This document shows, one piece after another, positions 1 through 64,000 of a stretch of 64,000 nucleotides of DNA (positions are counted from its first letter, which is position 1; each line of letters begins with the position of its first letter). The position numbers and the translations under genes were made by a program. Below the pieces are notes generated by a model that was not told the DNA's origin, did no database searches, and worked only from the letters and a program-made list of their open reading frames with translations. The DNA is from an uncultured delta proteobacterium. GTDB lineage: Bacteria; Desulfobacterota; Binatia; Binatales; Binataceae. Location: positions 1,757,748-1,821,747 of the forward strand of contig CAWDFL010000003.1 in NCBI GenBank assembly GCA_963801665.1, given 5' to 3'.

Positions 1-680
1 CCGACTACGCCGGCGGCGGGATGCACGGTGCGATAGGAATTCTCGCGGCGTTGGTCGCGCGCACGCAGACCGGACGTGGCCAGTACGTCGATATCTCGAT
101 GATGGACGGCGCGCTGGCCCTGATGGCGCAAGCGTTTTCGACCTTCTTCGCGAGTGGCGCGATCCCAAAGCGCGGCGAGACCGCGCTCGACGGCGCGATC
201 CCGAATTACAACGTGTACGAAACCAAGGACGGCAAGATCATCACGATCGGATCGATCGAGCCGTGGTTCTTCGCTAACTTGTGCCGCGCGCTTGGCCGCG
301 AGGATCTGATCGAGCACGAATTCAGCTCGGACAAGCGCGCCGAGATTAAAAAATTCTTCACCGATTCGTTCAAAACCAAAACCCGTGACGAATGGTTCGA
401 GCTCCTGACCAAGACCGATATCTGCGTCGGCAAGATGAACACGCTTGACGAGGTTGGCAGCGATCCGCAGGTGCTCGCGCGCAAGATGATCGTCGAGCTC
501 GATGCGCCCGGCGGCCAGAAGGTCAAGCAGGTCGGAATCTCGGTCAAGCTCTCCGAAACTCCCGGCTCGATCCGCACGCTCGCACCCGCGCTCGGGCAGC
601 ATACCGACGAGGTGCTCACCGGCCTCGGGTACACGCTGGAGCAGGTCGCGAAATGGAGAGAAGAGGGCGCGGTGAAATAG
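1..680 (+). CDS. CoA transferase family III (CaiB/BaiF-like), C-terminal part; gene starts upstream of the window
   Basis: ORF 21..680 translation resembles the CaiB/BaiF family-III CoA-transferase C-terminal half and reads open to the window edge. Confidence 0.7.
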   Translation, partial: DYAGGGMHGAIGILAALVARTQTGRGQYVDISMMDGALALMAQAFSTFFASGAIPKRGETALDGAIPNYNVYETKDGKIITIGSIEPWFFANLCRALGREDLIEHEFSSDKRAEIKKFFTDSFKTKTRDEWFELLTKTDICVGKMNTLDEVGSDPQVLARKMIVELDAPGGQKVKQVGISVKLSETPGSIRTLAPALGQHTDEVLTGLGYTLEQVAKWREEGAVK

Positions 681-682
681 AA

Positions 683-818
683 ACACCAAGGCCCCAGGGC
701 GGCCACAAAGACACGAAGGCACAAAGAAAAAAGCGCCGGTTCCCTTAGGGAAGCCGACGCTTTTCTATCTTCTTAGTGTCTTGGTGTCTTAGTGGCCGCC
801 CCGGTGGCGTGGTGTTGA
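683..818. repeat. Palindromic REP/MITE-like element, copy A (about 45-bp imperfect inverted arms around a hairpin-containing core)
   Basis: left arm aacaccaaggccccagggcggccacaaagacacgaaggcacaaag; right arm cttagtgtcttggtgtcttagtggccgccccggtggcgtggtgtt is its near reverse complement; second copy at 2858..2984. Confidence 0.6.
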
Positions 819-1771
819 TTCTCTTCTATCGCCCGCTTGCGCAAACCGAACCATAGCGCGCTGCCATGATCCGCATGCACCAGATGGTACTGGCTGATGT
901 CTCCTCGATCGTCGAGGCGCTGGCTCCTCAGCGTCGGTACGTCGCCCCATCGGAAAACAGGATTGATGTCGAACCACGCGAGTATCCGCGCGAGGATCGA
1001 TCCGCCGAGCCATCGCGGTACATATCCCTCGGAGTAGCGCAACCAGATCCAGGTCCGGTCTCGATCGATCGGCGTCGCCACGACGAGCAGATGAAATTTC
1101 TCCGCCTCCTCGACGCGCGCAATGCACGGTAGCCGCAATTCCGCGCGCAGCGGGTATTCGTAGTTATACCAGCGCTTGCCGCCCTCGGGACTGAGCGTGC
1201 CGGAGATTTTCACGATATTGTTCTCGATGTGCGCGTCGAAGTTTGTAAGCCGCGCGCCCGCGCCGGGAAGCCATCGGCGATGCACGAAAGGGAAATGGAA
1301 GAAGTCGCCCATGTTCTCCATCACGCGCAGATAGGACACACCGATCTCGAAGGAGGTGCTGAATCTCGAGCCGTTCTCCCACGCCGCCGGCTCGAGCCAC
1401 GGGATTTCCTCGGATACCTCCGCGGGTTCGCCGTGCCACATCCATATGAGCCCATGCGCTTCGCGCAATGACTCGGCATGCGCTTGAAATCCAGCGGGAA
1501 TCGGCGCATCGGCGCCGTTGACCGGAATCAGCACGCACTGTCCGCGCGGATTCCATCGAAATCCGTGGTACGGGCATTCGATACATCCTTCCCGAACTCT
1601 TCCGCGCGAAAGGCTTGCAGAGCGATGCGGGCAGCGGTCGGGCAGGGCGACTGCGCCTCCGTCGAGACCGCGCCACAACACCAGGTCCTGGCCGAGGCGC
1701 CTGAGGCCGATGGGGCGCCGGGCGCCGAGTTGCGAGCTCTGGTAAATCGGATACCACTGATTTGGAATCAT
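773..1771 (-). CDS. Rieske [2Fe-2S] non-heme iron oxygenase, alpha-subunit-like (KshA/phthalate-dioxygenase-like)
   Basis: Rieske motif CPHRSASLSRG...CPYHGF; mononuclear-iron motif NMGDFFHFPFVH; ATG chosen at MIPNQWYP (1771), 5 nt after the tetR stop; last ~15 codons and the TAA lie inside the REP element. Confidence 0.85.
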   Translation of the reverse strand: MIPNQWYPIYQSSQLGARRPIGLRRLGQDLVLWRGLDGGAVALPDRCPHRSASLSRGRVREGCIECPYHGFRWNPRGQCVLIPVNGADAPIPAGFQAHAESLREAHGLIWMWHGEPAEVSEEIPWLEPAAWENGSRFSTSFEIGVSYLRVMENMGDFFHFPFVHRRWLPGAGARLTNFDAHIENNIVKISGTLSPEGGKRWYNYEYPLRAELRLPCIARVEEAEKFHLLVVATPIDRDRTWIWLRYSEGYVPRWLGGSILARILAWFDINPVFRWGDVPTLRSQRLDDRGDISQYHLVHADHGSALWFGLRKRAIEENQHHATGAATKTPRH

Positions 1772-1775
1772 CGAT

Positions 1776-2435
1776 TTACCCTTTGCTCGTAGCGCCGCCG
1801 GACGTGCTGATAATGCCGTTGCAGGCGATCTCGATCCCACGATGAATTTCCTCGCGCGCCATCGCCGCGCTCACCGCCTCATTGAGCATCCACGCGTTTA
1901 TCCATGTGAGCGCGATCGCGTACACGACCGTCGCCGCGCGCATCGGATCGAGTTCCGAGGCGATCGCGCCGCGCTGTTTAAGTTTCTCGATCAGCTCCGC
2001 CAGCACCGCGACCAGCCGTACGTCCAACTCGAACAGGCGCTGCCCGATCCGCGCCGGCTCAGCGATCGCGGCCGCAAGCAATTCGCGCCAGAGAACGCGG
2101 TCGTCGCTCATGAAGCCGTCGAACCAGATGTCAATCATCGCGATGATTGCGGCGATCGGCTCGGCCGACGGCGATGCCAGGACTCGGCGAGCGCGCGCGA
2201 CCATTTCTTCGGTCTCGCGGCGGACGATCGCGAGCAGCAGGTCGGGTTTCGAGGAGAAGTAGTTGTAGATCGTGCCGACCGCCAACCCCGCCTTTGCCGC
2301 CACGTCTTCCATAGCGGTCGCGGAGTATCCGCCGCGCGCGAACAAGCTTGTCGCGGCGCGAACGATACGCCGTTCCCGCGCAATCTTCTGCCGGTCGCGC
2401 AATCCGCGCGGCCGCGACGCCAAAGATGAAGCCAT
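1776..2435 (-). CDS. TetR/AcrR family transcriptional regulator
   Basis: N-terminal HTH (RERRIVRAATSLFARGGYSATAMEDVAAKAGLAVGTIYNYFSSKPDLL); immediately upstream of and co-oriented with the Rieske gene. Confidence 0.85.
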   Translation of the reverse strand: MASSLASRPRGLRDRQKIARERRIVRAATSLFARGGYSATAMEDVAAKAGLAVGTIYNYFSSKPDLLLAIVRRETEEMVARARRVLASPSAEPIAAIIAMIDIWFDGFMSDDRVLWRELLAAAIAEPARIGQRLFELDVRLVAVLAELIEKLKQRGAIASELDPMRAATVVYAIALTWINAWMLNEAVSAAMAREEIHRGIEIACNGIISTSGGATSKG

Positions 2436-2553
2436 TCAGGTTTTATTAACCCACCGCGGGCGAGCTAAGTCAAGAAACCTGAAGCGATTCACTTTTGCCG
2501 TACGCCTCTTGCGGTGTTTAACTCACGTTAGGTTTTTTGCCAGATTCGTTCAT

Positions 2554-2570
2554 GGCTGAACTGTTCAGCC
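2554..2570. promoter_or_regulatory. Perfect 8-1-8 palindrome ggctgaac-t-gttcagcc, candidate TetR operator
   Basis: Seen in sequence about 120 bp upstream of the tetR start at 2435; TetR operators are typically short palindromes. Confidence 0.35.
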
Positions 2571-2857
2571 TTATCGAAATGCGCCGTCCATGAGATAATC
2601 GCCACGACTGGCAGGGCGGGTGATTGGAACTTGCTACGGCGCTCGGCGCGGAGCCGGAACTTCTGCCGTCAGTCGAATGACCAACGACAGTTCCGAAACG
2701 TATTTTTTGTCCAGGTCCCGGACGGTCCGGCGGAAGGCCAAAACGAACGCACTTTCTGTCGCAAAAATCCCGATGTTTGCTGGACAATTTTCTGACAACC
2801 TGCCCAAATTCACCCAAACAAACCCACCGCATTTTTTGCGTTTTCAGCGGAATCCAC

Positions 2858-2984
2858 CGGCCACCAAGACACGAAGCCACAAAGGAAGATTCGCAATGAC
2901 GTACACTCTCTTCCCCCAAAAAAGTTCTTCTTCGTGCCTTCGTGTCTTAGTGGCCGCCTGGTGCCTTGGTGTTTTCTTTCTGCC
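2858..2984. repeat. Palindromic REP/MITE-like element, copy B (same family as 683..818)
   Basis: ccaccggccaccaagacacgaagccacaaag ... cttcgtgccttcgtgtcttagtggccgcctggtgccttggtgtt; the right arm reverse-complement is nearly identical to the copy A left arm. Confidence 0.6.
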
Positions 2985-3031
2985 TCTTTCCTTCGATTGC
3001 CGACGCCCCCGCGCCCGCTTATCATTGCCGC

Positions 3032-4351
3032 ATGCCGAATCAAGTGATGTTCATTCGCGGACCGCATGAACCAATCGCGATCGACCATGCCGAGGGCTCG
3101 TGGCTCTACACCACCGACGGCCGCAAGATCCTCGACGGCGGCGCCGGCGCGGTGGTTGTGAATATCGGCCAGGGACGCGAGGAGGTCGCCGAGATCGCCC
3201 GCCGGACGATCGCCAAGCTCGATTATATCGTGCCGGTCTGGACCTCGCCCGAGCGCGAGGCGCTGGTCGCGCGGCTCACGCGATGGACTCCGCCGGGGAT
3301 GGACCGCTTCTACTTCACCAGCGGCGGTTCCGAGGCGGTCGAGGCCGCGCTCAAGTTCGCGATCCTGCTGAACAAGGTGCGCGGCAAAGCCTCGAAGAAA
3401 AAGATCATCGGCAGGCAGTTCTCCTATCACGGCAACACGCTCGCCGCGCTTTCTGTCGGCGGCAGCGGACGCCGCGCCGACTACGAGCACGTGCTGATCG
3501 ATTGGCCGAAAATTCCGCCGTCATATTGCTACCGATGCCCGTGGGGCAAAACTTATCCCGCATGCGATCTCGAATGCGCATCCGCGCTCGAGAAAGCAAT
3601 CCTCGAAAACGGCGCCGACTCGATCGCGGCGTTTATCGCCGAGCCGATGATGGGTTCGTCGGGCGGCGTGGTCCCTCCGGTCAAGGAATACTGGCCGAAG
3701 CTGCGCGAGATCTGCGACAAGTACGACGTCCTGCTGATCGCCGACGAGGTGATGACAGGCTTCGGACGCACAGGCCGCCGCTTTGCGGTCGAGCACTGGG
3801 GCGTCACGCCCGATATTCTGGTGGGAGGCAAAGGACTCACCGGCGGCTACATGCCGATGGGGATGATCGCGGTGCGCGGCGAATTGGTCGAAGAGATCGA
3901 GCGCGCCAAAGCCGACTTCATGTTCTACACCTACAGCTCGCATCCGGTTGCGTGCGCGATCGCCGACGGCGTCCTCGCGATCATGGAGCGCGAGCATCTG
4001 GTCGAGCGCTCAGCCGAAATGGGCGCGCGCTTGGGAGCGCAGCTTCGCGAGGAGCTGTCGGGTCATCCGATGGTCGGCGATATTCGCGGCAGCGGACTTT
4101 TCTGGGGCGTCGAGCTGGTGCATGACAAGGCGACGCGCACGCCGTTCGCGCCGGAGAAGAAGGTTACCAATCGGCTGCTCGGCGCCGCGGTCCGGCGCGG
4201 ACTGTTCTTTTATCCGGCGTCCGGGATGGCGGGGAAGGCAGGCGGCGACGCGATGATGCTGACGCCGCCGTTTGTCATCAACGAGCAGGAAATGGAATTC
4301 CTGGTGCGCACCGCGCACGATGCGCTCGAAGAATTGAGGCCGCAGCTTTGA
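3032..4351 (+). CDS. Class III (omega-type) pyridoxal-phosphate aminotransferase
   Basis: Aspartate-aminotransferase-fold family III signature regions (LLIADEVMTGFGRTG, GGKGLTGGYMPMG); start placed at MPNQVMF (3032) downstream of the repeat element, earlier in-frame starts are possible. Confidence 0.8.
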   Translation: MPNQVMFIRGPHEPIAIDHAEGSWLYTTDGRKILDGGAGAVVVNIGQGREEVAEIARRTIAKLDYIVPVWTSPEREALVARLTRWTPPGMDRFYFTSGGSEAVEAALKFAILLNKVRGKASKKKIIGRQFSYHGNTLAALSVGGSGRRADYEHVLIDWPKIPPSYCYRCPWGKTYPACDLECASALEKAILENGADSIAAFIAEPMMGSSGGVVPPVKEYWPKLREICDKYDVLLIADEVMTGFGRTGRRFAVEHWGVTPDILVGGKGLTGGYMPMGMIAVRGELVEEIERAKADFMFYTYSSHPVACAIADGVLAIMEREHLVERSAEMGARLGAQLREELSGHPMVGDIRGSGLFWGVELVHDKATRTPFAPEKKVTNRLLGAAVRRGLFFYPASGMAGKAGGDAMMLTPPFVINEQEMEFLVRTAHDALEELRPQL

Positions 4352-4390
4352 TCGGCGCACGGCGTATTCCGTCGATGGAGAAATTCTTTA

Positions 4391-5263
4391 ATGGCCGATA
4401 GCATCATCGGGCCGACCTCTCATTATTTCTACTCGCAGCGTCTGAAGTTGCACTACGTCGATTGGGGTAATGCCGACAAGCCGCTGATGGTCCTGGTCCA
4501 CGGCGGACGCGACCATTGCCGCAACTGGGATTGGGTCGCGCTCGATCTGCGCGATCATTACCACGTGATCGCTCCCGACCTGCGCGGCCACGGCGATTCG
4601 GATTGGGCGATCGGCGGCAGCTACTCGATGATCGACTACGTGCTCGATCTCGCACAGCTCATGCAGGCGGTCTCAACCGAACCGGCCACGCTTATCGGCC
4701 ACTCGCTCGGCGGCAATATCGTGCTGCAATACACCGGAGTATTTCATCGCGAGGTCAAGCGGGTCGTGTCGATCGAAGGGATGGGGCCTCCGCCGGGGAC
4801 GATCAAGGAGACTCCGGCATACGAGCGGATGAAAAACTGGATCGCGCAGATGCGCGATCTGTCAAATCGCAAAGCGCGCGAGTACCCGAGCATCGCGGAG
4901 GCGCTCCGCCGGATGCGCGCGGCGAATCCTCATCTGAGCGAGGAACAGGCGCGTCACTTGACCATCTGGGGCGTGCGCCGCAACGAGAACGGCACCTACT
5001 CATGGAAGTTCGACAACTACGTTCACGCCACTTCGCCGTACATGTTCAACACTCGCGACGCGCGGCAAATCTGGGAGCGCATCACCTGCCCGACTTTCCT
5101 GATTCGCGGCTCGGAGTCGTGGGCCGGCGATTGGGTCAAGGACGGCCGCTTCGCCGCGTTCAAGAATGCGCAAACGGTCACGGTCGAAAGAGCGGGGCAT
5201 TGGGTGCATCATGATCAGCTCGGAGAATTCCTGACTCACGTGCATCGCTTTCTGGAGATATGA
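4391..5263 (+). CDS. Alpha/beta-fold hydrolase
   Basis: Nucleophile elbow GHSLGG, HGGRDH oxyanion region, C-terminal His. Confidence 0.8.
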   Translation: MADSIIGPTSHYFYSQRLKLHYVDWGNADKPLMVLVHGGRDHCRNWDWVALDLRDHYHVIAPDLRGHGDSDWAIGGSYSMIDYVLDLAQLMQAVSTEPATLIGHSLGGNIVLQYTGVFHREVKRVVSIEGMGPPPGTIKETPAYERMKNWIAQMRDLSNRKAREYPSIAEALRRMRAANPHLSEEQARHLTIWGVRRNENGTYSWKFDNYVHATSPYMFNTRDARQIWERITCPTFLIRGSESWAGDWVKDGRFAAFKNAQTVTVERAGHWVHHDQLGEFLTHVHRFLEI

Positions 5264-5323
5264 TCCGGACGTAGCCGTGATCGTCGTGGGCGGGCGGATT
5301 GCAAGAATGATGAGTGGAAGATC

Positions 5324-7378
5324 GTGAAGTCACCGAATCTCGGGCTGCGCAGCGACCAGTTCGAGTACGTTCAACTGATCCTGCTGGCGGTGGTCGTCGG
5401 AGTTTTCGGGGCGCTCGGAAATCTCGGCTTTCGCGAGCTGATCGTGTTCTTCACCTGGCTGTTCCGCGGCCTCGAATGGAATCTGCTCGGGATCAATCGC
5501 GGCGGGATGTTCCGTATCCTGACGCCGATCATCCTGCTCTCCGGCGGCGTGGTGATACTCGTGCTCGATCGCTTCTTCCCCGGCGACATACTCGGCTACG
5601 GATTCCCGAATTTCCTCGAGCAGGTCAATCTCGGCAGCGCGCGAATCAAGCGCCGATGGATCGTGCTCAAGGCGCTGGGCGCGGCCCTCTCGCTCGGCTC
5701 GGGCGCGTCGGTCGGACGCGAAGGCCCGATCGCGCAAATCGGCGGCGCGATTGGCTCGGCCGCCGCCCAATTGCGCGGCCTCAGCTCCGACCGTGCCAAG
5801 GTGCTGGTCGCCGCGGGCGCGGGCGCCGGAATCGCGACCACCTTCAACGCTCCGATCGGCGGCCTGATGTTCGCGCTCGAGATTGTCCTGCTGGGACAGA
5901 CCGAGACCGCGAATCTCGCGCTGCTCATCATCTCGACCTTCAGCGCGGTGGTGACTTCGCGCGCGATCCTCGGCAATGACGCGGTTTTTCATGTGCCGCA
6001 GTTCGAGCTGAAGAGCTACTGGGAGATGCTGACCTACGCGCTGATGGGCGCGGTGCTGGGCGGTCTCGGCGCGAGCTATATTCGAGTCTTCAATGCGACC
6101 GGCGCGTACTTTCGGCGCATGACTTTGCCGTCATGGGAGAAGCTTGGCATCGGACTCGCGCTGGTCGGCGTGATCGCGATCTTTCTGCCCGCCAACCTCT
6201 CCGACGGATATCCGATCATCAACCGCGCGATGGCCGGCGAGTACGGCCTCGCGATGCTGCTGGCGCTGTGCGCGGCGAAATACGTGGCGTCGAGCCTGTC
6301 GCTTGGCTCGGGCGCGCCCGGAGGAGTTTTCGGACCGATCTTTTTCATCGGTACGATGGCCGGTGGAGCGTTCCAGAGAATCTCGGCGCTGTTCATTCCG
6401 CATTTGACCGGGCCGCGCGGCTCGTACGCCCTGGTGGGTTTGGGCGCTTTCCTGGCTGGCACCACCCACGCGCCTTTGACGGCGCTGTTCCTGCTCTTCG
6501 AGATGACCGGAGATTTCACGGTCGCGCTGCCGGCGATGATCGCCGCTGTCACCGCGCTGGTCGTCGCGCGTGCGATCGAGTCCGAATCGATCGACACTTA
6601 CCGCCTCGCGCGCGAGGGCAAGACGCTCCAGATCTCGCAGGAGCGGCTCGCGCTCACGCAAATTCCGGTCGGCGCCGTGATGACCAAGGATGTAACCGTG
6701 GTTAGCGCGAATGCGCGCCTGACCGATGTCTTGCACATCGCCGGACAGACGTCGCAGTCCACTCTTCCGGTGGTCGGGTCGGACGGCGAGTTCGTAGGAT
6801 TGATCGTGACTCGCGACCTGCTGACGCTTTTGGGCGGCGGCGGCGAGCTCGGTCCGCTGGTCAACGCGTTCGATATCGCTCAGGTAAATTGTCCACATCT
6901 CACCGCCGATCAGAATCTGGATTTCGCGAGCCAGTTGATGGAACAGGAGCGGCTCGACGAAATTCCCGTCGTTGAGAGACGCAATGGCGGCCGCTTCCTC
7001 GGCCTGGTGACGCGCCAGCATATCGCGCAGGCGCTCAACCGGGTTTCGGTTTCGCTCTCGGCCTTGGCGACGCGCGATCAGAATATCTACTGGGCCACCG
7101 GCTATCGCGTCACGCGGCTCGAAGTGCCTGCCGCAGCCACGGGCACTACCGTCCGCGCTCTCGATACCCGCGCGCGCTTCGGGGTTACGTTGCTGGCGCT
7201 GCAGAGCGCCGATGATCCCGACGCGGGGTTCGTGCCGGTCGCTCCCGATCGCCGCCTCAAGACCGGCGATCTGATCGTTGCAGCGGGCCGTCCCGCCGAT
7301 ATCCGGCGCTTCGAACGCGAGCTCGAGCTGCGCGCCTCGGCGTCCGCTCAGCCCGCGCCCGCAGCCGGAAAGACATAG
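5324..7378 (+). CDS. ClC-family chloride channel/transporter with tandem CBS domains and C-terminal TrkA-C (RCK_C) domain
   Basis: ClC selectivity motifs GREGP and GAPGGVFGP; two CBS-like repeats; TrkA-C-like tail. Confidence 0.85.
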   Translation: MKSPNLGLRSDQFEYVQLILLAVVVGVFGALGNLGFRELIVFFTWLFRGLEWNLLGINRGGMFRILTPIILLSGGVVILVLDRFFPGDILGYGFPNFLEQVNLGSARIKRRWIVLKALGAALSLGSGASVGREGPIAQIGGAIGSAAAQLRGLSSDRAKVLVAAGAGAGIATTFNAPIGGLMFALEIVLLGQTETANLALLIISTFSAVVTSRAILGNDAVFHVPQFELKSYWEMLTYALMGAVLGGLGASYIRVFNATGAYFRRMTLPSWEKLGIGLALVGVIAIFLPANLSDGYPIINRAMAGEYGLAMLLALCAAKYVASSLSLGSGAPGGVFGPIFFIGTMAGGAFQRISALFIPHLTGPRGSYALVGLGAFLAGTTHAPLTALFLLFEMTGDFTVALPAMIAAVTALVVARAIESESIDTYRLAREGKTLQISQERLALTQIPVGAVMTKDVTVVSANARLTDVLHIAGQTSQSTLPVVGSDGEFVGLIVTRDLLTLLGGGGELGPLVNAFDIAQVNCPHLTADQNLDFASQLMEQERLDEIPVVERRNGGRFLGLVTRQHIAQALNRVSVSLSALATRDQNIYWATGYRVTRLEVPAAATGTTVRALDTRARFGVTLLALQSADDPDAGFVPVAPDRRLKTGDLIVAAGRPADIRRFERELELRASASAQPAPAAGKT

Positions 7379-8010
7379 GGCCGGGCGCGTCCGGCGCGAA
7401 TTTCCGCGCAGAGCTCCGCTACGCTCTTAACCTCGCGTTCGAGTTCGGTCGCACAGGTGAGGAACCATTTTGCGGTCGAGAAGTGCGCATCGCTGCCGCC
7501 GACCGCCGTCAGTCCGAGCTTGAGCGCGGTGTCTTGCGCACGCTCGTTCTCGACATTCGAGTTCTGGCCGTTCAGCACTTCGATAGCGCCTATCGCCGCA
7601 CCATGGCGCGCGACCAGAGCGTCCAGCCGCGCGCCGAATCCCGACTCGCGGAACGGATGCGCCGGAATCGCGACGCCGCCTTCGTTATGAATCACCTCGA
7701 TCAGATGCTCACTGCGCAGCATGCGCGAGGTCAGATCGAATCGGCGCATCACCTCGTGATTGACGCCGTAGAGCAGCAGATGGCCGAGATCGGTGTCGGC
7801 CTCGATTCCCTTGAACACCGCGATTCCGCAATGCTCCGAGAGTTCGGCGTACTCGCGATCGATCTCGGGGTCGGTCGGGAACAGACGATGCTCGGTGAAA
7901 CAGATCGCGCCAAGCCCCGCGCTGCTCGCGTGCGCGAATTCGAGATATTGCTCCGCACCAACCCGCGAGTCCGCGGAGAGTTTCGTATGCACATGAAGAT
8001 CAACGATCAT
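7348..8010 (-). CDS. PHP-domain metal-dependent phosphoesterase
   Basis: N-terminal MIVDLHVHTKLS (PHP HxH motif), later His/Asp ligands; 3-prime end overlaps the ClC gene convergently by about 30 nt. Confidence 0.75.
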   Translation of the reverse strand: MIVDLHVHTKLSADSRVGAEQYLEFAHASSAGLGAICFTEHRLFPTDPEIDREYAELSEHCGIAVFKGIEADTDLGHLLLYGVNHEVMRRFDLTSRMLRSEHLIEVIHNEGGVAIPAHPFRESGFGARLDALVARHGAAIGAIEVLNGQNSNVENERAQDTALKLGLTAVGGSDAHFSTAKWFLTCATELEREVKSVAELCAEIRAGRARPYVFPAAGAG

Positions 8011-8120
8011 GCTATCCCCGGATGCAGTTGCCTGATTTCTCCCCCATTGTCTGACATGGGGGAGGATTAAAGGAGGGGGTGCAGCGACTACGTTCCCGTA
8101 TCATAAGCAGACCGTTCGGT

Positions 8121-8225
8121 CGTCATTTCGAGCCCTGGGTGAGAAATCCCGGAGCGCCCATGCTCTACGCCAGCGCCACATGCAATGCCCCTCCGCCGGG
8201 ATTTCTCCCTGCGGTCGAAATGACG
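8121..8225. repeat. REP-like element of a second family (about 32-bp inverted arms, 43-nt loop)
   Basis: cgtcatttcgagccctgggtgagaaatcccgg ... ccgggatttctccctgcggtcgaaatgacg; related arms recur at 35545..35675. Confidence 0.5.
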
Positions 8226-8278
8226 ATCGAGGTTTCAGTGCCATCCGCATCCCACCGCTCAATTGAAAACTCGCGCGC

Positions 8279-8572
8279 TCACGGCATGTTGAAAGCGTCG
8301 CGTGTCTGCAAGTGATCGACCACAGAAACTATTCCGGTGACGCGCAATACCGTCCATCGGATATTCGCGCGGTCCCATTCGGTAGGCACCGTTCCCCACA
8401 GAATCAGCGTGTCTTCCTCGAGCTTGAACTGCACGCCCTTATAGCCCTCCGCGTCGAGCTCGCGCCTGAGCAATTGCAATTGCTCGGGCGTCGCGCCGCC
8501 GTCGAGATCCGGCATCGGGATCGGCATCGGACTCACGTCCGGCGCCAGGCGGCTCCGCGGGCGGCACCGCAA
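8279..8572 (-). CDS. BON-domain ORF overlapping the kinase 3-prime end; a separate small gene or a frameshifted C-terminal extension of the kinase
   Basis: LRRELDAEGYKGVQFKLEEDTLILWGTVPTEWDRANIRWTVLRVTGIVSVVDHLQ resembles a BON domain; the frame is +1 relative to the kinase tail; internal ATGs at 8527 and 8515. Confidence 0.4.
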   Translation of the reverse strand: MRCRPRSRLAPDVSPMPIPMPDLDGGATPEQLQLLRRELDAEGYKGVQFKLEEDTLILWGTVPTEWDRANIRWTVLRVTGIVSVVDHLQTRDAFNMP

Positions 8573-9788
8573 GATGCGCGATCACGCTGGTCAGAAGAAA
8601 CGCGCCACCGAACAGCGCCGCGAGCGCAAGCAGATAAAATCGCGATCCGCGGTTGCGCCGCCTGCCGCGCCGATACTCTCCCGGCATCGGAGCTGGACCG
8701 GGAAAATCGCCAAGGTCGATCGTCCGCGCCTGTGCGGACTCGCGCTCGGCTGTGGGATCTTGATTCAACGGCGCGGCGCAGAACGAGCAGTAGCGCGAGT
8801 CCCCGGGAATCTGCCGGTCGCATCGCGGACACTCAATCGTCGCGAGGTCGGAAAGCACAGTCGGCGCCGAAGGCGACGCTGGCGTGCCCGAGCGTCCAAG
8901 CGGCAGCCGCATCTGCGGGCGCGATTGATTCGTGGCCGGCGCTGGAGCCGGCTGCGGCGCGGTAGCCGCGCGAGGCTCAATCGGCGCTCCGGATTTGATC
9001 GCGATGAGCCGCGTCTTGAATTCGCCGACATCCTGCGGGCGCAAGGCGACGTCGTAATTGAGCGTCTGATCAACCAGGTCGGCCAGCGCGGGATTAACTC
9101 CCGGCGCAGCGCTGCGCAACGGCGGAAAGCTGAACGGAGGCTCCGCGGCAGGATCGCGCCCGGAGATCGCATGATGCATCGTCGCCGCGAGCGCGTAGAG
9201 GTCGGAGCGGAACTCGACTCGCCCGCGATACTGTTCCGGCGGCGCGTAGCCCTGCGTCCCGATCATCGTCGCGTTCTGCATCGGCAGGAAGTGCCGCGCG
9301 ATTCCGAAGTCGATCAGCTTGACCTGTCCATTCGCCGTCAGCATCACGTTCGACGGCTTCAGATCACGGTAGATCACCGGCGGCGAGAGACTGTGCAGGT
9401 AGGCCAGCGTGTCGCAGATCTGAAGCGCGATATCGATCACCTCGCTCTCGGGCAGCTTGCCATCCGCGTCGCGCAACCGGTCCTCAAGGGTCTGGCCCTC
9501 GATATATTCCATCACCAGGTAGTGGCGATTCTGTTCGCTGAAGCGATCGAACACGCGCGGGATATGCTCATTGCTGAGCGTCGCGAGCATGTCGGCCTCG
9601 CGCTGGAACGCGGCGACGGCATCCTGCTGCTTTTCGGGGCTGGTGAAGGTATCGACCATCTCGGCCAGAGCGCACGGGCGTGAGGCGAGGCGCAAATCCT
9701 CCGCCAGGTAGACCATCTTCATTCCGCCGCCGCCGAGCGGACGGATCGCGCGGTAGCGTCCGCCAACGATGGTGTTAGCCGCGATCAT
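8439..9788 (-). CDS. Hanks-type Ser/Thr protein kinase with zinc-ribbon and C-terminal transmembrane segment
   Basis: Kinase motifs GGGGMKMV, VIYRDLKPSNVML, DFGIA, GTQGYAPPE; zinc ribbon CPRCDRQIPGDSRYCSFCAAP; TM FYLLALAALFGGAFLLTSVIAHL; ATG at 9788 is 1 nt after the upstream gene stop. Confidence 0.85.
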   Translation of the reverse strand: MIAANTIVGGRYRAIRPLGGGGMKMVYLAEDLRLASRPCALAEMVDTFTSPEKQQDAVAAFQREADMLATLSNEHIPRVFDRFSEQNRHYLVMEYIEGQTLEDRLRDADGKLPESEVIDIALQICDTLAYLHSLSPPVIYRDLKPSNVMLTANGQVKLIDFGIARHFLPMQNATMIGTQGYAPPEQYRGRVEFRSDLYALAATMHHAISGRDPAAEPPFSFPPLRSAAPGVNPALADLVDQTLNYDVALRPQDVGEFKTRLIAIKSGAPIEPRAATAPQPAPAPATNQSRPQMRLPLGRSGTPASPSAPTVLSDLATIECPRCDRQIPGDSRYCSFCAAPLNQDPTAERESAQARTIDLGDFPGPAPMPGEYRRGRRRNRGSRFYLLALAALFGGAFLLTSVIAHLAVPPAEPPGAGRESDADPDAGSRRRRDARAIAIAQARARRGGL

Positions 9789-9789
9789 C

Positions 9790-10284
9790 TCAGTAGCGCC
9801 ATGTGTCCGAAGGCACCGCAGTGCCGTGGATGCCGCGTCCGCGCCGCCGCGGGCGCGGGCCTGCGATTCGCTCATCGCGCAGCGAGCCCTGCAGGGCAGC
9901 ATTCAACGCGCAAATAAAGTGGAGGATCGGGCCGAGCGGTCCCAGCGCATACGCCAGCATCACGGCGCAGAACCAGACCACGCCGCGCATCACGCGTCCT
10001 TTGTAAATCTGCCCGAGCCCCGGAATCACGCTCAGGACGAAGGCGACGATCGGGTTGAAGCCCGGCTCGCCAGCGAAGGTCTGCGTTCCCGCGACAGGCG
10101 CGCCGCAATCCTTGCAAAACCTCGCCTTGGCAACGACGATCGGCTGGCCGCATCGCGAGCAGAAACGTGGCTGGTCGAATTGCGAATCAGGCACGGAAGG
10201 TAAACGGCGCCTGCCCGAGCCGGAACGAATCGCCGTCGGTGAGAGGCGCCTGCGTGATTCGCCGGTCTGCGACAAAAGTTCCAT
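9790..10284 (-). CDS. Double-zinc-ribbon small membrane protein (start uncertain; GTG at 10194 overlaps the FHA gene stop in a GTGccTGA arrangement)
   Basis: FCSRCGQPIVVAKARFCKDCGAP followed by two TM helices with a PGLGQIYKG motif; stop abuts the kinase start. Confidence 0.55.
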   Translation of the reverse strand: MELLSQTGESRRRLSPTAIRSGSGRRRLPSVPDSQFDQPRFCSRCGQPIVVAKARFCKDCGAPVAGTQTFAGEPGFNPIVAFVLSVIPGLGQIYKGRVMRGVVWFCAVMLAYALGPLGPILHFICALNAALQGSLRDERIAGPRPRRRGRGIHGTAVPSDTWRY

Positions 10285-11464
10285 TCTGGCTGTTTAGATC
10301 TCTAAGTTCGAATCCGCCGCCGGAGCTCACGATACTCGCGTGATGGCGTGAGACCGACGAATGATTCACCACGATGTCGTTGTCCAGCGCGCGGCCAAGG
10401 CTGGTCGCTCCGCTGGCGCGCACGGAATGGCGCTGGCCGGTAGAATCCTCGAGCGCAGGGCCGTTCATCTGCGGACCCGGCGCGGCGACGCGCGACTCGA
10501 TGTGAACCGCCGCCGCGGTTTGCGCTGGAGACACGGAGGCGGCCGAGCCTTGCCGCAGGTGAAACATCAGCTCGTACCCACCGACGCGGATCTTATCGCC
10601 GTCGTGCAGATCCGTGCTCTCGACCCGCTGTCCGTTGACGAACGTCCCGTCCTGGATCGCAAGCCCCTTGAGGACGAAATCCTGGCCGTGCCGTTCAATC
10701 ACAGCGTGGCGCTGTTGCACCGCCGGATCGCCGAACAGCCCGATCGGATTTTCTTCGGCGCGGCCGATGGTGGCGCGCGAGCCCTCGACCCTGAACTGAC
10801 GTCCGCGCAGCCGTCCCTGCTCCACGGTCAGCCACGCGACCTTGGTCAGCTCCTGCACCAGTCCAATAAACAAGCCAATGAAAAATCCGATGAGGCTAAG
10901 CCCGATGAGCCTCGACCACAGTCCTCCGCCGGTGATCTCGTTTATCGGATCGAACAATATCCCGCCGGCGAATCCGCCGATGAATCCGCCGATCGCGCCC
11001 TTGGCGATATTCGGCATCGAGAGCGACGCGAGGCCGACGCCCGCGCCGAGAATCGTGGCCATGATCACCCAGCTCAGCACGCGCCCGAGGAACAGGAAGA
11101 AGCTCGACCCCGGATGCCCGAGGCCCCATCCGCCGAAACTCAAGAGCGCGCTGAAAATATAATTCGAAAAATAATCGGCGGGCAGCGCGAGCAACAGGCA
11201 GACCACGAATCCGCGGATGAGGTTGTTGCGCGTCGTGGGATTCCATTCGATCTCCTGGCTGCCGACCGCAAGGATGAATCCGCCGATCACTCCCGAAAGG
11301 ATCGCCATCGCGACGTAAGACATCGCCGCGTCGAAGCTCGAGATCTGTTCGGTCAGGCTATGCCCGTGGCTCGCGAGCTCGACCGGAAGCCATCCGAGCG
11401 CACCGCCCAAGAGGCCCGCGAGCGCCTTGTTGAAGAGGTCGCGACGATTTATGGAGCTGTTCAT
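10187..11464 (-). CDS. Polytopic membrane protein with two C-terminal FHA domains
   Basis: About 6 predicted TM helices in the N-terminal 220 aa; two FHA-like modules (GRAEENPIGL...VNGQRV and GRALDNDIVV...VSRHHASI...NGTFV). Confidence 0.8.
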   Translation of the reverse strand: MNSSINRRDLFNKALAGLLGGALGWLPVELASHGHSLTEQISSFDAAMSYVAMAILSGVIGGFILAVGSQEIEWNPTTRNNLIRGFVVCLLLALPADYFSNYIFSALLSFGGWGLGHPGSSFFLFLGRVLSWVIMATILGAGVGLASLSMPNIAKGAIGGFIGGFAGGILFDPINEITGGGLWSRLIGLSLIGFFIGLFIGLVQELTKVAWLTVEQGRLRGRQFRVEGSRATIGRAEENPIGLFGDPAVQQRHAVIERHGQDFVLKGLAIQDGTFVNGQRVESTDLHDGDKIRVGGYELMFHLRQGSAASVSPAQTAAAVHIESRVAAPGPQMNGPALEDSTGQRHSVRASGATSLGRALDNDIVVNHSSVSRHHASIVSSGGGFELRDLNSQNGTFVADRRITQAPLTDGDSFRLGQAPFTFRA

Positions 11465-11674
11465 TCCAAGCCGATCCTTGCGTTGGCAACTCCCGCAATT
11501 GTCATAAAACCAGCAGGTCCAACATATGCTCTATCGGCAATTATAATAACCCGCCGGACCGACGCGTAAAATCCGTGCCTGCTGCCCGTGCAGCCTTCGC
11601 CCTGCGCCAGTTGCAGGCAAGCGCCCGCGCGCGGCATCATCACGACGGACGCATCGCACGTTATCGGAGTATCA

Positions 11675-12916
11675 ATGGCAGAGAAGACGCTTGTCCCGGA
11701 AGCATTTGGACCTTTGCAGGGTGTGAAAATCGTTTCGACCGGTACGCTGATCGCGCAACCGTTCGCGGCTGAGCTCGCGGCCGAGATGGGCGCCGAAGTG
11801 ATTCAGATCGAGCGCCCGGGCGTCGGCGATACTGGATGGCGCAATATCGGAATCAGGCTCGCGACGCGCGATGGCACTCCGCCGGTCGCGAGCTCCTGGG
11901 TGCAGGAGCGTCGCAACGTTTTCTGCATCACGCTCGATCTCTCCAAGCCGCGCGGGCGTGAAGTCTTTCTCAAACTCGCGGCGCGCGCCGATATCTGGAT
12001 GGAAAGTTCGAAGCCCGGCACCTATCCGAAGTGGAACCTCGATGACGCGGCCGTTTGGAAGCTCAATCCGAAACTGGTCATCACACACGTGAGCGGCTTC
12101 GGCCAGACGGGCGAGCCTGATTACGTCACGCGCGCATCCTACGACATCGTGGGACAGGCGGTGGCCGGCATGATGTACCAGACCGGATATCCCGATCCCA
12201 CGCCGCCGACGCGCGCGGCGCCGTGGACCGGCGACTATATCACCGCGCTGTTCACGCTATGGTCGTCGCTGGCGGGGCTTACCTATGCGCGCTCAACCGG
12301 CAAGGGCCAGGCGATCGACGTCGCGCAGTACGAGGCGATACACAAGACGATGGGCGGCACGATGCTCGAGTATTTTCAGCAAGGCGTGGTGCGCGAGCGC
12401 TCGGGTAATCGCGCGCAGGGCTTTCAGCCGCTCGATAGCTTCCAGGCGAGCGACGGATGGGTCGTGCTGGGCGCACTCGGCGAAGTTTACGATCGCCTCG
12501 TTAGGGTGATCGGCCTGGATCCGGCGGATCCAAAATGGCAAAGCGCGCGCGTGAATCTCGAATCGATCGAAGGGATCGAATTCGACGCGATCCTGCGCGG
12601 ATGGGTCAGCGAGCGCACGGTCGCTCAGGTGGTTCACGCGATGGCGGAAGGCAAGGTTCCGTGCTCGCAGATCATGTCGAGCAAGGACGCCGCCGAAGAC
12701 CCGCAGTATCGCGCGCGCGAGATGCACATCGAGTGGGAAGATCCGCACGTCGGCAAGGTCAAGGGCATCGGCGTCGCGCCAAAGTTCTCGCTAACTCCCG
12801 GAAAAATTGTGCGCGGCTCCGTCGGCATCAGTGCCGACAACGCGCGCATTTATGGCGACCTTCTCGGGATGGCGCCGAGCGAGATAGAAGCACTGAAGCG
12901 CGACAAGGTGATCTGA
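11675..12916 (+). CDS. CoA transferase family III (CaiB/BaiF-like)
   Basis: MAEKTL..GVKIVSTGTLIAQPFAAELAAEMGAEVIQIERPGVGD typical family-III N-terminus; full length about 410 aa. Confidence 0.85.
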   Translation: MAEKTLVPEAFGPLQGVKIVSTGTLIAQPFAAELAAEMGAEVIQIERPGVGDTGWRNIGIRLATRDGTPPVASSWVQERRNVFCITLDLSKPRGREVFLKLAARADIWMESSKPGTYPKWNLDDAAVWKLNPKLVITHVSGFGQTGEPDYVTRASYDIVGQAVAGMMYQTGYPDPTPPTRAAPWTGDYITALFTLWSSLAGLTYARSTGKGQAIDVAQYEAIHKTMGGTMLEYFQQGVVRERSGNRAQGFQPLDSFQASDGWVVLGALGEVYDRLVRVIGLDPADPKWQSARVNLESIEGIEFDAILRGWVSERTVAQVVHAMAEGKVPCSQIMSSKDAAEDPQYRAREMHIEWEDPHVGKVKGIGVAPKFSLTPGKIVRGSVGISADNARIYGDLLGMAPSEIEALKRDKVI

Positions 12917-12936
12917 CCTCGCCACAAAAAGTCGCA

Positions 12937-13115
12937 GAGCAGCACCCTCACCCACGCGTCACGGCGATTGCTGAAAGGAGCAATCGCCGCGCCGCGTCGC
13001 CCTCTCCCGGAGGGAGAGGGTATTTCCCGATCGCGACGCGAGACATAGTGTCCGTACTGATTCCCTCTCCCTCCGGGAGAGGGTGGCGCGAAGCGGCGGG
13101 TGAGGGTGCGGCTCT
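12937..13115. repeat. Nested palindromic intergenic structure between convergent genes (probable bidirectional terminator / REP cluster)
   Basis: outer arms cagagcagcaccctcaccc / gggtgagggtgcggctctg; inner hairpins ggcgattgct-gaaagg-agcaatcgcc and two copies of ccctctccc-gga-gggagaggg. Confidence 0.55.
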
Positions 13116-13149
13116 GCTGCTGCTCGCGAACGCGTACCGCAGCGCCGCG

Positions 13150-13977
13150 CTAGTGCGCCACCTTGCCCATGAAGGTCTGGACCGCGCGTCGGAACTCGCC
13201 TTCGTCGGTGTAGCGGCCGAGATCGAGGATGAAGTAGCTCGCGCCGGCCTCGCGTTCGGCGTCGAGCTTTGCTCGTGCGGCGGCGATATCGTCGAGTTTC
13301 ATGCCCCGGCGCACGATTATCTCCGGCTCGGGGCGTCCGGCGGCGCGCATCTTCGATCGCAAATCTTCAACCAACGGTTTAAGTTCCGCCGCGCGCTGCA
13401 TCGGATGCCATCCGTCGCCGAATTCGAGCACCCGCTTGATCGCATTCGCGCCTCCGCCGCCGATCCAGATCGGCGGACGGGCGGGGCGTGGCTCGAAGAC
13501 GAACGCCGGAAACTTCACCAGCTCTCCGCGAAACGGCGCGGGCTCAGAGCCGTCGAACAGATGCCGCAGCACGCGCAGCGTCTCGGTCGTGAGCACGCCG
13601 CGCTTTTTCATGTCGACACCCAGCGCCTCGAACTCGGGCTTCATCCATCCGACGCCGACGCCGAGGATCATCCGTCCGCCCGACAGCTCCTGGATCGTCG
13701 CGATCTGCTTGGCGGTCAGCACCGCCGGCCGGTACGGAAGCACCAGCACCGACACTCCGAGCCGGATGCGCTCAGTCGATCCGGCAAGAAACGCGAGCGT
13801 CGCCAGCACGTCAAGATAGCGTCCTCCAGAGCCTTCGGTTTGATCGGGCGGGATGCATAGATGGTCCGAGACGAAGAGCCCATCAAAGCCCGCTTGTTCG
13901 GCGGCTTTGGCGCAAGCCAAAATCGTCGCACGCGTAGATTGCGGTCCCATGTTGCGAATCGCGATTCCGTATTTCAT
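13150..13977 (-). CDS. LLM-class (luciferase-like) flavin/F420-dependent oxidoreductase
   Basis: MKYGIAIRN N-terminus typical of the LLM fold, TIM-barrel family conservation. Confidence 0.8.
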   Translation of the reverse strand: MKYGIAIRNMGPQSTRATILACAKAAEQAGFDGLFVSDHLCIPPDQTEGSGGRYLDVLATLAFLAGSTERIRLGVSVLVLPYRPAVLTAKQIATIQELSGGRMILGVGVGWMKPEFEALGVDMKKRGVLTTETLRVLRHLFDGSEPAPFRGELVKFPAFVFEPRPARPPIWIGGGGANAIKRVLEFGDGWHPMQRAAELKPLVEDLRSKMRAAGRPEPEIIVRRGMKLDDIAAARAKLDAEREAGASYFILDLGRYTDEGEFRRAVQTFMGKVAH

Positions 13978-14680
13978 TTGCCACCTCGCCGCGAACAGAT
14001 TCGCGTCCATCGCAAGACTGGCAAGCATCGCGAGGGCGCGTCAAACTGCATCACGCGGGAGGACGATCGTTTGGGGAGACCATCGACGAAGGAGCGCAGA
14101 CCCTACAACAGCGAGGCGATCGCGGAACGTCGCGGTGCGGGTGTTTCTGGAGCGCGGCTACGACGGCGCGTCGCTCGACGACGTGGCGCGTGCGGCGGGA
14201 ATCACCAAGGCCAGCATTTACTACCACGTCCGCAGCAAAGAGGATTTGCTCGCGCGCGGCGTTGGGCGCGCTTTCGACGCGCTGGGCGCCGCGATGCGCG
14301 AGCCGGGCGCGAAGCAGGGCAGCGCGGAGGCGCGCCTTCGGTATATCGTGCGGCGCACGATCGAGATCACGGTTGTGATGCGGCCCGAGGTCGCGCTGCT
14401 CTTGCGTGTGCGCGGCAACACTCGCGTCGAGAAGGCTATCGTCGAGCGCCGCCGCGCGTTCGATCACCTGGTGGCGCGCCATTTCGCGCGCGCGCAGCGC
14501 GCGGGCGAGTTCCGCCGCGATATCGATCCGCGGCTCGCTACGCGGCTTCTGTTCGGGATGCTCAATTCGATCACGGAATGGTACCGGCCAGGGGGCGAGC
14601 TGGGCGCGGAGGATATCGTGCAGGCGGTGTTCCGGCTCGCGTTCGAGGGTCTCAAAAGCAAGCGCTCGCGCGCCACTTGA
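13949..14680 (+). CDS. TetR/AcrR family transcriptional regulator (start uncertain)
   Basis: HTH VRVFLERGYDGASLDDVARAAGITKASIYYHVRSKEDLL; the only in-frame ATG (13949) overlaps the divergent LLM start by 29 bp, so the true start may be a later non-ATG codon. Confidence 0.7.
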   Translation: MLRIAIPYFICHLAANRFASIARLASIARARQTASRGRTIVWGDHRRRSADPTTARRSRNVAVRVFLERGYDGASLDDVARAAGITKASIYYHVRSKEDLLARGVGRAFDALGAAMREPGAKQGSAEARLRYIVRRTIEITVVMRPEVALLLRVRGNTRVEKAIVERRRAFDHLVARHFARAQRAGEFRRDIDPRLATRLLFGMLNSITEWYRPGGELGAEDIVQAVFRLAFEGLKSKRSRAT

Positions 14681-14727
14681 TTTATCTACCGAATGGTTGA
14701 TAAGCCTTGAGTAGAGGCAAGAGCGCG

Positions 14728-15750
14728 ATGAGCGAATTCATTATACCGCCCGGCGGACTGATTCCGGCGGCGGAAGTCCCGCAGCCGAATATTTTCCCGA
14801 TGGAATGGCGCTGCGAGACGCCCAAGCTGCGCGAAATCTACGAGCGCGCCAAGGTCGAGGGATTCAACCCCGCCGATATCGCGTGGGATGAGCTCTCGCC
14901 CGAAGCGTGGAGCGACGACGAGAAAGTCGCGATCATGTACTGGTGGGCGCTGCTCTCGAACTTCGATTCGTCGGGGCCGGCGGTGTTCGCGCGCGCGATG
15001 ATCCGCGCGTTCGAGACTCACGAGGAAGATCCGATCCGCAAGTGCTTCTTCTCGATCACGCGCGACGAGACTAATCACGAGGAATGCTGCCAGCGCGTGA
15101 TTCAGCGGCTGGTTCCCGGCGGACCGCAGAGCTTCGCGCCGGCGAGCGAGCTGGAGCGCGTCGCGCTCAACAATATCGGATGGCTCTATCACAACGGCGG
15201 TCGCTACTGGACCGGCTACAATCGCGCGATCGAGAAATATCCGCTCGCGATCATCTTCACCTCGTTCATGATGGGCGAGGTCGCGTCCTCGACGCTGTTC
15301 CACGGGATGTCGCGCGCGACTACGCATCCGGTGTTCCGCGAGATCTTCACCTGCATCGGCCGCGACGAGGCGCGCCATCTGCAAATTTGCATCAACCTGC
15401 TCGAGAAGCAGTGGCCGGGCCTGACCGACGCGGATCGCGGATTTGTCACCAAGCAACTGCGCGCGGGATTCGTGTTCCTCTCGATGGTGCTGTGGGAGCC
15501 GCCGAATCAGTTCTGGGACCTGCCGGAATATTTTCTGCACAACCATCGGATCCTGCTGCGCGTCGCGCGCGAGGCCGGCCTCGGCATCCTGACCTACGAG
15601 CAGCAGGCCGATAACTGGAAGCTCGCGATCGCGCGGGTGCGCAAGCTGGTCGAGCGATGGGGCATCGCGTTTCCCGCGATTCCGGAGCTGGACATCGAGG
15701 GCGTCGACGTCGGCGACATTACGGCGGAAGATATTATTCCGGTTTTTTGA
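14728..15750 (+). CDS. Ferritin-like diiron-carboxylate protein, putative oxygenase (PaaA/BoxB/AurF-like)
   Basis: Two E-x-x-H motifs on predicted helices (RDETNHEE, RDEARHLQ) plus additional conserved Glu (FETHEED, GEVASS); lies between tetR and a crotonase. Confidence 0.55.
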   Translation: MSEFIIPPGGLIPAAEVPQPNIFPMEWRCETPKLREIYERAKVEGFNPADIAWDELSPEAWSDDEKVAIMYWWALLSNFDSSGPAVFARAMIRAFETHEEDPIRKCFFSITRDETNHEECCQRVIQRLVPGGPQSFAPASELERVALNNIGWLYHNGGRYWTGYNRAIEKYPLAIIFTSFMMGEVASSTLFHGMSRATTHPVFREIFTCIGRDEARHLQICINLLEKQWPGLTDADRGFVTKQLRAGFVFLSMVLWEPPNQFWDLPEYFLHNHRILLRVAREAGLGILTYEQQADNWKLAIARVRKLVERWGIAFPAIPELDIEGVDVGDITAEDIIPVF

Positions 15751-15786
15751 TCGCCGGGAATTTTCCGCATCGCAGGAGGTAGCGCG

Positions 15787-16560
15787 ATGGCTGTAGATCT
15801 TCATATCACCGGCGCGCTGGCCGAGATCGTTCTCAATCGTCCCGACAAGCTCAACGCCGTCAACGACGCGATGGCGGCCGAGCTGGGCGAGGTCTTCGAC
15901 CGCGCCGAGCGCGCGGGAGTGCGCGCGCTGCTCCTGCGCGGCGAAGGGGCGGGTTTCTGCGCCGGGCGCGATCTTGCGGAGGCCCATCCGGGCACCGAAG
16001 ACGGCGAGGAGATTCTCGAACGCGTCGCCAATCCACTCATCAAGCGGCTCGCGCTTTTTCCCGCTCCGACGTTCGCCGCCGTGCATGGCGCCTGCCTGGG
16101 CCTCGGGTTCGGTCTCGCGCTTGGTTGCGACGTAGTTTATATCGCCGACGATGCGAAGATCGGCTCGCCGTTCGCGCGAATCGGCGCGGTGCTCGATTCG
16201 GGCGGACATTCATTTCTCGTCGCGCGGATCGGATCGCATCGCGCGCTTGAATTGATCTACACCGGCCGCCTGCTATCGGGCGCCGAGGCTGCTGCGTGGG
16301 GAATCGTCAACGCGAGCATGCCCAAAGACAAAGTCCTCGAGCACGCGCGCGCGGTCGCGGCACAGGTCGCGACGGGACCGACCGCGGCGTTCATGGAATC
16401 GAAACGGCTCATCCGGCGTATCGATGAAGAAGCGCTCGGCCTGCTCGCGGTCTTGAAGTGCGAGGCGCGAGCGCAGGGAGTTGCGGGGCGCACCGCCGAT
16501 TACAAGGAAGGAATCGGAGCGTTTCAGCAGAAGCGCGCGCCGAAGTTCACCGGCAAGTAG
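15787..16560 (+). CDS. Enoyl-CoA hydratase/isomerase (crotonase) family
   Basis: Crotonase-fold oxyanion segments GEGAGFCAGRDL and AAVHGACLGLGFGLALGCD. Confidence 0.85.
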   Translation: MAVDLHITGALAEIVLNRPDKLNAVNDAMAAELGEVFDRAERAGVRALLLRGEGAGFCAGRDLAEAHPGTEDGEEILERVANPLIKRLALFPAPTFAAVHGACLGLGFGLALGCDVVYIADDAKIGSPFARIGAVLDSGGHSFLVARIGSHRALELIYTGRLLSGAEAAAWGIVNASMPKDKVLEHARAVAAQVATGPTAAFMESKRLIRRIDEEALGLLAVLKCEARAQGVAGRTADYKEGIGAFQQKRAPKFTGK

Positions 16561-16567
16561 AAAACGC

Positions 16568-18223
16568 TTAGCGATCGCGGCGTGGCGGATTCGCCATCCG
16601 CCGCGCCGTCTCGCCGAGCGCGCCGGCCGGATGAAAGCGGCTGTACTCCTCGACCGTCAAGCCGCGCGCGACTTCGAGCGCGACTGACAATCCCGCCAGC
16701 ACAAAGACTTCCGCCAGCACGCTGATGCGCGGCGCGAGACCGAGTCCGCCGCCCTCGTGGCGCACGGGCGCGTACATCACCAGGTCGGCGAGGTTCGCGA
16801 GGTCGGAGTCGCGATTTCCGGTTACCGCGATAATGTCAGCGCCCTGATCCTTGATCGCCGTGGCCGCGGTCGTGAGCTCGCTGGTGTTGCCGCTGTTCGA
16901 GATCGCGATTACGACATCATGCGGATGCACCTGGCCCAGGCTGCCATGCAGCGTCTCGGTTGCGTGCAGAAAAGTCGCGGGCGTGCCGACCGAGCAGAAC
17001 AGGCTCGCCGCGTAGCGCGCGACGTGCTCGGGCTTGCCGACTCCCGTTACGTGCACGCGTCCGCCGCGAGCCTGGGCCGCGCGAATCATCTCGACCGCGC
17101 GGGCGATAGCGTCGAGATCGAGCGCGCGATGCAGGCTGGTCAGCTCTTCGAGCGATTGGCCGAAGAAGCGATCGATCTCGCGAACCTCGCGCCGGGCCTG
17201 CTCGGCGGGCGAGGGGGGACGAACGTCGGGTGCGATCGCGAGCGGCGCTGGTAGAGCCTCGCCGTAAAGTTTTTCGATTTCCGCGCGCAACTCGAAGCCG
17301 TCGGGGAACGCGCCGAGCTGTGTCACGCAGACCGCGCCGGCCGCGTTGGCAAGCCTAAGGGCCTTGTCCCACGGCAGATTCCAGCGCATCGCGGCTAGCA
17401 GTCCGCCCAGGAACGCATCGCCGGCGCCGGTCGAATCAACTTGCTTGACCGCAAATGCGGGCGCGGCGAGCGCGAGGTCTTTCGCGGCAATGACGCATCC
17501 CTGGTCGCCGAGCGTGATAATCACCGCGCGATTTTTGTACTTGGCCCGGATGCTCACAGCTTGCGCGAGCGCGTTCTTGCCGGTCGCGAGACTCGCCGCC
17601 GCGGACTTGGCCGGCTTCAGTATCGTCGCCAGGCGCATTGCGCGTTCGAGCTCCGCGCGCGTCCCGAGCATCGGCGTCGCCTCGGCGGCCGGCAGATCAA
17701 CATCGAGGATCGTCGGAATCGAATGCGCGCGCGCGATCTTCAGAATCTCGATCACGGCGGGCAATGGAAGCTGCGAGATTTCCGTCGATACCAGGTGCGC
17801 GCCGCGGATAAACGCGCCGTGGCGCCGCCGGACCTCCGCGGGCGTGAGCTCGGCGGTCGCGCCGCGCGCCATGTAGATCGCGCGGTTCCCCGCCGAATCA
17901 ACCAGCACGTTGGCGAATGAGCTCGCGCTGCCGTCGAGCGTCAGGTGATGCACGATTCCGAAGCGATCCATCCCGGCGCGCAGAAATTCGCCGTGGCGGT
18001 CGTCGCCGATTTTTCCGAAGATGCCGCTGCGCAGGCCGAGCACGCGTGCCCATCCGAGATGATTCAGCGTCAGGCCGCCGACGCGAGCGCGCTCGATCGC
18101 GCCGTCGGAGTCGTGGGCGCTGAGCACAGTCTTTTCGTCAGCGCGGATGATCCGCGGCGCGCGGTAGAAAAGGTCGACCACCATGCTGCCGCATCCGGCT
18201 ACGTCGAGCTTAGTGTCAGGCAT
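16568..18223 (-). CDS. Bifunctional fusion: PfkB/ribokinase-family sugar kinase (N) plus KdsD/KpsF-type SIS sugar-phosphate isomerase domain (C)
   Basis: PfkB signature DSTGAGDAFLGGLL; C-terminal VTGVGKPEHVA...GTPATFLHATETLHGSLGQV..VVIAISNSGNTSEL...GLGLAPRIS...HPAGALG closely follows the arabinose-5-phosphate-isomerase SIS pattern; no CBS pair. Confidence 0.8.
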   Translation of the reverse strand: MPDTKLDVAGCGSMVVDLFYRAPRIIRADEKTVLSAHDSDGAIERARVGGLTLNHLGWARVLGLRSGIFGKIGDDRHGEFLRAGMDRFGIVHHLTLDGSASSFANVLVDSAGNRAIYMARGATAELTPAEVRRRHGAFIRGAHLVSTEISQLPLPAVIEILKIARAHSIPTILDVDLPAAEATPMLGTRAELERAMRLATILKPAKSAAASLATGKNALAQAVSIRAKYKNRAVIITLGDQGCVIAAKDLALAAPAFAVKQVDSTGAGDAFLGGLLAAMRWNLPWDKALRLANAAGAVCVTQLGAFPDGFELRAEIEKLYGEALPAPLAIAPDVRPPSPAEQARREVREIDRFFGQSLEELTSLHRALDLDAIARAVEMIRAAQARGGRVHVTGVGKPEHVARYAASLFCSVGTPATFLHATETLHGSLGQVHPHDVVIAISNSGNTSELTTAATAIKDQGADIIAVTGNRDSDLANLADLVMYAPVRHEGGGLGLAPRISVLAEVFVLAGLSVALEVARGLTVEEYSRFHPAGALGETARRMANPPRRDR

Positions 18224-19352
18224 GGGGACGCACAGCCCGCGGAACTTCCTTCAGATGAGGGCGCGGATTGGTTTCGCTGATCCATCCGGCTTCGAGCGTA
18301 TCGGCCGCAAAACGCCGCATCGCGCGGATCCGCGCGACGAGCTCGCGCCGTTCGCCGGCTTCGAGCGTGGGCGAGCCCGCCGCCATCGCGTCGCTCTCGA
18401 TCACGCCGAATTCACGCAGCGCCGCTTTGTAGCATGCAATCACCGGACTGTAGGGTTTGCCCGAGCGTGTGAATTCGCAGGCGGTGCGCAATTGATTAGT
18501 AGCCTCGGCGTAGCGCCGCATGAGCGCGGGGTTTCCCGCGCGGCACACGCGCCATGCGCGCTGCCACTCGCGCGGCATCACGTTCGAGGCGCCCGAGACG
18601 ACGCCGTAGGGCATCGCGCGCTGGGTCAGGTAGCGGTTCCATCGATGGCGGATCGTTCCCGAGAGTCCGTCGGCGGGCGCGAACAGATCAAAAATCAAAT
18701 ACGGAATTCCGGCGTACACCGCGAATTCATGCGAGAGCTTGAAGTGCGAGGCCGCGCGCGTGTAGTTGCCGAGCACGGCCTTTCCGGCGGTCACCTTGAT
18801 GCCGCGCACGTAGGCGAGGCGCGCCATCTGTTTCACGTCGCGCGTATGCAGATGCGGAGATTTGCCCGGCGCGGCTATGTCGGCGTTGTCGTAGAGAAAT
18901 ATCGGAATCGTCTTGCCCCGGCGTATGAAGACCGCGCCGATTTCGCGCTCGACGAATTCAGGCGGCGCGGCGAGATCGCGAATCGAGAGCGGCGCGACCA
19001 CCGCGGCGTCGGCGTCGAGGTCGAGTGCGTACTCGAGATTCGCGATTGTCTCGGCGCGCGTATGCGCGGTGATTCCGGCCCACGCCTCGACCTTGCGCCC
19101 GATCCGCGCCGAGACACGGCGGCATTCGTCCACCGCGATCCGCATCACGTCCTGCCGGCGCGGATTATCGATCCGATCCCATTCGCCGGTCGTCCCCGCG
19201 GCGAACACGATGTCGGCTCCCCGTCCGTCCTGCACGACGAAACGCACCAGGGCGCGCTGCTCGTCGTCCAGCACGCGGCCCTCGCGATCGAAGATAGTGA
19301 CGATCGGCGTCGAGAGTCCCGGACGCGGAAGGTATTCGTCAATTGATAGCAT
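18216..19352 (-). CDS. DapA/NanA-family class I pyruvate-dependent aldolase
   Basis: GTTGEW motif and Schiff-base lysine context YVRGIKVTAGK; 8-nt overlap with the downstream kinase-SIS gene (operon). Confidence 0.8.
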   Translation of the reverse strand: MLSIDEYLPRPGLSTPIVTIFDREGRVLDDEQRALVRFVVQDGRGADIVFAAGTTGEWDRIDNPRRQDVMRIAVDECRRVSARIGRKVEAWAGITAHTRAETIANLEYALDLDADAAVVAPLSIRDLAAPPEFVEREIGAVFIRRGKTIPIFLYDNADIAAPGKSPHLHTRDVKQMARLAYVRGIKVTAGKAVLGNYTRAASHFKLSHEFAVYAGIPYLIFDLFAPADGLSGTIRHRWNRYLTQRAMPYGVVSGASNVMPREWQRAWRVCRAGNPALMRRYAEATNQLRTACEFTRSGKPYSPVIACYKAALREFGVIESDAMAAGSPTLEAGERRELVARIRAMRRFAADTLEAGWISETNPRPHLKEVPRAVRPHA

Positions 19353-19400
19353 CGCGGAAATCCTAGCAGAAAGCGCGTCGGTCCGCTCGAAGCGCGGTGG

Positions 19401-20081
19401 CTATAGCAGGGCGATTCCGACGAAGGTTTTGAAAAACTTGTGAGTCTCCGACGAGGCGTACGGCTCCATCTTGAGCTCCAGGCGCATCCGGTAAAACCCG
19501 TCCGGCATCGCGGCGTCAGGAGGCGGATTGTCCGCCCATACCGCGCTCTTCGCGGCGTCGACGAAGGTCCGGTCGACAATTCCTTTGCCGCTATGCTGTT
19601 CCACCACTATCTCCTTGAGCTTGCCGCTCGGGTCAAGCGTGGCGGTCAGCACGACGGGTTGAAGATCGGAAGGCAAATTGGTGTGCCCAATATTTCCGTT
19701 CGCTTCCTGCAGATAGACCGCCTGCCACAGGCGATCGACCAGCATCCCTGAGAAGCTCGCGAACTTCGCCGCCTTGGGATTTTGCAGCTTCTCGATGCCA
19801 GGGGACTGGTCCGGACCGACGTGGCGGATCGTGCCTGGAGCTTCCTCGTCCGCGCGGACCGAGCTAGGAGCGTTGTAAACGTGAGTGGCGGCAAACGCGG
19901 CTGAGGGATCCATGATCGGGTTGATCGGCTGGGGCGAGAGCGTGGAAAGATCGTTGACGAAATGTGGCGTTGAAACCGCTCCGGGCTCTTCCGTATCGGG
20001 CGGGTTGAACAAACTGCATCCGACGAGTGCGGCGAGCGCATAGCTGAGCGCTGCGCATACCAGAATCCTTGGTAGTCTCAC
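19401..20081 (-). CDS. Lipoprotein with TonB-C-terminal-like domain
   Basis: Signal peptide plus lipobox ALVGCS; C-terminal region resembles the TonB_C fold; 4-nt overlap with the upstream gene. Confidence 0.5.
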   Translation of the reverse strand: MRLPRILVCAALSYALAALVGCSLFNPPDTEEPGAVSTPHFVNDLSTLSPQPINPIMDPSAAFAATHVYNAPSSVRADEEAPGTIRHVGPDQSPGIEKLQNPKAAKFASFSGMLVDRLWQAVYLQEANGNIGHTNLPSDLQPVVLTATLDPSGKLKEIVVEQHSGKGIVDRTFVDAAKSAVWADNPPPDAAMPDGFYRMRLELKMEPYASSETHKFFKTFVGIALL

Positions 20082-21586
20082 TTGTTCTTCGCCTGCGCCG
20101 CGTCGAGCGCCAAAATCCGCTTCCGCGCGTTATTGTAGTCGCTCGCGAAGGCGTCGAAAAGTTCCTCGCCGAATTTGCGCTCGTCGTTGCGCACCGCTTC
20201 GTTGTGCTGATCGGCGATCTTGTCGCCCACCTTGGCCAGGAACTCGAGCGTCGGCGAGTATTCGAATTGGCCGGTGAAACCCAGTGCGTAGCGATCAAGC
20301 CCGTCACCCGTGCGGCGCGACGCGAAGGTCGAGCTGAGTCCGCCGTTGCCCTGGGCCAGCACGCGCAGGAACTCGCCCGCGATCAGATCGATCACCTTAT
20401 GGATACCCGGCGGCGCGATCAGCGCTGGCACCTCGTTCATCGTGTTGATCGCGACTATCGAGTCGCCGTCGCGCCGGTAGTCGGTGGTGAAGCCAACTTT
20501 TTCCAGCCCGAAAACCATTCCGAGCCGGTACACGCGCACGGAAGCCTCGGTGCGGTAGCTGCCGTGCTCGACGTTCTGCAGCGCGACGCTTTCGCCCGCG
20601 GGGCGATAATTCTTGTCGAACGGGGTGAGCAGGCCGTTTCGATCCATGAAGGTCAGATGCATCCGCCCGCGATCGAATCGCGAGATCATCCAGTAATTCC
20701 CAGCCGCGTCCTGGATTGCCGACTCAGCAACCAGCACCGGCGCGACCTTGCGATAGAACTCGTAGAGATGCGGATACGCCTTGAGCGCGTCCACCCGGAC
20801 TTCAACGTCGGCATTGAACAGCACGATGGGGCCGCCGGCGCCGTCAAACTCGTCGAGCACGTTGTGAAAGATAAGATAGTGATCGAGCTTGGCGGCGAAG
20901 GCCGGCATCTCGCGATGAAACCGCGCGAGCGCGGCGCGATCGTGGTGATTGAATTCGCCCGGAGCGGTGTCCCACGGCGCTTTCAGATCGCCATGAATTT
21001 GCCGGAGGCCGTCCGCCGCGAGATCGACGACCGCGCTGGCGGGATAAGTATCCATCAGCAGCTCGCCGCCGAGCAGTCCGATGACGCTCGAGGTCCCGGT
21101 GTCCGGCGTGGGAACCGGCGTGATCGTGAACTGTCCGGCCATGTGCTGAGGAGTTTCGGGGCTCACGTACTTGTCCGTCAGCTTGTACAGGTACTCACCC
21201 GATTTCGGGCCGCCCGAGACGGCAATCTGATGCGCTCCGTTCTTGAGCGATTGCCATGGAATATCCGGTTGGGAGTAAAGCGCGGAGGCGCGGATCAGGG
21301 TCGATTCGCGCGGCGGCATCTTTTCGACCAGCTTGGTCAGCGCGTCATCCAGCTCGGGATGAAACGAAATCGCGCGCTGGAAAGCGAGCTGGCGATCGAA
21401 GATAAGGATTGCGCGCGCCGCGCGGTCCGGTCCGGGCGCGGCGAGCTCGATGATCGGCGCGAAAATCGTCTCACTGTCGGGAGCAAATCCCGGCGCAACT
21501 ATCGGAAGGGTCTGCGCCGGTTTGGCGGACGATTGCGCAGCGCCGGCTGCACGTACAAGGCCGGAAAACGCCGGGATCGCCAGCAT
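20078..21586 (-). CDS. Secreted hypothetical protein (about 502 aa), no recognised domain
   Basis: Protein-like composition and N-terminal hydrophobic segment MLAIPAFSGLVRAAGAA; the ORF reads open further upstream (to 22804) but that part is antisense to rpmE/prfA and looks artefactual. Confidence 0.6.
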   Translation of the reverse strand: MLAIPAFSGLVRAAGAAQSSAKPAQTLPIVAPGFAPDSETIFAPIIELAAPGPDRAARAILIFDRQLAFQRAISFHPELDDALTKLVEKMPPRESTLIRASALYSQPDIPWQSLKNGAHQIAVSGGPKSGEYLYKLTDKYVSPETPQHMAGQFTITPVPTPDTGTSSVIGLLGGELLMDTYPASAVVDLAADGLRQIHGDLKAPWDTAPGEFNHHDRAALARFHREMPAFAAKLDHYLIFHNVLDEFDGAGGPIVLFNADVEVRVDALKAYPHLYEFYRKVAPVLVAESAIQDAAGNYWMISRFDRGRMHLTFMDRNGLLTPFDKNYRPAGESVALQNVEHGSYRTEASVRVYRLGMVFGLEKVGFTTDYRRDGDSIVAINTMNEVPALIAPPGIHKVIDLIAGEFLRVLAQGNGGLSSTFASRRTGDGLDRYALGFTGQFEYSPTLEFLAKVGDKIADQHNEAVRNDERKFGEELFDAFASDYNNARKRILALDAAQAKNK

Positions 21587-21706
21587 TGCGGCGATCGCAA
21601 TCGTGGTTAAATTTCGTTGCAGACAGGTACAAGAGCTGCGAATTGTGTGGGATCGCAGTGGATGATATTCTCTAGAGTAAGAGATCGGACCGCGAGAGTT
21701 GAACAA

Positions 21707-21907
21707 ATGAAAGCCGCAATCCATCCCGTATACCGTCGCTGCGTGGTTACCTGCGCCTGCGGCAACACGTTTGAGACCCGCTCGACGGTGGGCGAACTCC
21801 ACGTCGAAGTCTGTTCCAAGTGCCATCCGTTCTACACCGGACAGCAGCGCCTGGTCGATACCGCTGGCCGCGTCGAGCGGTTCAAGCGCAGGTATGGAAT
21901 GAAGTAG
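21707..21907 (+). CDS. rpmE: 50S ribosomal protein L31
   Basis: [47 protein letters not shown] with the CxxC...CxxC zinc ribbon. Confidence 0.9.
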
Positions 21908-21983
21908 CATAGTAACTCCCGCCGCCCGAGGTTGCGGTCCTGAAAAGGATCGCGAAGCCTGCGGGTGCGCGGGGGATTGGTCT

Positions 21984-22016
21984 TGCGGCGGGATGGTTCC
22001 CGCCGCGTTTGTTTTT
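21984..22016 (+). terminator. Rho-independent terminator after rpmE
   Basis: gcggcgggatggttcccgccgc stem-loop followed by gtttgttttt. Confidence 0.6.
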
Positions 22017-22066
22017 GGGGCCCGGGAAATTCTCAGGGGGACGGACGCATAGTCGCCCGGACGGCA

Positions 22067-23128
22067 ATGCTCGACAAACTTCAAGGGATTGAGGATCGCT
22101 ACGCGGAGCTCGAACGCAAGCTCAGCGATCCCGCCGTGACCGCGAACAATCGCGAGTACGCGAAGCTCGCCAAGGAGCGCGCCTCGCTGTCCGAGCTTAT
22201 CGAATCGGCGCGCGAGTATCGCAAGCTTTTGGGCGAAATCGGCGAGCACAAGGCGCTGCTTGAAGGCGACGACCCCGAGCTGCGCGAGCTCGCGAAGGCC
22301 GAGCTGCCCTCGATGCAGAAGCGGCAGGTCCCGCTCGAAGAAAAAATCCGCCAACTGCTGATTCCTCGCGATCCGAACGACGATCGCAACGTGCTGCTCG
22401 AAATCCGCGCGGGCACCGGCGGCGCCGAGGCGTCGCTGTTCGCGGGCGAATTGTTCCGGATGTATTCCCGCTACGCCGAGCGCCACGGCTGGAAAGTCGA
22501 GACGATGAGCCTCTCCGACACCGGGCTCGGCGGGATCAAGGAAGTCATCGCGCTGATCGCGGGACGCGGCGCGTACTCGCGCCTCAAGTTTGAGGGCGGA
22601 GTGCATCGCGTGCAGCGCGTGCCCGAGACCGAAGCCTCCGGCCGCATCCACACCTCGGCGGTGACAGTCGCCGTGATGCCCGAGGCCGACGAGGTCGAGG
22701 TAAATATCAACGAGGAAAAAGATTTGCGCATCGACGTGATGCGCGCGTCGGGTCCGGGCGGGCAGAGCGTCAACACCACCGACTCGGCGGTGCGGATAAC
22801 GCACATTCCGTCGGGGATGGTGATTATCTGCCGCGACGAAAAATCACAGCACAAGAACAAGGCGCGCGCGCTGAAAATCCTGCGCACGCGGCTATTGGAA
22901 AAAGCCCGCGCCGATCAGGACGCGCAAATCGCGGCGACGCGGCGCTCGATGGTCGGGACCGGCGACCGCTCCGAGCGGATCCGCACCTATAACTTTCCCC
23001 AATCCCGTGTGACGGACCATCGCGTCAACGTCACGATTCATCAACTCGACCAGTTCCTGGACGGCGCGATCGATCCGCTGATCGACGCGCTCGCGACCGC
23101 GGAACAGGCGCAGCTCCTGAGCGCCTGA
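22067..23128 (+). CDS. prfA: Peptide chain release factor 1
   Basis: GGQ motif (SGPGGQSVNTTDSAVRITHIPSG), PxT-type RF1 domain, full-length conservation. Confidence 0.95.
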   Translation: MLDKLQGIEDRYAELERKLSDPAVTANNREYAKLAKERASLSELIESAREYRKLLGEIGEHKALLEGDDPELRELAKAELPSMQKRQVPLEEKIRQLLIPRDPNDDRNVLLEIRAGTGGAEASLFAGELFRMYSRYAERHGWKVETMSLSDTGLGGIKEVIALIAGRGAYSRLKFEGGVHRVQRVPETEASGRIHTSAVTVAVMPEADEVEVNINEEKDLRIDVMRASGPGGQSVNTTDSAVRITHIPSGMVIICRDEKSQHKNKARALKILRTRLLEKARADQDAQIAATRRSMVGTGDRSERIRTYNFPQSRVTDHRVNVTIHQLDQFLDGAIDPLIDALATAEQAQLLSA

Positions 23129-23137
23129 GAGCTTGCG

Positions 23138-24022
23138 ATGGCGCCCCGGAACGACGCCGAAGACCGCCGCGCGAATGTGGTCCGCACGCTCGAGGCCGCG
23201 ACCGCGCGCTTGGCGCACGCGGGCGTCGAATCTGCACGGCTGGACGCCGAGCTGATGCTCGCGCGAGCGCTCGAAACGACTCGCGGCGCGATCATCTCCG
23301 CACCAATCGAGATTTCCACAGCCGCTGCCGAGCGCTTCGAGGCGATGCTCTCGCGCCGGGCGGCACGCGAGCCGCTCGCGTACATCCTCGGCTCCAAGGA
23401 ATTTTACTCGCTCGAATTCGAGGTCACGCCGTCCGTTCTCATCCCCCGTCCGGAGACTGAAAGCCTGGTCGCCGCCGCACTCGAATTTGCGGCGCAACAT
23501 CCGAGCGCCCGCGTGCTCGATATCGGGACCGGGTCGGGTGCGATTGCAATTTCGATTGCGGTCAACGCACCGCGCGCGCTCGTCGTCGCGGCGGATATCG
23601 AGCAGGACGCGCTCGCGGTCGCCGGGCACAATGTCGCGCGGCATCATGCAGAGGATCGCGTCGAGCTGCGGCTCGCGGATATTTTCGAGCCTCTCGACAG
23701 CGGTGTGGCGCTCGGGAACTTCGATCTGATCGTCTCCAATCCACCCTATGTCGAAGTCTCGGCGATCGACTCGCTCGCGCCTGAAGTCCGCGACTTCGAG
23801 CCTCCGGCCGCGCTGTTTACGGGAGCCGGCGCGCTCGAATGCTACATGAGGATTGCCGCCGGCGCGTGCGAGCATCTGAATCGCGGCGGTGCGCTGATGG
23901 TCGAAGTCGGCGCGGGGCAGGCGGAGGCGGTTGGCGCGCTCTTTCGCGAGGCGGGATTGCACCTCACGAGTGTGATAAACGATCTGGCCGGGATGGCCCG
24001 CGTCGTGACGGCGCGAGTCTGA
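23138..24022 (+). CDS. prmC: Release-factor glutamine N5-methyltransferase (HemK/PrmC)
   Basis: SAM motif DIGTGSGAIAI and NPPY motif (VSNPPYV); directly downstream of prfA. Confidence 0.9.
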   Translation: MAPRNDAEDRRANVVRTLEAATARLAHAGVESARLDAELMLARALETTRGAIISAPIEISTAAAERFEAMLSRRAAREPLAYILGSKEFYSLEFEVTPSVLIPRPETESLVAAALEFAAQHPSARVLDIGTGSGAIAISIAVNAPRALVVAADIEQDALAVAGHNVARHHAEDRVELRLADIFEPLDSGVALGNFDLIVSNPPYVEVSAIDSLAPEVRDFEPPAALFTGAGALECYMRIAAGACEHLNRGGALMVEVGAGQAEAVGALFREAGLHLTSVINDLAGMARVVTARV

Positions 24023-24029
24023 ATTACAG

Positions 24030-25289
24030 ATGGACAAGATGATCATTCGCGGCGGCAAGCCGCTGCGCGGCACCGTGTCGGTAAGCGGCAGCAAGAATAC
24101 CGCTCTGCCGATTCTGATTGCGTCGCTGCTTACCGACGAGCCGGTCAAGCTCTACAACGTTCCGCGCCTGCGCGACGTGACCACCACGCTCGGCCTGCTC
24201 GGCGATCTCGGCGCCGAAGCGCGATGGACCGGCGACAACGAGGTCGAGGTCTGGGCGAAGAAGATCACCTCGCACGTCGCGCCGTACGAGCTGGTCAAGA
24301 CGATGCGCGCGTCGTTCCTGGTGCTGGGCCCGCTGCTCGCGCGCGAGGGCAGGGCGCGCGTCTCGACTCCGGGAGGATGCGCGATCGGCGCACGGCCGGT
24401 GAATCTGCATATCACCGGAATCCGGGCGCTCGGCGCGAAGGTTCAGTTCCGCAACGGCTACGTCGAGGCGCACGCGCGGCGGCTTACCGGCGCGCGTATC
24501 TGGCTCGATAATCCGTCGGTCGGCGCGACCGAGAACATCATGATGGCCGCGGTCCGCGCGCGCGGGCATAGCCAGATTGAGAACGCGGCGCGCGAGCCGG
24601 AGATTATCGATCTCGCCGCGATGCTCTCCGCGATGGGCGCGAAGATTTCCGGCGCGGGCACGCACGTGATTGAAATTGACGGCGTCGAGCGGTTGCACGG
24701 CGTCGAACACGAGGTCGTCCCCGACCGAATCGAGGCCGGCTCGCTGATGGTCGCGGCCGCTATCACCGGCGGCGACGTGATTATCAACAATGCGCCGCTG
24801 GCGCATCTGGAAGCCGTCACCGCGAAACTGGTCGAGGCTGGGGTCGAGATCACGCACGACAACGGCTCCGTCCGCGTCCGCCGCAACGGCAAGCTCAATC
24901 CGGTCGAGCTGCGCACGCTGCCGTATCCCGGTTTTCCGACCGACCTGCAGGCGCAGATGATGGCGCTTCTGACGCAGGCCTCGGGCACTTCGGTTATCAC
25001 CGAGACGATTTTCGAGAACCGCTTCATGCACGCGCTCGAGCTCATCCGGATGGGCGGAGACATTCTAATGAAGGGCGCGACCGCCGTCGTTCGTGGCCCG
25101 ACGAAGTTGCAGGGCGCTCCAGTGATGGCGACCGACTTGCGCGCGAGCATGAGCCTGATCCTGGCGGGACTCGCCGCCGAACGCAGCACCGAGATTGGCC
25201 GCGTGTATCACCTCGACCGCGGCTACGAGGCACTCGATGCGAAACTGTCGGCGCTCGGCGCGCGGATCGAGCGGGTCAAAGAGTCCTGA
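24030..25289 (+). CDS. murA: UDP-N-acetylglucosamine 1-carboxyvinyltransferase
   Basis: MDKMIIRGGKPLRGTVSVSGSKNTALPIL N-terminus and full-length EPT-fold conservation. Confidence 0.95.
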   Translation: MDKMIIRGGKPLRGTVSVSGSKNTALPILIASLLTDEPVKLYNVPRLRDVTTTLGLLGDLGAEARWTGDNEVEVWAKKITSHVAPYELVKTMRASFLVLGPLLAREGRARVSTPGGCAIGARPVNLHITGIRALGAKVQFRNGYVEAHARRLTGARIWLDNPSVGATENIMMAAVRARGHSQIENAAREPEIIDLAAMLSAMGAKISGAGTHVIEIDGVERLHGVEHEVVPDRIEAGSLMVAAAITGGDVIINNAPLAHLEAVTAKLVEAGVEITHDNGSVRVRRNGKLNPVELRTLPYPGFPTDLQAQMMALLTQASGTSVITETIFENRFMHALELIRMGGDILMKGATAVVRGPTKLQGAPVMATDLRASMSLILAGLAAERSTEIGRVYHLDRGYEALDAKLSALGARIERVKES

Positions 25290-26602
25290 TGAAACTCCGA
25301 ATTCTCAAGTCGGGCACGCCCGCGATGCGCCGGTTCATGGCGATGATAGTTGCGCGGCGCGGCGGCGCCGATGACGCGAAGATCAATGACGCGGTCGCAA
25401 AGATTATCGCCGACGTTCGCCGCCGCGGCGACCGCGCCCTGTTTTATTACACCGAAAAATTCGACGGCGTGAAGCTGACCGCGCGCACGCTGCGCGTCAC
25501 CGCCGTGGAGCTGGCCTCCGCGCCTGGAAAAATTCCCGCACGCGATCGGCGTGCGCTGGAACTGGCCGCACGGCGAATAGCGCGGTTCCATCGCGAGACC
25601 CTCGAGCGTCCGTTCGCGTTTGTCGACGACCTTGGGATGCGCTTGGGACAGCTCGTGTGCCCCTTGCGACGCGTCGGCCTGTACGTGCCCGGAGGGATGG
25701 GCGCGTATCCGTCGTCGGTGCTTATGAATGCAATTCCGGCGCGCGTCGCCGGGGTCGAGGAAATCGTGATGGTTGCGCCGCCCTCGCGCGAGGGCGAACG
25801 CGACGCGGTGATGGCGGCGGCGGCGATCGCGGGAGTGACGGAATACTATCGCGTCGGCGGAGCGCACGCGGTCGCCGCGCTCGCATACGGCACCAAATCG
25901 ATTCGCGCGGTCGACAAGATCGTCGGTCCCGGAAATGCCTACGTGCAGGCCGCCAAGCGGATGGTCTATGGAGTCGCCGATATCGACAAGATGGCGGGGC
26001 CGAGCGAGGTGCTGGTGATCGCCGACGCGAGCGCGCACCCGGCTTGGATCGCCGCCGACCTGATCGCGCAGGCTGAGCATGGCTCGGGCGATGAATCCGC
26101 AATTCTGCTGACGCCCTCGGCTCGTATTGCGCGGGAAGTCGAGCGCGCGCTCGAATCCGCACTCACCACGCTGCCGCGCGCGGCGGCGGTGCGCCGGGTT
26201 CTCGATCGCCGCGGCGCGGTGATTATCGTCAAGGACCTGGAAGAGGCGTTTGCGCTGTCGAACGAAATCGGGCCGGAGCATCTGGAGCTGGAAATTCGTG
26301 ATCCACGCCGATGGCTCAAGAAAGTTCGCGCCGCCGGTGCGGTTTTCTTAGGTGCGATGAGCCCGGCTCCTCTCGGCGACTACCTTGCGGGGCCGAATCA
26401 CGTCCTGCCTACGGGCGGATCGGCGCGCTTCGCCTCGCCCTTGGGTGCATACGATTTCCTCAAGCGAACCAGTATAATCGAGGCCTCGCCGCGCGCGGCG
26501 CGGGAGCTCGGTCCGTCGGTCGCGCATCTGGCGCGGATGGAAGGATTTGAGGGGCATGCGCGTGCGATGGAGCTGCGCAGCCGGGGAAATCACGATGGCT
26601 GA
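25289..26602 (+). CDS. hisD: Histidinol dehydrogenase
   Basis: Full-length HisD conservation (about 430 aa), AQAEHG region. Confidence 0.9.
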   Translation: MKLRILKSGTPAMRRFMAMIVARRGGADDAKINDAVAKIIADVRRRGDRALFYYTEKFDGVKLTARTLRVTAVELASAPGKIPARDRRALELAARRIARFHRETLERPFAFVDDLGMRLGQLVCPLRRVGLYVPGGMGAYPSSVLMNAIPARVAGVEEIVMVAPPSREGERDAVMAAAAIAGVTEYYRVGGAHAVAALAYGTKSIRAVDKIVGPGNAYVQAAKRMVYGVADIDKMAGPSEVLVIADASAHPAWIAADLIAQAEHGSGDESAILLTPSARIAREVERALESALTTLPRAAAVRRVLDRRGAVIIVKDLEEAFALSNEIGPEHLELEIRDPRRWLKKVRAAGAVFLGAMSPAPLGDYLAGPNHVLPTGGSARFASPLGAYDFLKRTSIIEASPRAARELGPSVAHLARMEGFEGHARAMELRSRGNHDG

Positions 26603-27281
26603 AACGAAAAATCGCAAACGAAAGCCTTTGGCGTCTCGCGCCGGTAACGGAACCAGGCGCGCGGTCGTCAGCGTGGCGGGCGACACGCCCCGGCGCTCCG
26701 CCGAGATCGAGCGCAAGACCCGCGAGACGCAGATCGCGCTCGCGCTAAAGCTCGACGGCTCGGGCCGCGGCGAGGTTTCGACCGGAGTTCCGTTCCTCGA
26801 CCACATGCTCGAGAGCTTTGCGCGCCACGGCTTCTTCGACCTCAAGATCGGCGCGCACGGCGATATCGAGATTGATGAGCATCACACGGTCGAGGACGTT
26901 GGGATCGTGCTCGGGCGCGCGTTTCGCCAGGCGCTTGGCGATCGCGCCGGAATCCGCCGCTTCGGCGAGGCGACCGTCCCCCTCGATGAGGCGCTGGTCA
27001 CCGCGGTGGTGGATATCAGCGGGCGCGCCTATCTGGGCTACGAGGTCACGATAACTCAGGAGCGGGTCGGCAATTTCCAGACCGAGCTGGTGCATGATTT
27101 CATGAAAGCGCTCAGCGACGAGACCGGGATGAACCTGCATCTGCGGATGCACTCCGGACGCAACCCGCATCATATCGTCGAGGCGACGTTCAAGGCTCTC
27201 GCGCGCGCGATGGACTCGGCGACCACGCTCGAGCCGCGAGTCGTCGGAGCGTTATCGACCAAGGGCACGCTCGCTTCCTGA
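26595..27281 (+). CDS. hisB: Imidazoleglycerol-phosphate dehydratase
   Basis: IGPD motifs RKTRETQI, DIEIDEHHTVEDVGIVLG, HHIVEATFKALARA; ATG overlaps the hisD stop by 8 nt. Confidence 0.9.
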   Translation: MAETKNRKRKPLASRAGNGTRRAVVSVAGDTPRRSAEIERKTRETQIALALKLDGSGRGEVSTGVPFLDHMLESFARHGFFDLKIGAHGDIEIDEHHTVEDVGIVLGRAFRQALGDRAGIRRFGEATVPLDEALVTAVVDISGRAYLGYEVTITQERVGNFQTELVHDFMKALSDETGMNLHLRMHSGRNPHHIVEATFKALARAMDSATTLEPRVVGALSTKGTLAS

Positions 27282-27284
27282 GCG

Positions 27285-28019
27285 ATGTTCGAGAAGTTCA
27301 CCGTAATTCCCGCGATCGATCTAAAGGGCGGCGAGGTTGTGCGCCTGCTGCGCGGCGATATGGCGCGCGCGACGGTGTATGGCGCCGATCCGGCGGCGGT
27401 GGCGCGCAAGTTTGAGGAGCAGGGCGCCGAGCTGATTCATATCGTCGATCTCGACGGCGCAGTCGCCGGAGCGCCGCGCAACCTGCCCGCGATCGAGCGG
27501 ATCCGCGCGGCCGTAAAATGCGCGATCGACGTGAGCGGAGGGCTGCGCACCATCGAATCGGTGCGCGCCGCGATCTCGTCCGGCGCCGACCGCGTGTCGA
27601 TCGGCTCCGCCGCATTTCTCAACCCCGATCTGGTGCGCAACGCGTGCGCGGAGTTTCCCGGACGCATCTTCGGCTCGCTCGATATCCGCGATGGCAAGCT
27701 GGCGATCAAGGGATGGGTCGAGACGAGCGAACTCACCGTCGAGCGCGCCTGCGCAGTCTTCAAGGACGCGGGCGTGTCGGCCCTGACGGTCACCGATATC
27801 GCGCGTGACGGCGCAGAGACCGGCGTCGACACGGTCAAAATGGCCGCGCTAGCCCACCGAGCAGGACTACCCGTCATCGCCTCGGGGGGAGTCGCCTCTC
27901 TGGCAGACCTGCGAGGGCTGGCCGATCGCTTCAGCGACGGCATGGTTGGAGCAATTGTCGGTCGAGCACTCTATGAAGGGCGCTTCGACCTGCGCTCCGC
28001 GCTCGCTATTTCCCGCTAA
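27285..28019 (+). CDS. hisA: ProFAR isomerase (HisA)
   Basis: VIPAIDLKGGEVVRLLRGD and VDLDGA motifs of the HisA TIM barrel. Confidence 0.85.
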   Translation: MFEKFTVIPAIDLKGGEVVRLLRGDMARATVYGADPAAVARKFEEQGAELIHIVDLDGAVAGAPRNLPAIERIRAAVKCAIDVSGGLRTIESVRAAISSGADRVSIGSAAFLNPDLVRNACAEFPGRIFGSLDIRDGKLAIKGWVETSELTVERACAVFKDAGVSALTVTDIARDGAETGVDTVKMAALAHRAGLPVIASGGVASLADLRGLADRFSDGMVGAIVGRALYEGRFDLRSALAISR

Positions 28020-28392
28020 ATTTCTGCTTCGAGCGCCCGCCTCGGGCTTATAGCCTCGAATCGCATTTTTTTGCGGTCCAGAACTCAAAATCTTTATTAT
28101 ATTCAACTATTTAAGGCACATCGGCGAGTTGTGGGCCGGCCGATTGTTCATAAATCGATCACGCTAATAAGGTCGTCTTAACTGTCTCTGAAGGTTACAG
28201 GACTGTAAAACATATAAGTAAATTATTGACATATCTCTGAGAGTCTTAGAATATATTTACGCATTCAAGAGGAGTTTAGCACCAATAACACGTTAGTAAG
28301 GTCTCCATATCGACCAAAACGCTGGATTAACTTCGCTCGGATAGCATGGGATATACGAAGCGGAAATCGTAGGGACCGGGAGCGCAACCGTG

Positions 28393-28563
28393 ATGGATCT
28401 CATTAGAAGCCTCTATGTTCGAATTTCTGAGAGACCCCGAGGGCAGACGATGAGCGAATACGCCCTGATCGTGGCGGTACTTTCGATCGTAGCTTTCGGA
28501 AGCGTCAAATCGATAGGCAGCACGCTGCACGGCTTGATCAGCAGTGTGGAGGCGTTGCTCTAG
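28393..28563 (+). CDS. flp: Flp/Fap family type IVb pilin (56 aa; below the ORF-track length cutoff)
   Basis: MDLIRSLYVRISERPRG/QTMSEYALIVAVLSIVAF fits the Flp processing motif G-x-T-x-x-EY plus hydrophobic stretch; GGGAG RBS 10 nt upstream; sits in an AT-rich 370-bp leader with a perfect TTGACA -35. Confidence 0.6.
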   Translation: MDLIRSLYVRISERPRGQTMSEYALIVAVLSIVAFGSVKSIGSTLHGLISSVEALL

Positions 28564-28565
28564 AA

Positions 28566-29591
28566 CTACCGCATGACCGAGAATCTTATCGGTCGCAGCC
28601 TGACGGACGGATTCGCGCACATCGGCGGCTTCTTTCCGTTAAAAACCGCGAGAATATTTTCGACCGCCAGCGCAGCCATCCTTTGGCGCGCGGCATAGCT
28701 CGCGCTTCCGATATGGGGCGTGATCACCACGTTTTCCAGCCGCAGCAGAGGATCGTCGCGGCGGATCGGTTCGGGATCGGTCACGTCGATACCCGCACCG
28801 CCCAGATGGCCTGATTTCAGCGCGGGCGCCAGCGCGCGCTGATCGACAACACCTCCGCGCGCGGTGTTGATCAGGATCGCGCCACGCTTCATCCGGCGAA
28901 ATTCCGGCGCGCCCATCAGATGGCGCGTCGCCGCGGTGAGCGGAACGTGCAGCGACACGAAGTCCGACTCCGCGAGCAGCCGACTCATTGTGACGCGCCT
29001 CGCGCCTCCGTCCGGCTTCTCTCCGCGCGTGCGCGAGGATGGCGCTCGCGTGACGTAGAGCACGCGCATCTGGAAGCCCGCCGCGCGCCGGGCTACCGCA
29101 CGTCCGATAGCGCCCCATCCGACGATCCCGAGCGTAGCGCCAAAGACCTCCGGTCCGAGCAGCACGCGCGGTCCCCACGTCTTCCACTTTCCAGCGCGAA
29201 CCTGCCGGTCACCTTCGGCGATACGCCTCGCCGCCGCGAGCATCAGGGCGAACGCGAGGTCCGCGGTCGCCTCGGTCAATACGCCGGGAGTATGGCCGAC
29301 CGCGATCCCCGCGCGCGTGGCGGCCTCAAGATCGATATTGTCCAGTCCGACCGCCAGGTTGCTGACGACTCGCAGCCGCGGCGACGCGGCAAGGAGCGCG
29401 GCGTCGATTCGGTCGGTCACCGTCGTGAGCGCTCCGTCCGCCTCGCGAATCCGGCGGCGGAGCTCGGCGTACGGCGGCGGCATCGGATGAGGCCACAGGT
29501 CGACCCGCGCGTTACGCCGCAAGGCGGCGAGCGCTTCCGGCGCGATCGCTCGGGTAACGAAGACCTTGGGGCGGCGGTGTTTAATCATCAT
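28566..29591 (-). CDS. D-isomer-specific 2-hydroxyacid dehydrogenase (glyoxylate/hydroxypyruvate reductase-like)
   Basis: NAD-binding GIVGWGAIGRAVARR, catalytic His in VITPHIGSAS; stop 3 nt after the convergent flp stop. Confidence 0.85.
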   Translation of the reverse strand: MMIKHRRPKVFVTRAIAPEALAALRRNARVDLWPHPMPPPYAELRRRIREADGALTTVTDRIDAALLAASPRLRVVSNLAVGLDNIDLEAATRAGIAVGHTPGVLTEATADLAFALMLAAARRIAEGDRQVRAGKWKTWGPRVLLGPEVFGATLGIVGWGAIGRAVARRAAGFQMRVLYVTRAPSSRTRGEKPDGGARRVTMSRLLAESDFVSLHVPLTAATRHLMGAPEFRRMKRGAILINTARGGVVDQRALAPALKSGHLGGAGIDVTDPEPIRRDDPLLRLENVVITPHIGSASYAARQRMAALAVENILAVFNGKKPPMCANPSVRLRPIRFSVMR

Positions 29592-29608
29592 TCGTTTTTC
29601 GCGAGACC

Positions 29609-31814
29609 GTGCACGGTTCAAAACGACGCGAAGCTTTGCTATACGCGACGGTTGTGAGTGACTCCACAGTATCGCAGATTATCGCGGACGCCTCGCGCGC
29701 GGGGCGTACCGCACTTTCGGAAATCGAAGCCAAACGGATAGTCGCCGGGCTCGGAATCAACGTCGCGATTCCCGTTGCCGCCGCTACCGCCGACGAGGCC
29801 GCCGCGATCGCGGCGCGGCGGGGTTTTCCGGCCGTGCTCAAGGTGCTCTCGCCGGACGTGAGCCACAAAAGCGAGGTCGGCGGCGTCGAGTTGGGTTTGA
29901 ATTCCGCCGACGAAGTGCGGGCGGCGTTTGCGCGGATCCAAAAGAATCTCGCCGCGAAGGCGCCCGGCGCAAAGTTCGAGGGCGTAGCGATCCAGCCGAT
30001 GGCGGCTGCGGGCGGCGTCGAGCTTCTCGCCGGAATCGTGCGCGACGATCGCTACGGCTCGACGATCATGGTCGGCCTCGGCGGAATTCTGGTCGAGGTG
30101 CTGAAAGACACCGCCGTAAGGCTCGCTCCGATAACCGGGCACGAGGCGCATACGATGCTCTCGGAGTTGCGCGGCGCCGCGCTACTCAGGGGAGTTCGCG
30201 GACGGCCTGCCGCCGATATCGAGGCGGTCGCCTCGATGCTGGTTGCGCTGTCGGAGTTCGCGGCGGCGCATCCTGAAGTTCGCGAGATGGATCTGAATCC
30301 CGTCGTCGCTTACGAACACGGCGTGACGGTGCTCGACGCGCGGGTGCTGCTCGGCGCGCCAGCGGCCGCGGCGATCGCGGATCCGCATCGCGCCGCGCGG
30401 CTCGAGAATCTCAAGCGTGCGTTCAATCCGCGCTCGGTTGTCGTGATCGGCGACAAGAAAGCCGGCGGCTACATGTGGCTGCGCGCGCTAGCGAATCTCA
30501 AGACCAAGCTTTATTCGGTTCAGATCGACCCGAACGAGATCGCGGGAATCGAAGCGATGGGGGTCGAGAATCACAAGAGCCTCTCTGAAATCAAGGAGCC
30601 GATCGACTATGCCGTCAGCGCCGTGCCCCGCCAGGTCGCTCCGCGAATCCTGCGCGACTGCGTCGCGAACAAGGTGGGTTCGATTGGATTTTTCACTTCG
30701 GGATTTTCCGAGACCAGCGAGGAGCTGGGAATCCGGCTCGAAGCCGAGTTGCGCGAGATCGCGCTCGGCTCCGAAATCGCGCTGGTTGGCCCCAACTGCA
30801 TGGGACTCGCGAATCCGTCGATCGGGATGCGCAATTATCCCGACGGCAAAGTCGGCGAGCCCGGCGACGTCTCGCTTCATCTCGCAGAGCGGCACGCACA
30901 CGATAAATTTCTGCGTGCAGGCGGCGGCGCACGGCGTCCGCGTCAACCTGGCGGCGTCGATCGGCAATGTGCTGGTGCTCGAAGCGGCCGACTATATCGA
31001 CCTGATGGCCGCCGATCCGTCCACCAAGGTTATCGGGATGTATATCGAAGGCGTGCGCGACGGCCGCCGCTTCTTCGAGAGCCTGCGCGCGGCGGCGGCA
31101 CGCCATCCGGTCGTGGTATGGAAGGGCGGCGCGACCGAGGCGGGTGCGCGCGCGACGTTTTCGCATACCGGGTCGCTGGCGACGCCGCGGGCGCTGTGGA
31201 GCGCGCTGGTCCGGCAGGCGGGCGCGGTCGAGGTCGGCTCGCTCGACGCGATGCTCGACGCGGTCGAGCTGCTCTCGCGCGGGCGCAAGGTCACGGGCCG
31301 TGCGATGGGACTGGTCGCGATGACGGGCGGGCAATCGGTAGTCGTGACGGACACGTTCGCCGCCGCTGGGCTCGAGATTCCCGCGCTGTCGGACGCGTCA
31401 TACGACGAGCTGAAAACATTCTTCAACGTGATCGGCGGCAGCTACCGCAATCCGCTCGATGCGGGCGGAACGATTGGCTCGGGAGTGCATCCGGGCGGAC
31501 TCGATCGAATCCTCGCGATTCTCGATCGCGATCCGGCGATCGATTCTATCGTGCTCGAAGTCGGCACCGGCTTTCGTGCCGCCCGGTGGGCCACGCATGA
31601 AGACGAAATCACGACGCTGCTCGACAAGCTCAGCGAGTTCGCCACGAAGTCGAGCAAGCCCTTCGCGCTGATACTGCATCCCGCGCACCTCGAGGCGCTC
31701 GTGGCGCGCGGCAAGGAACTCGCGCGCCAGCGCGGCCTGGTAGTCTTCGACAGCTTCGAGCGCGCCGCCGCCGCCTTCGCCACCGCATCGGCGTATTGGC
31801 AAGCGCATCGCTGA
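29609..31814 (+). pseudogene. NDP-forming acyl-CoA synthetase (ATP-grasp plus CoA-binding/ligase domains), split by a +1 frameshift near 30875 (authentic pseudogene or single-base sequencing error)
   Basis: Frame 1 (29609..30880) carries the ATP-grasp and start of the CoA-binding domain and ends ...GEPGDVS; frame +1 (ORF 30609..31814) continues FISQSGTHTINFCVQAAAHG... to the C-terminus; removing one c in tcgcttc joins GDVS-FISQSG. Confidence 0.6.
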
Positions 31815-31864
31815 GCGCTAACCGCCGCGTACTTCGTGTTGCACTGTTGCAGGCCTTTCGACGG

Positions 31865-31990
31865 CGAGCGCGTCGCGACGCGTCCCTACGAATAAATCTT
31901 CTTCGTAGGGGCGGCTCGGGAGCCGCCCGTCTTTCGCGCTGCCTGTCATCCTGAACCAGCGTCGAAGGATCTCCGCGAAGCGAGATCGAT
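31865..31990. repeat. Partial copy of the MITE-like repeat family seen at 35333..35860
   Basis: shares gacgcgtcgcgacgcgtc, cttcgtaggggcggctcgggagccgcccgtctttcgcg and ctgtcatcctgaac...cgaaggatctccgcgaagcga with the larger element. Confidence 0.45.
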
Positions 31991-32018
31991 CGGCTGTATT
32001 TCACTGGCCGGCTCTGCG

Positions 32019-33401
32019 CTACGCGGGCGGCACGACGACCGTCAGTGCGGCGTGAGTGGCGTCGCCGTCGACGATTGCTAGCCATTTCCCTTTCGGCGAC
32101 CAACTCAGCTCGGCGACGCCGCGCGCCTGTCCGTATGCGATTTGAAACGCGTTCTGCGCGTGCGTCGTGTAGGTGATGATCTTGCGCAGCGCGAGCGGAC
32201 TCGCCGGCTGGAAAGTCTGGATCGCCGCGTGATCGATCGCCGTCGAATAGTCCATCGTGCTCGACGCGAGCATTGGCGCCACCGTATTGAATCCGAGCTG
32301 CTTGATATTTATTTCCGGCTCGTCCGGATCAAAGATCGCGAGCTCCGCCTCTACCGGATCGAACGGACGAGTCTCGACCCTCGTGAAAGTCAGTTTCTGA
32401 TTTCCCAACGCCAGCACCGCGCCGCCGGCCGTGTATCCGGCCGCTCCGCTCGCTACGGCGATGGTTTTGTCCTGCCCGTTTGCGATGAAGTGCTCGAACA
32501 CCCCCGCGCTATTGCTCGCCGGAATCGGCTGCACGTACAGGAACGAGCTTTCGTCCACCGGGTTCCATCCGAGCACCCGTACCGGAGCGTTCGCACGCAG
32601 GCGTGTGCAGGTGGAATGACGCCGATCGATCAGCGCAGGCGGAACGCCGTCGCCTCCCGCGCTGACCGCGTAGATTCCGAGCGGGCTCCAGCTAAGCGCG
32701 CCTAGTGTGCACGGCAGCTTCATCGGTGCGACGGAAGCCGGTCCTGTCACCACCAGGATTTGGAGCCCCTCCGACGCCTTCGGCGCCGGCAGCGGCGGCA
32801 ATCCGGCGTCGGCGGGATTGGGAGGCGGAGGAGCGGGCTGATTGACGCTGGGCCGCAGCACGATTGCGATCGAGTCGCTGTTGAGCCAACTGAGGCTTGC
32901 GAGATCGTAAACTCCGTCGAAGCTGGCGACTGGATGGCCGGGTCCGGTCGCGATCAGATCGCGAATTACGATATCGAGACGATTCTGTCCGGCCGCGGCG
33001 ACGGCGAACGCCAGCGACATTCCGTTCGGACTTGGCGCGAAATCCATCAGACGACCCGGCTCAGCCGATCCCTCGCCAGTCTCGGCGCCCAGCACGCGCG
33101 AAGTCTGCCAGTCAGAGCCGCCGAATCCGAGAATCATGACGTTGCCGTTTGCCGTACCGACGACGCCGATCTCGTTGCCGTTCTCAAGCCATATCGGCGG
33201 ATATCCCGCCATCGGCGCAAATCCTTGCGGCAGATCAACCTTGGCCACCACGTGGATGCCGGCGGTGATGTTCAAGGTCGCCGTCATGTCGGTCTGAGGC
33301 ACCAGTTGTTTTTTGGGCGCCTCTTTCGTGAAGAGCGAGCATCCGCCAGCGGACACGAGTACTGCGCAGATCAGGAGGAGGATTAGGAAGGACCTGTTCA
33401 T
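32019..33401 (-). CDS. Lipoprotein, probable beta-propeller (TolB/WD40-like)
   Basis: MNRSFLILLLICAVLVSAGGCS signal peptide and lipobox; Pro-rich linker; repeated beta-strand-rich segments. The ORF-track extension upstream of 33401 is antisense to sppA and was discarded. Confidence 0.7.
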   Translation of the reverse strand: MNRSFLILLLICAVLVSAGGCSLFTKEAPKKQLVPQTDMTATLNITAGIHVVAKVDLPQGFAPMAGYPPIWLENGNEIGVVGTANGNVMILGFGGSDWQTSRVLGAETGEGSAEPGRLMDFAPSPNGMSLAFAVAAAGQNRLDIVIRDLIATGPGHPVASFDGVYDLASLSWLNSDSIAIVLRPSVNQPAPPPPNPADAGLPPLPAPKASEGLQILVVTGPASVAPMKLPCTLGALSWSPLGIYAVSAGGDGVPPALIDRRHSTCTRLRANAPVRVLGWNPVDESSFLYVQPIPASNSAGVFEHFIANGQDKTIAVASGAAGYTAGGAVLALGNQKLTFTRVETRPFDPVEAELAIFDPDEPEINIKQLGFNTVAPMLASSTMDYSTAIDHAAIQTFQPASPLALRKIITYTTHAQNAFQIAYGQARGVAELSWSPKGKWLAIVDGDATHAALTVVVPPA

Positions 33402-33455
33402 TGAAAAACGGTAGTCTAGATTGCGCGGTGCCAAAAGGCGACCGTATAGGCACTC

Positions 33456-35276
33456 ATGAAAAAATCTTTCCTGAAAGACTTGTGGATAAGCCGCGAGCTC
33501 CGGATCGCGGTCGTGGTCGCGATCCTCTGCGCAGCCGGACCTTTCGCCTGTGCCGCCGGTGACTGGAAAATTGGCGTGACGCTGATCGTCGCGGCGGGCG
33601 CGGTCGTGGTGGCGTTCTGGTTGATTGTCGTGCGGCCGGCAAAGCTGCCGCGCGACGCGGTCGTGATCCTCGAGCTCGGCGGCGCGATTCGCGAAGACTC
33701 GCGCCGCTCGCTGCGCCAGCAACTTATCGGCGGCGGCGCGCTGAGCCTGCGTCATCTGCGCTACGGGCTCGAAGCGCTCGCGACTGACACGTCGGTGCGC
33801 GCGGTTATCGTTCATATAACGGGAACCGAAACCGGACTGGCGACAGCGCATGAACTTCATCGTCTGATTCGCGCGGTCAGCAAAAGCGGCAAGCGGGTCG
33901 TCGCGCTTCTGACTGGAGACGCACCCTCGGTCCGCGACTATCTGATCGCCGCGGGCGCGAACGAGATCGTCGCGAATCCGGACGTGATGCTCACGATGCT
34001 GGGCGTGGCGATGGGAAATCCTTTCGTGAAGGGCGCGCTCGAAAAAGCAGGGGTGCGCGCGCAGACGCTGCAATGGAAAGAATACAAGGGCGCGGGTGAG
34101 ATGTTCACGCGCGACGCGATGTCGCCGGAGGTGCGCGAAAGCCTGGACGCGATTATCGGCGACTGGATGCAAATTATCGCAGGCGCGATTTCGGATTCGC
34201 GCCGAATCCCGATCGATCGCGCGCGCGAGCTGGTGAGCTCGGGGTTTATCGGAATGAAAGCGGCGCGTGCGGCGGGACTGGTCGATGGCGACGGCTATAT
34301 CGAAGATCTGCGCGCGGGTTTCGATCCCGACGGCAAGCAAAAATGCTTCGTCAAGTTCTCGCGCTATCTGCGCCACGCCACCTACGTGCGCGAGCGCGGT
34401 AATCGGCCGCAAATCGCGCTTATTGTCGGTGCGGGTCCGGTGATTTCCGGGCAAGCGCGGCCGGGCGGCGAGTACATCTCGGGTGAAACGACCTCCGAGC
34501 TGTTCGAGAAAGCCTCGCGCGAGGAATCGGTGCGCGCGATCGTGTTCCGCGTCAACTCTCCCGGCGGATCCGCGGTCGGCTCCGACATGGTGTGGCGCGC
34601 GGTGCGTGAGGCGCAGGGACGCGGCAAGCCGGTTATCGTGTCGATGGGCGACGTGGCGGGCTCGGGCGGCTACTACGTTGCGATGGGGGCGGACGCGATC
34701 GTGGCTGAGCCGGCCGCGATCACGGGTTCGATCGGAGTGGTGTTTGCGAAATTCGATCTGTCGGCGATGCTCGCGCGGCTCGGCGTCCGGTTCGATTACG
34801 CCAAGAGCGACGCCCGCAGCGACGCGATGTCCTTTGCGCGTCCGATGAGCGACGACGAGCTTGGACAGATCAACACGGCGATCGGAGAAGTGTATGGCAA
34901 CTTCACCGGCAAAGTCGCCGAGGGCCGCCGCCTGGACGCCGAACAGGCCGAGGCGCTGGCCAAGGGACGCGTGTGGAGCGGAGTTGCCGCCAAGCAGCGG
35001 GGTCTGGTTGATGAATTGGGCGGGATGGCGCGAGCGATCGAGATCGCGCGCGAGCGTGCGCATATCCCCAAGGATCAAGCGCATCAGGTCGTCAAGTACG
35101 CGCCCAGCGAAGGGTTCCTGTCGCTATGGGGATACTTCATGCCGGCAGCGGCAACCTCGTGGAGCATTGATCTGATCGCGAGCGCGCTAGGAGTCCCGTC
35201 CAGATGGGCGCCGGCGATGGCTACGCTCCTGATCCGCGGCGGCGCTCTGCTGATCTGCCCATGGCTCGAGCGGTAG
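33456..35276 (+). CDS. sppA: Signal peptide peptidase A (protease IV, S49 family, two-domain 67K type)
   Basis: Tandem S49 ClpP-fold domains, N-terminal TM anchor, Ser/Lys dyad regions (GGSAVGSD...). Confidence 0.85.
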   Translation: MKKSFLKDLWISRELRIAVVVAILCAAGPFACAAGDWKIGVTLIVAAGAVVVAFWLIVVRPAKLPRDAVVILELGGAIREDSRRSLRQQLIGGGALSLRHLRYGLEALATDTSVRAVIVHITGTETGLATAHELHRLIRAVSKSGKRVVALLTGDAPSVRDYLIAAGANEIVANPDVMLTMLGVAMGNPFVKGALEKAGVRAQTLQWKEYKGAGEMFTRDAMSPEVRESLDAIIGDWMQIIAGAISDSRRIPIDRARELVSSGFIGMKAARAAGLVDGDGYIEDLRAGFDPDGKQKCFVKFSRYLRHATYVRERGNRPQIALIVGAGPVISGQARPGGEYISGETTSELFEKASREESVRAIVFRVNSPGGSAVGSDMVWRAVREAQGRGKPVIVSMGDVAGSGGYYVAMGADAIVAEPAAITGSIGVVFAKFDLSAMLARLGVRFDYAKSDARSDAMSFARPMSDDELGQINTAIGEVYGNFTGKVAEGRRLDAEQAEALAKGRVWSGVAAKQRGLVDELGGMARAIEIARERAHIPKDQAHQVVKYAPSEGFLSLWGYFMPAAATSWSIDLIASALGVPSRWAPAMATLLIRGGALLICPWLER

Positions 35277-35332
35277 GTCCGTCGCCTCCTGTCTGATCCC
35301 TCGCTCTGAGGAGCGTGTCGATAAATGCTGAG

Positions 35333-35860
35333 TTCCTGTCCGTCATCCTGAACGAAGTGAAGGATCTCCGCGAAGCGATTAGTGCGCAAAGCCCGGATTG
35401 GTTGCACTAATCGCTTCGCGGAGATCCTTCGCCTGCGGCTCAGACCTTCACGAGTCCTTCGGACCCGCCACGCGGGACGAAAGTTAGCGTATAGCAACAG
35501 GCTGCGCGAAAGACGGGCGGCTCGCGAGCCGCCCCTACGAAGACTTGTGCGGCTGTCATTCCCGCGCGTGGCTGCCGCGCGAGGAATCCCGGGCGAAGGG
35601 TTGCTGCATGTGGTGTTGGCGTCGAGCATGGCCGCTTCGGGATTTCTCGCGCAGCGCTCGAAATGACACCCGGGGCGTGGCCGAGATACGATTCGCATCG
35701 CTCCACCGAGTTTCATGGCAGGATGACGGACAGGCTCGGCCGTGTTGATCAATGATGCGCGAAAGGCGAGCGGCTCCCACGAAGAAGATCCGATTCGGAT
35801 CGAGCGAATGAATTCTCGATTTTGTAGGACGCGTCGCGACGCGTGGGTCAGGATGCTGTT
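35333..35860. repeat. Dense cluster of nested inverted repeats (MITE/REP-like) with terminal inverted repeats cctgtccgtcatcctg ... caggatgacggacagg
   Basis: TIRs at 35337 and 35722; internal palindromes gaaggatctccgcgaagcgattagtgc/gcactaatcgcttcgcggagatccttc, gggcggctcgcgagccgccc, gtcattcccgcg.../...cgaaatgac; modules shared with 31865..31990 and 8121..8225. Confidence 0.55.
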
Positions 35861-35876
35861 CTGCGCGCTTCTTGGT

Positions 35877-36674
35877 TCAGCGCACGGCGGACTCTTCCTG
35901 CTGCATCGCGGCGTGAATCTTTCCGTTCGAGGCCACGATATTTGCGCCGCTGATATCGAGCGGGCTGCCGTCCATGTTCGCTACGCTGCCGCCCGCTTCC
36001 TCGATCAAGAGCGCACCCGCGGCGACATCCCACGCCTTGAGGCCGAACTCCCAGAATCCGTCCGTGCGTCCGCTGGCGACGTTGGCCAGATCGAGCGCGG
36101 CCGCGCCCGTGCGCCGCACGCCGTGCGAGCACATCATGAAGGCTTCCCAAAACGCGAGATAGAAGCGGCGGCGCTCGCGGCGGTCGTAGGGAAAGCCGGT
36201 CGCGAGCAACGCGGAGCCGATGACCGGAGTCGCGCTCACCCTGATTGGCTTGCCATTAAGCTTCGCGCCGCGTCCGCGTTGCGCGGTGAAACATTCCTTG
36301 TGCAGCGCGTCGTAAATAACGCCGAAGCGGGTTTCTCCGCGGCGTTGGTATGCGATCGACACGCAGAACTGCGGGAACGCATGCGCAAAGTTGGTGGTGC
36401 CGTCGAGCGGGTCGACAATCCATCGATGATCGCTCTGATGCGCGCTGGCGCCGCTTTCCTCGGCCAGGATCGCGTGAGTAGGAAACGCGCGATGGATCAG
36501 CTCGATCACCGCCGCTTCGGATTCTCGATCGGCCTCGGTGACCAGATCGATCGAGTTGGATTTGCGGTCGATCGTGATGCGCGAGAGGCGCTTCAGATGA
36601 ATCTTTCCGGCGGCGCGCGCGGCGCGCATCGCGACTTGCTCGATTTCGGTTGGCACGGACTGAAGATAGTTCAC
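35877..36674 (-). CDS. suhB: Inositol monophosphatase family protein (SuhB-like)
   Basis: IMPase motifs WIVDPLDGTTNF and metal-binding Asp/Glu positions. Confidence 0.85.
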   Translation of the reverse strand: MNYLQSVPTEIEQVAMRAARAAGKIHLKRLSRITIDRKSNSIDLVTEADRESEAAVIELIHRAFPTHAILAEESGASAHQSDHRWIVDPLDGTTNFAHAFPQFCVSIAYQRRGETRFGVIYDALHKECFTAQRGRGAKLNGKPIRVSATPVIGSALLATGFPYDRRERRRFYLAFWEAFMMCSHGVRRTGAAALDLANVASGRTDGFWEFGLKAWDVAAGALLIEEAGGSVANMDGSPLDISGANIVASNGKIHAAMQQEESAVR

Positions 36675-36722
36675 CGCGCGCGGACATCAAAACGCGCGGC
36701 GCTGATCAATCGACAGGAACAG

Positions 36723-38096
36723 TCACGACGCGGCCGCGTTCGCTTCGGTCTGCGCGGTCATCAGGCGCTGCGCGTATGGCATGATCGTCGCGAACAGATC
36801 GACCCGCGAATCGAGCGTCTTGCCCAGCCCCGACAGCAGGCCCATCACGCGGTTCACCAGCAGCACGTCGCCCGGAACCTCGACGATCGGATTGGCGCGC
36901 AGCGCGCGCGGCAGCTCGTCGTTGAATTTGTCGACCAGCTCCTTGTCCGCGTACGCCTTGTTGCGTGTGACCGTCTGTCCAAGGAAAAGATCGGCAACCG
37001 TCAGGAGCGTATCGGGCGAGCCGTCGCGGGTGCGGAAGCCGAGCTCGGTAAACGCGCGGATTGTCGCCGCGCGATCCGAGGTCAAGATCGCGAAGGTCAG
37101 GCGGACCATCCCGTCGCGGAACGCGGGCGGAAAATCCTTGGCCAATCCGAAATCCAGATAGACCAGGCGCGGACCGGGCTGGACCAGGATATTTCCCGGA
37201 TGCGGGTCCGCGTGAAAAAATCCGTCGCGCAGGATCATCGCGCAGAACTGGTCCATCAGCTTCTGCGCAACCGCGCGCTTGTCAATTCCGGCGCGTTCGA
37301 GCGCGGCAACGTCGGTGATCTTGATCCCCTCGATCAGCTCCATCGTCAGCACGCGGCGCGCGCTGAACTCGCGATAAATCTCCGGCACGCCGACCGCGGG
37401 ATCGCCGGCGAAGTTGCGCCGGATCGTGTCGGCATTGTCGGCCTCGTGGACAAAGTCCAGCTCCATCGGGATGTACTTCAGGCCCTCGCGCGCGACCACC
37501 TGCAGATCGAAATCGCGCTCGAGCCACGCGAGCCATTTGAGGACCAGCAGCAGGTTGCGAAGATCGGCGCGGACGATCCCCTCGATTCCCGGATACTGCA
37601 CCTTGACCGCGCATCGGCGCCCGTCATGCAGCCGCGCAGCGTGCACCTGCGCGAGCGAGGCCGACGCGATCGGCACCGGATCGAACTCGGCGTATGCGGA
37701 TTCGAGCGGGCGGCCGAGCTCGCGCTCGATCTGCTCGCGAATCACAGGGAACGGACGCGGCGGAACACGATCGTGCAGTCCAGCGAGAGTTGAAACCCAT
37801 TCGTCGGGCAGGACATCGGCGCGAGTCGCGATAAATTGCGAGGCCTTGATGAGCAGGCCTTCGAGCCGGATCGCGGTTGCGTACATCGCACGCGCAGCGC
37901 GCAAATCCTGGCGTCGATAGAGCGCGGCCTTGTTGCGCGCCGACACGAATCGGGTCCAGAGCTGCACCGATTTGTAGCCAACGTAAACCCGGGCTGCGAG
38001 CCAGACGACGTTTAAGAAGCGCCATGCTCGCGTCGCGAGGCCGGGCGCCGGGAGGTCTGGCGGAAATTCTATCCGGTCGATGCTGCTGGAGGTCAT
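36723..38096 (-). CDS. ABC1/UbiB-family atypical protein kinase
   Basis: ABC1 kinase-like domain (VAVKVQYPGI, HADPHPGNILV, DFG). Confidence 0.85.
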   Translation of the reverse strand: MTSSSIDRIEFPPDLPAPGLATRAWRFLNVVWLAARVYVGYKSVQLWTRFVSARNKAALYRRQDLRAARAMYATAIRLEGLLIKASQFIATRADVLPDEWVSTLAGLHDRVPPRPFPVIREQIERELGRPLESAYAEFDPVPIASASLAQVHAARLHDGRRCAVKVQYPGIEGIVRADLRNLLLVLKWLAWLERDFDLQVVAREGLKYIPMELDFVHEADNADTIRRNFAGDPAVGVPEIYREFSARRVLTMELIEGIKITDVAALERAGIDKRAVAQKLMDQFCAMILRDGFFHADPHPGNILVQPGPRLVYLDFGLAKDFPPAFRDGMVRLTFAILTSDRAATIRAFTELGFRTRDGSPDTLLTVADLFLGQTVTRNKAYADKELVDKFNDELPRALRANPIVEVPGDVLLVNRVMGLLSGLGKTLDSRVDLFATIMPYAQRLMTAQTEANAAAS

Positions 38097-38191
38097 GAAT
38101 TGAGCGGATGCGCCTGCGGTAACCGTTACTACTGTAGATGAAGAACCGCGGTCGTAGAACCATTTGATACGGTCGTGGAATTGGCGCCTGA

Positions 38192-38220
38192 TTGACGGCG
38201 GTCGGACCCCGCGATACTAT
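38192..38220 (+). promoter_or_regulatory. Sigma70-type promoter TTGACG-17-TACTAT
   Basis: Near-consensus hexamers with 17-bp spacer, about 120 nt upstream of an intrinsic terminator and 170 nt upstream of the MFS start. Confidence 0.5.
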
Positions 38221-38313
38221 GCGCGTCATGAAGCCAAGTAACGCAGTTCGCCTGGTCCCCAATTCAGGTCGTGTCCTCATGAATTGAGACGGACTCCGAT
38301 ACCTGGCTTTTAA

Positions 38314-38360
38314 AAGCCCCGCTGGTTTCGGAACCGGCGGGGCTTTTGTTTTTTTGTTTT
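38314..38360 (+). terminator. Intrinsic terminator/attenuator hairpin with long T tract
   Basis: aagccccgc-tggtttcggaacc-gcggggctt followed by ttgtttttttgtttttg. Confidence 0.7.
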
Positions 38361-38389
38361 TGTCGTTGGGTTTGTTTTGGAGGGGAGCG

Positions 38390-39641
38390 TTGCCAAGTTA
38401 CGACGCAAACGGCGCGGTACGCGGAATTACGCGGCGCTACTACGCGGTATGGCTAATCTACTCGCTGGCGGGTGGATTCCTGTTCGGCGTATACCCGATC
38501 TTCCTGCACTCGCGCGGACTCGACCAGTTCGAGATCAACAGCGTGCTGGCGGCGTACTTCGTTGTGCTGTTTTTGACCGATGTGCCGACGGGCGCATTCG
38601 CCGACGCTCTGGGCCGGCGCCGATCGTTCGTGCTCGGCACCGCGCTGCGCGCGTGCGCATTCGTGGTGTATTTCTTCGCGCGGCATTACTGGGTGTTCCT
38701 GATTGCCGAGAGTATCGACGGGATCGGCACCACCTTCGGCAACGGCGCGATCGACGCGTGGGGCGTCGATGCGCTCGACATGGCGGGATACGAAGGGCTG
38801 AAGGATCGCCTGTTTTCGCGCATCATGCAGCTCACCACGATTGGCTTCATGGTCTCGGCGATTTTCGGCGCGTATATCGCCGACATCAATATCGCGTGGC
38901 CGTGGCTGTGCGGCGCGGCGGGCTACGTGATCAGCGCGGCGATCGGATATTCGCTGATGACGGGCGAGAAACCGAATTCCGAGGGCGTCCATCTGCTCGC
39001 GATTCCCGGGATGATCGTGCGCCGGGTTATCAGCGGGTTCAGCGCGGGCTTCGACAGCAAAGTGGTCCTGATGCTTAGCGCAGCAGGCGCGATCCAGGTT
39101 GCGGCGTGGTCGCCGTACTGGCTCGAATGGCCGCTACTCGATGAACCAGAGCTACGGCGTCGGCGTCTGGATTATCGGATGGATATACTGCGCGCTGTCG
39201 GCGGCGCGGATGCTGGGCGCGGAGATCGTCTCGCGCACACGGCCCGATCAGTCAGCGCGCGCGGGGCGAATAGCGGCGCTGGTCGGCGTGGCGAGCGTGC
39301 TGCTCGCGGTGGCCGGGATGCTCCAGACCCGGCCGAATATTGTCCTGATGATTCTGTTCGTGATGAACATTTTCTCGGGCGCGACGCAGCCGCTCTTGCA
39401 GAGCTGGTTCAACGAGCAGGTTGAATCGGAGCAACGCGCAACGCTGCTATCGTTCAACAGCACCTTTGCGACTATGGGCGGTTCGGTCGGACTGATCGCC
39501 AACGGATTTATCGCCGACCGCGCCGGTCTGCCGGTAGCGTGGCAATTCGCCGGGCTGCTCTCGCTGCTGGCGATTCCTTGCTACCTCGCGCTGCGCACCG
39601 GCACCGGCGCGATCGAGATCGAGGCGCCGGCCGCGAAATAA
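38390..39641 (+). pseudogene. MFS transporter split by a +1 frameshift near 39110-39125 (pseudogene or sequencing error)
   Basis: N-terminal six TM helices in the frame of ORF 38354..39424 (TTG start at 38390 preceded by GGAGG), C-terminal six TM helices in ORF 39099..39641; junction ...PYWLEW / SMNQSYGVGVWII. Confidence 0.6.
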
Positions 39642-39706
39642 GGGGAGTAGATGCAGCTCCGCCCGCGGTGCGATTAGCGCGCGGGCGGAGGTGGCGGGTT
39701 CGGTGG

Positions 39707-39928
39707 TCAGCGACGCGGCGCTTTCCGGATCGTCTTCAGGATAAAGATAAAATCCTGCTTGGACAAAATCGACCCGAGCATCGCGAGATGGGACAGCGCT
39801 TCCATCTCCTGATCGGTGATCTTGTGACGCGCGCGCAGTCCCTGGTCGGACTGAAATGACTGCCAGACCTCGCGCCGGAAGGTGGTGTCGCCAGTGGTTT
39901 TCGTCGGTGCGTGATTTTGCGTTGCCAT
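39707..39928 (-). CDS. Small hypothetical protein (73 aa) in an AT-richer patch
   Basis: ATG at 39928 preceded by AGGGGA RBS; the promoter and operator-like palindrome just upstream support it as a real gene. Confidence 0.5.
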   Translation of the reverse strand: MATQNHAPTKTTGDTTFRREVWQSFQSDQGLRARHKITDQEMEALSHLAMLGSILSKQDFIFILKTIRKAPRR

Positions 39929-39950
39929 TTTTCCCCTGCGTATCGAGAAT

Positions 39951-39979
39951 GTTATACTCGATGCAGTTAATTCATGCAA
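39951..39979 (-). promoter_or_regulatory. Sigma70 promoter TTGCAT-17-TATAAC with a palindrome atcgagTATAACattctcgat over the -10
   Basis: Read on the minus strand, about 20 nt upstream of the small gene ATG. Confidence 0.5.
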
Positions 39980-40285
39980 ACAGTTTGAGTGCCTTGTCAT
40001 AACAAAACGTGTCATGCCTGAGCGCGCCCGGCTCAAACGTTCGGCCGAGGCGGAATTCCGGCGAAAATGGCGCGCTGGGCGGAGGCGCCATACCACTTCC
40101 GGCGGAGTCAGATGCGGCCTTCATAGCAAGGACGAACGAGCCGGTGGCATGAACTATTCAGCCTGATTTTCCGGGGTTTATTTCTGTAGCGGCGATGCCA
40201 CTAGCGGCGCGCTGGAGCGTCCGTTAAAACTATATTCTCACGCGGCGCATATCGTGCGCCCCCGAAGAGGACAAGTCGAAGTCAG

Positions 40286-41500
40286 ATGGATTTCCCGAGA
40301 ATCAAACGCTTGCCGCCCTACGTTTTCAACGAGATCGGTGATCTGTGCCTGAAGGCGCGCCGGGCCGGCGAGGACATTATCGACTTCGGCATGGGAAATC
40401 CGGACGAAGCTACTCCGCCGCATATCGTAGCCAAGCTGATCGAGGCCGCCGCCAAGGCGCCGAATCATCGCTACTCGGTCTCACGCGGAGTGTACAAGCT
40501 CCGGCTCGCAATCACCGACTGGTACAAGCGGCGTTACGGGGTCGAACTCGATCCGGACGGCGAAGCGATCGTCACGATCGGTTCGAAGGAAGGGATCGCG
40601 CATATGGCGCTCGCGATCCTCGACCAGGGCGACGTGGTGCTCGCGCCGACGCCGACTTATCCGATTCATCAATACGGATGCATCATTGCGGGTGCGCAGG
40701 TCCAGGGTGTTCCGATGCGCGCGACGGGTGAGGAATTTTACGAAGAGCTGACTGCGATCGTCAGCCGCACGTGGCCGCGGCCAAAATTCCTGATCATGAA
40801 CTTTCCGCATAATCCGACTACGGCGACGGTGGATCTCCGCTTTATGAAGCGGGTCGCCGATTTCGCGCGCGAGAACCAGATGATGGTCGCGCATGATTTC
40901 GCATACGCGGACCTGTGTTTCGACGGTTACGTCGCGCCGTCGTTCATGCAGGTGCCGGGCGCGAAGGAGATCGGGGTGGAGTTCTTCACCCTGTCCAAGA
41001 GCTACAACATGCCCGGATGGCGGGTCGGCTTTGCAGTGGGAAATCGCGAGATGATCGGCGCGCTCGCGCGGATGAAATCCTACCTTGACTACGGGATGTT
41101 CGCGCCCGTGCAGGTTGCGGCGATCGCTGCGCTAAACGGCCCGCAAGACTGCGTCTCGGAGATCAACGCGACCTACAAGCGCCGCCGCGATGTGCTGGTC
41201 GAGGGGCTGGTGCGCGCGGGATGGCCGGTTGAGAAGCCGCGAGCCACAATGTTCGTATGGGCGCCGATTCCCGAGGCGTTTCGCCACATGGGTTCGATTG
41301 CGTTCGCCAAATTTCTGTTGGCCGAAGCCAAAGTCGCGGTGTCGCCGGGCGTTGGGTTTGGCGCCGACGGCGATGGCTTCGTTCGGTTTGCGCTGATCGA
41401 GAATGAACACCGCACGCGCCAGGCCGTGCGCGGAATCCGTCACGCCCTTGCGAGCGCCGGCGCAGGCGCTCCGGTGCGCCGCGCCGCGAGCGTCTCCTGA
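40286..41500 (+). CDS. Class I/II PLP aminotransferase (alanine aminotransferase AlaA/AlaC-like)
   Basis: [16 protein letters not shown]-lysine region, [12 protein letters not shown]-terminal motif. Confidence 0.85.
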
Positions 41501-41528
41501 ACGGCCGCGATCTTCACGGCGGTCAGAG

Positions 41529-42836
41529 TTGAAACCGATTCGGATAGCCCTGCTCGGATGCGGCACGGTCGGCGGCGGCGTGGTCAAGCTACTCCGCGCC
41601 AATGCCGCCGCCTATGCGCACAAGCTCGGCGCTCCGCTCCAACTCGCGGGCGTAGCCGATCGCAGTCTCAAACCCGATCGAGCGCTTGGCCTCTCCAGCA
41701 AACTGATCACGCGAGACGCCGCCGCGCTCGTCGTGCGCGAGGACATAGATATCGTCATCGAGCTGTTTGGCGGCACGGAGCCCGCGCGCAGCTTGATCTT
41801 GAAGGCGCTCGCAGCGGGCAAGGACGTGGTGACCGGAAACAAGGCGATGCTCGCGGAGCATGGCGCGGAGATCTTCGGGAGCGCGGCGCGCCACGGCCGC
41901 AGCGTCGGCTTTGAGGCCAGCGTCGGCGGCGGTATTCCGATTATCCGCATCCTGCGCGAGGGTCTGGTCGGCGACCGTCATCGCGCCGTGTACGGAATCG
42001 TCAACGGCACCTGCAACTCGATTCTCACTACAATGAGCGCGAGCGGGGCCGAGTTCAAAGACGCGCTCGCGGCGGCGCAGCGCGCGGGCCTTGCCGAGCC
42101 CGATCCGAGTCTCGACATTGGCGGCCACGACGCCGCGCACAAGCTGTGCCTGCTGGCCGCGCTCGCGTTCGGCGTGATGCTCAAGCCCGCGCAGGTGCAT
42201 ACCGAGGGGATCACGCGGATCACGCAGGACGATATCGTCTACGCACGCGATCTTGGCTACGTGACCAAGCTGCTCGCGATCGCAAAGGAAGACAGCGGCA
42301 CAATCGAGGCGCGGGTGCATCCGACGCTGCTTCCGCGCGACCACGTGCTGGCGAGCATCAACGACGCCTACAACGCGATCTATATCGACGGAGTGGCGCT
42401 GGGCACCACGCTCTACTCCGGCTTTGGCGCGGGGCAGATGCCCAGCGCGACCGCGGTGCTTGCCGATATAATGGAAATCGCGCGCGAGCGCCGCGCGGGC
42501 GGCTCCGGACGCGCGCATGCGCTGGGGCATCCTGTCGAGCTTATCGGCAAGGCCCGTGTCAAGCCGATGGACGACGTGGTATGCGAATACTACCTGCGTT
42601 TCATGGCGCGCGACGTGCCGGGAGTGCTCGGCGCGATCGCGTCGGTTTTGGGACGCAGCGGGATTTCGATAGCGTCGGTTATCCAGAAGGGCCGCGGAGA
42701 GAAAAAGACCGTGCCGGTGATCATGCGAACCCATTCCGCGCCCGAGCGCAACCTCGTGCGCGCGCTCGAGCGTATCGAGCGCACCCCGATGGTGGACGCG
42801 CGGCCGGCATTCATCCGGATCGAGGAGAATCTTTAA
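41529..42836 (+). CDS. hom: Homoserine dehydrogenase with C-terminal ACT domain
   Basis: [18 protein letters not shown]-binding motif, catalytic region, ACT-like tail; TTG start assumed at 41529, the track ORF starts earlier inside the preceding gene. Confidence 0.85.
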
Positions 42837-42840
42837 ACCG

Positions 42841-43944
42841 ATGGCGCAGCAGAGCCAATATCGAGACAATCCTCCCCGGCTTAACCGATGGCCCGGGTTG
42901 ATCGAGTATTACCGGCACTTCCTTCCGGTTACCGACGAAACCCCGGTCGTGACCCTGAACGAGGGTAACACCCCGCTAATCGAGGCGCCGCAGCTCGCCG
43001 ACCGTATCGGACCAAACATCAAGGTTTACTTGAAGTTTGAAGGCGCCAACCCGACCGGCTCGTTCAAGGACCGCGGGATGACGCTGGCGATCTCGAAGGC
43101 GCTCGGCGAAGGCGCCAAGGCCGTCATCTGCGCCTCGACCGGCAACACCGCCGCGTCGGCGGCGGCCTACGCGGGACGCGCTGGCCTGCGCGCGTTCGTG
43201 CTGATTCCCAAGGGCGCGGTCGCGCTCGGCAAGCTTTCCCAATCAGTGATGCATGGGGCCAAGGTGCTCGAGATAATCGGCAACTTCGACATCTGCCTCA
43301 AGGTGGTGCGCGATTTGGCCGAGCGCGATCCGCTGCGAATCCGTCTGGTGAACAGCGTTAATCCCGATCGAATCGCCGGGCAGAAGACCGCCGCATTTGA
43401 GATTTGCGACGCGCTCGGCGACGCTCCGACGCATCATTTTCTGCCGGTCGGCAACGCCGGAAACATCACGGCGTACTGGGCCGGCTATCGCGAATACAAA
43501 TCGGTCGGCCGCTCCGAGCGTCTACCGAAGATGATGGGTTACCAGGCGGCGGAGTCCGCGCCGATCGTGGTTGGGCATCCGATTGACGACCCGCACACGG
43601 TCGCGACCGCGATCAAGATTGGCAATCCCGCGAGCTGGACCGGCGCGACCGGCGCGCGCGACGAATCCGCCGGCGTGATCGACATGGTGACCGACGCCGA
43701 GATTCTCGCGGCGTATCGTTTGATCGCGGCGGGCGGCGTGTTCGCAGAACCGGCGTCGGCGGCTTCCGTCGCAGGGTTGATAAAGTACGGCGCCTCGGGC
43801 GCGATCAAGCCGGGCTCGGTTTGCGTGTGCACACTGACGGGCCACGGTCTTAAGGACCCCGACACGGCGCTCAAGAATCTGTCGAACACGATCGTACTCG
43901 AGCCCGATATCAAGAAGCTGATGAAAATTATCGAGCAGGGTTAG
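42841..43944 (+). CDS. thrC: Threonine synthase
   Basis: PLP-lysine motif [10 protein letters not shown], full-length conservation. Confidence 0.9.
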
Positions 43945-43964
43945 CGGGGATTCGGGACATCAGC

Positions 43965-45194
43965 ATGAAGTACGTAATAATCCACGGGGACGGCATGGCC
44001 GACTGGCCGTGCGACGAGTTGGGCGGCAAGACGCCGCTCGAAGCTGCGAACAAACCCAACATGGATCTGCTCGCGACGCGTGGGATTCTTGGGCTTACCG
44101 CCACGATTCCAGCCGGGATGCCCTCGGGCAGCGACGTCGGCACGATGTCGATGCTCGGGTACGACGCGCGGCGCTATCATACCGGACGCGCGCCAATCGA
44201 GGCGGCGAGCCAGGGAATTGCGATGGGTCCGGCGGACGTCGTGTTCCGCATGAACCTGGTCTCACTCGCTCCTGGAGCCGGTGGCACTCAGGTGATGAAC
44301 GATTTCACCGCCGGACATATCAGCAACGAAGAGGCCGCGCGTATCGTCGATGACCTGCGCCGCGAGCTTGGAGGAGACGGAATCGAGTTTTTCAACGGCG
44401 TCAGCTATCGGCATCTGATGGTTTGGCGAGGCGGAATACGCGACACGAAGCTCACTCCACCGCACGACATTTCCGGCAAAGAAATTGGCGGGCATCTGCC
44501 CGAGGGCAACGGCTCGGAGCGCCTGCGCGATCTGATGAAACGCGCCGCCGCGATTCTCGCGCGTCATTCGGTAAATGCGGAGCGCCGCGCCGCGGGTAAA
44601 CCTGAGGCGACCTCGGTCTGGTTCTGGGGGCAGGGGACACGCCCCGCAGTGCCGACGCTGAAGGAGCGCTTCGGAATCGACGGCTCGGTAATCTCGGCGG
44701 TCGATCTGGTCAACGGAATCGGGCGGCTGGCGGGGCTTGCGCCAATCAAGGTGCCGGGAGCAACCGGGTTTCTTGATACCGACTACGGCGCGAAGGCGCG
44801 CTACGGCCTCGAGTCGCTGAAGAATCATGATTTCCTGCTGCTGCATATCGAAGCGCCCGATGAGGCCGGGCATATGGGCCGCGCGGATTTGAAAACCGAG
44901 GCGATCGAAAAGATCGACGAATTGATTATCGGTCCTATGCTTCCGGCGCTGGCCGCGATGGGCGAGTTCGCGATTCTGCTCCAGCCCGATCACGCGACGC
45001 CGTCGAAGTTGAAGACTCACTCGCCCGAGCCGGTTCCGTTCGCGCTGCTCACCTCAAAGGCTTACGCGCGCAAGGACGCTCCGGCGCGCCGCTACACGGA
45101 AGCATCGGGAAAGAGCACCGGGATTGAAGTTGGCGACGGGTACCGATTAATCGAATCACTCTTGGGAAAAGGTGGCGTTCTCGGCCACGCGTGA
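43965..45194 (+). CDS. Cofactor-independent phosphoglycerate mutase homologue, archaeal type (apgM family); putative non-orthologous homoserine kinase
   Basis: MKYVIIHGDGMADWP and alkaline-phosphatase-superfamily metal ligands; sits where thrB is expected, directly after hom-thrC. Confidence 0.8.
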   Translation: MKYVIIHGDGMADWPCDELGGKTPLEAANKPNMDLLATRGILGLTATIPAGMPSGSDVGTMSMLGYDARRYHTGRAPIEAASQGIAMGPADVVFRMNLVSLAPGAGGTQVMNDFTAGHISNEEAARIVDDLRRELGGDGIEFFNGVSYRHLMVWRGGIRDTKLTPPHDISGKEIGGHLPEGNGSERLRDLMKRAAAILARHSVNAERRAAGKPEATSVWFWGQGTRPAVPTLKERFGIDGSVISAVDLVNGIGRLAGLAPIKVPGATGFLDTDYGAKARYGLESLKNHDFLLLHIEAPDEAGHMGRADLKTEAIEKIDELIIGPMLPALAAMGEFAILLQPDHATPSKLKTHSPEPVPFALLTSKAYARKDAPARRYTEASGKSTGIEVGDGYRLIESLLGKGGVLGHA

Positions 45195-45203
45195 ACGGGA
45201 GGA

Positions 45204-46160
45204 ATGATGGAACGCAATCTCGCTCTCGAAGTGGTGCGCGCCACAGAGGCTGCGGCTCTGGCCGCCGCGCGCTTTATCGGCAAAGGCGACGAGCGCACCG
45301 CGGATCGCGCCGCGCAGGACGCGATGCGCAAGACGCTCAACTCGGTCGCGATGGACGGCAAGATCGTCATCGGCGAGGGTACCGCGGACGAAGCCGAGTT
45401 CCTCTATCAGGGCGAGATCGTCGGCAACGGCGCCGGGCCCGAGGTCGATGTCGCGCTCGACGCGCTCGAGGGCTCGCTGATCTGCGCGACCGGCGGTCCC
45501 AACGCGCTGTCGTGCGTCGCGCTGTCGGAGCGCGGCAAGATCCTGCGCTGCCCGGACACTTACATGGACAAGATCGCGGTCGGCCTGGTCGGGCGCGACG
45601 TGGTCGATCTCGATCGTTCGCCGACCGACAATCTCAAAGCGCTGGCCGACGCGAAAAAGGTTTACGTCGAGGATCTGCGCGTCGCGATTCTCGATCGCCC
45701 GCGCCATGAAAAACTGATTGCCGAGGTCCGCCGCGCCGGCGCCGGAATCAAGCTGCTCTCGGCCGGTGACCTTTCCGCCGCGATCGCGACCACTCGGCCC
45801 GAAAGCGAGATCGACATGCTGATCGGCGTCGGCGGAGCGCATCAGGGCGTGCTGGCCGCGGCCGCGATCCGCTCGGTCGGCGGGCAGATGCAGTGCCGCT
45901 TCGTGCCGCGCAATCCGCAGGAGGCCGAAGAGTGCCTCGGGATGGGGATAATGGACTTAAAGCGCCGCTACACGCTCGAGGAGCTGGCGGGCGATAACGT
46001 GATGTTCGCGGCGACGGGTGTTACTACCGGCGATTATTTGCGCGGGGTGCGATTCTTCTCCGGCGGCGCGATGACCAACAGCGTCGTGATGCGCTCGACC
46101 ACGCGCACGGCGCGCTTTATCGAGGCGATTCATCATTTCGATTTCAAGCCGGAATACTAA
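45204..46160 (+). CDS. glpX: Fructose-1,6-bisphosphatase class II
   Basis: Full-length GlpX conservation (MERNLALEVVRATEAAALAAARFIGKGDE..., DALEGS). Confidence 0.9.
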   Translation: MMERNLALEVVRATEAAALAAARFIGKGDERTADRAAQDAMRKTLNSVAMDGKIVIGEGTADEAEFLYQGEIVGNGAGPEVDVALDALEGSLICATGGPNALSCVALSERGKILRCPDTYMDKIAVGLVGRDVVDLDRSPTDNLKALADAKKVYVEDLRVAILDRPRHEKLIAEVRRAGAGIKLLSAGDLSAAIATTRPESEIDMLIGVGGAHQGVLAAAAIRSVGGQMQCRFVPRNPQEAEECLGMGIMDLKRRYTLEELAGDNVMFAATGVTTGDYLRGVRFFSGGAMTNSVVMRSTTRTARFIEAIHHFDFKPEY

Positions 46161-46189
46161 TCTTCGATCCGGCGCAAAGGGAGGGGACT

Positions 46190-46630
46190 ATGAAACGGAT
46201 TTTTTCATCGGTGATCAAACCGATCACTGGAGTCTTCGTTCTGGCGGTGATCTTCGCGGCATGCAGTGCGGCCGGTACCGCGAAACAGAACGACGCCAAG
46301 ATCGGCTGCAAGTTCGACGCGCAGAAGGCCTGTCAGGGCGCTCTAACCGCTCCGCTTACCACCTCTACCGGCTTCACCACCAGCAACCAGAGCTACATCA
46401 CGCAGAATAGCTCCACGACAACCTGGGTGATGGTGCCGGTCAAAGCGCCTGGCGGTTCCGAGGTCGATGTGCAGTGCCAGCTTAACTATGCCAAAAAGCA
46501 GGTCATCTACGCCTATCCGACCGCGAGCGGCACTGTCTCCGACAGCGATCAGCAATGGTTTCATCAGACCGGCATGTGCATCGGGACCGAGGGCACCGAA
46601 GCTGCGCCCAAACTTGGCGCACAGGAATAA
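46190..46630 (+). CDS. Lipoprotein of unknown function
   Basis: Signal peptide and lipobox IFAAC; Ser/Thr-rich mature region; lower-GC codon usage. Confidence 0.55.
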   Translation: MKRIFSSVIKPITGVFVLAVIFAACSAAGTAKQNDAKIGCKFDAQKACQGALTAPLTTSTGFTTSNQSYITQNSSTTTWVMVPVKAPGGSEVDVQCQLNYAKKQVIYAYPTASGTVSDSDQQWFHQTGMCIGTEGTEAAPKLGAQE

Positions 46631-46716
46631 CCAGGCGTTTCCAGGATGATCGCTGACTGGCTAATCCTGAGATTGCACAACCTCATTCACCTAAAGACAA
46701 GCGAGGATAGGCCAGG

Positions 46717-46902
46717 ATGTGGACTCAATTTACTATTGATGGAAAGACCATTCTGGTGAACATGGCGATGGTCTCGCATGTGGTCGAATTGGCTGAGGGA
46801 CAGCGTGGGTGCAAGCTCTTCATGTCGGCGGACAATTTCTTGATCGTCGATCAAGTGATGCGCGAAGTGATGACGAGGCTCGGAATCGATCCGCGCACCT
46901 GA
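46717..46902 (+). CDS. Small hypothetical protein (61 aa)
   Basis: ORF with AGGA RBS, no signal peptide, inside the lower-GC islet. Confidence 0.35.
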   Translation: MWTQFTIDGKTILVNMAMVSHVVELAEGQRGCKLFMSADNFLIVDQVMREVMTRLGIDPRT

Positions 46903-47053
46903 ATTTTCATCCGCTTGCAGAAAATTGATAGTCAGTACGGCCCGCCAGTGCTATCGTCCGAAAATACTTTTGGCCGGGAGCGAAAAGGGGGGCTGTTTGA
47001 GTTATTCAAAAGAGGTGACGGTTCGCGATTCCGCTAGTAACGCTGATGAGCAG

Positions 47054-48279
47054 GTGACGCGCCGGGTCAGGACGGTGAGTTGCCTTATCTCACTGCTTCT
47101 CCTTCTCCTATCTGGATGCGGCGGCGGATCAGGATCGGGCTCAAGTTCGCCGTCCGCTGGTATCGTTCACTTCGTTCCTAATTCACATGCTTTCTGGAGC
47201 AAGCAGGCCAACTGGACGACTGGCTTCGGTCCCGCATACGCCGACATCACGACAGCCAGTTCCAACTTTCTGCCCTGCAGAGGCGGGCCGTTCGCGCTCT
47301 GCTACTATTCGGGTCCTAGCAGCGGCAACGAAGACCTGTCGTGCACGCTGACCGCCGATGGCAAATACGCCAACTGCCGATGCTACGAAATTCCGTACGG
47401 CGTGTACTTCGTGGATATAAACGCGATCCTGAATCGATCGGTCTATCAGGACACGGTCGCCACCTGCGGTGCGGACGGCAGCCTGTGCGGAAAGATGAAC
47501 TCGGCGCCGGTGTGCCAGTCGGTCAACCAGGGAACCCTGATTCCCGGCACCGGAGTTTACTCGACCTTCAGTTTTGATTGCGTGCCTACCGACGGAATCG
47601 GCGTAACCAATTGTTCCACCTCGCAGTACGCCGGATGCATGACGGCGCCGTGCTTCAAGACCGGCCAGCCGCAAATTGATAGCTGCTCGTGCCCGGTCTT
47701 CAACGGCCCTTATCAGGTTGGGACGAACAACCAGGCCTGCACCCTCGGCGACGATCTCGTCTGGTCGGCCGCGTACGCTCCTCCCAGCGCCACACCAACC
47801 CTGCAGCGACTTTTATGGCGCCGCCGAAAGTGGTGCAGGCCGCCGCAGCGGTCCCGAGTCCCGGAGCCTGCCTGCCGGATGCACCCGGAGGATACGGTTG
47901 CCCGCTCTATGTCCCCGGAACCACGGTCCTGCCGCCCAATAGCGGCGTCGACTGCTCGGTGGTCTGCTCCGAATACAATACCTGCCAGCAAAAGGGTGGG
48001 GTCGAGACCGGCTACACCTGCGACGCGACGCTCTGCACCGATCAATGTAATGACCGCGATCTGCTCGGGACCGCATGCTCGAATCTCGCGAAGTGCGATG
48101 TTTCGGAAATTATCAAAGCCGAAACCGCCGCCAGTTGCAGTTGCTGCGCGAGCCAGCTCTGCAATTGCGATTCGAACTCGCAGACCAATTCGGTGATTGC
48201 CACGCTCAACCAGCAGCAGCGCGATCGGGGTATCGTCCCGCAATGCGACGTTAACGGCACGCTCTGCGGCACGCCCTGA
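47054..48279 (+). pseudogene. Cys-rich secreted lipoprotein interrupted by a frame change near 47780-47830 (or two adjacent Cys-rich genes)
   Basis: GTG start gives MTRRVRTVSCLISLLLLLLSGC lipoprotein signal; many Cys patterns (CRCYEIPYG, CSCPVFNG); the Cys-rich sequence continues in ORF 47689..48279 (CSEYNTCQQKGG..., CSCCASQLCNCDSNS). Confidence 0.5.
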
Positions 48280-48331
48280 CGCGCAGCGCCGAACCCGTGG
48301 CAATTCCGTGGGCTGCTGTTATAGATAGGAC

Positions 48332-49111
<780 letters not shown>

Positions 49112-49195
49112 TAGAGCATCCGCTCTGAACGTATGTTCCGAAACGCGGGTCTCCTTCTATCGACCCTGTCGGACTTCTACGCTAAAACTGAATCG

Positions 49196-50338
49196 ATGGA
49201 CCTGGAACTCACCTCGCCGCAGCGCGCCGCGCGCGACACCGCACGCCGCTTCGCACGCGAAAAGCTCGAACCGATCGGGGTCGAATGCGACCGGACGCAT
49301 CAGTTCCCGAAAGCCGCGATCGACGAGCTCGGACGGCTGGGAATCCTCGGCACCTTTATCCCGGAGAATTTCGGCGGCGCCGGTCTTGACCAGGTTGCCT
49401 ACGCGCTCGTGGTCGAGGAGCTGGCCGTCGCCTGCGCTTCCACCGCCGTCATCGTCTCGGCGCATTGCTCGCTCGCGTCGTGGCCGATTTTAGGATTGGG
49501 CAGCGACAAGATGAAGGCGCAGTTCCTGCCGAAGATGGCCTCGGGCGAATGGCTCGGATGCTTCGCGCTCACGGAGCCGCAGGCCGGCTCGGACGCTGCC
49601 GGGCAGAAGACTCGCGCGATTCTCAACGGCGACAGCTACGTGATCAACGGCACCAAAAATTTCATCACCAATTCGCCGCAGGCCGGTGTCGCGATCGTGT
49701 TCGCCATGACCGCGCCGGAGAAGGGACATCACGGAATCAGCGCGTTCGCGGTCGAGACGAGCTCGCCCGGATGGGCGGTGACGCGGGTCGAAGACAAAAT
49801 GGGAATTCATGGCGCGCACTCGGCGCAGCTCAGCTTCAGCGACATGCGCGTGCCGCGCGAGAACCTGCTGATGGGCGAGGGCGAAGGCTTCAAGGTCGCG
49901 ATGAAAACCCTGGACGGCGGACGTATCGGAATCGCGGCGCAGGCGGTCGGAATCGGACGCGCGTCGCTCGAAGCGTCGCTCAAATATGCGCAGGAGCGCC
50001 AGACCTTCGGCCGTCCGATCGCGCAGCATCAGGCGATCCAGTTCAAGCTCTCCGATATGGCGCTGGCGGTGGACGCCGCCCGTTTGTTGACGCTGCGCGC
50101 GGCGGCGCTGAAGGACGCGGGTAAGCCGTGCACCAAGGAATCGGCGATGGCCAAGCTGTTCGCGGCCGAAACCGCAATGGAAGCCGCCACCCAGGCGATT
50201 CAGATTCACGGCGGCTACGGCTACACCCGCGAGTTCAAGGTCGAGCGCTATTTTCGTGATGCTAAGATCACGGAGATCTACGAGGGCACGTCGGAGATCC
50301 AGCGCCTGGTTATCGCGGGCCAGGTTCTCGGACACTGA
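49196..50338 (+). CDS. Acyl-CoA dehydrogenase (short/branched-chain type)
   Basis: ACAD fold with catalytic Glu near the C-terminus ([12 protein letters not shown]), FAD-binding regions. Confidence 0.85.
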
Positions 50339-50362
50339 AATCCGGGTCGCGGTGAGGATAAC

Positions 50363-51997
50363 GTGAGCTCGAAAAAAGATTGGCTCGAAACCACTTTCAA
50401 GCAGGCCGCCGAGCGGCCCGCGCGTTTCTCGACGGTCTCCGATATGGAGATCGAGCCGCTCTATACGCCCGAAGACGTGCGCGGCGACTACGATACCTCG
50501 CTCGCAAATCCGGGAGAGTTTCCCTACACGCGCGGCGTGTACGGCTCGATGTATCGTGGACGCTTCTGGACCATGCGCCAGTTCGCGGGTTTCGGTCTCG
50601 CCGAAGATACCAACGAGAGGTTCCATTACCTGCTGAAGCAGGGCCAGGATGGCCTATCCACCGCGTTCGACATGCCGACGCTCATGGGCTACGACGCCGA
50701 CCACGAACGCGCACAGGGCGAAGTCGGACGCGAGGGCGTCTCGGTCAGCACGATCCACGACATGACGCGCCTGTTCGACAAGATTCCGCTCGACAAGGTC
50801 ACCACTTCGATGACCGTCAACTGCTCGGCGTCGGTGCTACTCGCGATGTATCTGGTCGTCGCGGAGCGCGCGGGAATTCCGTGGGAGAGCGTAGGCGGCA
50901 CGATTCAGAACGACATGCTCAAGGAGTATATCGCGCAGAAAGAATGGATCTGCCCGCCGCGGCCCGCGATGCGCGTCGTCACCGACATGATCGAATTCTG
51001 CGCGAAGAAAGCACCGCGATGGCATGCGGTGTCGATCAGCGGCTACCATATTCGCGAGGCGGGCTCGACCGCCGTTCAGGAACTCGCGTTCACGATCGCC
51101 GACGGGCTTTGCTACGTCGAAGAGGCGGTCAAGCGCGGCCTCGACGTTGACGATTTCGCACCGCGGCTTTCGTTCTTCTGGAATATCCACAACGACTTTC
51201 TCGAAGAGGTCGCCAAGCTGCGCGCGGCGCGCCGGATGTGGGCGCGCCTGATGAAAGATCGCTTCGGCGCGAAGAATCCGCGCTCGATGATGCTGCGCAC
51301 GCACGCGCAGACGGCGGGCGCCTCGCTCACCGCACAGCAGCCGATCAACAACGTGGTGCGCGTCGCGATCCAGGCGCTGGCCGGCGTGCTTGGCGGCGTG
51401 CAATCGCTGCATACCAATTCGATGGACGAAACGCTCGCACTCCCGACCGAGCAGGCGGTCACCGTCGCGTTGCGCACGCAGCAGATTATCGCCGAGGAAA
51501 CCGGCGTCACCAACACGATCGATCCGCTCGGCGGCAGCTACGCGGTCGAGGCGCTGACCGATCGGATCGAGCGCGAGGCGATGGACTATATCGGCAAGAT
51601 CGACGCGATGGGCGGGATGCTCGCGGCGGTCGAGACCGGATACCCGCAGCGCGAGATCGCCGAGGCGGCGTTTCATTACCAGCGCCAGCTCGAAAAGAAT
51701 GAGAAGACGATCGTCGGCGTGAGCAAGTACTCGGTGCCCGAGGAGATTCCAATCGAGACGCTCAGAATCGATCCGGCGATCGAAGAGAAGCAGGTCTATC
51801 GCCTGCGCAAAATGAAACGCGAGCGCAACGCGGCGACGCTCAAGGCGGCGCTCGCGCGCGTGTCCGAGGCGTGCCGCTCCGGCGAAAATCTGATGGACCC
51901 GATCTGCGACGCGGTCCGCAGTGAGGCGACCGTCGGCGAAATCAGCGACATCTTCCGCACCGAGTTCGGCGTGTACACCGACCCAGGCTGGATTTAA
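50363..51997 (+). CDS. Methylmalonyl-CoA mutase family, catalytic (substrate-binding TIM barrel) subunit, split form
   Basis: [26 protein letters not shown] signature; no fused B12 domain. Confidence 0.85.
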
Positions 51998-52000
51998 GCG

Positions 52001-52405
52001 ATGGCTGACAAGAGACTCAGAATCCTGGTTGCGAAACCCGGCCTCGACGGACACGATCGGGGCGCAAAGATTATCGCGCGAGCGCTCCGCGACGGCGGCT
52101 TCGAGGTGATCTACACTGGCCTGCATCAGACGCCGGAGATGATCGCGCAAGCCGCCGTGCAGGAAGACGTCGACGCGGTCGGATTGTCGGTGCTCTCGGG
52201 CGCGCACATGACTCTATTCCCGGAAGTGCTGCGACTGCTCAAAGAGCGCGGCGCCGACGACGTCGCGGTGTTCGGCGGGGGCATTATCCCCGACGACGAC
52301 GCGGTGAAGCTCAAGCAGTCGGGTGTGCGACAAATATTCACGCCGGGCGCGTCCACCGAGGATATCGTCAAATGGGTTCGCGAAAACGTGAGCGCAAGGC
52401 AATAG
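52001..52405 (+). CDS. Acyl-CoA mutase B12-binding small subunit
   Basis: DxHxxG cobalamin motif ([10 protein letters not shown]), Rossmann-like fold; 4 nt after the large subunit. Confidence 0.85.
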
Positions 52406-52415
52406 GCGCGGGCGC

Positions 52416-53573
52416 GTGAATTTCGATCTAACCGAAGAGCAGCAGCGCATCCGCGACACGCTCGCCACGTTCGCCGAGCGCGAAATCAAGCCCTTCGCCT
52501 CGAAGTGGGACAAGGACGAAACCTTTCCACGCGAAGTGATCGAGAAACTCGGCGCGCTCGGATTCCTCGGCGTCGCGTTTCCCGAGAAATGGGGCGGCGG
52601 CGCGGCCGGCACGCTCTCTCAGGTGCTGGTGGTCGAGGGGCTCTCGCGTTACGACGCGTCGATCGGCCTGACCTGCGCCGCGCACATGTCGCTCTCGACC
52701 GGGCATATCGCGGCCTTCGCGAGCGATGAGCATCGCGACAAGTACGTCCCCGAGATGCTGGCGGCGAAGAAGCTTGGCGCGTGGTGCCTGACCGAGCCGA
52801 GCTCGGGCTCTGACGCGGCCGCGATGAAAACCCGCGCGGTTCGCACCGGCGATAATTTTCAGATCAACGGCTCGAAGATGTTCATCACCAACGGCACCGT
52901 CGGCGACGTGTACGTCGTGATGGCGGTGACCGATACGGCCAAAGGGCGCGACGGCGTGTCGGCGTTTATAGTCGATCGCGGCACGGCTGGATTATCGAAC
53001 GGAAAGAAAATCGAGAAGCTCGGCCTGCACGCCTCCGACACGGCCGAAGTAATTTTCGAGAACGTCACGATTCCTGCGCGCAATCTGATCGGAGCGCTCG
53101 GCGCGGGCTATCGGCAGACGCTCAAGATCCTCGAGGGCGGTCGTATCGGGATCGCCGGCTTCGCCGCGGGAATTGCGCGCGGCGCTTTCGAGGAAGCGCG
53201 CGCCTACGCGCTCGATCGGCGCCAATTCAACAGCCGGATCGCGGATTTCCAGGCGATCCAATGGATGTTCGCCGACATGGCGACGCGGCTCGAAGCCTCG
53301 TGGGTGCTGATTTGCCGCGCCGCCGCGCTGCGCGATGCCGGCAAGCCGTACGCGCGCGAAGCCGCGATGGCGAAGCTGTTCGCCTCGGAGACCGCGATGT
53401 GGTCAACGACCAAGTCGGTGCAGATTCACGGCGGCTACGGCTACGTGACCGATTTTCCGGTCGAGCGCTACATGCGCGACGCGAAGCTCGCCGAGATCGG
53501 CGAGGGCACCAGCGAAGTGCTGCGCATGATTATCGCCAAGTCGCTGCTGCGCGAGGGCTATCTGCCCGCGTAG
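52416..53573 (+). CDS. Acyl-CoA dehydrogenase
   Basis: ACAD fold, catalytic Glu in IGEGTSEVLRMIIA; GTG start. Confidence 0.85.
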   Translation: MNFDLTEEQQRIRDTLATFAEREIKPFASKWDKDETFPREVIEKLGALGFLGVAFPEKWGGGAAGTLSQVLVVEGLSRYDASIGLTCAAHMSLSTGHIAAFASDEHRDKYVPEMLAAKKLGAWCLTEPSSGSDAAAMKTRAVRTGDNFQINGSKMFITNGTVGDVYVVMAVTDTAKGRDGVSAFIVDRGTAGLSNGKKIEKLGLHASDTAEVIFENVTIPARNLIGALGAGYRQTLKILEGGRIGIAGFAAGIARGAFEEARAYALDRRQFNSRIADFQAIQWMFADMATRLEASWVLICRAAALRDAGKPYAREAAMAKLFASETAMWSTTKSVQIHGGYGYVTDFPVERYMRDAKLAEIGEGTSEVLRMIIAKSLLREGYLPA

Positions 53574-53578
53574 CGCGC

Positions 53579-54289
53579 TCACGCCTCGAGAAGATCGGCG
53601 CGAATCGCTTCGAGGTCCTCGGCGCTGACGCCGATAACCTCGCGCATGAAACCGTCTACGCCGCCGTTCTCGTCGATCAGGTCGAAAACCGGATGAAGCT
53701 GAGCGGCGGCCAGTGGAATGTTGGGAAAGGTTGCGTTGCTCGCGAGAAAATCCTCTATGATCGCGTCGCGCTCGACGCCTAGCGTCGCGAGGATCATCGC
53801 CGCGCCAACTCCGGTCCTGTCGCGGCCCGCCGAGCAATGGAAGAGCAGGGGATAAACGGTGCGCTCCGCCAGCAGCTTGAAGAAGCGCCGCCAGTCGTGC
53901 CGGAAATGCATCACGAGCGCGTAGTGCTCCTGACCCGGATCGGCTTTCATGCGCTCGTAGCCGCGCTCAGTGAACCATTCGTCGCCCATCGGGATGTGCT
54001 CCCAGCGCACACCTTCCATGATCACCTGGTGCGGCCGTCCGAGATGCCTCACCTCGGGATTGCTCTGCAGGGTGACAAGCGTTTTGAGCTCGATCTCATG
54101 GAGCGGATTGTCGACCGGAATTTCGGCCAGATGCGCGGAGCGATAGATGCGGCCGCCGCGGATACGGCGGCCGTCGCGGGCGGGACGTCCGCCAAGGTCG
54201 CGAAAATTACGCCCGCCGAACGAGCGCAGCATGTCGAAATCGACTACGATGCGCTCGCCGCGATCGTTTTTTCCATTGTCTTCAGACAC
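53579..54289 (-). CDS. Protein tyrosine/serine phosphatase (Tyr_Pase_3-like)
   Basis: CX5R P-loop HCSAGRDRTG. Confidence 0.75.
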   Translation of the reverse strand: MSEDNGKNDRGERIVVDFDMLRSFGGRNFRDLGGRPARDGRRIRGGRIYRSAHLAEIPVDNPLHEIELKTLVTLQSNPEVRHLGRPHQVIMEGVRWEHIPMGDEWFTERGYERMKADPGQEHYALVMHFRHDWRRFFKLLAERTVYPLLFHCSAGRDRTGVGAAMILATLGVERDAIIEDFLASNATFPNIPLAAAQLHPVFDLIDENGGVDGFMREVIGVSAEDLEAIRADLLEA

Positions 54290-54408
54290 TGAATCTCCGT
54301 CCGTCTTGCAGCTATTTTATACGTGAACGATTTCCGGTGCGAGTGCCGGGCCGGAGCGCAGTCTTGCTTCCCGAACCGCTCTCAATTAATAGACTTGAGT
54401 ACAGTTTT

Positions 54409-55056
54409 ATGTCTGTGTCCATCCAACGTAAACTCGCGTCGCTTGCCGTCGTGCAATCGCGGCGCGACCGCAAGAAAGAACGCACCCGCGGTGAGATCTA
54501 TCAGGCGGCGATTACGCTATTCATACGACATGGTTTCGACAGCGTTACGATTGAGGATATCTGCGATGCTGCCGACGTTGCTCGCGCGACCTTTTTCCTC
54601 CATTTTCCGGCCAAGGAAGCGCTGTTGACCGAATATCTCCGCCGCGCCAACGAGGAGCTGGCAGCGATGCTCGCGAAATATCGCGGCAGCGCAACCTCAG
54701 CACTGCGCGCGGCGTTTAAGATGCTGGCCGGGATGGCCGTGCGGCATCCCGATGTCTTGCGCCTCGTGATCCGCGAAGTGCTGGTGCGGCCTCCGATCCG
54801 CAGCCGAAACGATCAGCAAACTGGAGACCTGATCGAATTGCTGGCCGGCGTGGTTCGGCGCGGACAAGCCAGCGGCGAATTTCGCGCGCGCATCGATCCG
54901 GTGGTCACGGCGCTTTCAGCGTGCGCCGCCTTCTTCGGCTTTGTGTACGCATGGGTGCAGCGGGAAGGACGCTTCGATATCGAGGCATCGGCGGCGCAGG
55001 CACTTGAGGTAATCCTGCACGGAATCAGCGAACGTAAACGGCGCGCAGCGCTTTAG
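54409..55056 (+). CDS. TetR/AcrR family transcriptional regulator
   Basis: HTH TRGEIYQAAITLFIRHGFDSVTIEDICDAADVARATFFLHFPAKEALL. Confidence 0.8.
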   Translation: MSVSIQRKLASLAVVQSRRDRKKERTRGEIYQAAITLFIRHGFDSVTIEDICDAADVARATFFLHFPAKEALLTEYLRRANEELAAMLAKYRGSATSALRAAFKMLAGMAVRHPDVLRLVIREVLVRPPIRSRNDQQTGDLIELLAGVVRRGQASGEFRARIDPVVTALSACAAFFGFVYAWVQREGRFDIEASAAQALEVILHGISERKRRAAL

Positions 55057-55081
55057 GCGCGCGCGACAAGCGAGTACCCGG

Positions 55082-56506
55082 ATGAAGAACGAGCATGCGA
55101 TTGTAATCGGCGGCAGCATGGCGGGCCTGTGCGCCGCGCGGGTTCTGAGCGATTTTTTTGACAAGGTGACGGTGATCGATCGCGACGCCTATCCTGCCGG
55201 CGCGCATGAGCGACCCGGTGTTCCGCAAAGCCGCCACGTGCATGCGCTGCTGATGCGCGGCCGCCAGGAACTCAAGAATCTGTTCCCCGGGTTTGTGCGC
55301 ACGATGCTCGAGCATGGCGCGATCGATATAAATTTCGGGCTTGATTTTGCCGTGCTGCGGCGCGACGGATGGGCTCACCGGCAACGAAATGCGATCGAGA
55401 CCTTGTTCGCCAGCCGGGTGCTTATGGAGGAAACGATTCGAGGGCTGCTGCGCAAGATTCTCAACGTCGAGCTGATCGAGCGCGCCGACGCGGCGGCCTT
55501 TCTCATCGAGCCCGGCGACGCGCCTCGGGTTTCCGGATTGCGCGTGGTTCCGCGCGACGGCCGGCCGGAGTTCACTCTGACCGGCCAGCTTATCGTCGAC
55601 GCAAGCGGACGCGCGACCAAAATTCCCGGATGGATCAAGGAGCTCGGTTTGCCCGCGCCCGAAGAGGAAGTGGTCGATTCGCACACCGGCTACGCCTCGC
55701 GATGGTATAAGGCGTCGAGTCCTTCGCGCCGCCCGCCGCAGTGGTGGTGGAAGGGCATATGGATCGAAGCGGTGGGTGATAGTGCCGCGGAAGCCGGCGT
55801 GCTGTTCCCGGTCGAGGGACAGCGCTTCATCGTCACTCTCGCCGGATGGGGTGGCAAATATCCGCCGAGCGACGAAGACGGGTTCACCGCGCAACTGCGG
55901 AAGCTGCGTAGCCCGATTATCGCGGAAGAAGTTGCGCTGGGTGAGCCGATGTCCAAGGTGTATTCGTACCGGCAAATGGCGAATCGGTGGCGCCGCTACG
56001 ACAAATGGAACGCGCGTCTGGACGGATTTGTCGCGCTCGGCGACGCGACCTGCGCATTCAATCCGGTCTACGGACAGGGTATGACGTTGGCGGCCCTCGA
56101 GGCGCTGATTCTGCGCGATTGCCTGAAGGAGCACACGAGCGTCGACGCGGCATTGCCGCCCGACTTCTTTCGGCGCATCGCGGCGTTTCAGAAAGATCCA
56201 TGGGGTCTTGCGACCGGCGCGGATTTCAACTTTTCCGCGACGGTTGGGCGCCGTCCGCCGCTTCCGGCGCGCGCGCTTAATCGCTTGATCGGAAAGATGC
56301 TCGAAGTCGGCAGGGACGATCCGGTAATTGGCAACCGGCTGGCCGAGGTGGTGAACATGATGCGTCCGCCGTCGGCGCTTCTCGACAGCAATATTCTCAT
56401 GCGCATCGCAAAGGCATGGGCTCGCCGGATCGTCAAAGGATCGCCCAAGACCGAATCGACCGGCGCGATGCCGCCGCTCGGCGTCACGCCCGCTCTGGAA
56501 GCCTGA
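55082..56506 (+). CDS. FAD-dependent monooxygenase/oxidoreductase
   Basis: Dinucleotide-binding motif AIVIGGSMAGL; second FAD motif region GDATCAFNPVYGQG. Confidence 0.75.
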   Translation: MKNEHAIVIGGSMAGLCAARVLSDFFDKVTVIDRDAYPAGAHERPGVPQSRHVHALLMRGRQELKNLFPGFVRTMLEHGAIDINFGLDFAVLRRDGWAHRQRNAIETLFASRVLMEETIRGLLRKILNVELIERADAAAFLIEPGDAPRVSGLRVVPRDGRPEFTLTGQLIVDASGRATKIPGWIKELGLPAPEEEVVDSHTGYASRWYKASSPSRRPPQWWWKGIWIEAVGDSAAEAGVLFPVEGQRFIVTLAGWGGKYPPSDEDGFTAQLRKLRSPIIAEEVALGEPMSKVYSYRQMANRWRRYDKWNARLDGFVALGDATCAFNPVYGQGMTLAALEALILRDCLKEHTSVDAALPPDFFRRIAAFQKDPWGLATGADFNFSATVGRRPPLPARALNRLIGKMLEVGRDDPVIGNRLAEVVNMMRPPSALLDSNILMRIAKAWARRIVKGSPKTESTGAMPPLGVTPALEA

Positions 56507-56511
56507 GAAAG

Positions 56512-57954
56512 CTATTTCCGCCGCGGCATGTTGAGCACCAGCATCCGGGGCTCGGTCATCTCCTGCATCGCGTAGCGCACGCCTTCGCGGCCGATTCCGG
56601 AACCTTTAACGCCGCCGAATGGATAGGTATCGACGCGGAAGACCCCGGTATCGCCGACGATTACGGCACCCGCCTCGATCTCTCGAAACGCTGTGAACGC
56701 GCGCTCGAGATTGTTGGTGAAGACTCCCGCCTGCAGTCCGTACGGCGAATCGTTGGTGAGCGCGATTCCTTCTTCAAACGAATCGATTGGCTCGACCGTC
56801 GCGACTGGACCGAAGACCTCTTCGCACCAGACGCGCAGGCGGTGCAGCTTGCGGTCGTGGAGCTCGACGATCGTCGGCCATACGACGGCGCCCTCGCGCT
56901 TGTTTCCGGTCAGGATTCCGGCGCCCGCTTTCGCCGCCTCGCCGATCCAGTCGATCACGCGGTTCGCCGCTGCGCGATTGATCAGCGGGCCGACGATCGT
57001 TCGCTCGTCCATCGGATCTCCGACTCCGAGCTTCTCGGTTTCGGCGACGAACTGTTTCAGGAACTCGCGGTACACGCCGCGATGCACGAACAGGCGCTGC
57101 ACAGACAGACACACTTGTCCGGCGTGGATGAACGCGCCGCGCGCGGCGCGCGCCGCGGCAACTGCGACATCCGCGGTCTCATCGACGATCAATCCACCGT
57201 TGCCGCCGAGCTCGAGCGCGACGCGCTGGCGCGTAGTCTTTGCCTTGAGCGCCCATCCGACCCGAGCGCTGCCGGTGAAACTAAGCATCCGGATGCGCTC
57301 GTCGGTCGCAAGCCTCTCTGCCACCGGAGGATCAGCCGAGATTACATTCATCGCTCCGGACGGCAGGCCTGCGGTGCACGCAATCTCGGCGAGCATCACC
57401 GCGGGTCCGGGACACATCGGCGGCGGCTTGACGACGAGCGTGTTTCCGGTCGCGATCGCCGGGGCGACCTTGTGCGTCACCAGGTTGAGCGGGAAGTTGA
57501 ACGGTGCGATCGCGGCAATCGGCCCCAGCGGAAATCGCTCGACTATACCGACCGCGCCGGGATGCAGCGGGTCCAGATCGAGCGGCTCGTACTCGCCACC
57601 GAAACGTTTCGCCTCTTCGGCCGCGAGTGCGAACACGCCGATGGTCCTGCTGACTTCGCCGCGCGAGTAGTCAATCGGCTTGCCGGTGCCGATTGTGATC
57701 GCGTGTTCAAACTCGGCGCGGCGCTCGGCCACGCCCCGGCTGATTCCCGAGAGGATCGCGGCGCGTTCGGCGCGCGAGAGTTTTCGCGTCGCCGCGAATG
57801 CGCGCGTGGCGGCTGCAATCGCAGCCTCCATCTCGGCCTCGCCGGCGCGAGCAATGGTCCCTACTTTTTCGCCGGTATAGGGGTAGATGATGTCGTAATG
57901 CTCGGACGAATCGACGCTCTTGCCGTCGATAAAATGCCGATACTCAGGCGCCAT
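56512..57954 (-). CDS. NAD(P)-dependent aldehyde dehydrogenase
   Basis: ALDH Glu and Cys active-site regions (LELGGNGGLIV, FIHAGQVCLSVQR); start at MAPEYRHFIDGK. Confidence 0.85.
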   Translation of the reverse strand: MAPEYRHFIDGKSVDSSEHYDIIYPYTGEKVGTIARAGEAEMEAAIAAATRAFAATRKLSRAERAAILSGISRGVAERRAEFEHAITIGTGKPIDYSRGEVSRTIGVFALAAEEAKRFGGEYEPLDLDPLHPGAVGIVERFPLGPIAAIAPFNFPLNLVTHKVAPAIATGNTLVVKPPPMCPGPAVMLAEIACTAGLPSGAMNVISADPPVAERLATDERIRMLSFTGSARVGWALKAKTTRQRVALELGGNGGLIVDETADVAVAAARAARGAFIHAGQVCLSVQRLFVHRGVYREFLKQFVAETEKLGVGDPMDERTIVGPLINRAAANRVIDWIGEAAKAGAGILTGNKREGAVVWPTIVELHDRKLHRLRVWCEEVFGPVATVEPIDSFEEGIALTNDSPYGLQAGVFTNNLERAFTAFREIEAGAVIVGDTGVFRVDTYPFGGVKGSGIGREGVRYAMQEMTEPRMLVLNMPRRK

Positions 57955-58022
57955 CGCGAAGCCTCCTTGCGAACATGATGCGGACATTATTTCGCCGCGT
58001 CCGTGCGCGCGAAAGGTCCGCG

Positions 58023-60035
58023 TCAGAGGTGGATTTCCGCTTCGGCCTCGGCCAAGTAGGCACGATACTCCGGCGATGACTGGAGCAATTCCGTATGACT
58101 GCCTTCGCAGGCCACAGTTCCGCCGTTTATGAAAAGCACGCGGTCGCACGCCGCGAGCGTGTTCGCACGATGCGCGACGATTACGACAATTCGCGTCCGT
58201 GCGAGGCTGCGCAGCGTTGCCATCAGTCCGGTTTCGCTGGCCGGATCCAGCGGCGCCGTCGGCTCGTCGAGAATCAACACGTCCGGACTGCGCAGGATCG
58301 CGCGCGCAATCGCGATGCGCTGCTTCTGCCCGACCGAAAGCCGCGCGCCGCGCCGCCCGAGCATCGTCGCGTAACCGTTCGGCATCTTCTCAATAAACTC
58401 CGCCGCACCCGCCAGCGCCGCGACGGTCCGCACTTCCTCGTCGCCGGCGTGGCGATGGCCGTAACGGATATTGTCGCCGATTGTTTCGGAGAAGAGCGCT
58501 TCCTGCTGAAAGACAAAACCGATTCGGCTGCGGATCGTGTCGGGCGCGAAACCGCGGGCATCCTTGCCATCAAGCAAAATCTCTCCTGAGGTGGTCTCGA
58601 TGAATCTCGGAATCGACAGGATGAGCGTGGTCTTGCCCGCGCCGCTTGGTCCCGCGATCGCGATCATCTTGCCCGAACGCAACGTGAACGAGACGTTCTC
58701 CAGAACGGATTCCGCGGCTGTATATCCGACCGCCACGTCGCGCAGCGCGATTTCATTTATCGATAACGGCGCGGCGCTCCCGTCGAGCGGAGCCGGCGCC
58801 TCGGCGAATCCGTCGAGGACGCTATGAACCCGGCGCAATCCCGCGACGGCCGGCTGGACCGCCGCCCACGTGCCGCCGACGGTGGCGGCAGGCTTGGAAA
58901 GCATCATGCCGTAGCTGAGCAGCAGGACCACGTCGCCGAGCGTCATAGCGTGGTGGATGACTTGCATCATCAGATAGTAAATCGCACCAATAGTGAGCGC
59001 GGCCGTCGCGGGCACCAGCACGAGAGTGAGCGCCAACCCGATCGCCAGCATCTTGAGTGCGGCGCGATACGAGCCCCAGCTCGCTGCATCGACGGCGACC
59101 GCCTCGCGATTCTCGGTGCCGAATGCCTTGATGAGGCTGACTTGCGCAAGCCGCTCCTCGAACGCTGCCATCACGTCGCTGCCGCGCTCGCGCATGTCCT
59201 GGCTCTGGTCGCGCAGCAGCCGGCCGAAGATCGCGGCGCCGATCGCGATTACTGGAAGCGACAGCGCCGCGAGAATCGGTATAACCCGCTCCGCGGGAAA
59301 CTGCATCCACAGCACGATCAGCGCCATGACAAACATCACGATCGACATCAGCGGCCCGAGCACCGCAGTGTAGAGAACCGCGCCAATCGACGCGCTGTCG
59401 TGCATTACGCGGAACACGGCGTCGCCGAGTTTCTGATCCGCGAACAGGCCGAGGCGCGAGCGCAGGAAGCGCTCATAGATCGCGGTGCGCACGCCCTGGT
59501 TGATGCGCTGAGTCAGATCGAGCGTGATCAGAACTTCGTAGTAACCGAACAGGCCGTTCCACAAGCTCCATCCGTCGTTCGCGGCGTTCTGCGAGAAGCC
59601 GGCCTGGTCAAGACCGCCGCTATCGACCCCGGTTACGAGCTCGTCAGAACGGTCGCCAACCATCCCGACCGAAATCGCCGCGAAGATCAGGAACGCGCAG
59701 AGCACGAACAGCAGCGACATCCGGTTGGTCCCCGCCAGCGGCAACAGGAGCATCGCCGGCAATCCGGTCAGCGGACGGCCGTCGATCACGTTGTCGATGA
59801 TGATCTTGAGCGGCCACGGCGTGAGCAGAAAAAATGTCAGCGAAAAAAATGCGAGGATGCATTTCAGATAAACCAGGCGCCGATGCTCGGCGATAAAAGG
59901 CCAGCTCTTGATGAGCAGGCGCGCGGCGCCGATCGGGCCGATCGATTTGCGCTCGGCCGAGTAGAGATGGCTTTTGCGCGAATCGGCGCGCGCGCCGTTT
60001 TCCGGCGCCGGGGTGCGCGCGAGAGTGCTAGCCAT
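58023..60035 (-). CDS. ABC exporter, fused permease-ATPase (MsbA/MdlB type), subunit B of a heterodimer
   Basis: Six-TM exporter domain plus NBD with Walker A GPSGAGKTT, signature LSVGQKQR, Walker B ILILDEPT. Confidence 0.85.
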   Translation of the reverse strand: MASTLARTPAPENGARADSRKSHLYSAERKSIGPIGAARLLIKSWPFIAEHRRLVYLKCILAFFSLTFFLLTPWPLKIIIDNVIDGRPLTGLPAMLLLPLAGTNRMSLLFVLCAFLIFAAISVGMVGDRSDELVTGVDSGGLDQAGFSQNAANDGWSLWNGLFGYYEVLITLDLTQRINQGVRTAIYERFLRSRLGLFADQKLGDAVFRVMHDSASIGAVLYTAVLGPLMSIVMFVMALIVLWMQFPAERVIPILAALSLPVIAIGAAIFGRLLRDQSQDMRERGSDVMAAFEERLAQVSLIKAFGTENREAVAVDAASWGSYRAALKMLAIGLALTLVLVPATAALTIGAIYYLMMQVIHHAMTLGDVVLLLSYGMMLSKPAATVGGTWAAVQPAVAGLRRVHSVLDGFAEAPAPLDGSAAPLSINEIALRDVAVGYTAAESVLENVSFTLRSGKMIAIAGPSGAGKTTLILSIPRFIETTSGEILLDGKDARGFAPDTIRSRIGFVFQQEALFSETIGDNIRYGHRHAGDEEVRTVAALAGAAEFIEKMPNGYATMLGRRGARLSVGQKQRIAIARAILRSPDVLILDEPTAPLDPASETGLMATLRSLARTRIVVIVAHRANTLAACDRVLFINGGTVACEGSHTELLQSSPEYRAYLAEAEAEIHL

Positions 60036-61911
60036 GACGCACCTCGGAGATTGGCGCGCCGCCAGCCTCGAGGCTGTCGCCTGGCTCGATTTTTCCTGCC
60101 GTGATTCTGAACGAGCGGTCCGCGCGGGCCGCAGTGCTACGTCGATGGGTTACGACGATCGCCATCCTGCGTTGAGGCGCCTCGGCGATCCATTCGCGAA
60201 CCCCGAGCATCACGCTCTCTTCGGTCGCGGCGTCCAGCGCCGAGGTCGGCTCGTCGAGCATCAGGATTGGCGCGTCGCGCAGCAGCGCTCGCGCAAGTCC
60301 GATGCGTTGTGCCTGCCCGATCGAAAGCTTCGAGCCCTTCTCGCCGAGCATGGTTGCGAGTCCTGAAGGCAGCGAGCGGACGAAATCGCTCAAACCCGCG
60401 CGGCGAATAGCGGTCGCGACTTCTGCCTCGGAGGCATCGACGCGTCCATATGCGACGTTGTCGCGGACACTGGCGGTGAAGAGCGGGTTCTCCTGCAGCG
60501 CGACCGACAAACATCCGCGCCACGCGACCAGATCAAATTCGCGCAAGGGCGTGCCGTCGAGCGTGATTCGTCCCGACGACGGTTCATAGAATCGCAGGAG
60601 CATCGCGATGATCGTGCTCTTGCCCGCGCCGCTCGGACCGGCAAGCACTGTGATCTCGCCGACCCGCGCCTCGAACGTCACGCCCGATAAAACTGGCGCG
60701 GCCGCGTCGTAGCCGAAGCTCACGTCTTCGAACGCGAGCGTTTGAGGGGAAGCGGGCGGAAGACGATCGCCGCTTAAGATTTTTTCTTCGGGAGGCATCG
60801 CGATCATCTCGAGTACGCGCGCCATCGCGACCGCGACATCCTGCAGGCTGCCCCAACGGTTGGCGAGCCGGCGCATCCGATTGCTCATTCCCGCGAAGAC
60901 CCCGAGCGATCCCTGGAAGAAACCCAGCGAGACCGCGGCGTGGACGAACCCCACGGTGCCGCCGTGCAGGACTTCGCGCGCGCCGATGTATAGCGCGGCT
61001 ACATACGCGAGGCCGCGCGTGGTGTTGTTCCAGACACGATACCGCGCGAACATCAGGCGCGCGTGGCGCGCCGCAATGAACGCGTTCCAGTTGTCGATCG
61101 CGTAACGGCCGCTCTCGAATTGCTCCTGGCCGAAGGCCTTTACCGCTTTGATCGACGAGAGCGTTTCCTCGATTCGCGAGGTCGCCTGCGACTCGGCTTC
61201 GCGCGCGGCGCGAAAGGCTGGGCGCAGATGGTTGCCGTAGAACCATGCGAATGCGAAATCGACCGGCAGCAGGATAAGCGCGATACAGCCCATCGCGCCG
61301 TTAAACATGAACAGCCACACGAAATTGGCAAGCGCGTACGGCAGGAAGCGAATCGGCTCGATGACCAGGCCGTCGATCACCTGCGGGATTGCGGCGGAGT
61401 CCTGAAACATCCGGAAGATTGCGTCGCCGATTTTTTCTTCGGAATGAAAGCGCAGGCTGAGCTCCTGCAGGCGTGCGTACAGATTGACGCGAAACAGATT
61501 CGAGATCCTCTGCAGAATCCAGACCGCATAACCGAGCATCAACGCGCCGTATGGAGCCCCAATTGCCGTTGCGATTCCCGAGGCGATACACGCGTGCCAC
61601 AGGATCACCTGGCGCGAGGATCCGGGTGGCACCCTGAGCACCCACGCTTCGCCTGCCGTGAGATGCTTGCCGTGTCCGACAACGTCGAAGAGCACGCGCA
61701 CTATGTGCAGCGCGAACAGGCCGACCGGCAACGCGGGAATCATCATCAGGAACAGAAACAGCAGATGGCGGCGATACGGACGGATGAACGGCCACGCGCG
61801 GCCGAGCAGGCGAAACACGTCGCGCGAAGCCAGATTCCCGGGTTGAGCGAATGCTATTTCATCGATCGGCGGCGGAGTGATCGCCGCTGCGATGTCGGAT
61901 GGGTCTGCCAT
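60028..61911 (-). CDS. ABC exporter, fused permease-ATPase, subunit A
   Basis: Walker A GPSGAGKST, signature LSIGQAQR, Walker B ILMLDEPT; 8-nt overlap with the downstream partner gene. Confidence 0.85.
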   Translation of the reverse strand: MADPSDIAAAITPPPIDEIAFAQPGNLASRDVFRLLGRAWPFIRPYRRHLLFLFLMMIPALPVGLFALHIVRVLFDVVGHGKHLTAGEAWVLRVPPGSSRQVILWHACIASGIATAIGAPYGALMLGYAVWILQRISNLFRVNLYARLQELSLRFHSEEKIGDAIFRMFQDSAAIPQVIDGLVIEPIRFLPYALANFVWLFMFNGAMGCIALILLPVDFAFAWFYGNHLRPAFRAAREAESQATSRIEETLSSIKAVKAFGQEQFESGRYAIDNWNAFIAARHARLMFARYRVWNNTTRGLAYVAALYIGAREVLHGGTVGFVHAAVSLGFFQGSLGVFAGMSNRMRRLANRWGSLQDVAVAMARVLEMIAMPPEEKILSGDRLPPASPQTLAFEDVSFGYDAAAPVLSGVTFEARVGEITVLAGPSGAGKSTIIAMLLRFYEPSSGRITLDGTPLREFDLVAWRGCLSVALQENPLFTASVRDNVAYGRVDASEAEVATAIRRAGLSDFVRSLPSGLATMLGEKGSKLSIGQAQRIGLARALLRDAPILMLDEPTSALDAATEESVMLGVREWIAEAPQRRMAIVVTHRRSTAARADRSFRITAGKIEPGDSLEAGGAPISEVRHG

Positions 61912-62017
61912 TTGCGATCCACCGACGATGATAACCGTCGCCGAAGTGGTCCGTAAAGACGGGCGCGTGCTAACCTCGCGTCGCGCTGCACGCAAATCAC
62001 TGCACCAGGAGTTCACG

Positions 62018-62824
62018 ATGCCAGCGGTAAATTTCGAGACACGCAATCATATCGCCTACCTCACGCTCAACCGGCCCGAGGTTCACAACTCTTTCAATCC
62101 TGAAACGATCGTGCGCCTCGGCGAAGCGTGGCAGCAGATCAGTACCGACGACGACGTGCGCGCCGTGATTATCACCGGCGCGGGCAAAGTCGCGTTCTCC
62201 GCCGGCGCCGATTTGGGCAAACTCATTCCGCTCTTTACCGGCGCGCGCAAGCCGTCCGACGAGTGGGATGAAAAGCTGCTCGCGAAACGAAAGCTTGGCG
62301 ACATCGCGATCCTGCGCAATTTCGATCTCGATAAACCAATCATCGCGGCGGTGAACGGTTTCTGTATCGCCGGCGGCATGGAACTGATCCAGGCGACGGA
62401 CCTGCGCGTCGCTTCGGACAACGCGAGCTTCGGCCTGCAGGAGGTCAAGTGGGCGATCATTCCTGCGGCGGGATCGCTCGCGCGCCTGCAGCGCCAGATT
62501 CCTTACTGCAAGGCGATGGAGATCCTGCTGACGGGAAATCGAATCGACGCGCAGGAGGCGTGGCGGCTCGGACTGGTGAACTACGTGGTCACGCAGGACA
62601 AGCTGATGGCGAAGGCCGAGGAGCTGGCCGCGACAATCGCCGCCAACGGACCGCTCGCAGTGCGCAAGATCAAGGAGGCGGTGCGGCGCACATCGGGGCG
62701 TCCGCTGGAAGAAGCTTTCAAGATTGAGAACGAATGCGCGCGCGAAGTAATGCGCTCCGAGGATGCAAAGGAGGGTCCGCGCTCATTCATGGAGAAGCGC
62801 AAGCCCGTCTATAAGGGCCGATAA
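62018..62824 (+). CDS. Enoyl-CoA hydratase/isomerase (crotonase) family
   Basis: ITGAGKVAFSAGADL and AAVNGFCIAGGMELIQATD motifs. Confidence 0.85.
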   Translation: MPAVNFETRNHIAYLTLNRPEVHNSFNPETIVRLGEAWQQISTDDDVRAVIITGAGKVAFSAGADLGKLIPLFTGARKPSDEWDEKLLAKRKLGDIAILRNFDLDKPIIAAVNGFCIAGGMELIQATDLRVASDNASFGLQEVKWAIIPAAGSLARLQRQIPYCKAMEILLTGNRIDAQEAWRLGLVNYVVTQDKLMAKAEELAATIAANGPLAVRKIKEAVRRTSGRPLEEAFKIENECAREVMRSEDAKEGPRSFMEKRKPVYKGR

Positions 62825-62840
62825 GAGGGCAGATGACCGC

Positions 62841-63842
62841 CTACGCGCCGGCGAGCGCGCGCATCGTCGCGGTGTAATCGCGCGTGAAGGTCGCCGCCGG
62901 TCCGATGGGAAACACCACGGGATGGGTCACGCCCGCGGCGCGGAAGCGCGCGATAAATTCGCGTCCCATGTCGGAGGTTCCAAACGTCGCAATCTTTTTT
63001 GCGTTCGCGTCGCTGATCGCGCCGGGAGCCTCGTCACGCTTGCCGAGCTGCCACAGCCTGCGCACCTCGGCGAATTCGTCTTTGAGTCCGTAGCGCGCGA
63101 ACATCTTGTTGTAGCTATCGACGAACGCGTAGCCCGCGAGCTCGCGCTTGAATGACTGAACCGCCTTGTCCACGTCGGGTGTGATGCACATGCGCGCGTA
63201 GATTCCGATATCGACGCTCCCCGCCGCGCGGCCGTGCGCTTCGCCGGCGCGAATCTCCGCGATCATCGGCGCCACAGCGTCGGGCGGCGAGTAGTTCATC
63301 AGCACGCCGTCGGCGATTTCGCCCGCCAGCCGCAGCATCGGCGCGTTCAGCACCGCGAGATAGATTCGCGGTGGACGCGGCGCGCTGATTCGCATGCCGA
63401 GCCGGAAATCGGACTTGTAGACTTCGCCCTGAAACTTCGATCGCCCCTCGGTGAAGAGTTGGCGCATGATTGTCACGCACTCGCGCATCGCGGTGACCGG
63501 CTTGCGATACGCCAGGCCGTGCCATCGCTCGACGATCACCGGGCTCGACACGCCCAGCCCCGCGATCGCGCGGCCCTGCGAGTATTCGTTGATCGTCAGG
63601 AAGCTCATCGCCATCGCGCCGGGAGTACGAATCTGGATCGGAATCACTCCGGTCGAGAGATCGACCTTGCTGGTGTTGAGCGCGAGTGCGCCGAGGCTGA
63701 CCAGCGCGTCGGGGCCGGAAACCTCGGCGACCCAGAGCGACGAGTAGCCAAGCTCTTCGGCCTCTTTGGCGACGGCCAAGCGTTCGCGGACCGGGCCGCT
63801 GCCGAGCGAAATTTGCAGTCCAAGCTTTGCGGGATCGGGCAC
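62841..63842 (-). CDS. LLM-class (luciferase-like) F420/flavin-dependent oxidoreductase
   Basis: LLM TIM-barrel conservation; GTG start at 63842 preceded by AGGAGA RBS; window ends in its upstream region. Confidence 0.8.
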   Translation of the reverse strand: MPDPAKLGLQISLGSGPVRERLAVAKEAEELGYSSLWVAEVSGPDALVSLGALALNTSKVDLSTGVIPIQIRTPGAMAMSFLTINEYSQGRAIAGLGVSSPVIVERWHGLAYRKPVTAMRECVTIMRQLFTEGRSKFQGEVYKSDFRLGMRISAPRPPRIYLAVLNAPMLRLAGEIADGVLMNYSPPDAVAPMIAEIRAGEAHGRAAGSVDIGIYARMCITPDVDKAVQSFKRELAGYAFVDSYNKMFARYGLKDEFAEVRRLWQLGKRDEAPGAISDANAKKIATFGTSDMGREFIARFRAAGVTHPVVFPIGPAATFTRDYTATMRALAGA

Positions 63843-64000
63843 AGAATTCTCCTGAGGATTGATGGAGTCCCGCGATTGTTGCGCGAACACTCCGAAGCCG
63901 CAAGCTGACGCGCGTTCTGGACGAAAGCGGGCGCATCTTATAAGAGAGCAGTCGCGCAAAGGCAAAAGGAGCGTCGCGCATTGAATCCTTTCGCGGAATG

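Follow-up and report, generated by a model that had tools for sequence, protein, structure and literature searches.

A conserved leader with a short open reading frame as a candidate transcription attenuator of a DHA3-like MFS transporter gene in Binataceae

The divergent intergenic region flanked by an ABC1/UbiB-like kinase gene and a DHA3-like MFS transporter gene in an uncultured member of the Binataceae is probably a cis-acting, ribosome-dependent transcription attenuator whose action involves translation of a short leader ORF. For this region, referred to below as the leader, the points at which transcription starts and terminates are predicted from the sequence, as is the translation of its short ORF. 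The window is the whole 64,000-nt stretch of DNA that was analyzed, and all positions refer to it. The main features of the locus are as follows.

36723-38096, minus strand: gene for an ABC1/UbiB-like atypical kinase, the divergent neighbor (context, outside the leader)
38192-38197, plus strand: TTGACG, -35 hexamer of the leader promoter, positionally conserved across nearly all orthologous loci
38215-38220, plus strand: -10 hexamer TACTAT of the leader promoter, after a 17-nt spacer
38228-38287, plus strand: leader ORF of 19 codons and a stop (MKPSNAVRLVPNSGRVLMN, then stop), kept in every lineage
38233-38252, plus strand: 5' strand of helix P1, within codons 2-9 of the leader ORF, pairing with 38288-38307, with compensatory changes at several pairs
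38260-38266, plus strand: 5' strand of helix P2 (CAAUUCA), after an invariant GUCCC, pairing with 38280-38286
38280-38286, plus strand: 3' strand of P2 (UGAAUUG), whose last two bases are the UG of the stop codon UGA (38285-38287)
38288-38307, plus strand: 3' strand of P1 (GACGGACUCCGAUACCUGGC), directly after the stop codon
38295-38332, plus strand: candidate antiterminator in the window's clade (UCCGA/UCGGA, ACC/GGU, GGCUU/AAGCC)
38311-38362, plus strand: intrinsic terminator, a stem-loop at 38311-38348 with a covarying stem and a T-rich tract to about 38362
38378-38382, plus strand: Shine-Dalgarno sequence GGAGG of the MFS gene
38390-39641, plus strand: DHA3-like MFS transporter gene, the putatively regulated gene, with a TTG start at 38390 and a 1-nt insertion at about 39140

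The Binatota, here represented by the Binataceae, are abundant uncultured soil bacteria, and to our knowledge essentially nothing of their gene regulation has been described. The leader forms a well-defined, alignable cis-regulatory RNA family with more than 110 members and is a candidate for inclusion in RNA family databases. It provides sequence-level evidence for leaderless starts in Binataceae, located 6-9 nt past a TAnnnT box and downstream of a TTGACT -35 element, and offers a way to learn under which conditions these bacteria turn on a conserved DHA3-like transporter whose gene is paired with an ABC1 kinase-like gene. Should ribosome-targeting antibiotics be the trigger, the leader would exemplify inducible control of efflux in a phylum of environmental bacteria, beyond the usual models. 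The class of mechanism is already well known, and for a specialist the observation is useful rather than surprising.

Promoter and linkage to the transporter gene

Searches with nhmmer, BLAST, and a covariance model placed the leader directly upstream of the orthologous MFS gene in the window and in 62 of 80 Binataceae genome loci; in all of these, the covariance model identifies exactly one site per locus, on the same strand as the MFS gene. The model also matches all 50 metagenome contigs, which are the contigs recovered with the leader motif, and the MFS gene is the next downstream gene wherever the contig is long enough. Thus, conservation upstream of orthologous transporters, on which an earlier reading of the sequence alone had made its proposal depend, is observed in both collections. 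In total, more than 110 leader copies are located directly upstream of the same MFS gene and on the same strand, and no second copy was found elsewhere in the window or in 130 loci. Matches of the leader model on the minus strand correspond to the palindromic terminator.

The ABC1/UbiB-like gene is the divergent partner of the MFS gene at 62 of 80 loci. Since this gene, located 5' of the leader, is on the minus strand, the terminator is not needed by any upstream gene. Assignment of its product as a relative of MABP-1, a macrolide-binding ATPase (PMC8696161), was considered and rejected, as the match scores 121 bits against a cut-off of 800 and lies below the match of the same protein to UbiB; the resemblance is a lead, not evidence. 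For the MFS protein, the top NCBIfam matches are TIGR00900 (2A0121), Tet(40), and TetA(P), all under their cut-offs. The window's copy of the MFS gene is frameshifted by the 1-nt insertion. A scan of the window for tRNA and tmRNA genes found none.

The sigma70 promoter described by the sequence-only reading, TTGACG-17-TACTAT, is present at 38192-38220. Taken alone, the promoter match (9 of 12 positions) is not above chance, with two sites in 4 kb against 1.2 expected; its position is nonetheless kept at about 60 orthologous loci. A TTGAC(T/A/C) element is found 17 nt 5' of the -10 box in nearly all of the orthologous loci, and a TAnnnT box precedes the leader start codon by 6-9 nt (mostly 7) across lineages. 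At four loci (L097, L103, L116, and L119), the -10 box and the leader ATG are shifted together 6 nt upstream. In 61 of the 62 leader-bearing loci, 14-69 nt separate the terminator from the MFS start, with 104 nt in the remaining one (L063) and 41 nt in the window. The gap sequences that were inspected contain an SD-like element only and no promoter-like -10 box, so that the MFS gene would be reached by read-through only. Strict linkage to the MFS gene, covarying helices, and a gap without a promoter-like -10 box together bear out the cis-acting promoter-leader-terminator-gene unit that the sequence-only reading had suggested.

The leader ORF and the RNA fold

The earlier reading had assigned to the leader a 22-codon ORF (MRVMKPS...). 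The ATG of this ORF (38219-38221) lies inside the -10 hexamer, and hence the ORF would begin upstream of the transcription start of the same promoter; moreover, its first three codons are conserved only among the closest, near-identical relatives. Thus, this version was rejected, and the ORF is placed instead between ATG 38228 and TGA 38285-38287. As this ATG is located only 7 nt past the -10 box, the ORF is probably leaderless, with a predicted transcription start at about 38227/38228.

The position of the ORF is retained in all lineages. Its start follows the TAnnnT box at the above distance, and its stop lies 20-27 nt ahead of the terminator, which across the family consists of a 12-17-bp G+C-rich stem and a U-tract. 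The 98-sequence alignment contains 84 distinct leader sequences. In these, a credible translation start is provided by a predicted leaderless ATG (75 sequences) or GTG (9), the stop is TGA (78), TAG (5), or TAA (1) at the same place, and the ORF has 19 codons in 64 cases. Indels in the ORF are multiples of three and in frame, and the alternative frames are open in just 4 and 12 of 21 lineage representatives. A sister clade (L007-L013 and L028) has a 31-32-codon ORF that follows a short 5' UTR and keeps the same stop-to-terminator spacing; in two of its members (L009 and L012), the ORF is preceded by GAGAAA, resembling the motif before the MFS start of that clade.

The encoded peptides are wholly different between lineages. 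In the leader peptides, regulatory codons do not occur in runs, the lineages have no arrest motif in common, and no amino acid is enriched family-wide. Regulatory codons and arrest motifs define the amino-acid-sensing and arrest-peptide subtypes of attenuators, not general translation-stress sensors such as whiB7. The lack of relatedness of the peptides between lineages makes a functional micropeptide a disfavored candidate.

The same observations bear on the possibility that the leader is an independent small gene, that is, a stand-alone sRNA of about 125 nt and/or an mRNA for a 19-aa micropeptide, located upstream of the MFS gene by coincidence. Such a gene would account for the presence of its own promoter and strong terminator, the conserved ORF, and a terminated product predicted to be a stable rod-like RNA, and trans-acting RNAs and leader peptides derived from attenuators are known in other bacteria (PMC7968998, PMC7298713). 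However, it would not explain why position and strand are strictly tied to one gene at more than 110 loci, with no room for another MFS promoter and no further copy in the window or the loci, and the peptide, besides its divergence between lineages, is not hydrophobic in the window's clade. We consider this origin of the leader very unlikely.

The attenuator reading draws on the fold of the transcript as well. A long imperfect helix encloses the leader ORF, with the 5' half of the ORF in the 20-bp P1, where it is paired with the segment following the stop codon, and the 3' half in P2; the terminator begins three nucleotides past P1. The fold of the whole transcript has z = -5.7 relative to shuffled sequences, and the 5' domain without the terminator has z = -3.3 in the window and -4.0 in locus L036. 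In the alignment of 44 sequences, 91.9% of the cells are paired, compared with 30-46% with slid partners, and 14 compensatory pairs are observed; these values were reached by none of 500 shuffles. The larger alignment of 98 sequences yields 92.9% and 25 compensatory pairs. Compensatory changes are found both in P1 and in the terminator stem, which answers positively the earlier suggestion to look for covariation upstream of orthologous transporters. The bases of the 5' strand of P2 are invariant in the two main clades, with a few compensatory changes in divergent members.

Blocks of the leader such as GUCCCCAAUUCA, GGUCCUC(C/A)UGAAUUGAGACGGAC, and GAUAC show no variation at any of the three codon positions in comparisons of clades with only about 65% identity between their MFS proteins. 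Such conservation indicates that the RNA itself is constrained by more than simple helices, possibly by a ligand- or protein-binding site. Further, three invariant segments (38246-38252, 38255-38258, and 38273-38278) are each able to pair with GAGACGGAC. The invariant blocks are lost in L026, L033, L053, L058, L060, L063, and the L007 clade, all of which keep P1, the terminator, and the ORF at its usual distance from the terminator. Sequestration of the MFS Shine-Dalgarno sequence by the CCUCC block of the leader was considered and rejected, as the window has CCUCA at this place, and among the orthologues the SD regions vary and show no consistent complementarity.

A natural alternative explanation of the invariant blocks is a riboswitch-like or protein-binding RNA, in which the rod of P1 and P2, the unpaired GUCCC and GUCCUC, and the GAGACGGAC hub would form the binding site, occupancy would stabilize P1 and thereby set the terminator, and the ORF would be secondary or merely tolerated. 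The leader does contain a structured covarying domain, conserved unpaired nucleotides, and an expression platform, as expected for a novel riboswitch, and the same domain carries the conserved ORF. Conservation extending to synonymous positions, the alternative partners of the hub, and a covarying 5' domain followed directly by a terminator that the 3' strand of P1 abuts, which is the usual layout of OFF-riboswitches, are all in line with this explanation, as is a weak antiterminator (see below), common in riboswitch expression platforms. Against it stands the loss of the blocks in divergent members that preserve the remaining architecture, and a pure aptamer leaves unexplained the retention of the start and stop codons, the in-frame indels, and the joint migration of the -10 box and the ATG. 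The database comparison also is unfavorable: with Rfam 15, no family reached its gathering score anywhere in the window, and E-value scans of three divergent leaders (the window, L036, and L009) produced terminator-like sub-threshold matches only, far below any gathering score. The best of these, RF01772 rnk_pseudo, reaches 29.6 of the 55 bits required by its gathering score, and membership in this family was rejected, since the match rests on a generic terminator. The sequence-only reading had not matched the leader to a known riboswitch class, and the Rfam result rules such a class out. Overall, an RNA sensor in which the ORF plays no essential role seems unlikely. Among the three possibilities that the earlier reading had left side by side, the evidence supports the attenuator and speaks against a known riboswitch class (Rfam) and an independent sRNA (strict linkage to the MFS gene).

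A combined scenario is also conceivable, if quite improbable. Here, in a new class of sensor, a ligand- or protein-binding fold and the leaderless ORF would share the same approximately 80 nt, and termination would be set jointly by the passage of ribosomes and by a small molecule, which may be the substrate of the pump. The binding core would be composed of the invariant GUCCC, GUCCUC, GAGACGGAC, and GAUAC blocks.

Termination and the proposed mechanism

The terminator is located between the leader ORF and the MFS gene. In the window, its hairpin of 17 bp (nine G-C pairs) with a loop of 4 nt precedes TTTTTTTGTTTTTG; a GC-rich terminator hairpin ending a transcript of about 130 nt had been correctly recognized from the sequence alone. 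The same reading placed the TTG start of the MFS gene 30 nt after the terminator. Both the start and its GGAGG are indeed present, and the measured distance is 41 nt from the end of the stem and about 27 nt from the end of the T-rich tract. In many members of the family, the T-tract is interrupted (UUUUGCUUUU), and therefore partial read-through is expected. In one locus (L115), the stem of the homologous terminator is followed after 9 nt by an inserted group II intron.

Mutually exclusive structures are represented unequally in the family. P1, over codons 2-9, is well supported. The candidate antiterminator, in which the post-stop segment pairs with the 5' strand and loop of the terminator, has a predicted energy of -10 to -14 kcal/mol in the window's clade only, with a single compensatory change (A>G / U>C) in L047. 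The family-wide version is weak, with GGCU/AGCC and CGG/CCG pairings and about -5 kcal/mol. In the Binatus-type clade, the largest one, neither folding with the ORF masked, nor folding of the post-stop segment with the 5' half of the terminator, nor consensus folding revealed a strong antiterminator; in this clade, the pairing is limited to 4-7 bp, a 4-bp GGCU/AGCC hairpin plus CGG/CCG, and its energy of about -5 to -7 kcal/mol compares with roughly -25 to -30 kcal/mol for the terminator.

These energies, together with the interrupted T-tracts, would agree with a constitutive terminator that merely dampens expression of the MFS gene or insulates it from the divergent promoter region, with no conditional control. 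A plain insulator, however, does not account for a conserved ORF at fixed spacing, a covarying 20-bp P1, or the conserved blocks, and we regard this explanation as highly improbable.

The proposed attenuator would operate as follows. In the absence of a ribosome on the leader, or after its release, P1 would zip up, the terminator would form, and an RNA of about 125-130 nt would be released. A ribosome on the start codon or in the first half of the ORF would keep the 5' strand of P1 unavailable. The 3' strand of P1, thus freed, could pair with the 5' side of the terminator (in the window's clade, as the candidate antiterminator listed above), and RNA polymerase would read into the MFS gene. A ribosome at the stop codon would, judging from known ribosome footprints, cover the first 12 or so nt of the post-stop segment, so that the terminator would again be favored. 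In this scheme, the signal would be anything that slows ribosomes on the leader. The pump belongs to the DHA3-type (drug/H+ antiporter-like) MFS proteins, and by analogy our favored guess is a trigger that acts on the ribosome, either an antibiotic with this target or translation stress in general. In this proposal, stalling would induce the MFS gene; the opposite direction of control, with translation as the inducer, is equally compatible with the sequence.

Comparison with known attenuators

Among described RNA families, the leader resembles RF01772 rnk_pseudo in having a small 5' hairpin followed by a G+C-rich terminator hairpin with a U-tract; the taxon and the downstream gene are different. 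Further comparisons are with attenuators in which a ribosome on a short ORF controls the downstream RNA.

The leader shares with the trp, his, leu, and thr attenuators an arrangement of four segments of the 1:2 / 2:3 / 3:4 type. Segments 1 (AAGCC...) and 3 (AAAGCC...) are similar to each other, as are segments 2 (...GGCU) and 4 (GGGGCU...). The stop codon also is sited so that a terminating ribosome would cover the start of segment 2. Unlike these attenuators, the Binataceae leader has no tandem regulatory codons and precedes a transporter gene, not a biosynthetic operon, and the 2:3 pairing is just 4-7 bp in most members.

Another parallel is provided by the leaderless short-ORF attenuators of mycobacteria with their polycysteine sORFs (bioRxiv 10.1101/834739; PMC4633059). 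There, as proposed here, the transcript begins with AUG or GUG, the first cistron is a short unannotated ORF, and ribosome occupancy is proposed to remodel a downstream RNA duplex. However, the mycobacterial sORFs contain runs of Cys codons and unmask a ribosome-binding site, thus acting on translation, whereas the leader described here, from the phylum Binatota, has an intrinsic terminator and no codon run.

In the whiB7 leader of mycobacteria and Streptomyces, a uORF is combined with a Rho-independent terminator and an antiterminator, and slow translation of the uORF is proposed to permit read-through (PMC10274678). Both leaders have a short uORF followed by a Rho-independent terminator, and in both the uORF peptide varies between species; the response governed by the whiB7 leader is tied to drugs that act on the ribosome. 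The whiB7 leader is of much greater length and has a transcription factor as its target, whereas the Binataceae leader would control a pump, and the two have no relationship at the level of sequence or Rfam family. The Binataceae ORF further differs in starting at the predicted 5' end of the transcript and lying almost wholly within one long helix, and the antiterminator is weak in most members.

Finally, uORFs of vmlR, msrD, and toiL sense antibiotics (PMC9226507, PMC10314930, PMC12121999). The ORFs of vmlR, msrD/msrDL, ermC, and toiL are SD-led, and several encode defined arrest peptides, unlike the Binataceae family with no shared arrest motif. The order of elements is the same, from promoter to short ORF to terminator to a resistance or efflux gene; the putatively regulated protein in Binataceae belongs to the drug/H+ antiporter-like MFS group, and induction by ribosome stalling, known for these systems, is what we propose for the Binataceae leader.

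Layout and conservation of the leader

The leader lies in the divergent intergenic spacer (38097-38389) between the ABC1 gene on the minus strand and the MFS gene on the plus strand.

Features of the leader and its flanking genes
36723-38096, minus strand: ABC1/UbiB-like atypical kinase gene, the upstream neighbor
38192-38197, plus strand: -35 hexamer TTGACG, with a 17-nt spacer to the -10 hexamer (sequence)
38215-38220, plus strand: -10 hexamer TACTAT (sequence)
38228-38230 (ATG) to 38285-38287 (TGA), plus strand: 19-codon leader ORF MKPSNAVRLVPNSGRVLMN, starting 7 nt after the -10 box (alignment)
38233-38252 with 38288-38307, plus strand: P1, a long imperfect helix pairing the 5' half of the ORF with the 20 nt right after its stop
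38260-38266 (CAAUUCA) with 38280-38286 (UGAAUUG), plus strand: P2, inside P1, its 3' strand overlapping the stop codon
38311-38348, plus strand: terminator, a perfect 17-bp hairpin followed by a T-rich tract (sequence)
38378-38382, plus strand: GGAGG, the Shine-Dalgarno (SD) sequence of the MFS gene (sequence)
38390, plus strand: TTG start of the MFS gene (sequence)

The two hexamers with their 17-nt spacing, the terminator hairpin, the GGAGG, and the TTG start are all present, as the sequence-only reading had described. Because the upstream gene lies on the minus strand, the terminator cannot belong to it. The promoter match (9/12) is not significant alone: 4 kb of sequence contains two such sites, and chance would give 1.2. 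The predicted transcript 38227-38360 folds much better than shuffled sequences (z = -5.7), and the 5' domain without the terminator yields z = -3.3. The decisive evidence that the leader exceeds chance is comparative.

For the comparison, 80 loci encoding MFS orthologs were taken from species-representative genomes. BLAST and nhmmer searches with the window leader placed it directly upstream of the MFS gene in 50 of the 80. A covariance model built from 44 leaders recovered a single full-length copy from the window and from each of 62 loci, always on the MFS strand and just upstream of the MFS start. One further locus has no upstream sequence; the 17 loci without the leader encode the most distant orthologs (58-62% identity) and have no terminator between the ABC1 and MFS genes. 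Metagenome contigs were also searched for two invariant leader blocks, and the 50 contigs that matched all have the full element; the next gene is MFS wherever the contig reaches far enough, with a group II intron in between on one contig. The linkage of leader and transporter proposed for the window is kept across most of the orthologous loci.

The intron (L115:623-2403, minus strand, contig Ga0209039_10031014) lies between the leader terminator and the MFS gene and begins with GTGCG, 9 nt past the terminator stem. Its ORF encodes RVT_1 and GIIM domains, and the insertion matches Rfam RF02001 and RF01998. Intrinsic terminator hairpins are the targets of class C group II introns, so the insertion would be an independent recognition of the leader hairpin as a terminator. 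The loci that lack the leader (L062, L064-L074, and L076-L080) have a common motif, AGT(G/C)TAAA(n2)ATG...CAGAGAACAG, before the MFS gene, about 40-120 nt ahead of the aligned part of MFS and directly adjoining the divergent ABC1 gene. It may mark another way of starting or regulating the gene, with a protein extended at its N-terminus (for example, MAGTQRTGG...).

The downstream gene encodes an MFS transporter, as had been claimed. Its best family matches, TIGR00900 (2A0121), Tet(40), and TetA(P), all well under their cut-offs, place it among the DHA3-like drug/H+ antiporters, and its nearest database relatives are annotated as Candidatus Binataceae or Binatus. A single extra G at about 39140, not in a homopolymer, splits the window gene across two frames (the N-terminal part in the frame of 38390, the C-terminal part in that of 38391): the window has CTACTCGATGAAC, and four close relatives (L001, L002, L003, L085) have CTACTC-ATGAAC. 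This is either a fresh pseudogene in this genome or an assembly error. The ABC1 gene is a conserved divergent neighbor (window and 62 of 80 loci), whether the leader is present or absent. The mycobacterial gene Rv3197 adjoins whiB7. To its product, the macrolide-binding ATPase MABP-1 (PMC8696161, PMC6208485), the ABC1 protein has a weak, far sub-threshold similarity.

The leader ORF

The sequence-only reading had drawn a 22-codon ORF. Its ATG (38219-38221) overlaps the -10 hexamer and so cannot be on a transcript from that promoter; the conserved start is at 38228. Several independent features argue that an ORF at the new position is real. Among 84 aligned leaders, the start codon is ATG in 75 and GTG in nine, never another, and the stop codon at the same place is TGA in 78, TAG in five, and TAA in one. 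Insertions within the ORF come in multiples of three. Even where the nucleotide sequence can no longer be aligned, lineages keep a 15-21-codon ORF at the same place (for example, MSGTTVRIAVSAAAAI, MRSSGTRAAGKAAAPIG, MPDFVAAIRGANREFP, MPSFVAQLPRGKRGFSMR, and MMPTRCNKLTAAATAKAVC); of the two other frames, one is open in only 4 and the other in only 12 of 21 lineage representatives. The stop codon and the first base of the terminator stem are 20-27 nt apart in 59 of 62 genome loci and 23-25 nt apart in 79 of the 84 aligned leaders. Across the family, it is the existence and position of the ORF that are conserved; the peptide sequence is not.

In nearly all lineages, a TAnnnT box precedes the ORF start by 6-9 nt (mostly 7), the geometry of a leaderless mRNA. 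In four metagenomic leaders (L097, L103, L116, L119) two extra codons extend the 5' end of the ORF (MTSKPS...) and the -10 box is shifted upstream by 6 nt, with a 6-nt box-to-ATG distance retained; promoter and start codon have moved together. In a sister clade (L007-L013, L028; about 2780-2880 in each locus), the ORF runs for 31-32 codons and ends in ...SRGTGKFVAVVGAIAG, its C-terminal half being conserved. It follows a short 5' UTR and keeps the same stop-to-terminator spacing. In L009 and L012 the ORF is preceded by GAGAAA, resembling the motif before the MFS gene of this clade. The sister-clade ORF also contains an internal hairpin, CGGCAA-loop-UUGCCG, with a variable loop codon (TGT, TTC, TGC, TTT, GCA). 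In L117:364-507, a 13-nt tandem duplication (GGACATTGATACTT twice) in the P1 3' strand extends the stop-to-terminator distance to 39 nt; natural variation or an assembly error could account for it.

RNA structure and invariant blocks

The structure was tested on a 44-sequence MAFFT alignment with 38 pairs, 500 shuffles, and partners slid by 1-3 columns as a control. Standard pairs occupy 91.9% of cells, compared with 30-46% for slid partners; both sides change in 14 of the 38 pairs, and none of the 500 shuffles attains the observed pairing values. In 98 model-aligned leaders, the values are 92.9% paired and 25 compensatory pairs; this alignment leans towards the structure because it was fitted to the covariance model. 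The P1 3' strand starts right after the stop codon, and P1 is separated from the terminator by 3 nt. In the 5'-UTR clade, the P1 5' strand is found immediately before the start codon instead of immediately after it, and covaries with its partner (AGCCAC/GUGGCU in L009, GCCAUUA/UAAUGGC in L008). Hence, in every architecture a ribosome on or close to the start codon has the P1 5' strand within its footprint. Conserved linkage and covariation thus support the earlier cis-regulatory interpretation; the finding is real, with the ORF limits re-drawn to 38228-38287.

The two main clades, whose MFS proteins are only about 65% identical, share invariant segments, third codon positions included: GUCCCCAAUUCA, GGUCCUC(C/A)UGAAUUGAGACGGAC, and GAUAC(C/U)UGGCU. 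Three invariant segments can each pair with GAGACGGAC: 38246-38252 (part of P1), GUCC 38255-38258, and GUCCUC 38273-38278, the last in the hairpin that RNAalifold prefers. Three alternative partners for one segment are typical of RNAs passing through alternative folds. The case for a ligand or protein site in the leader is built mainly on this alternative pairing and the invariant blocks, but divergent members that lack the blocks retain the ORF, P1, and terminator.

Proposed mechanism and known systems

Sequence comparison establishes (i) the promoter geometry, (ii) the ORF with its spacing, and (iii) P1, P2, and the terminator with covariation. Terminator and MFS start are 14-69 nt apart in 61 of 62 loci, and the inspected sequences show nothing in this gap but an SD-like element, leaving no space for a distinct MFS promoter. 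The arrangement fits a 1:2 / 2:3 / 3:4 attenuator, the operating logic of which we infer as follows. Segment 1 would be the 5' half of the ORF, segment 2 the post-stop segment ending in GGCU, and segments 3 and 4 the two terminator halves; segment 3 starts with AAAGCC like segment 1, and segment 4 includes GGGGCU like segment 2. With no ribosome on the leader, 1:2 (P1) and 3:4 would form and transcription would stop. A ribosome held at the start or early codons would make segment 1 unavailable, leaving segment 2 free to pair with segment 3. Once at the stop codon, a ribosome would shield about 12 nt at the start of segment 2, as follows from established ribosome footprint sizes, and the terminator would again be favored.

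In the clade of the window, the 2:3 pairing (38295-38332) consists of UCCGA/UCGGA, ACC/GGU, and GGCUU/AAGCC (-10 to -14 kcal/mol), with a compensatory A>G / U>C change in L047, and the predicted alternative fold is substantial. The antiterminator is the one structural element that is not convincingly conserved, and the largest clade is the weak point of the attenuator model: no 2:3 pairing is conserved there except GGCU/AGCC plus CGG/CCG (about -5 to -7 kcal/mol). In that clade, control is either kinetic and modest or dependent on a further factor.

Runs of regulatory codons are absent from the leader peptides, which makes sensing of a particular amino acid unlikely. Purely by analogy, the pump family and precedents such as whiB7 (PMC10274678), vmlR (PMC9226507), msrD (PMC10314930), and toiL (PMC12121999) suggest that the signal may be ribosome-targeting antibiotics or general translation stress. 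Further precedents are leaderless sORF attenuators (bioRxiv 10.1101/834739; PMC4633059).

Nowhere in the 64-kb window does an Rfam 15 family attain its gathering score; the best sub-threshold match, rnk_pseudo (29.6 bits vs 55), rests on the generic terminator, and the Binatus-type and UTR-type leaders have no match either. Compared with the class of leader-peptide transcription attenuators, the leader has both the ORF and the terminator features, its mutually alternative structures are partly supported, and regulatory codons are absent. Most probably, it works like a member of this class, with a predicted dependence on translation; its particular trait appears to be a leaderless ORF almost wholly enclosed in one helix. 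The leader represents a new cis-regulatory family with many members, from a phylum that is uncultured, and its mechanism class is already known.

What the first reader, a model, noticed from the sequence alone, without database searches (positions are those of the whole stretch)
46190..48279. Lower-GC islet encoding a lipoprotein, a 61-aa cytoplasmic protein and a large Cys-rich lipoprotein
Three co-oriented genes between glpX and the acyl-CoA operon have visibly lower GC. The first and third products carry clean lipoprotein signals (IFAAC; LLLLLLSGC after a GTG start). The third is packed with Cys in CxC/CSC/CSCC patterns across two reading frames, from a frameshift or two genes. The layout resembles a horizontally acquired surface-protein or toxin-immunity-like module. 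None of the three products was assigned to a family.
Basis: seen in the sequence. Interest (0 to 1): 0.5.

Follow-up and report, generated by a model that had tools for sequence, protein, structure and literature searches.

The report
Three Binataceae-specific genes; one frame-broken lipoprotein
The "islet" is three genes found mainly in the soil bacterial family Binataceae, not imported DNA or a toxin–immunity pair. The large cysteine-rich "two-frame" product is one gene broken by a single missing C, and it belongs to a widespread secreted protein family that nobody has characterised.

Summary
Three co-oriented genes lie between glpX and an enoyl-CoA hydratase/acyl-CoA dehydrogenase/methylmalonyl-CoA mutase cluster. 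This stretch has the lowest GC in the window (0.582 vs 0.633).

- **ORF1** (46190-46630) and **ORF3** carry lipoboxes. **ORF2** (46717-46902) is a 61-aa protein with no signal peptide.
- **ORF3 is one gene** (47054-48279). A single C is missing from a C-run at 47799-47801, in the linker between its two domains. A 99.5 % identical allele from another metagenome is intact, as are more than 1,400 homologue clusters. An assembly error is more likely than a real mutation, but I could not show this.
- **The GC dip** comes from amino-acid composition and AT-richer spacers. Synonymous codon usage is normal (z -0.8 to -1.2).
- **No mobile-element marks** were found. All three genes are under purifying selection.
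- **ORF3 occurs without ORF1 or ORF2** in about 70 of 77 related loci, so horizontal acquisition and a toxin–immunity module are not supported.

The parts
46190..46630 (+). ORF1: 146-aa small lipoprotein (lipobox F-A-A-C at nt 46253-46264; four more conserved Cys). Its family was found only in Binataceae.
46631..46716 (.). Spacer between ORF1 and ORF2, GC 0.52; contributes to the GC dip.
46717..46902 (+). ORF2: 61-aa protein without a signal peptide, function unknown, conserved in a subset of Binataceae.
   Evidence: ORF. 10 homologue clusters, 70-100 % identical, nine of them exactly 61 aa and one a 44-aa fragment. dN/dS 0.08-0.14. No Pfam, NCBIfam, PADLOC or PHROGs match.
46903..47053 (.). 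Spacer upstream of ORF3, GC 0.50. It holds six of the seven indels between the window and the near-identical contig L094.
47054..48279 (+). ORF3: a single gene for a 408-aa cysteine-rich two-domain lipoprotein precursor, read in two frames here because one base is missing. The GTG at 47054 is the most plausible start; 47015 and 47075 are alternatives.
   Evidence: Adding one C gives an uninterrupted 408-aa product with 34 Cys. More than 1,400 homologue clusters hit it; the best 120 are 376-460 aa, cover at least 91 % of it and are 65-89 % identical. An intact 99.5 % identical allele, P0354/L094, exists. The source's own annotation calls only the last 154 aa (P0359). dN/dS 0.03-0.12.
47108..47119 (+). 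ORF3 lipobox L-S-G-C, followed by the Gly/Ser-rich tether GGGSGSGSSSPS.
   Evidence: Sequence. 114 of 139 full-length family members have a lipobox by pattern; divergent members have ordinary signal peptides instead.
47174..47800 (+). ORF3 N-terminal domain (about aa 41-249): mixed alpha/beta, 14 family-wide conserved Cys plus one found mainly in Binataceae, with the signature YAGCMTAPC.
   Evidence: AF2 model of P0001, pLDDT above 90 over this part. Cys conservation. This domain also occurs alone and fused to other modules.
47799..47801 (+). Frameshift site: a CCC run where intact alleles carry four bases (ACC CCN GCA = Thr-Pro-Ala). It lies in the Pro/Ala/Thr-rich interdomain linker.
   Evidence: Protein comparison with P0001 and P0002. 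DNA alignment A2. It is the only coding indel in 3.7 kb against L094.
47848..48279 (+). ORF3 C-terminal domain (about aa 266-408, frame B) with its stop codon: helical, 17 Cys, signature CSCCASQLCxC, no His.
   Evidence: AF2 secondary structure and pLDDT. Cys map. This is the stretch annotated at source as a separate 154-aa protein, P0359.

Best explanation
The region holds three vertically inherited genes, in a genome whose closest named relatives are Candidatus Binataceae. They sit in a gap between glpX and the ECH/ACAD/MCM cluster that carries different genes in different relatives.

**Shown**
- ORF1 is a small lipoprotein, ORF2 is a 61-aa protein of unknown role, and ORF3 is one gene.
- ORF3's two-frame appearance comes from one missing C in a C-run in the interdomain linker. 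I judge an assembly error about twice as likely as a real, very recent mutation.

**Inferred for ORF3**
- It is exported by Sec and lipid-modified at the LSGC cysteine through the standard Lgt/LspA pathway.
- It hangs from the membrane on a Gly/Ser tether.
- Its 32 remaining cysteines form about 16 disulfides. Parity suggests one bridges the two domains.
- The result would be a rigid envelope or surface protein that binds something or has a structural role, rather than catalysing a reaction. No conserved His, Asp or Glu is present in the N-domain. I put this functional reading at about 0.5.
For: - **Single gene.** The repaired ORF is 408 aa. It matches more than 1,400 homologue clusters; the best 120 cover at least 91 % of it. 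An intact 99.5 % identical allele exists.
- **Lineage.** ORF1 has 58 clusters and ORF2 has 10; every named one is Binataceae. ORF3 gave 352 hits among GTDB species genomes, and nearly all of the top 80 are Binataceae/Binatia or MAGs deposited as 'uncultured delta proteobacterium'.
- **Purifying selection** on all three genes.
- **Normal codon usage**.
- **Variable gap.** glpX-ORF1-GIY-YIG-ECH in L005. glpX-ORF1-ORF1 paralogue-ORF2-ECH in L095. glpX-ORF1-ORF3-ECH in L031 and the full trio in L004 and L008-L010. Elsewhere ORF3 usually stands alone beside pheA/hisC/tyrA and glyoxalase/accA/miaA/mutL.
- **Export.** Lipoboxes in Binataceae members and ordinary signal peptides in divergent ones.
- **Extracellular setting.** Rare fusions to a C-type lectin, FIMAH, an IPTL-CTERM sorting motif and DJ-1/PfpI.
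- **Structure.** The model is confident (pLDDT 85, pTM 0.80). Cys are conserved while no acidic or His residue is conserved in the N-domain.
Against: - Function is inferred only from sequence features. There is no operon partner, no family match and no structural neighbour.
- Disulfide bonding was not checked on coordinates. A thiolate metal site cannot be excluded.
- No reads were available, so error versus real mutation at the C-run is open. The other genes tested in the window look intact, so this assembly is not riddled with indels.
- ORF1 shows much higher synonymous divergence than its flanks (dS 1.3-1.8 vs 0.35-0.6). Some exchange of alleles between Binataceae lineages at this site is therefore possible.
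- The AlphaFold-database fold library was unavailable.
Confidence: 0.75

Rival explanations
1. This is a horizontally acquired islet encoding a surface-protein or toxin–immunity module. ORF3 would be a secreted toxin or effector, and ORF2 or ORF1 its immunity or partner protein.
For: - Lowest GC in the window.
- The gap content varies between genomes.
- ORF1 and ORF3 diverge faster than the flanking genes.
Against: - Codon usage is normal.
- No tRNA, Rfam element, flanking repeat, plasmid or virus link.
- Close homologues are confined to the same bacterial family.
- ORF3 stands alone in about 70 of 77 loci.
- No toxin, immunity or defence profile matches.
Confidence: 0.04
2. The frameshift is genuine. 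In this strain ORF3 is a recent pseudogene, or is expressed as an N-domain lipoprotein with a junk tail plus a separate cytoplasmic 154-aa C-terminal fragment.
For: - The other genes checked in the window are intact, so the assembly is not generally error-prone.
- The source annotation calls the 154-aa piece as a gene.
- The break falls in a linker, where a split is structurally tolerable.
Against: - An intact allele exists at 99.5 % identity, with dN/dS 0.03.
- The lesion is a one-base loss in a homopolymer, a known long-read error type (PMC9262707, abstract seen).
- A sister MAG contig (L004, ERZ25039457) shows broken housekeeping genes: glpX is split and apgM truncated.
- The C-terminal piece alone has no signal peptide, yet it needs oxidative folding for its 17 Cys.
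Confidence: 0.3
3. ORF3 is a metal-thiolate protein (Cu(I), Zn or Cd storage or buffering). It would be functionally like the copper storage proteins of methanotrophs or like metallothioneins, with many cysteines as free ligands rather than disulfides.
For: - 8 % Cys, with CxC, CSCC and CxC clusters concentrated in a helical C-domain.
- From my own knowledge, not tested here: Binatia genomes have been reported to encode methylotrophy and alkane-oxidation pathways.
Against: - Sec/lipoprotein export, with no consistent twin-arginine motif, delivers an unfolded chain to an oxidising compartment.
- The Cys count is even and the Cys are conserved as a set.
- The model is a confident, ordinary globular fold.
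- No conserved His or Met clusters.
Confidence: 0.08
4. The product comes from two separate overlapping genes, or from programmed ribosomal frameshifting.
For: - An ATG at 47815 opens frame B.
- The source annotation treats that frame as a gene.
Against: - The best 120 homologue clusters encode both halves in one frame, without a slippery-site requirement.
- Frame A after 47801 is an Arg-rich nonsense tail with no homologues.
Confidence: 0.02

Closest known systems
Generic bacterial lipoproteins (substrates of the Lgt/LspA/Lnt pathway)
   Same: ORF1 and ORF3 have a positively charged n-region, a hydrophobic h-region and a lipobox ending in Cys. ORF3 follows it with a flexible Gly/Ser tether.
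   Different: The mature parts match no described lipoprotein family. ORF3 carries 32 further cysteines, which is unusual for a bacterial lipoprotein. Divergent family members use ordinary signal peptides, so the lipid anchor is a lineage feature and not a family feature.
Copper storage proteins (Csp1/Csp3) and metallothionein-type Cys-rich proteins
   Same: High cysteine content, with clustered Cys motifs in a helical region of an exported protein.
   Different: No sequence or fold similarity. ORF3 has a Sec/lipoprotein signal, which differs from the Tat signal I recall for Csp1 (my own knowledge). The even, conserved Cys set fits disulfides. A large alpha/beta N-domain is present.
Polymorphic toxin–immunity modules (CDI, Rhs and T6SS effector/immunity pairs)
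   Same: Only the layout: an exported large protein next to a small protein without a signal peptide, in a spot whose content varies.
   Different: No toxin, immunity or delivery domain. The small gene lies upstream rather than downstream. The genes do not travel together. ORF3 is under strong purifying selection as a conserved stand-alone gene.
Disulfide-rich secreted modules of the kind common in eukaryotes (here, a C-type-lectin-fused relative)
   Same: About 4 disulfides per 100 residues. Relatives include a haptophyte proteome entry, and the N-domain is found fused to a C-type lectin domain.
   Different: No match to any Pfam cysteine-rich module. Most of the family is bacterial.

Membership tests
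Bacterial lipoprotein (ORF1, ORF3) | N-terminal signal peptide ending in a lipobox [LVI(F)][ASTVI][GAS]C | tested here: met
   ORF1 has ...VLAVIFAAC and ORF3 has ...LLLLLLSGC. The Cys is conserved in at least 90 % of ORF1 homologues. A lipobox pattern is present in 114 of 139 full-length ORF3 relatives. This is pattern-based only; no dedicated predictor was available.
Bacterial lipoprotein (ORF1, ORF3) | Actual diacylglyceryl modification and signal peptidase II cleavage | not testable with these tools
   Needs biochemistry or proteomics.
Horizontally acquired genomic islet | Synonymous codon usage or GC3 foreign to the host genome | tested here: not met
   Codon score z = -0.8, -1.2 and -0.8 against 48 window genes. 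GC3 0.68-0.73 against 0.764 (sd 0.047).
Horizontally acquired genomic islet | Mobility marks: tRNA target, integrase or transposase, flanking direct repeats | tested here: not met
   No tRNA, no Rfam element, only short chance repeats, and neighbours are metabolic genes.
Horizontally acquired genomic islet | Closest relatives in other lineages, or on plasmids or phages | tested here: not met
   Closest relatives are all Binataceae. No plasmid hit and no viral hit.
Horizontally acquired genomic islet | Presence or absence varies at the same site among relatives | tested here: met
   The gap content differs among L005, L031, L095 and the L004/L008-L010 group. This shows rearrangement within the family, not import from outside.
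Toxin–immunity module | Recognisable toxin, immunity or delivery domain | tested here: not met
Toxin–immunity module | Obligate co-occurrence of the two partners | tested here: not met
   ORF2 lies next to ORF3 in only 4 of the 80 GTDB loci, plus L004 and L094. ORF1 lies next to it in 5 of the 80. ORF1 and ORF2 also occur without ORF3.
Programmed frameshift gene | The frame change is conserved in orthologues at a slippery site | tested here: not met
   Orthologues are in frame (ACC CCN GCA).
Copper storage protein / metallothionein | Sequence or fold similarity to Csp-type four-helix bundles or metallothionein | tested here: not met
Copper storage protein / metallothionein | Free thiolate ligands binding metal | not testable with these tools
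   Needs purified protein.

The most novel reading that the evidence does not exclude
ORF3 represents an undescribed two-domain, roughly 16-disulfide fold family with no Pfam or NCBIfam model and no PDB neighbour. It is conserved across Binataceae, scattered in other bacteria, and present in at least one microbial eukaryote lineage. Its N-domain is a portable extracellular module. The function would be a new kind of envelope or surface binding activity.
Probability: 0.45. Interest if true: 0.5.

Novelty: new member of a known kind. Interest (0 to 1): 0.3.

Why it matters
- **Genome annotation.** The source record calls only a 154-aa fragment of a 408-aa gene. The repair is a single base.
- **Biology.** ORF3 belongs to a large family of secreted cysteine-rich proteins with no name, no model and no structural relative. 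The family has more than 1,400 clusters at 90 % identity and 338 at 50 %. It is well conserved in an abundant but uncultured soil lineage. It is a reasonable target for structural genomics or metaproteomics.
- **What it is not.** Nothing here points to a new mechanism or system.

Tried and rejected
- **Profile libraries.** Pfam, NCBIfam, PADLOC and PHROGs scans of all three products found nothing. Pfam scans of 200 family members found only rare fusions.
- **Mobile elements.** No viral relative and no plasmid match. Searches for tRNA, Rfam elements, repeats, promoters and terminators around the region were uninformative.
- **Neighbourhood analysis.** 77 ORF3 loci and two distant loci showed no conserved partner.
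- **Literature.** Searches on Binatia with lipoprotein or cysteine-rich terms found nothing relevant.
- **Methylation idea.** The deletion abuts a CTGCAG site, which could in principle cause a methylation-linked basecalling error. The site count is as expected by chance (16 vs 12.7, sd 3.45), so this was dropped.
- **Assembly quality.** Other overlapping ORF pairs in the window are not split genes.

Full report
**1. What is in the sequence**

Between glpX (45204-46160) and an enoyl-CoA hydratase gene (48332-49111) lie three co-oriented reading frames:
- ORF1, 46190-46630, 146 aa.
- ORF2, 46717-46902, 61 aa.
- A third product spread over two frames.

The segment 46190-48279 has GC 0.582, against 0.633 for the window. 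It is the lowest 2-kb bin, and only 0.3 % of same-size windows are as low. ORF1 begins MKRIFSSVIKPITGVFVLAVIFAAC. The third product begins, from a GTG at 47054, MTRRVRTVSCLISLLLLLLSGC, followed by GGGSGSGSSSPS. Both are lipobox-type signals.

**2. The frame junction**

I joined the two frames and searched with the result. It hit more than 1,400 protein clusters. The best 120 are 376-460 aa long, 65-89 % identical, and cover at least 91 % of the joined product. Those carrying a name are called hypothetical proteins of Candidatus Binatus or Binataceae.

The closest relatives read ...SATPTPAATF... across the junction. The window has ACC-CTG-CAG where they have ACC-CCN-GCA. One C is missing from a C-run at 47799-47801 (DNA alignment). 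Adding it back gives an uninterrupted 408-aa product with 34 Cys.

An independent metagenome contig (L094, JGI 3300078425) is 97.3 % identical in DNA over 3.7 kb. Its intact allele is 99.5 % identical in protein. The C-run is the only coding indel between the two sequences; the other six indels all lie in the spacer upstream of ORF3. The source's own annotation calls only the last 154 aa as a gene (P0359, on the 1,882,407-bp contig).

So ORF3 is one gene, not two, and not a programmed frameshift. The break falls in the Pro/Ala/Thr-rich linker between the two domains, which has low pLDDT in the model.

I could not decide whether the missing base is an assembly error or a recent mutation.
- For an error: it is a homopolymer loss. 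The closest large genome contigs come from a long-read Nanopore soil MAG project. A sister MAG contig (L004) has broken glpX and apgM genes.
- For a real mutation: the other genes I checked in this window are intact.

I put it at about 2:1 for error.

**3. Is it a foreign islet?**

The GC dip is real, but it is not a codon-usage signal.
- GC3 of the three genes is 0.68-0.73, against a window mean of 0.764 with sd 0.047.
- A synonymous-codon likelihood score, corrected for amino-acid content, gives z = -0.8, -1.2 and -0.8 against 48 window genes.
- The dip comes from codon positions 1 and 2. The products are rich in S/T/N/Q/C and poor in R/A/L. The two spacers have GC of 0.50-0.52.

Other evidence also points away from import:
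- No tRNA, Rfam element or flanking repeat is present.
- No homologue was found on plasmids or viral contigs.
- Named homologues of ORF1 (58 clusters) and ORF2 (10 clusters) are all Binataceae.
- All three genes are under purifying selection, with dN/dS 0.03-0.29, similar to the flanking metabolic genes.

The gap itself does vary between genomes:

| Loci | Content between glpX and ECH |
|---|---|
| L004, L008, L009, L010 | ORF1, ORF2, ORF3 (full trio) |
| L031 | ORF1, ORF3 |
| L005 | ORF1, GIY-YIG gene |
| L095-L097 | ORF1, ORF1 paralogue, ORF2 (ORF3 is on another contig of the same MAG as L095) |

L094 carries ORF2 (partial), ORF3 and ECH, then reaches its contig end. L071 starts inside ORF3 and continues into ECH, ACAD and MCM.

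In most other genomes ORF3 stands alone among housekeeping genes. In 25 of 77 loci it lies next to pheA/hisC/tyrA on one side and glyoxalase/accA/miaA/mutL on the other. This shows gene reshuffling within the family, not acquisition from outside. It also shows that the three genes are not an obligate module, which argues against a toxin–immunity pair. No toxin, immunity or defence profile matches either.

**4. What ORF3 is**

The family is large. It has 338 cluster representatives at 50 % identity. It gave 352 hits among GTDB species genomes; nearly all of the top 80 are Binataceae/Binatia or MAGs deposited as 'uncultured delta proteobacterium'. Divergent members occur as stand-alone genes in other bacteria.

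An AlphaFold2 model of the closest intact relative is confident (pLDDT 85, pTM 0.80). It shows a mixed alpha/beta N-domain and a helical C-domain joined by a disordered linker.
- The N-domain has 14 family-wide conserved Cys plus one found mainly in Binataceae.
- The C-domain has 17 Cys.
- That makes 32 in the mature Binataceae protein. Both domain counts are odd, which suggests one interdomain bridge.
- No His, Asp or Glu is conserved in the N-domain.

Nothing known matches it:
- Pfam and NCBIfam: no hit.
- PDB sequence profile: 0 hits.
- Foldseek: best E-value 0.59.

Each domain can occur alone. The N-domain is occasionally fused to a C-type lectin or a DJ-1/PfpI domain, and other family members carry a FIMAH domain or an IPTL-CTERM sorting signal. 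Binataceae members have lipoboxes, while divergent ones have ordinary signal peptides.

All of this fits an exported, disulfide-stabilised envelope or surface protein with a binding or structural role. It is an inference from sequence features only, and I give it about 0.5. A metal-thiolate role is less likely because of the Sec export route and the even, conserved Cys set, but it is not excluded.

**5. ORF1 and ORF2**

ORF2 is conserved: nine of its ten homologue clusters are exactly 61 aa, and identity is 70-100 %. It has no signal peptide and matches no family. I have no functional lead for it.

**6. Verdict**

The frameshift reading is right. The horizontal-transfer and toxin–immunity reading is not supported. 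The region is ordinary lineage-specific gene content plus a one-base lesion. Its one point of interest is that ORF3 belongs to a large, conserved, entirely uncharacterised family of cysteine-rich secreted proteins with no structural relative among solved structures.

Noticed in passing
window 46190-46630 compared with L009, L008 and L004: ORF1's synonymous divergence from close relatives (dS 1.3-1.8) is about three times that of the flanking glpX, ECH, ACAD and MCM genes (0.35-0.6), although dN/dS stays low. This suggests old alleles exchanged by recombination at this site, or locally faster evolution.
   Followed up: partly
L095 4065-4960 (also L096 and L097): ORF1 has a tandem paralogue (148 aa, same Cys pattern) in some Binataceae genomes. 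There ORF2 follows it directly and ORF3 is absent from the locus.
   Followed up: yes
L090-L093; proteins P0266 and P0345: A 386-400-aa ORF3 relative is listed in the EukProt proteome of the haptophyte Diacronema (Pavlova) lutheri. It sits on contigs with low coding density and no prokaryote-like neighbours. This may reflect transfer between bacteria and eukaryotes, or contamination.
   Followed up: partly
proteins P0263 and P0333, plus unidentified members of alignment A4: The ORF3 N-domain occurs on its own and in fusions: a C-type lectin followed by the N-domain, and the N-domain followed by DJ-1/PfpI. Single members of alignment A4 also hit FIMAH and IPTL-CTERM models.
   Followed up: partly
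L004 5736-7150: In a sister MAG contig (ERZ25039457 contig_72926) the housekeeping genes apgM and glpX are truncated or split into pieces. This points to indel errors in that assembly and bears on how to read the window's frameshift.
   Followed up: no
L067 and L085 (both from Centralia_MAG_399): One MAG carries two diverged ORF3 copies, 65 % and 54 % identical to the query P0001, on different contigs.
   Followed up: no
window 8439-11464, minus strand: A Ser/Thr protein kinase gene and a gene with two FHA domains lie close together, with an unassigned 164-aa ORF between them.
   Followed up: no
window 39707-40096, minus strand, and the 27001-29000 bin: These are the other low-GC spots in the window: a 129-aa ORF with GC 0.559 and GC3 0.646, and a 2-kb bin with GC 0.599.
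   Followed up: no
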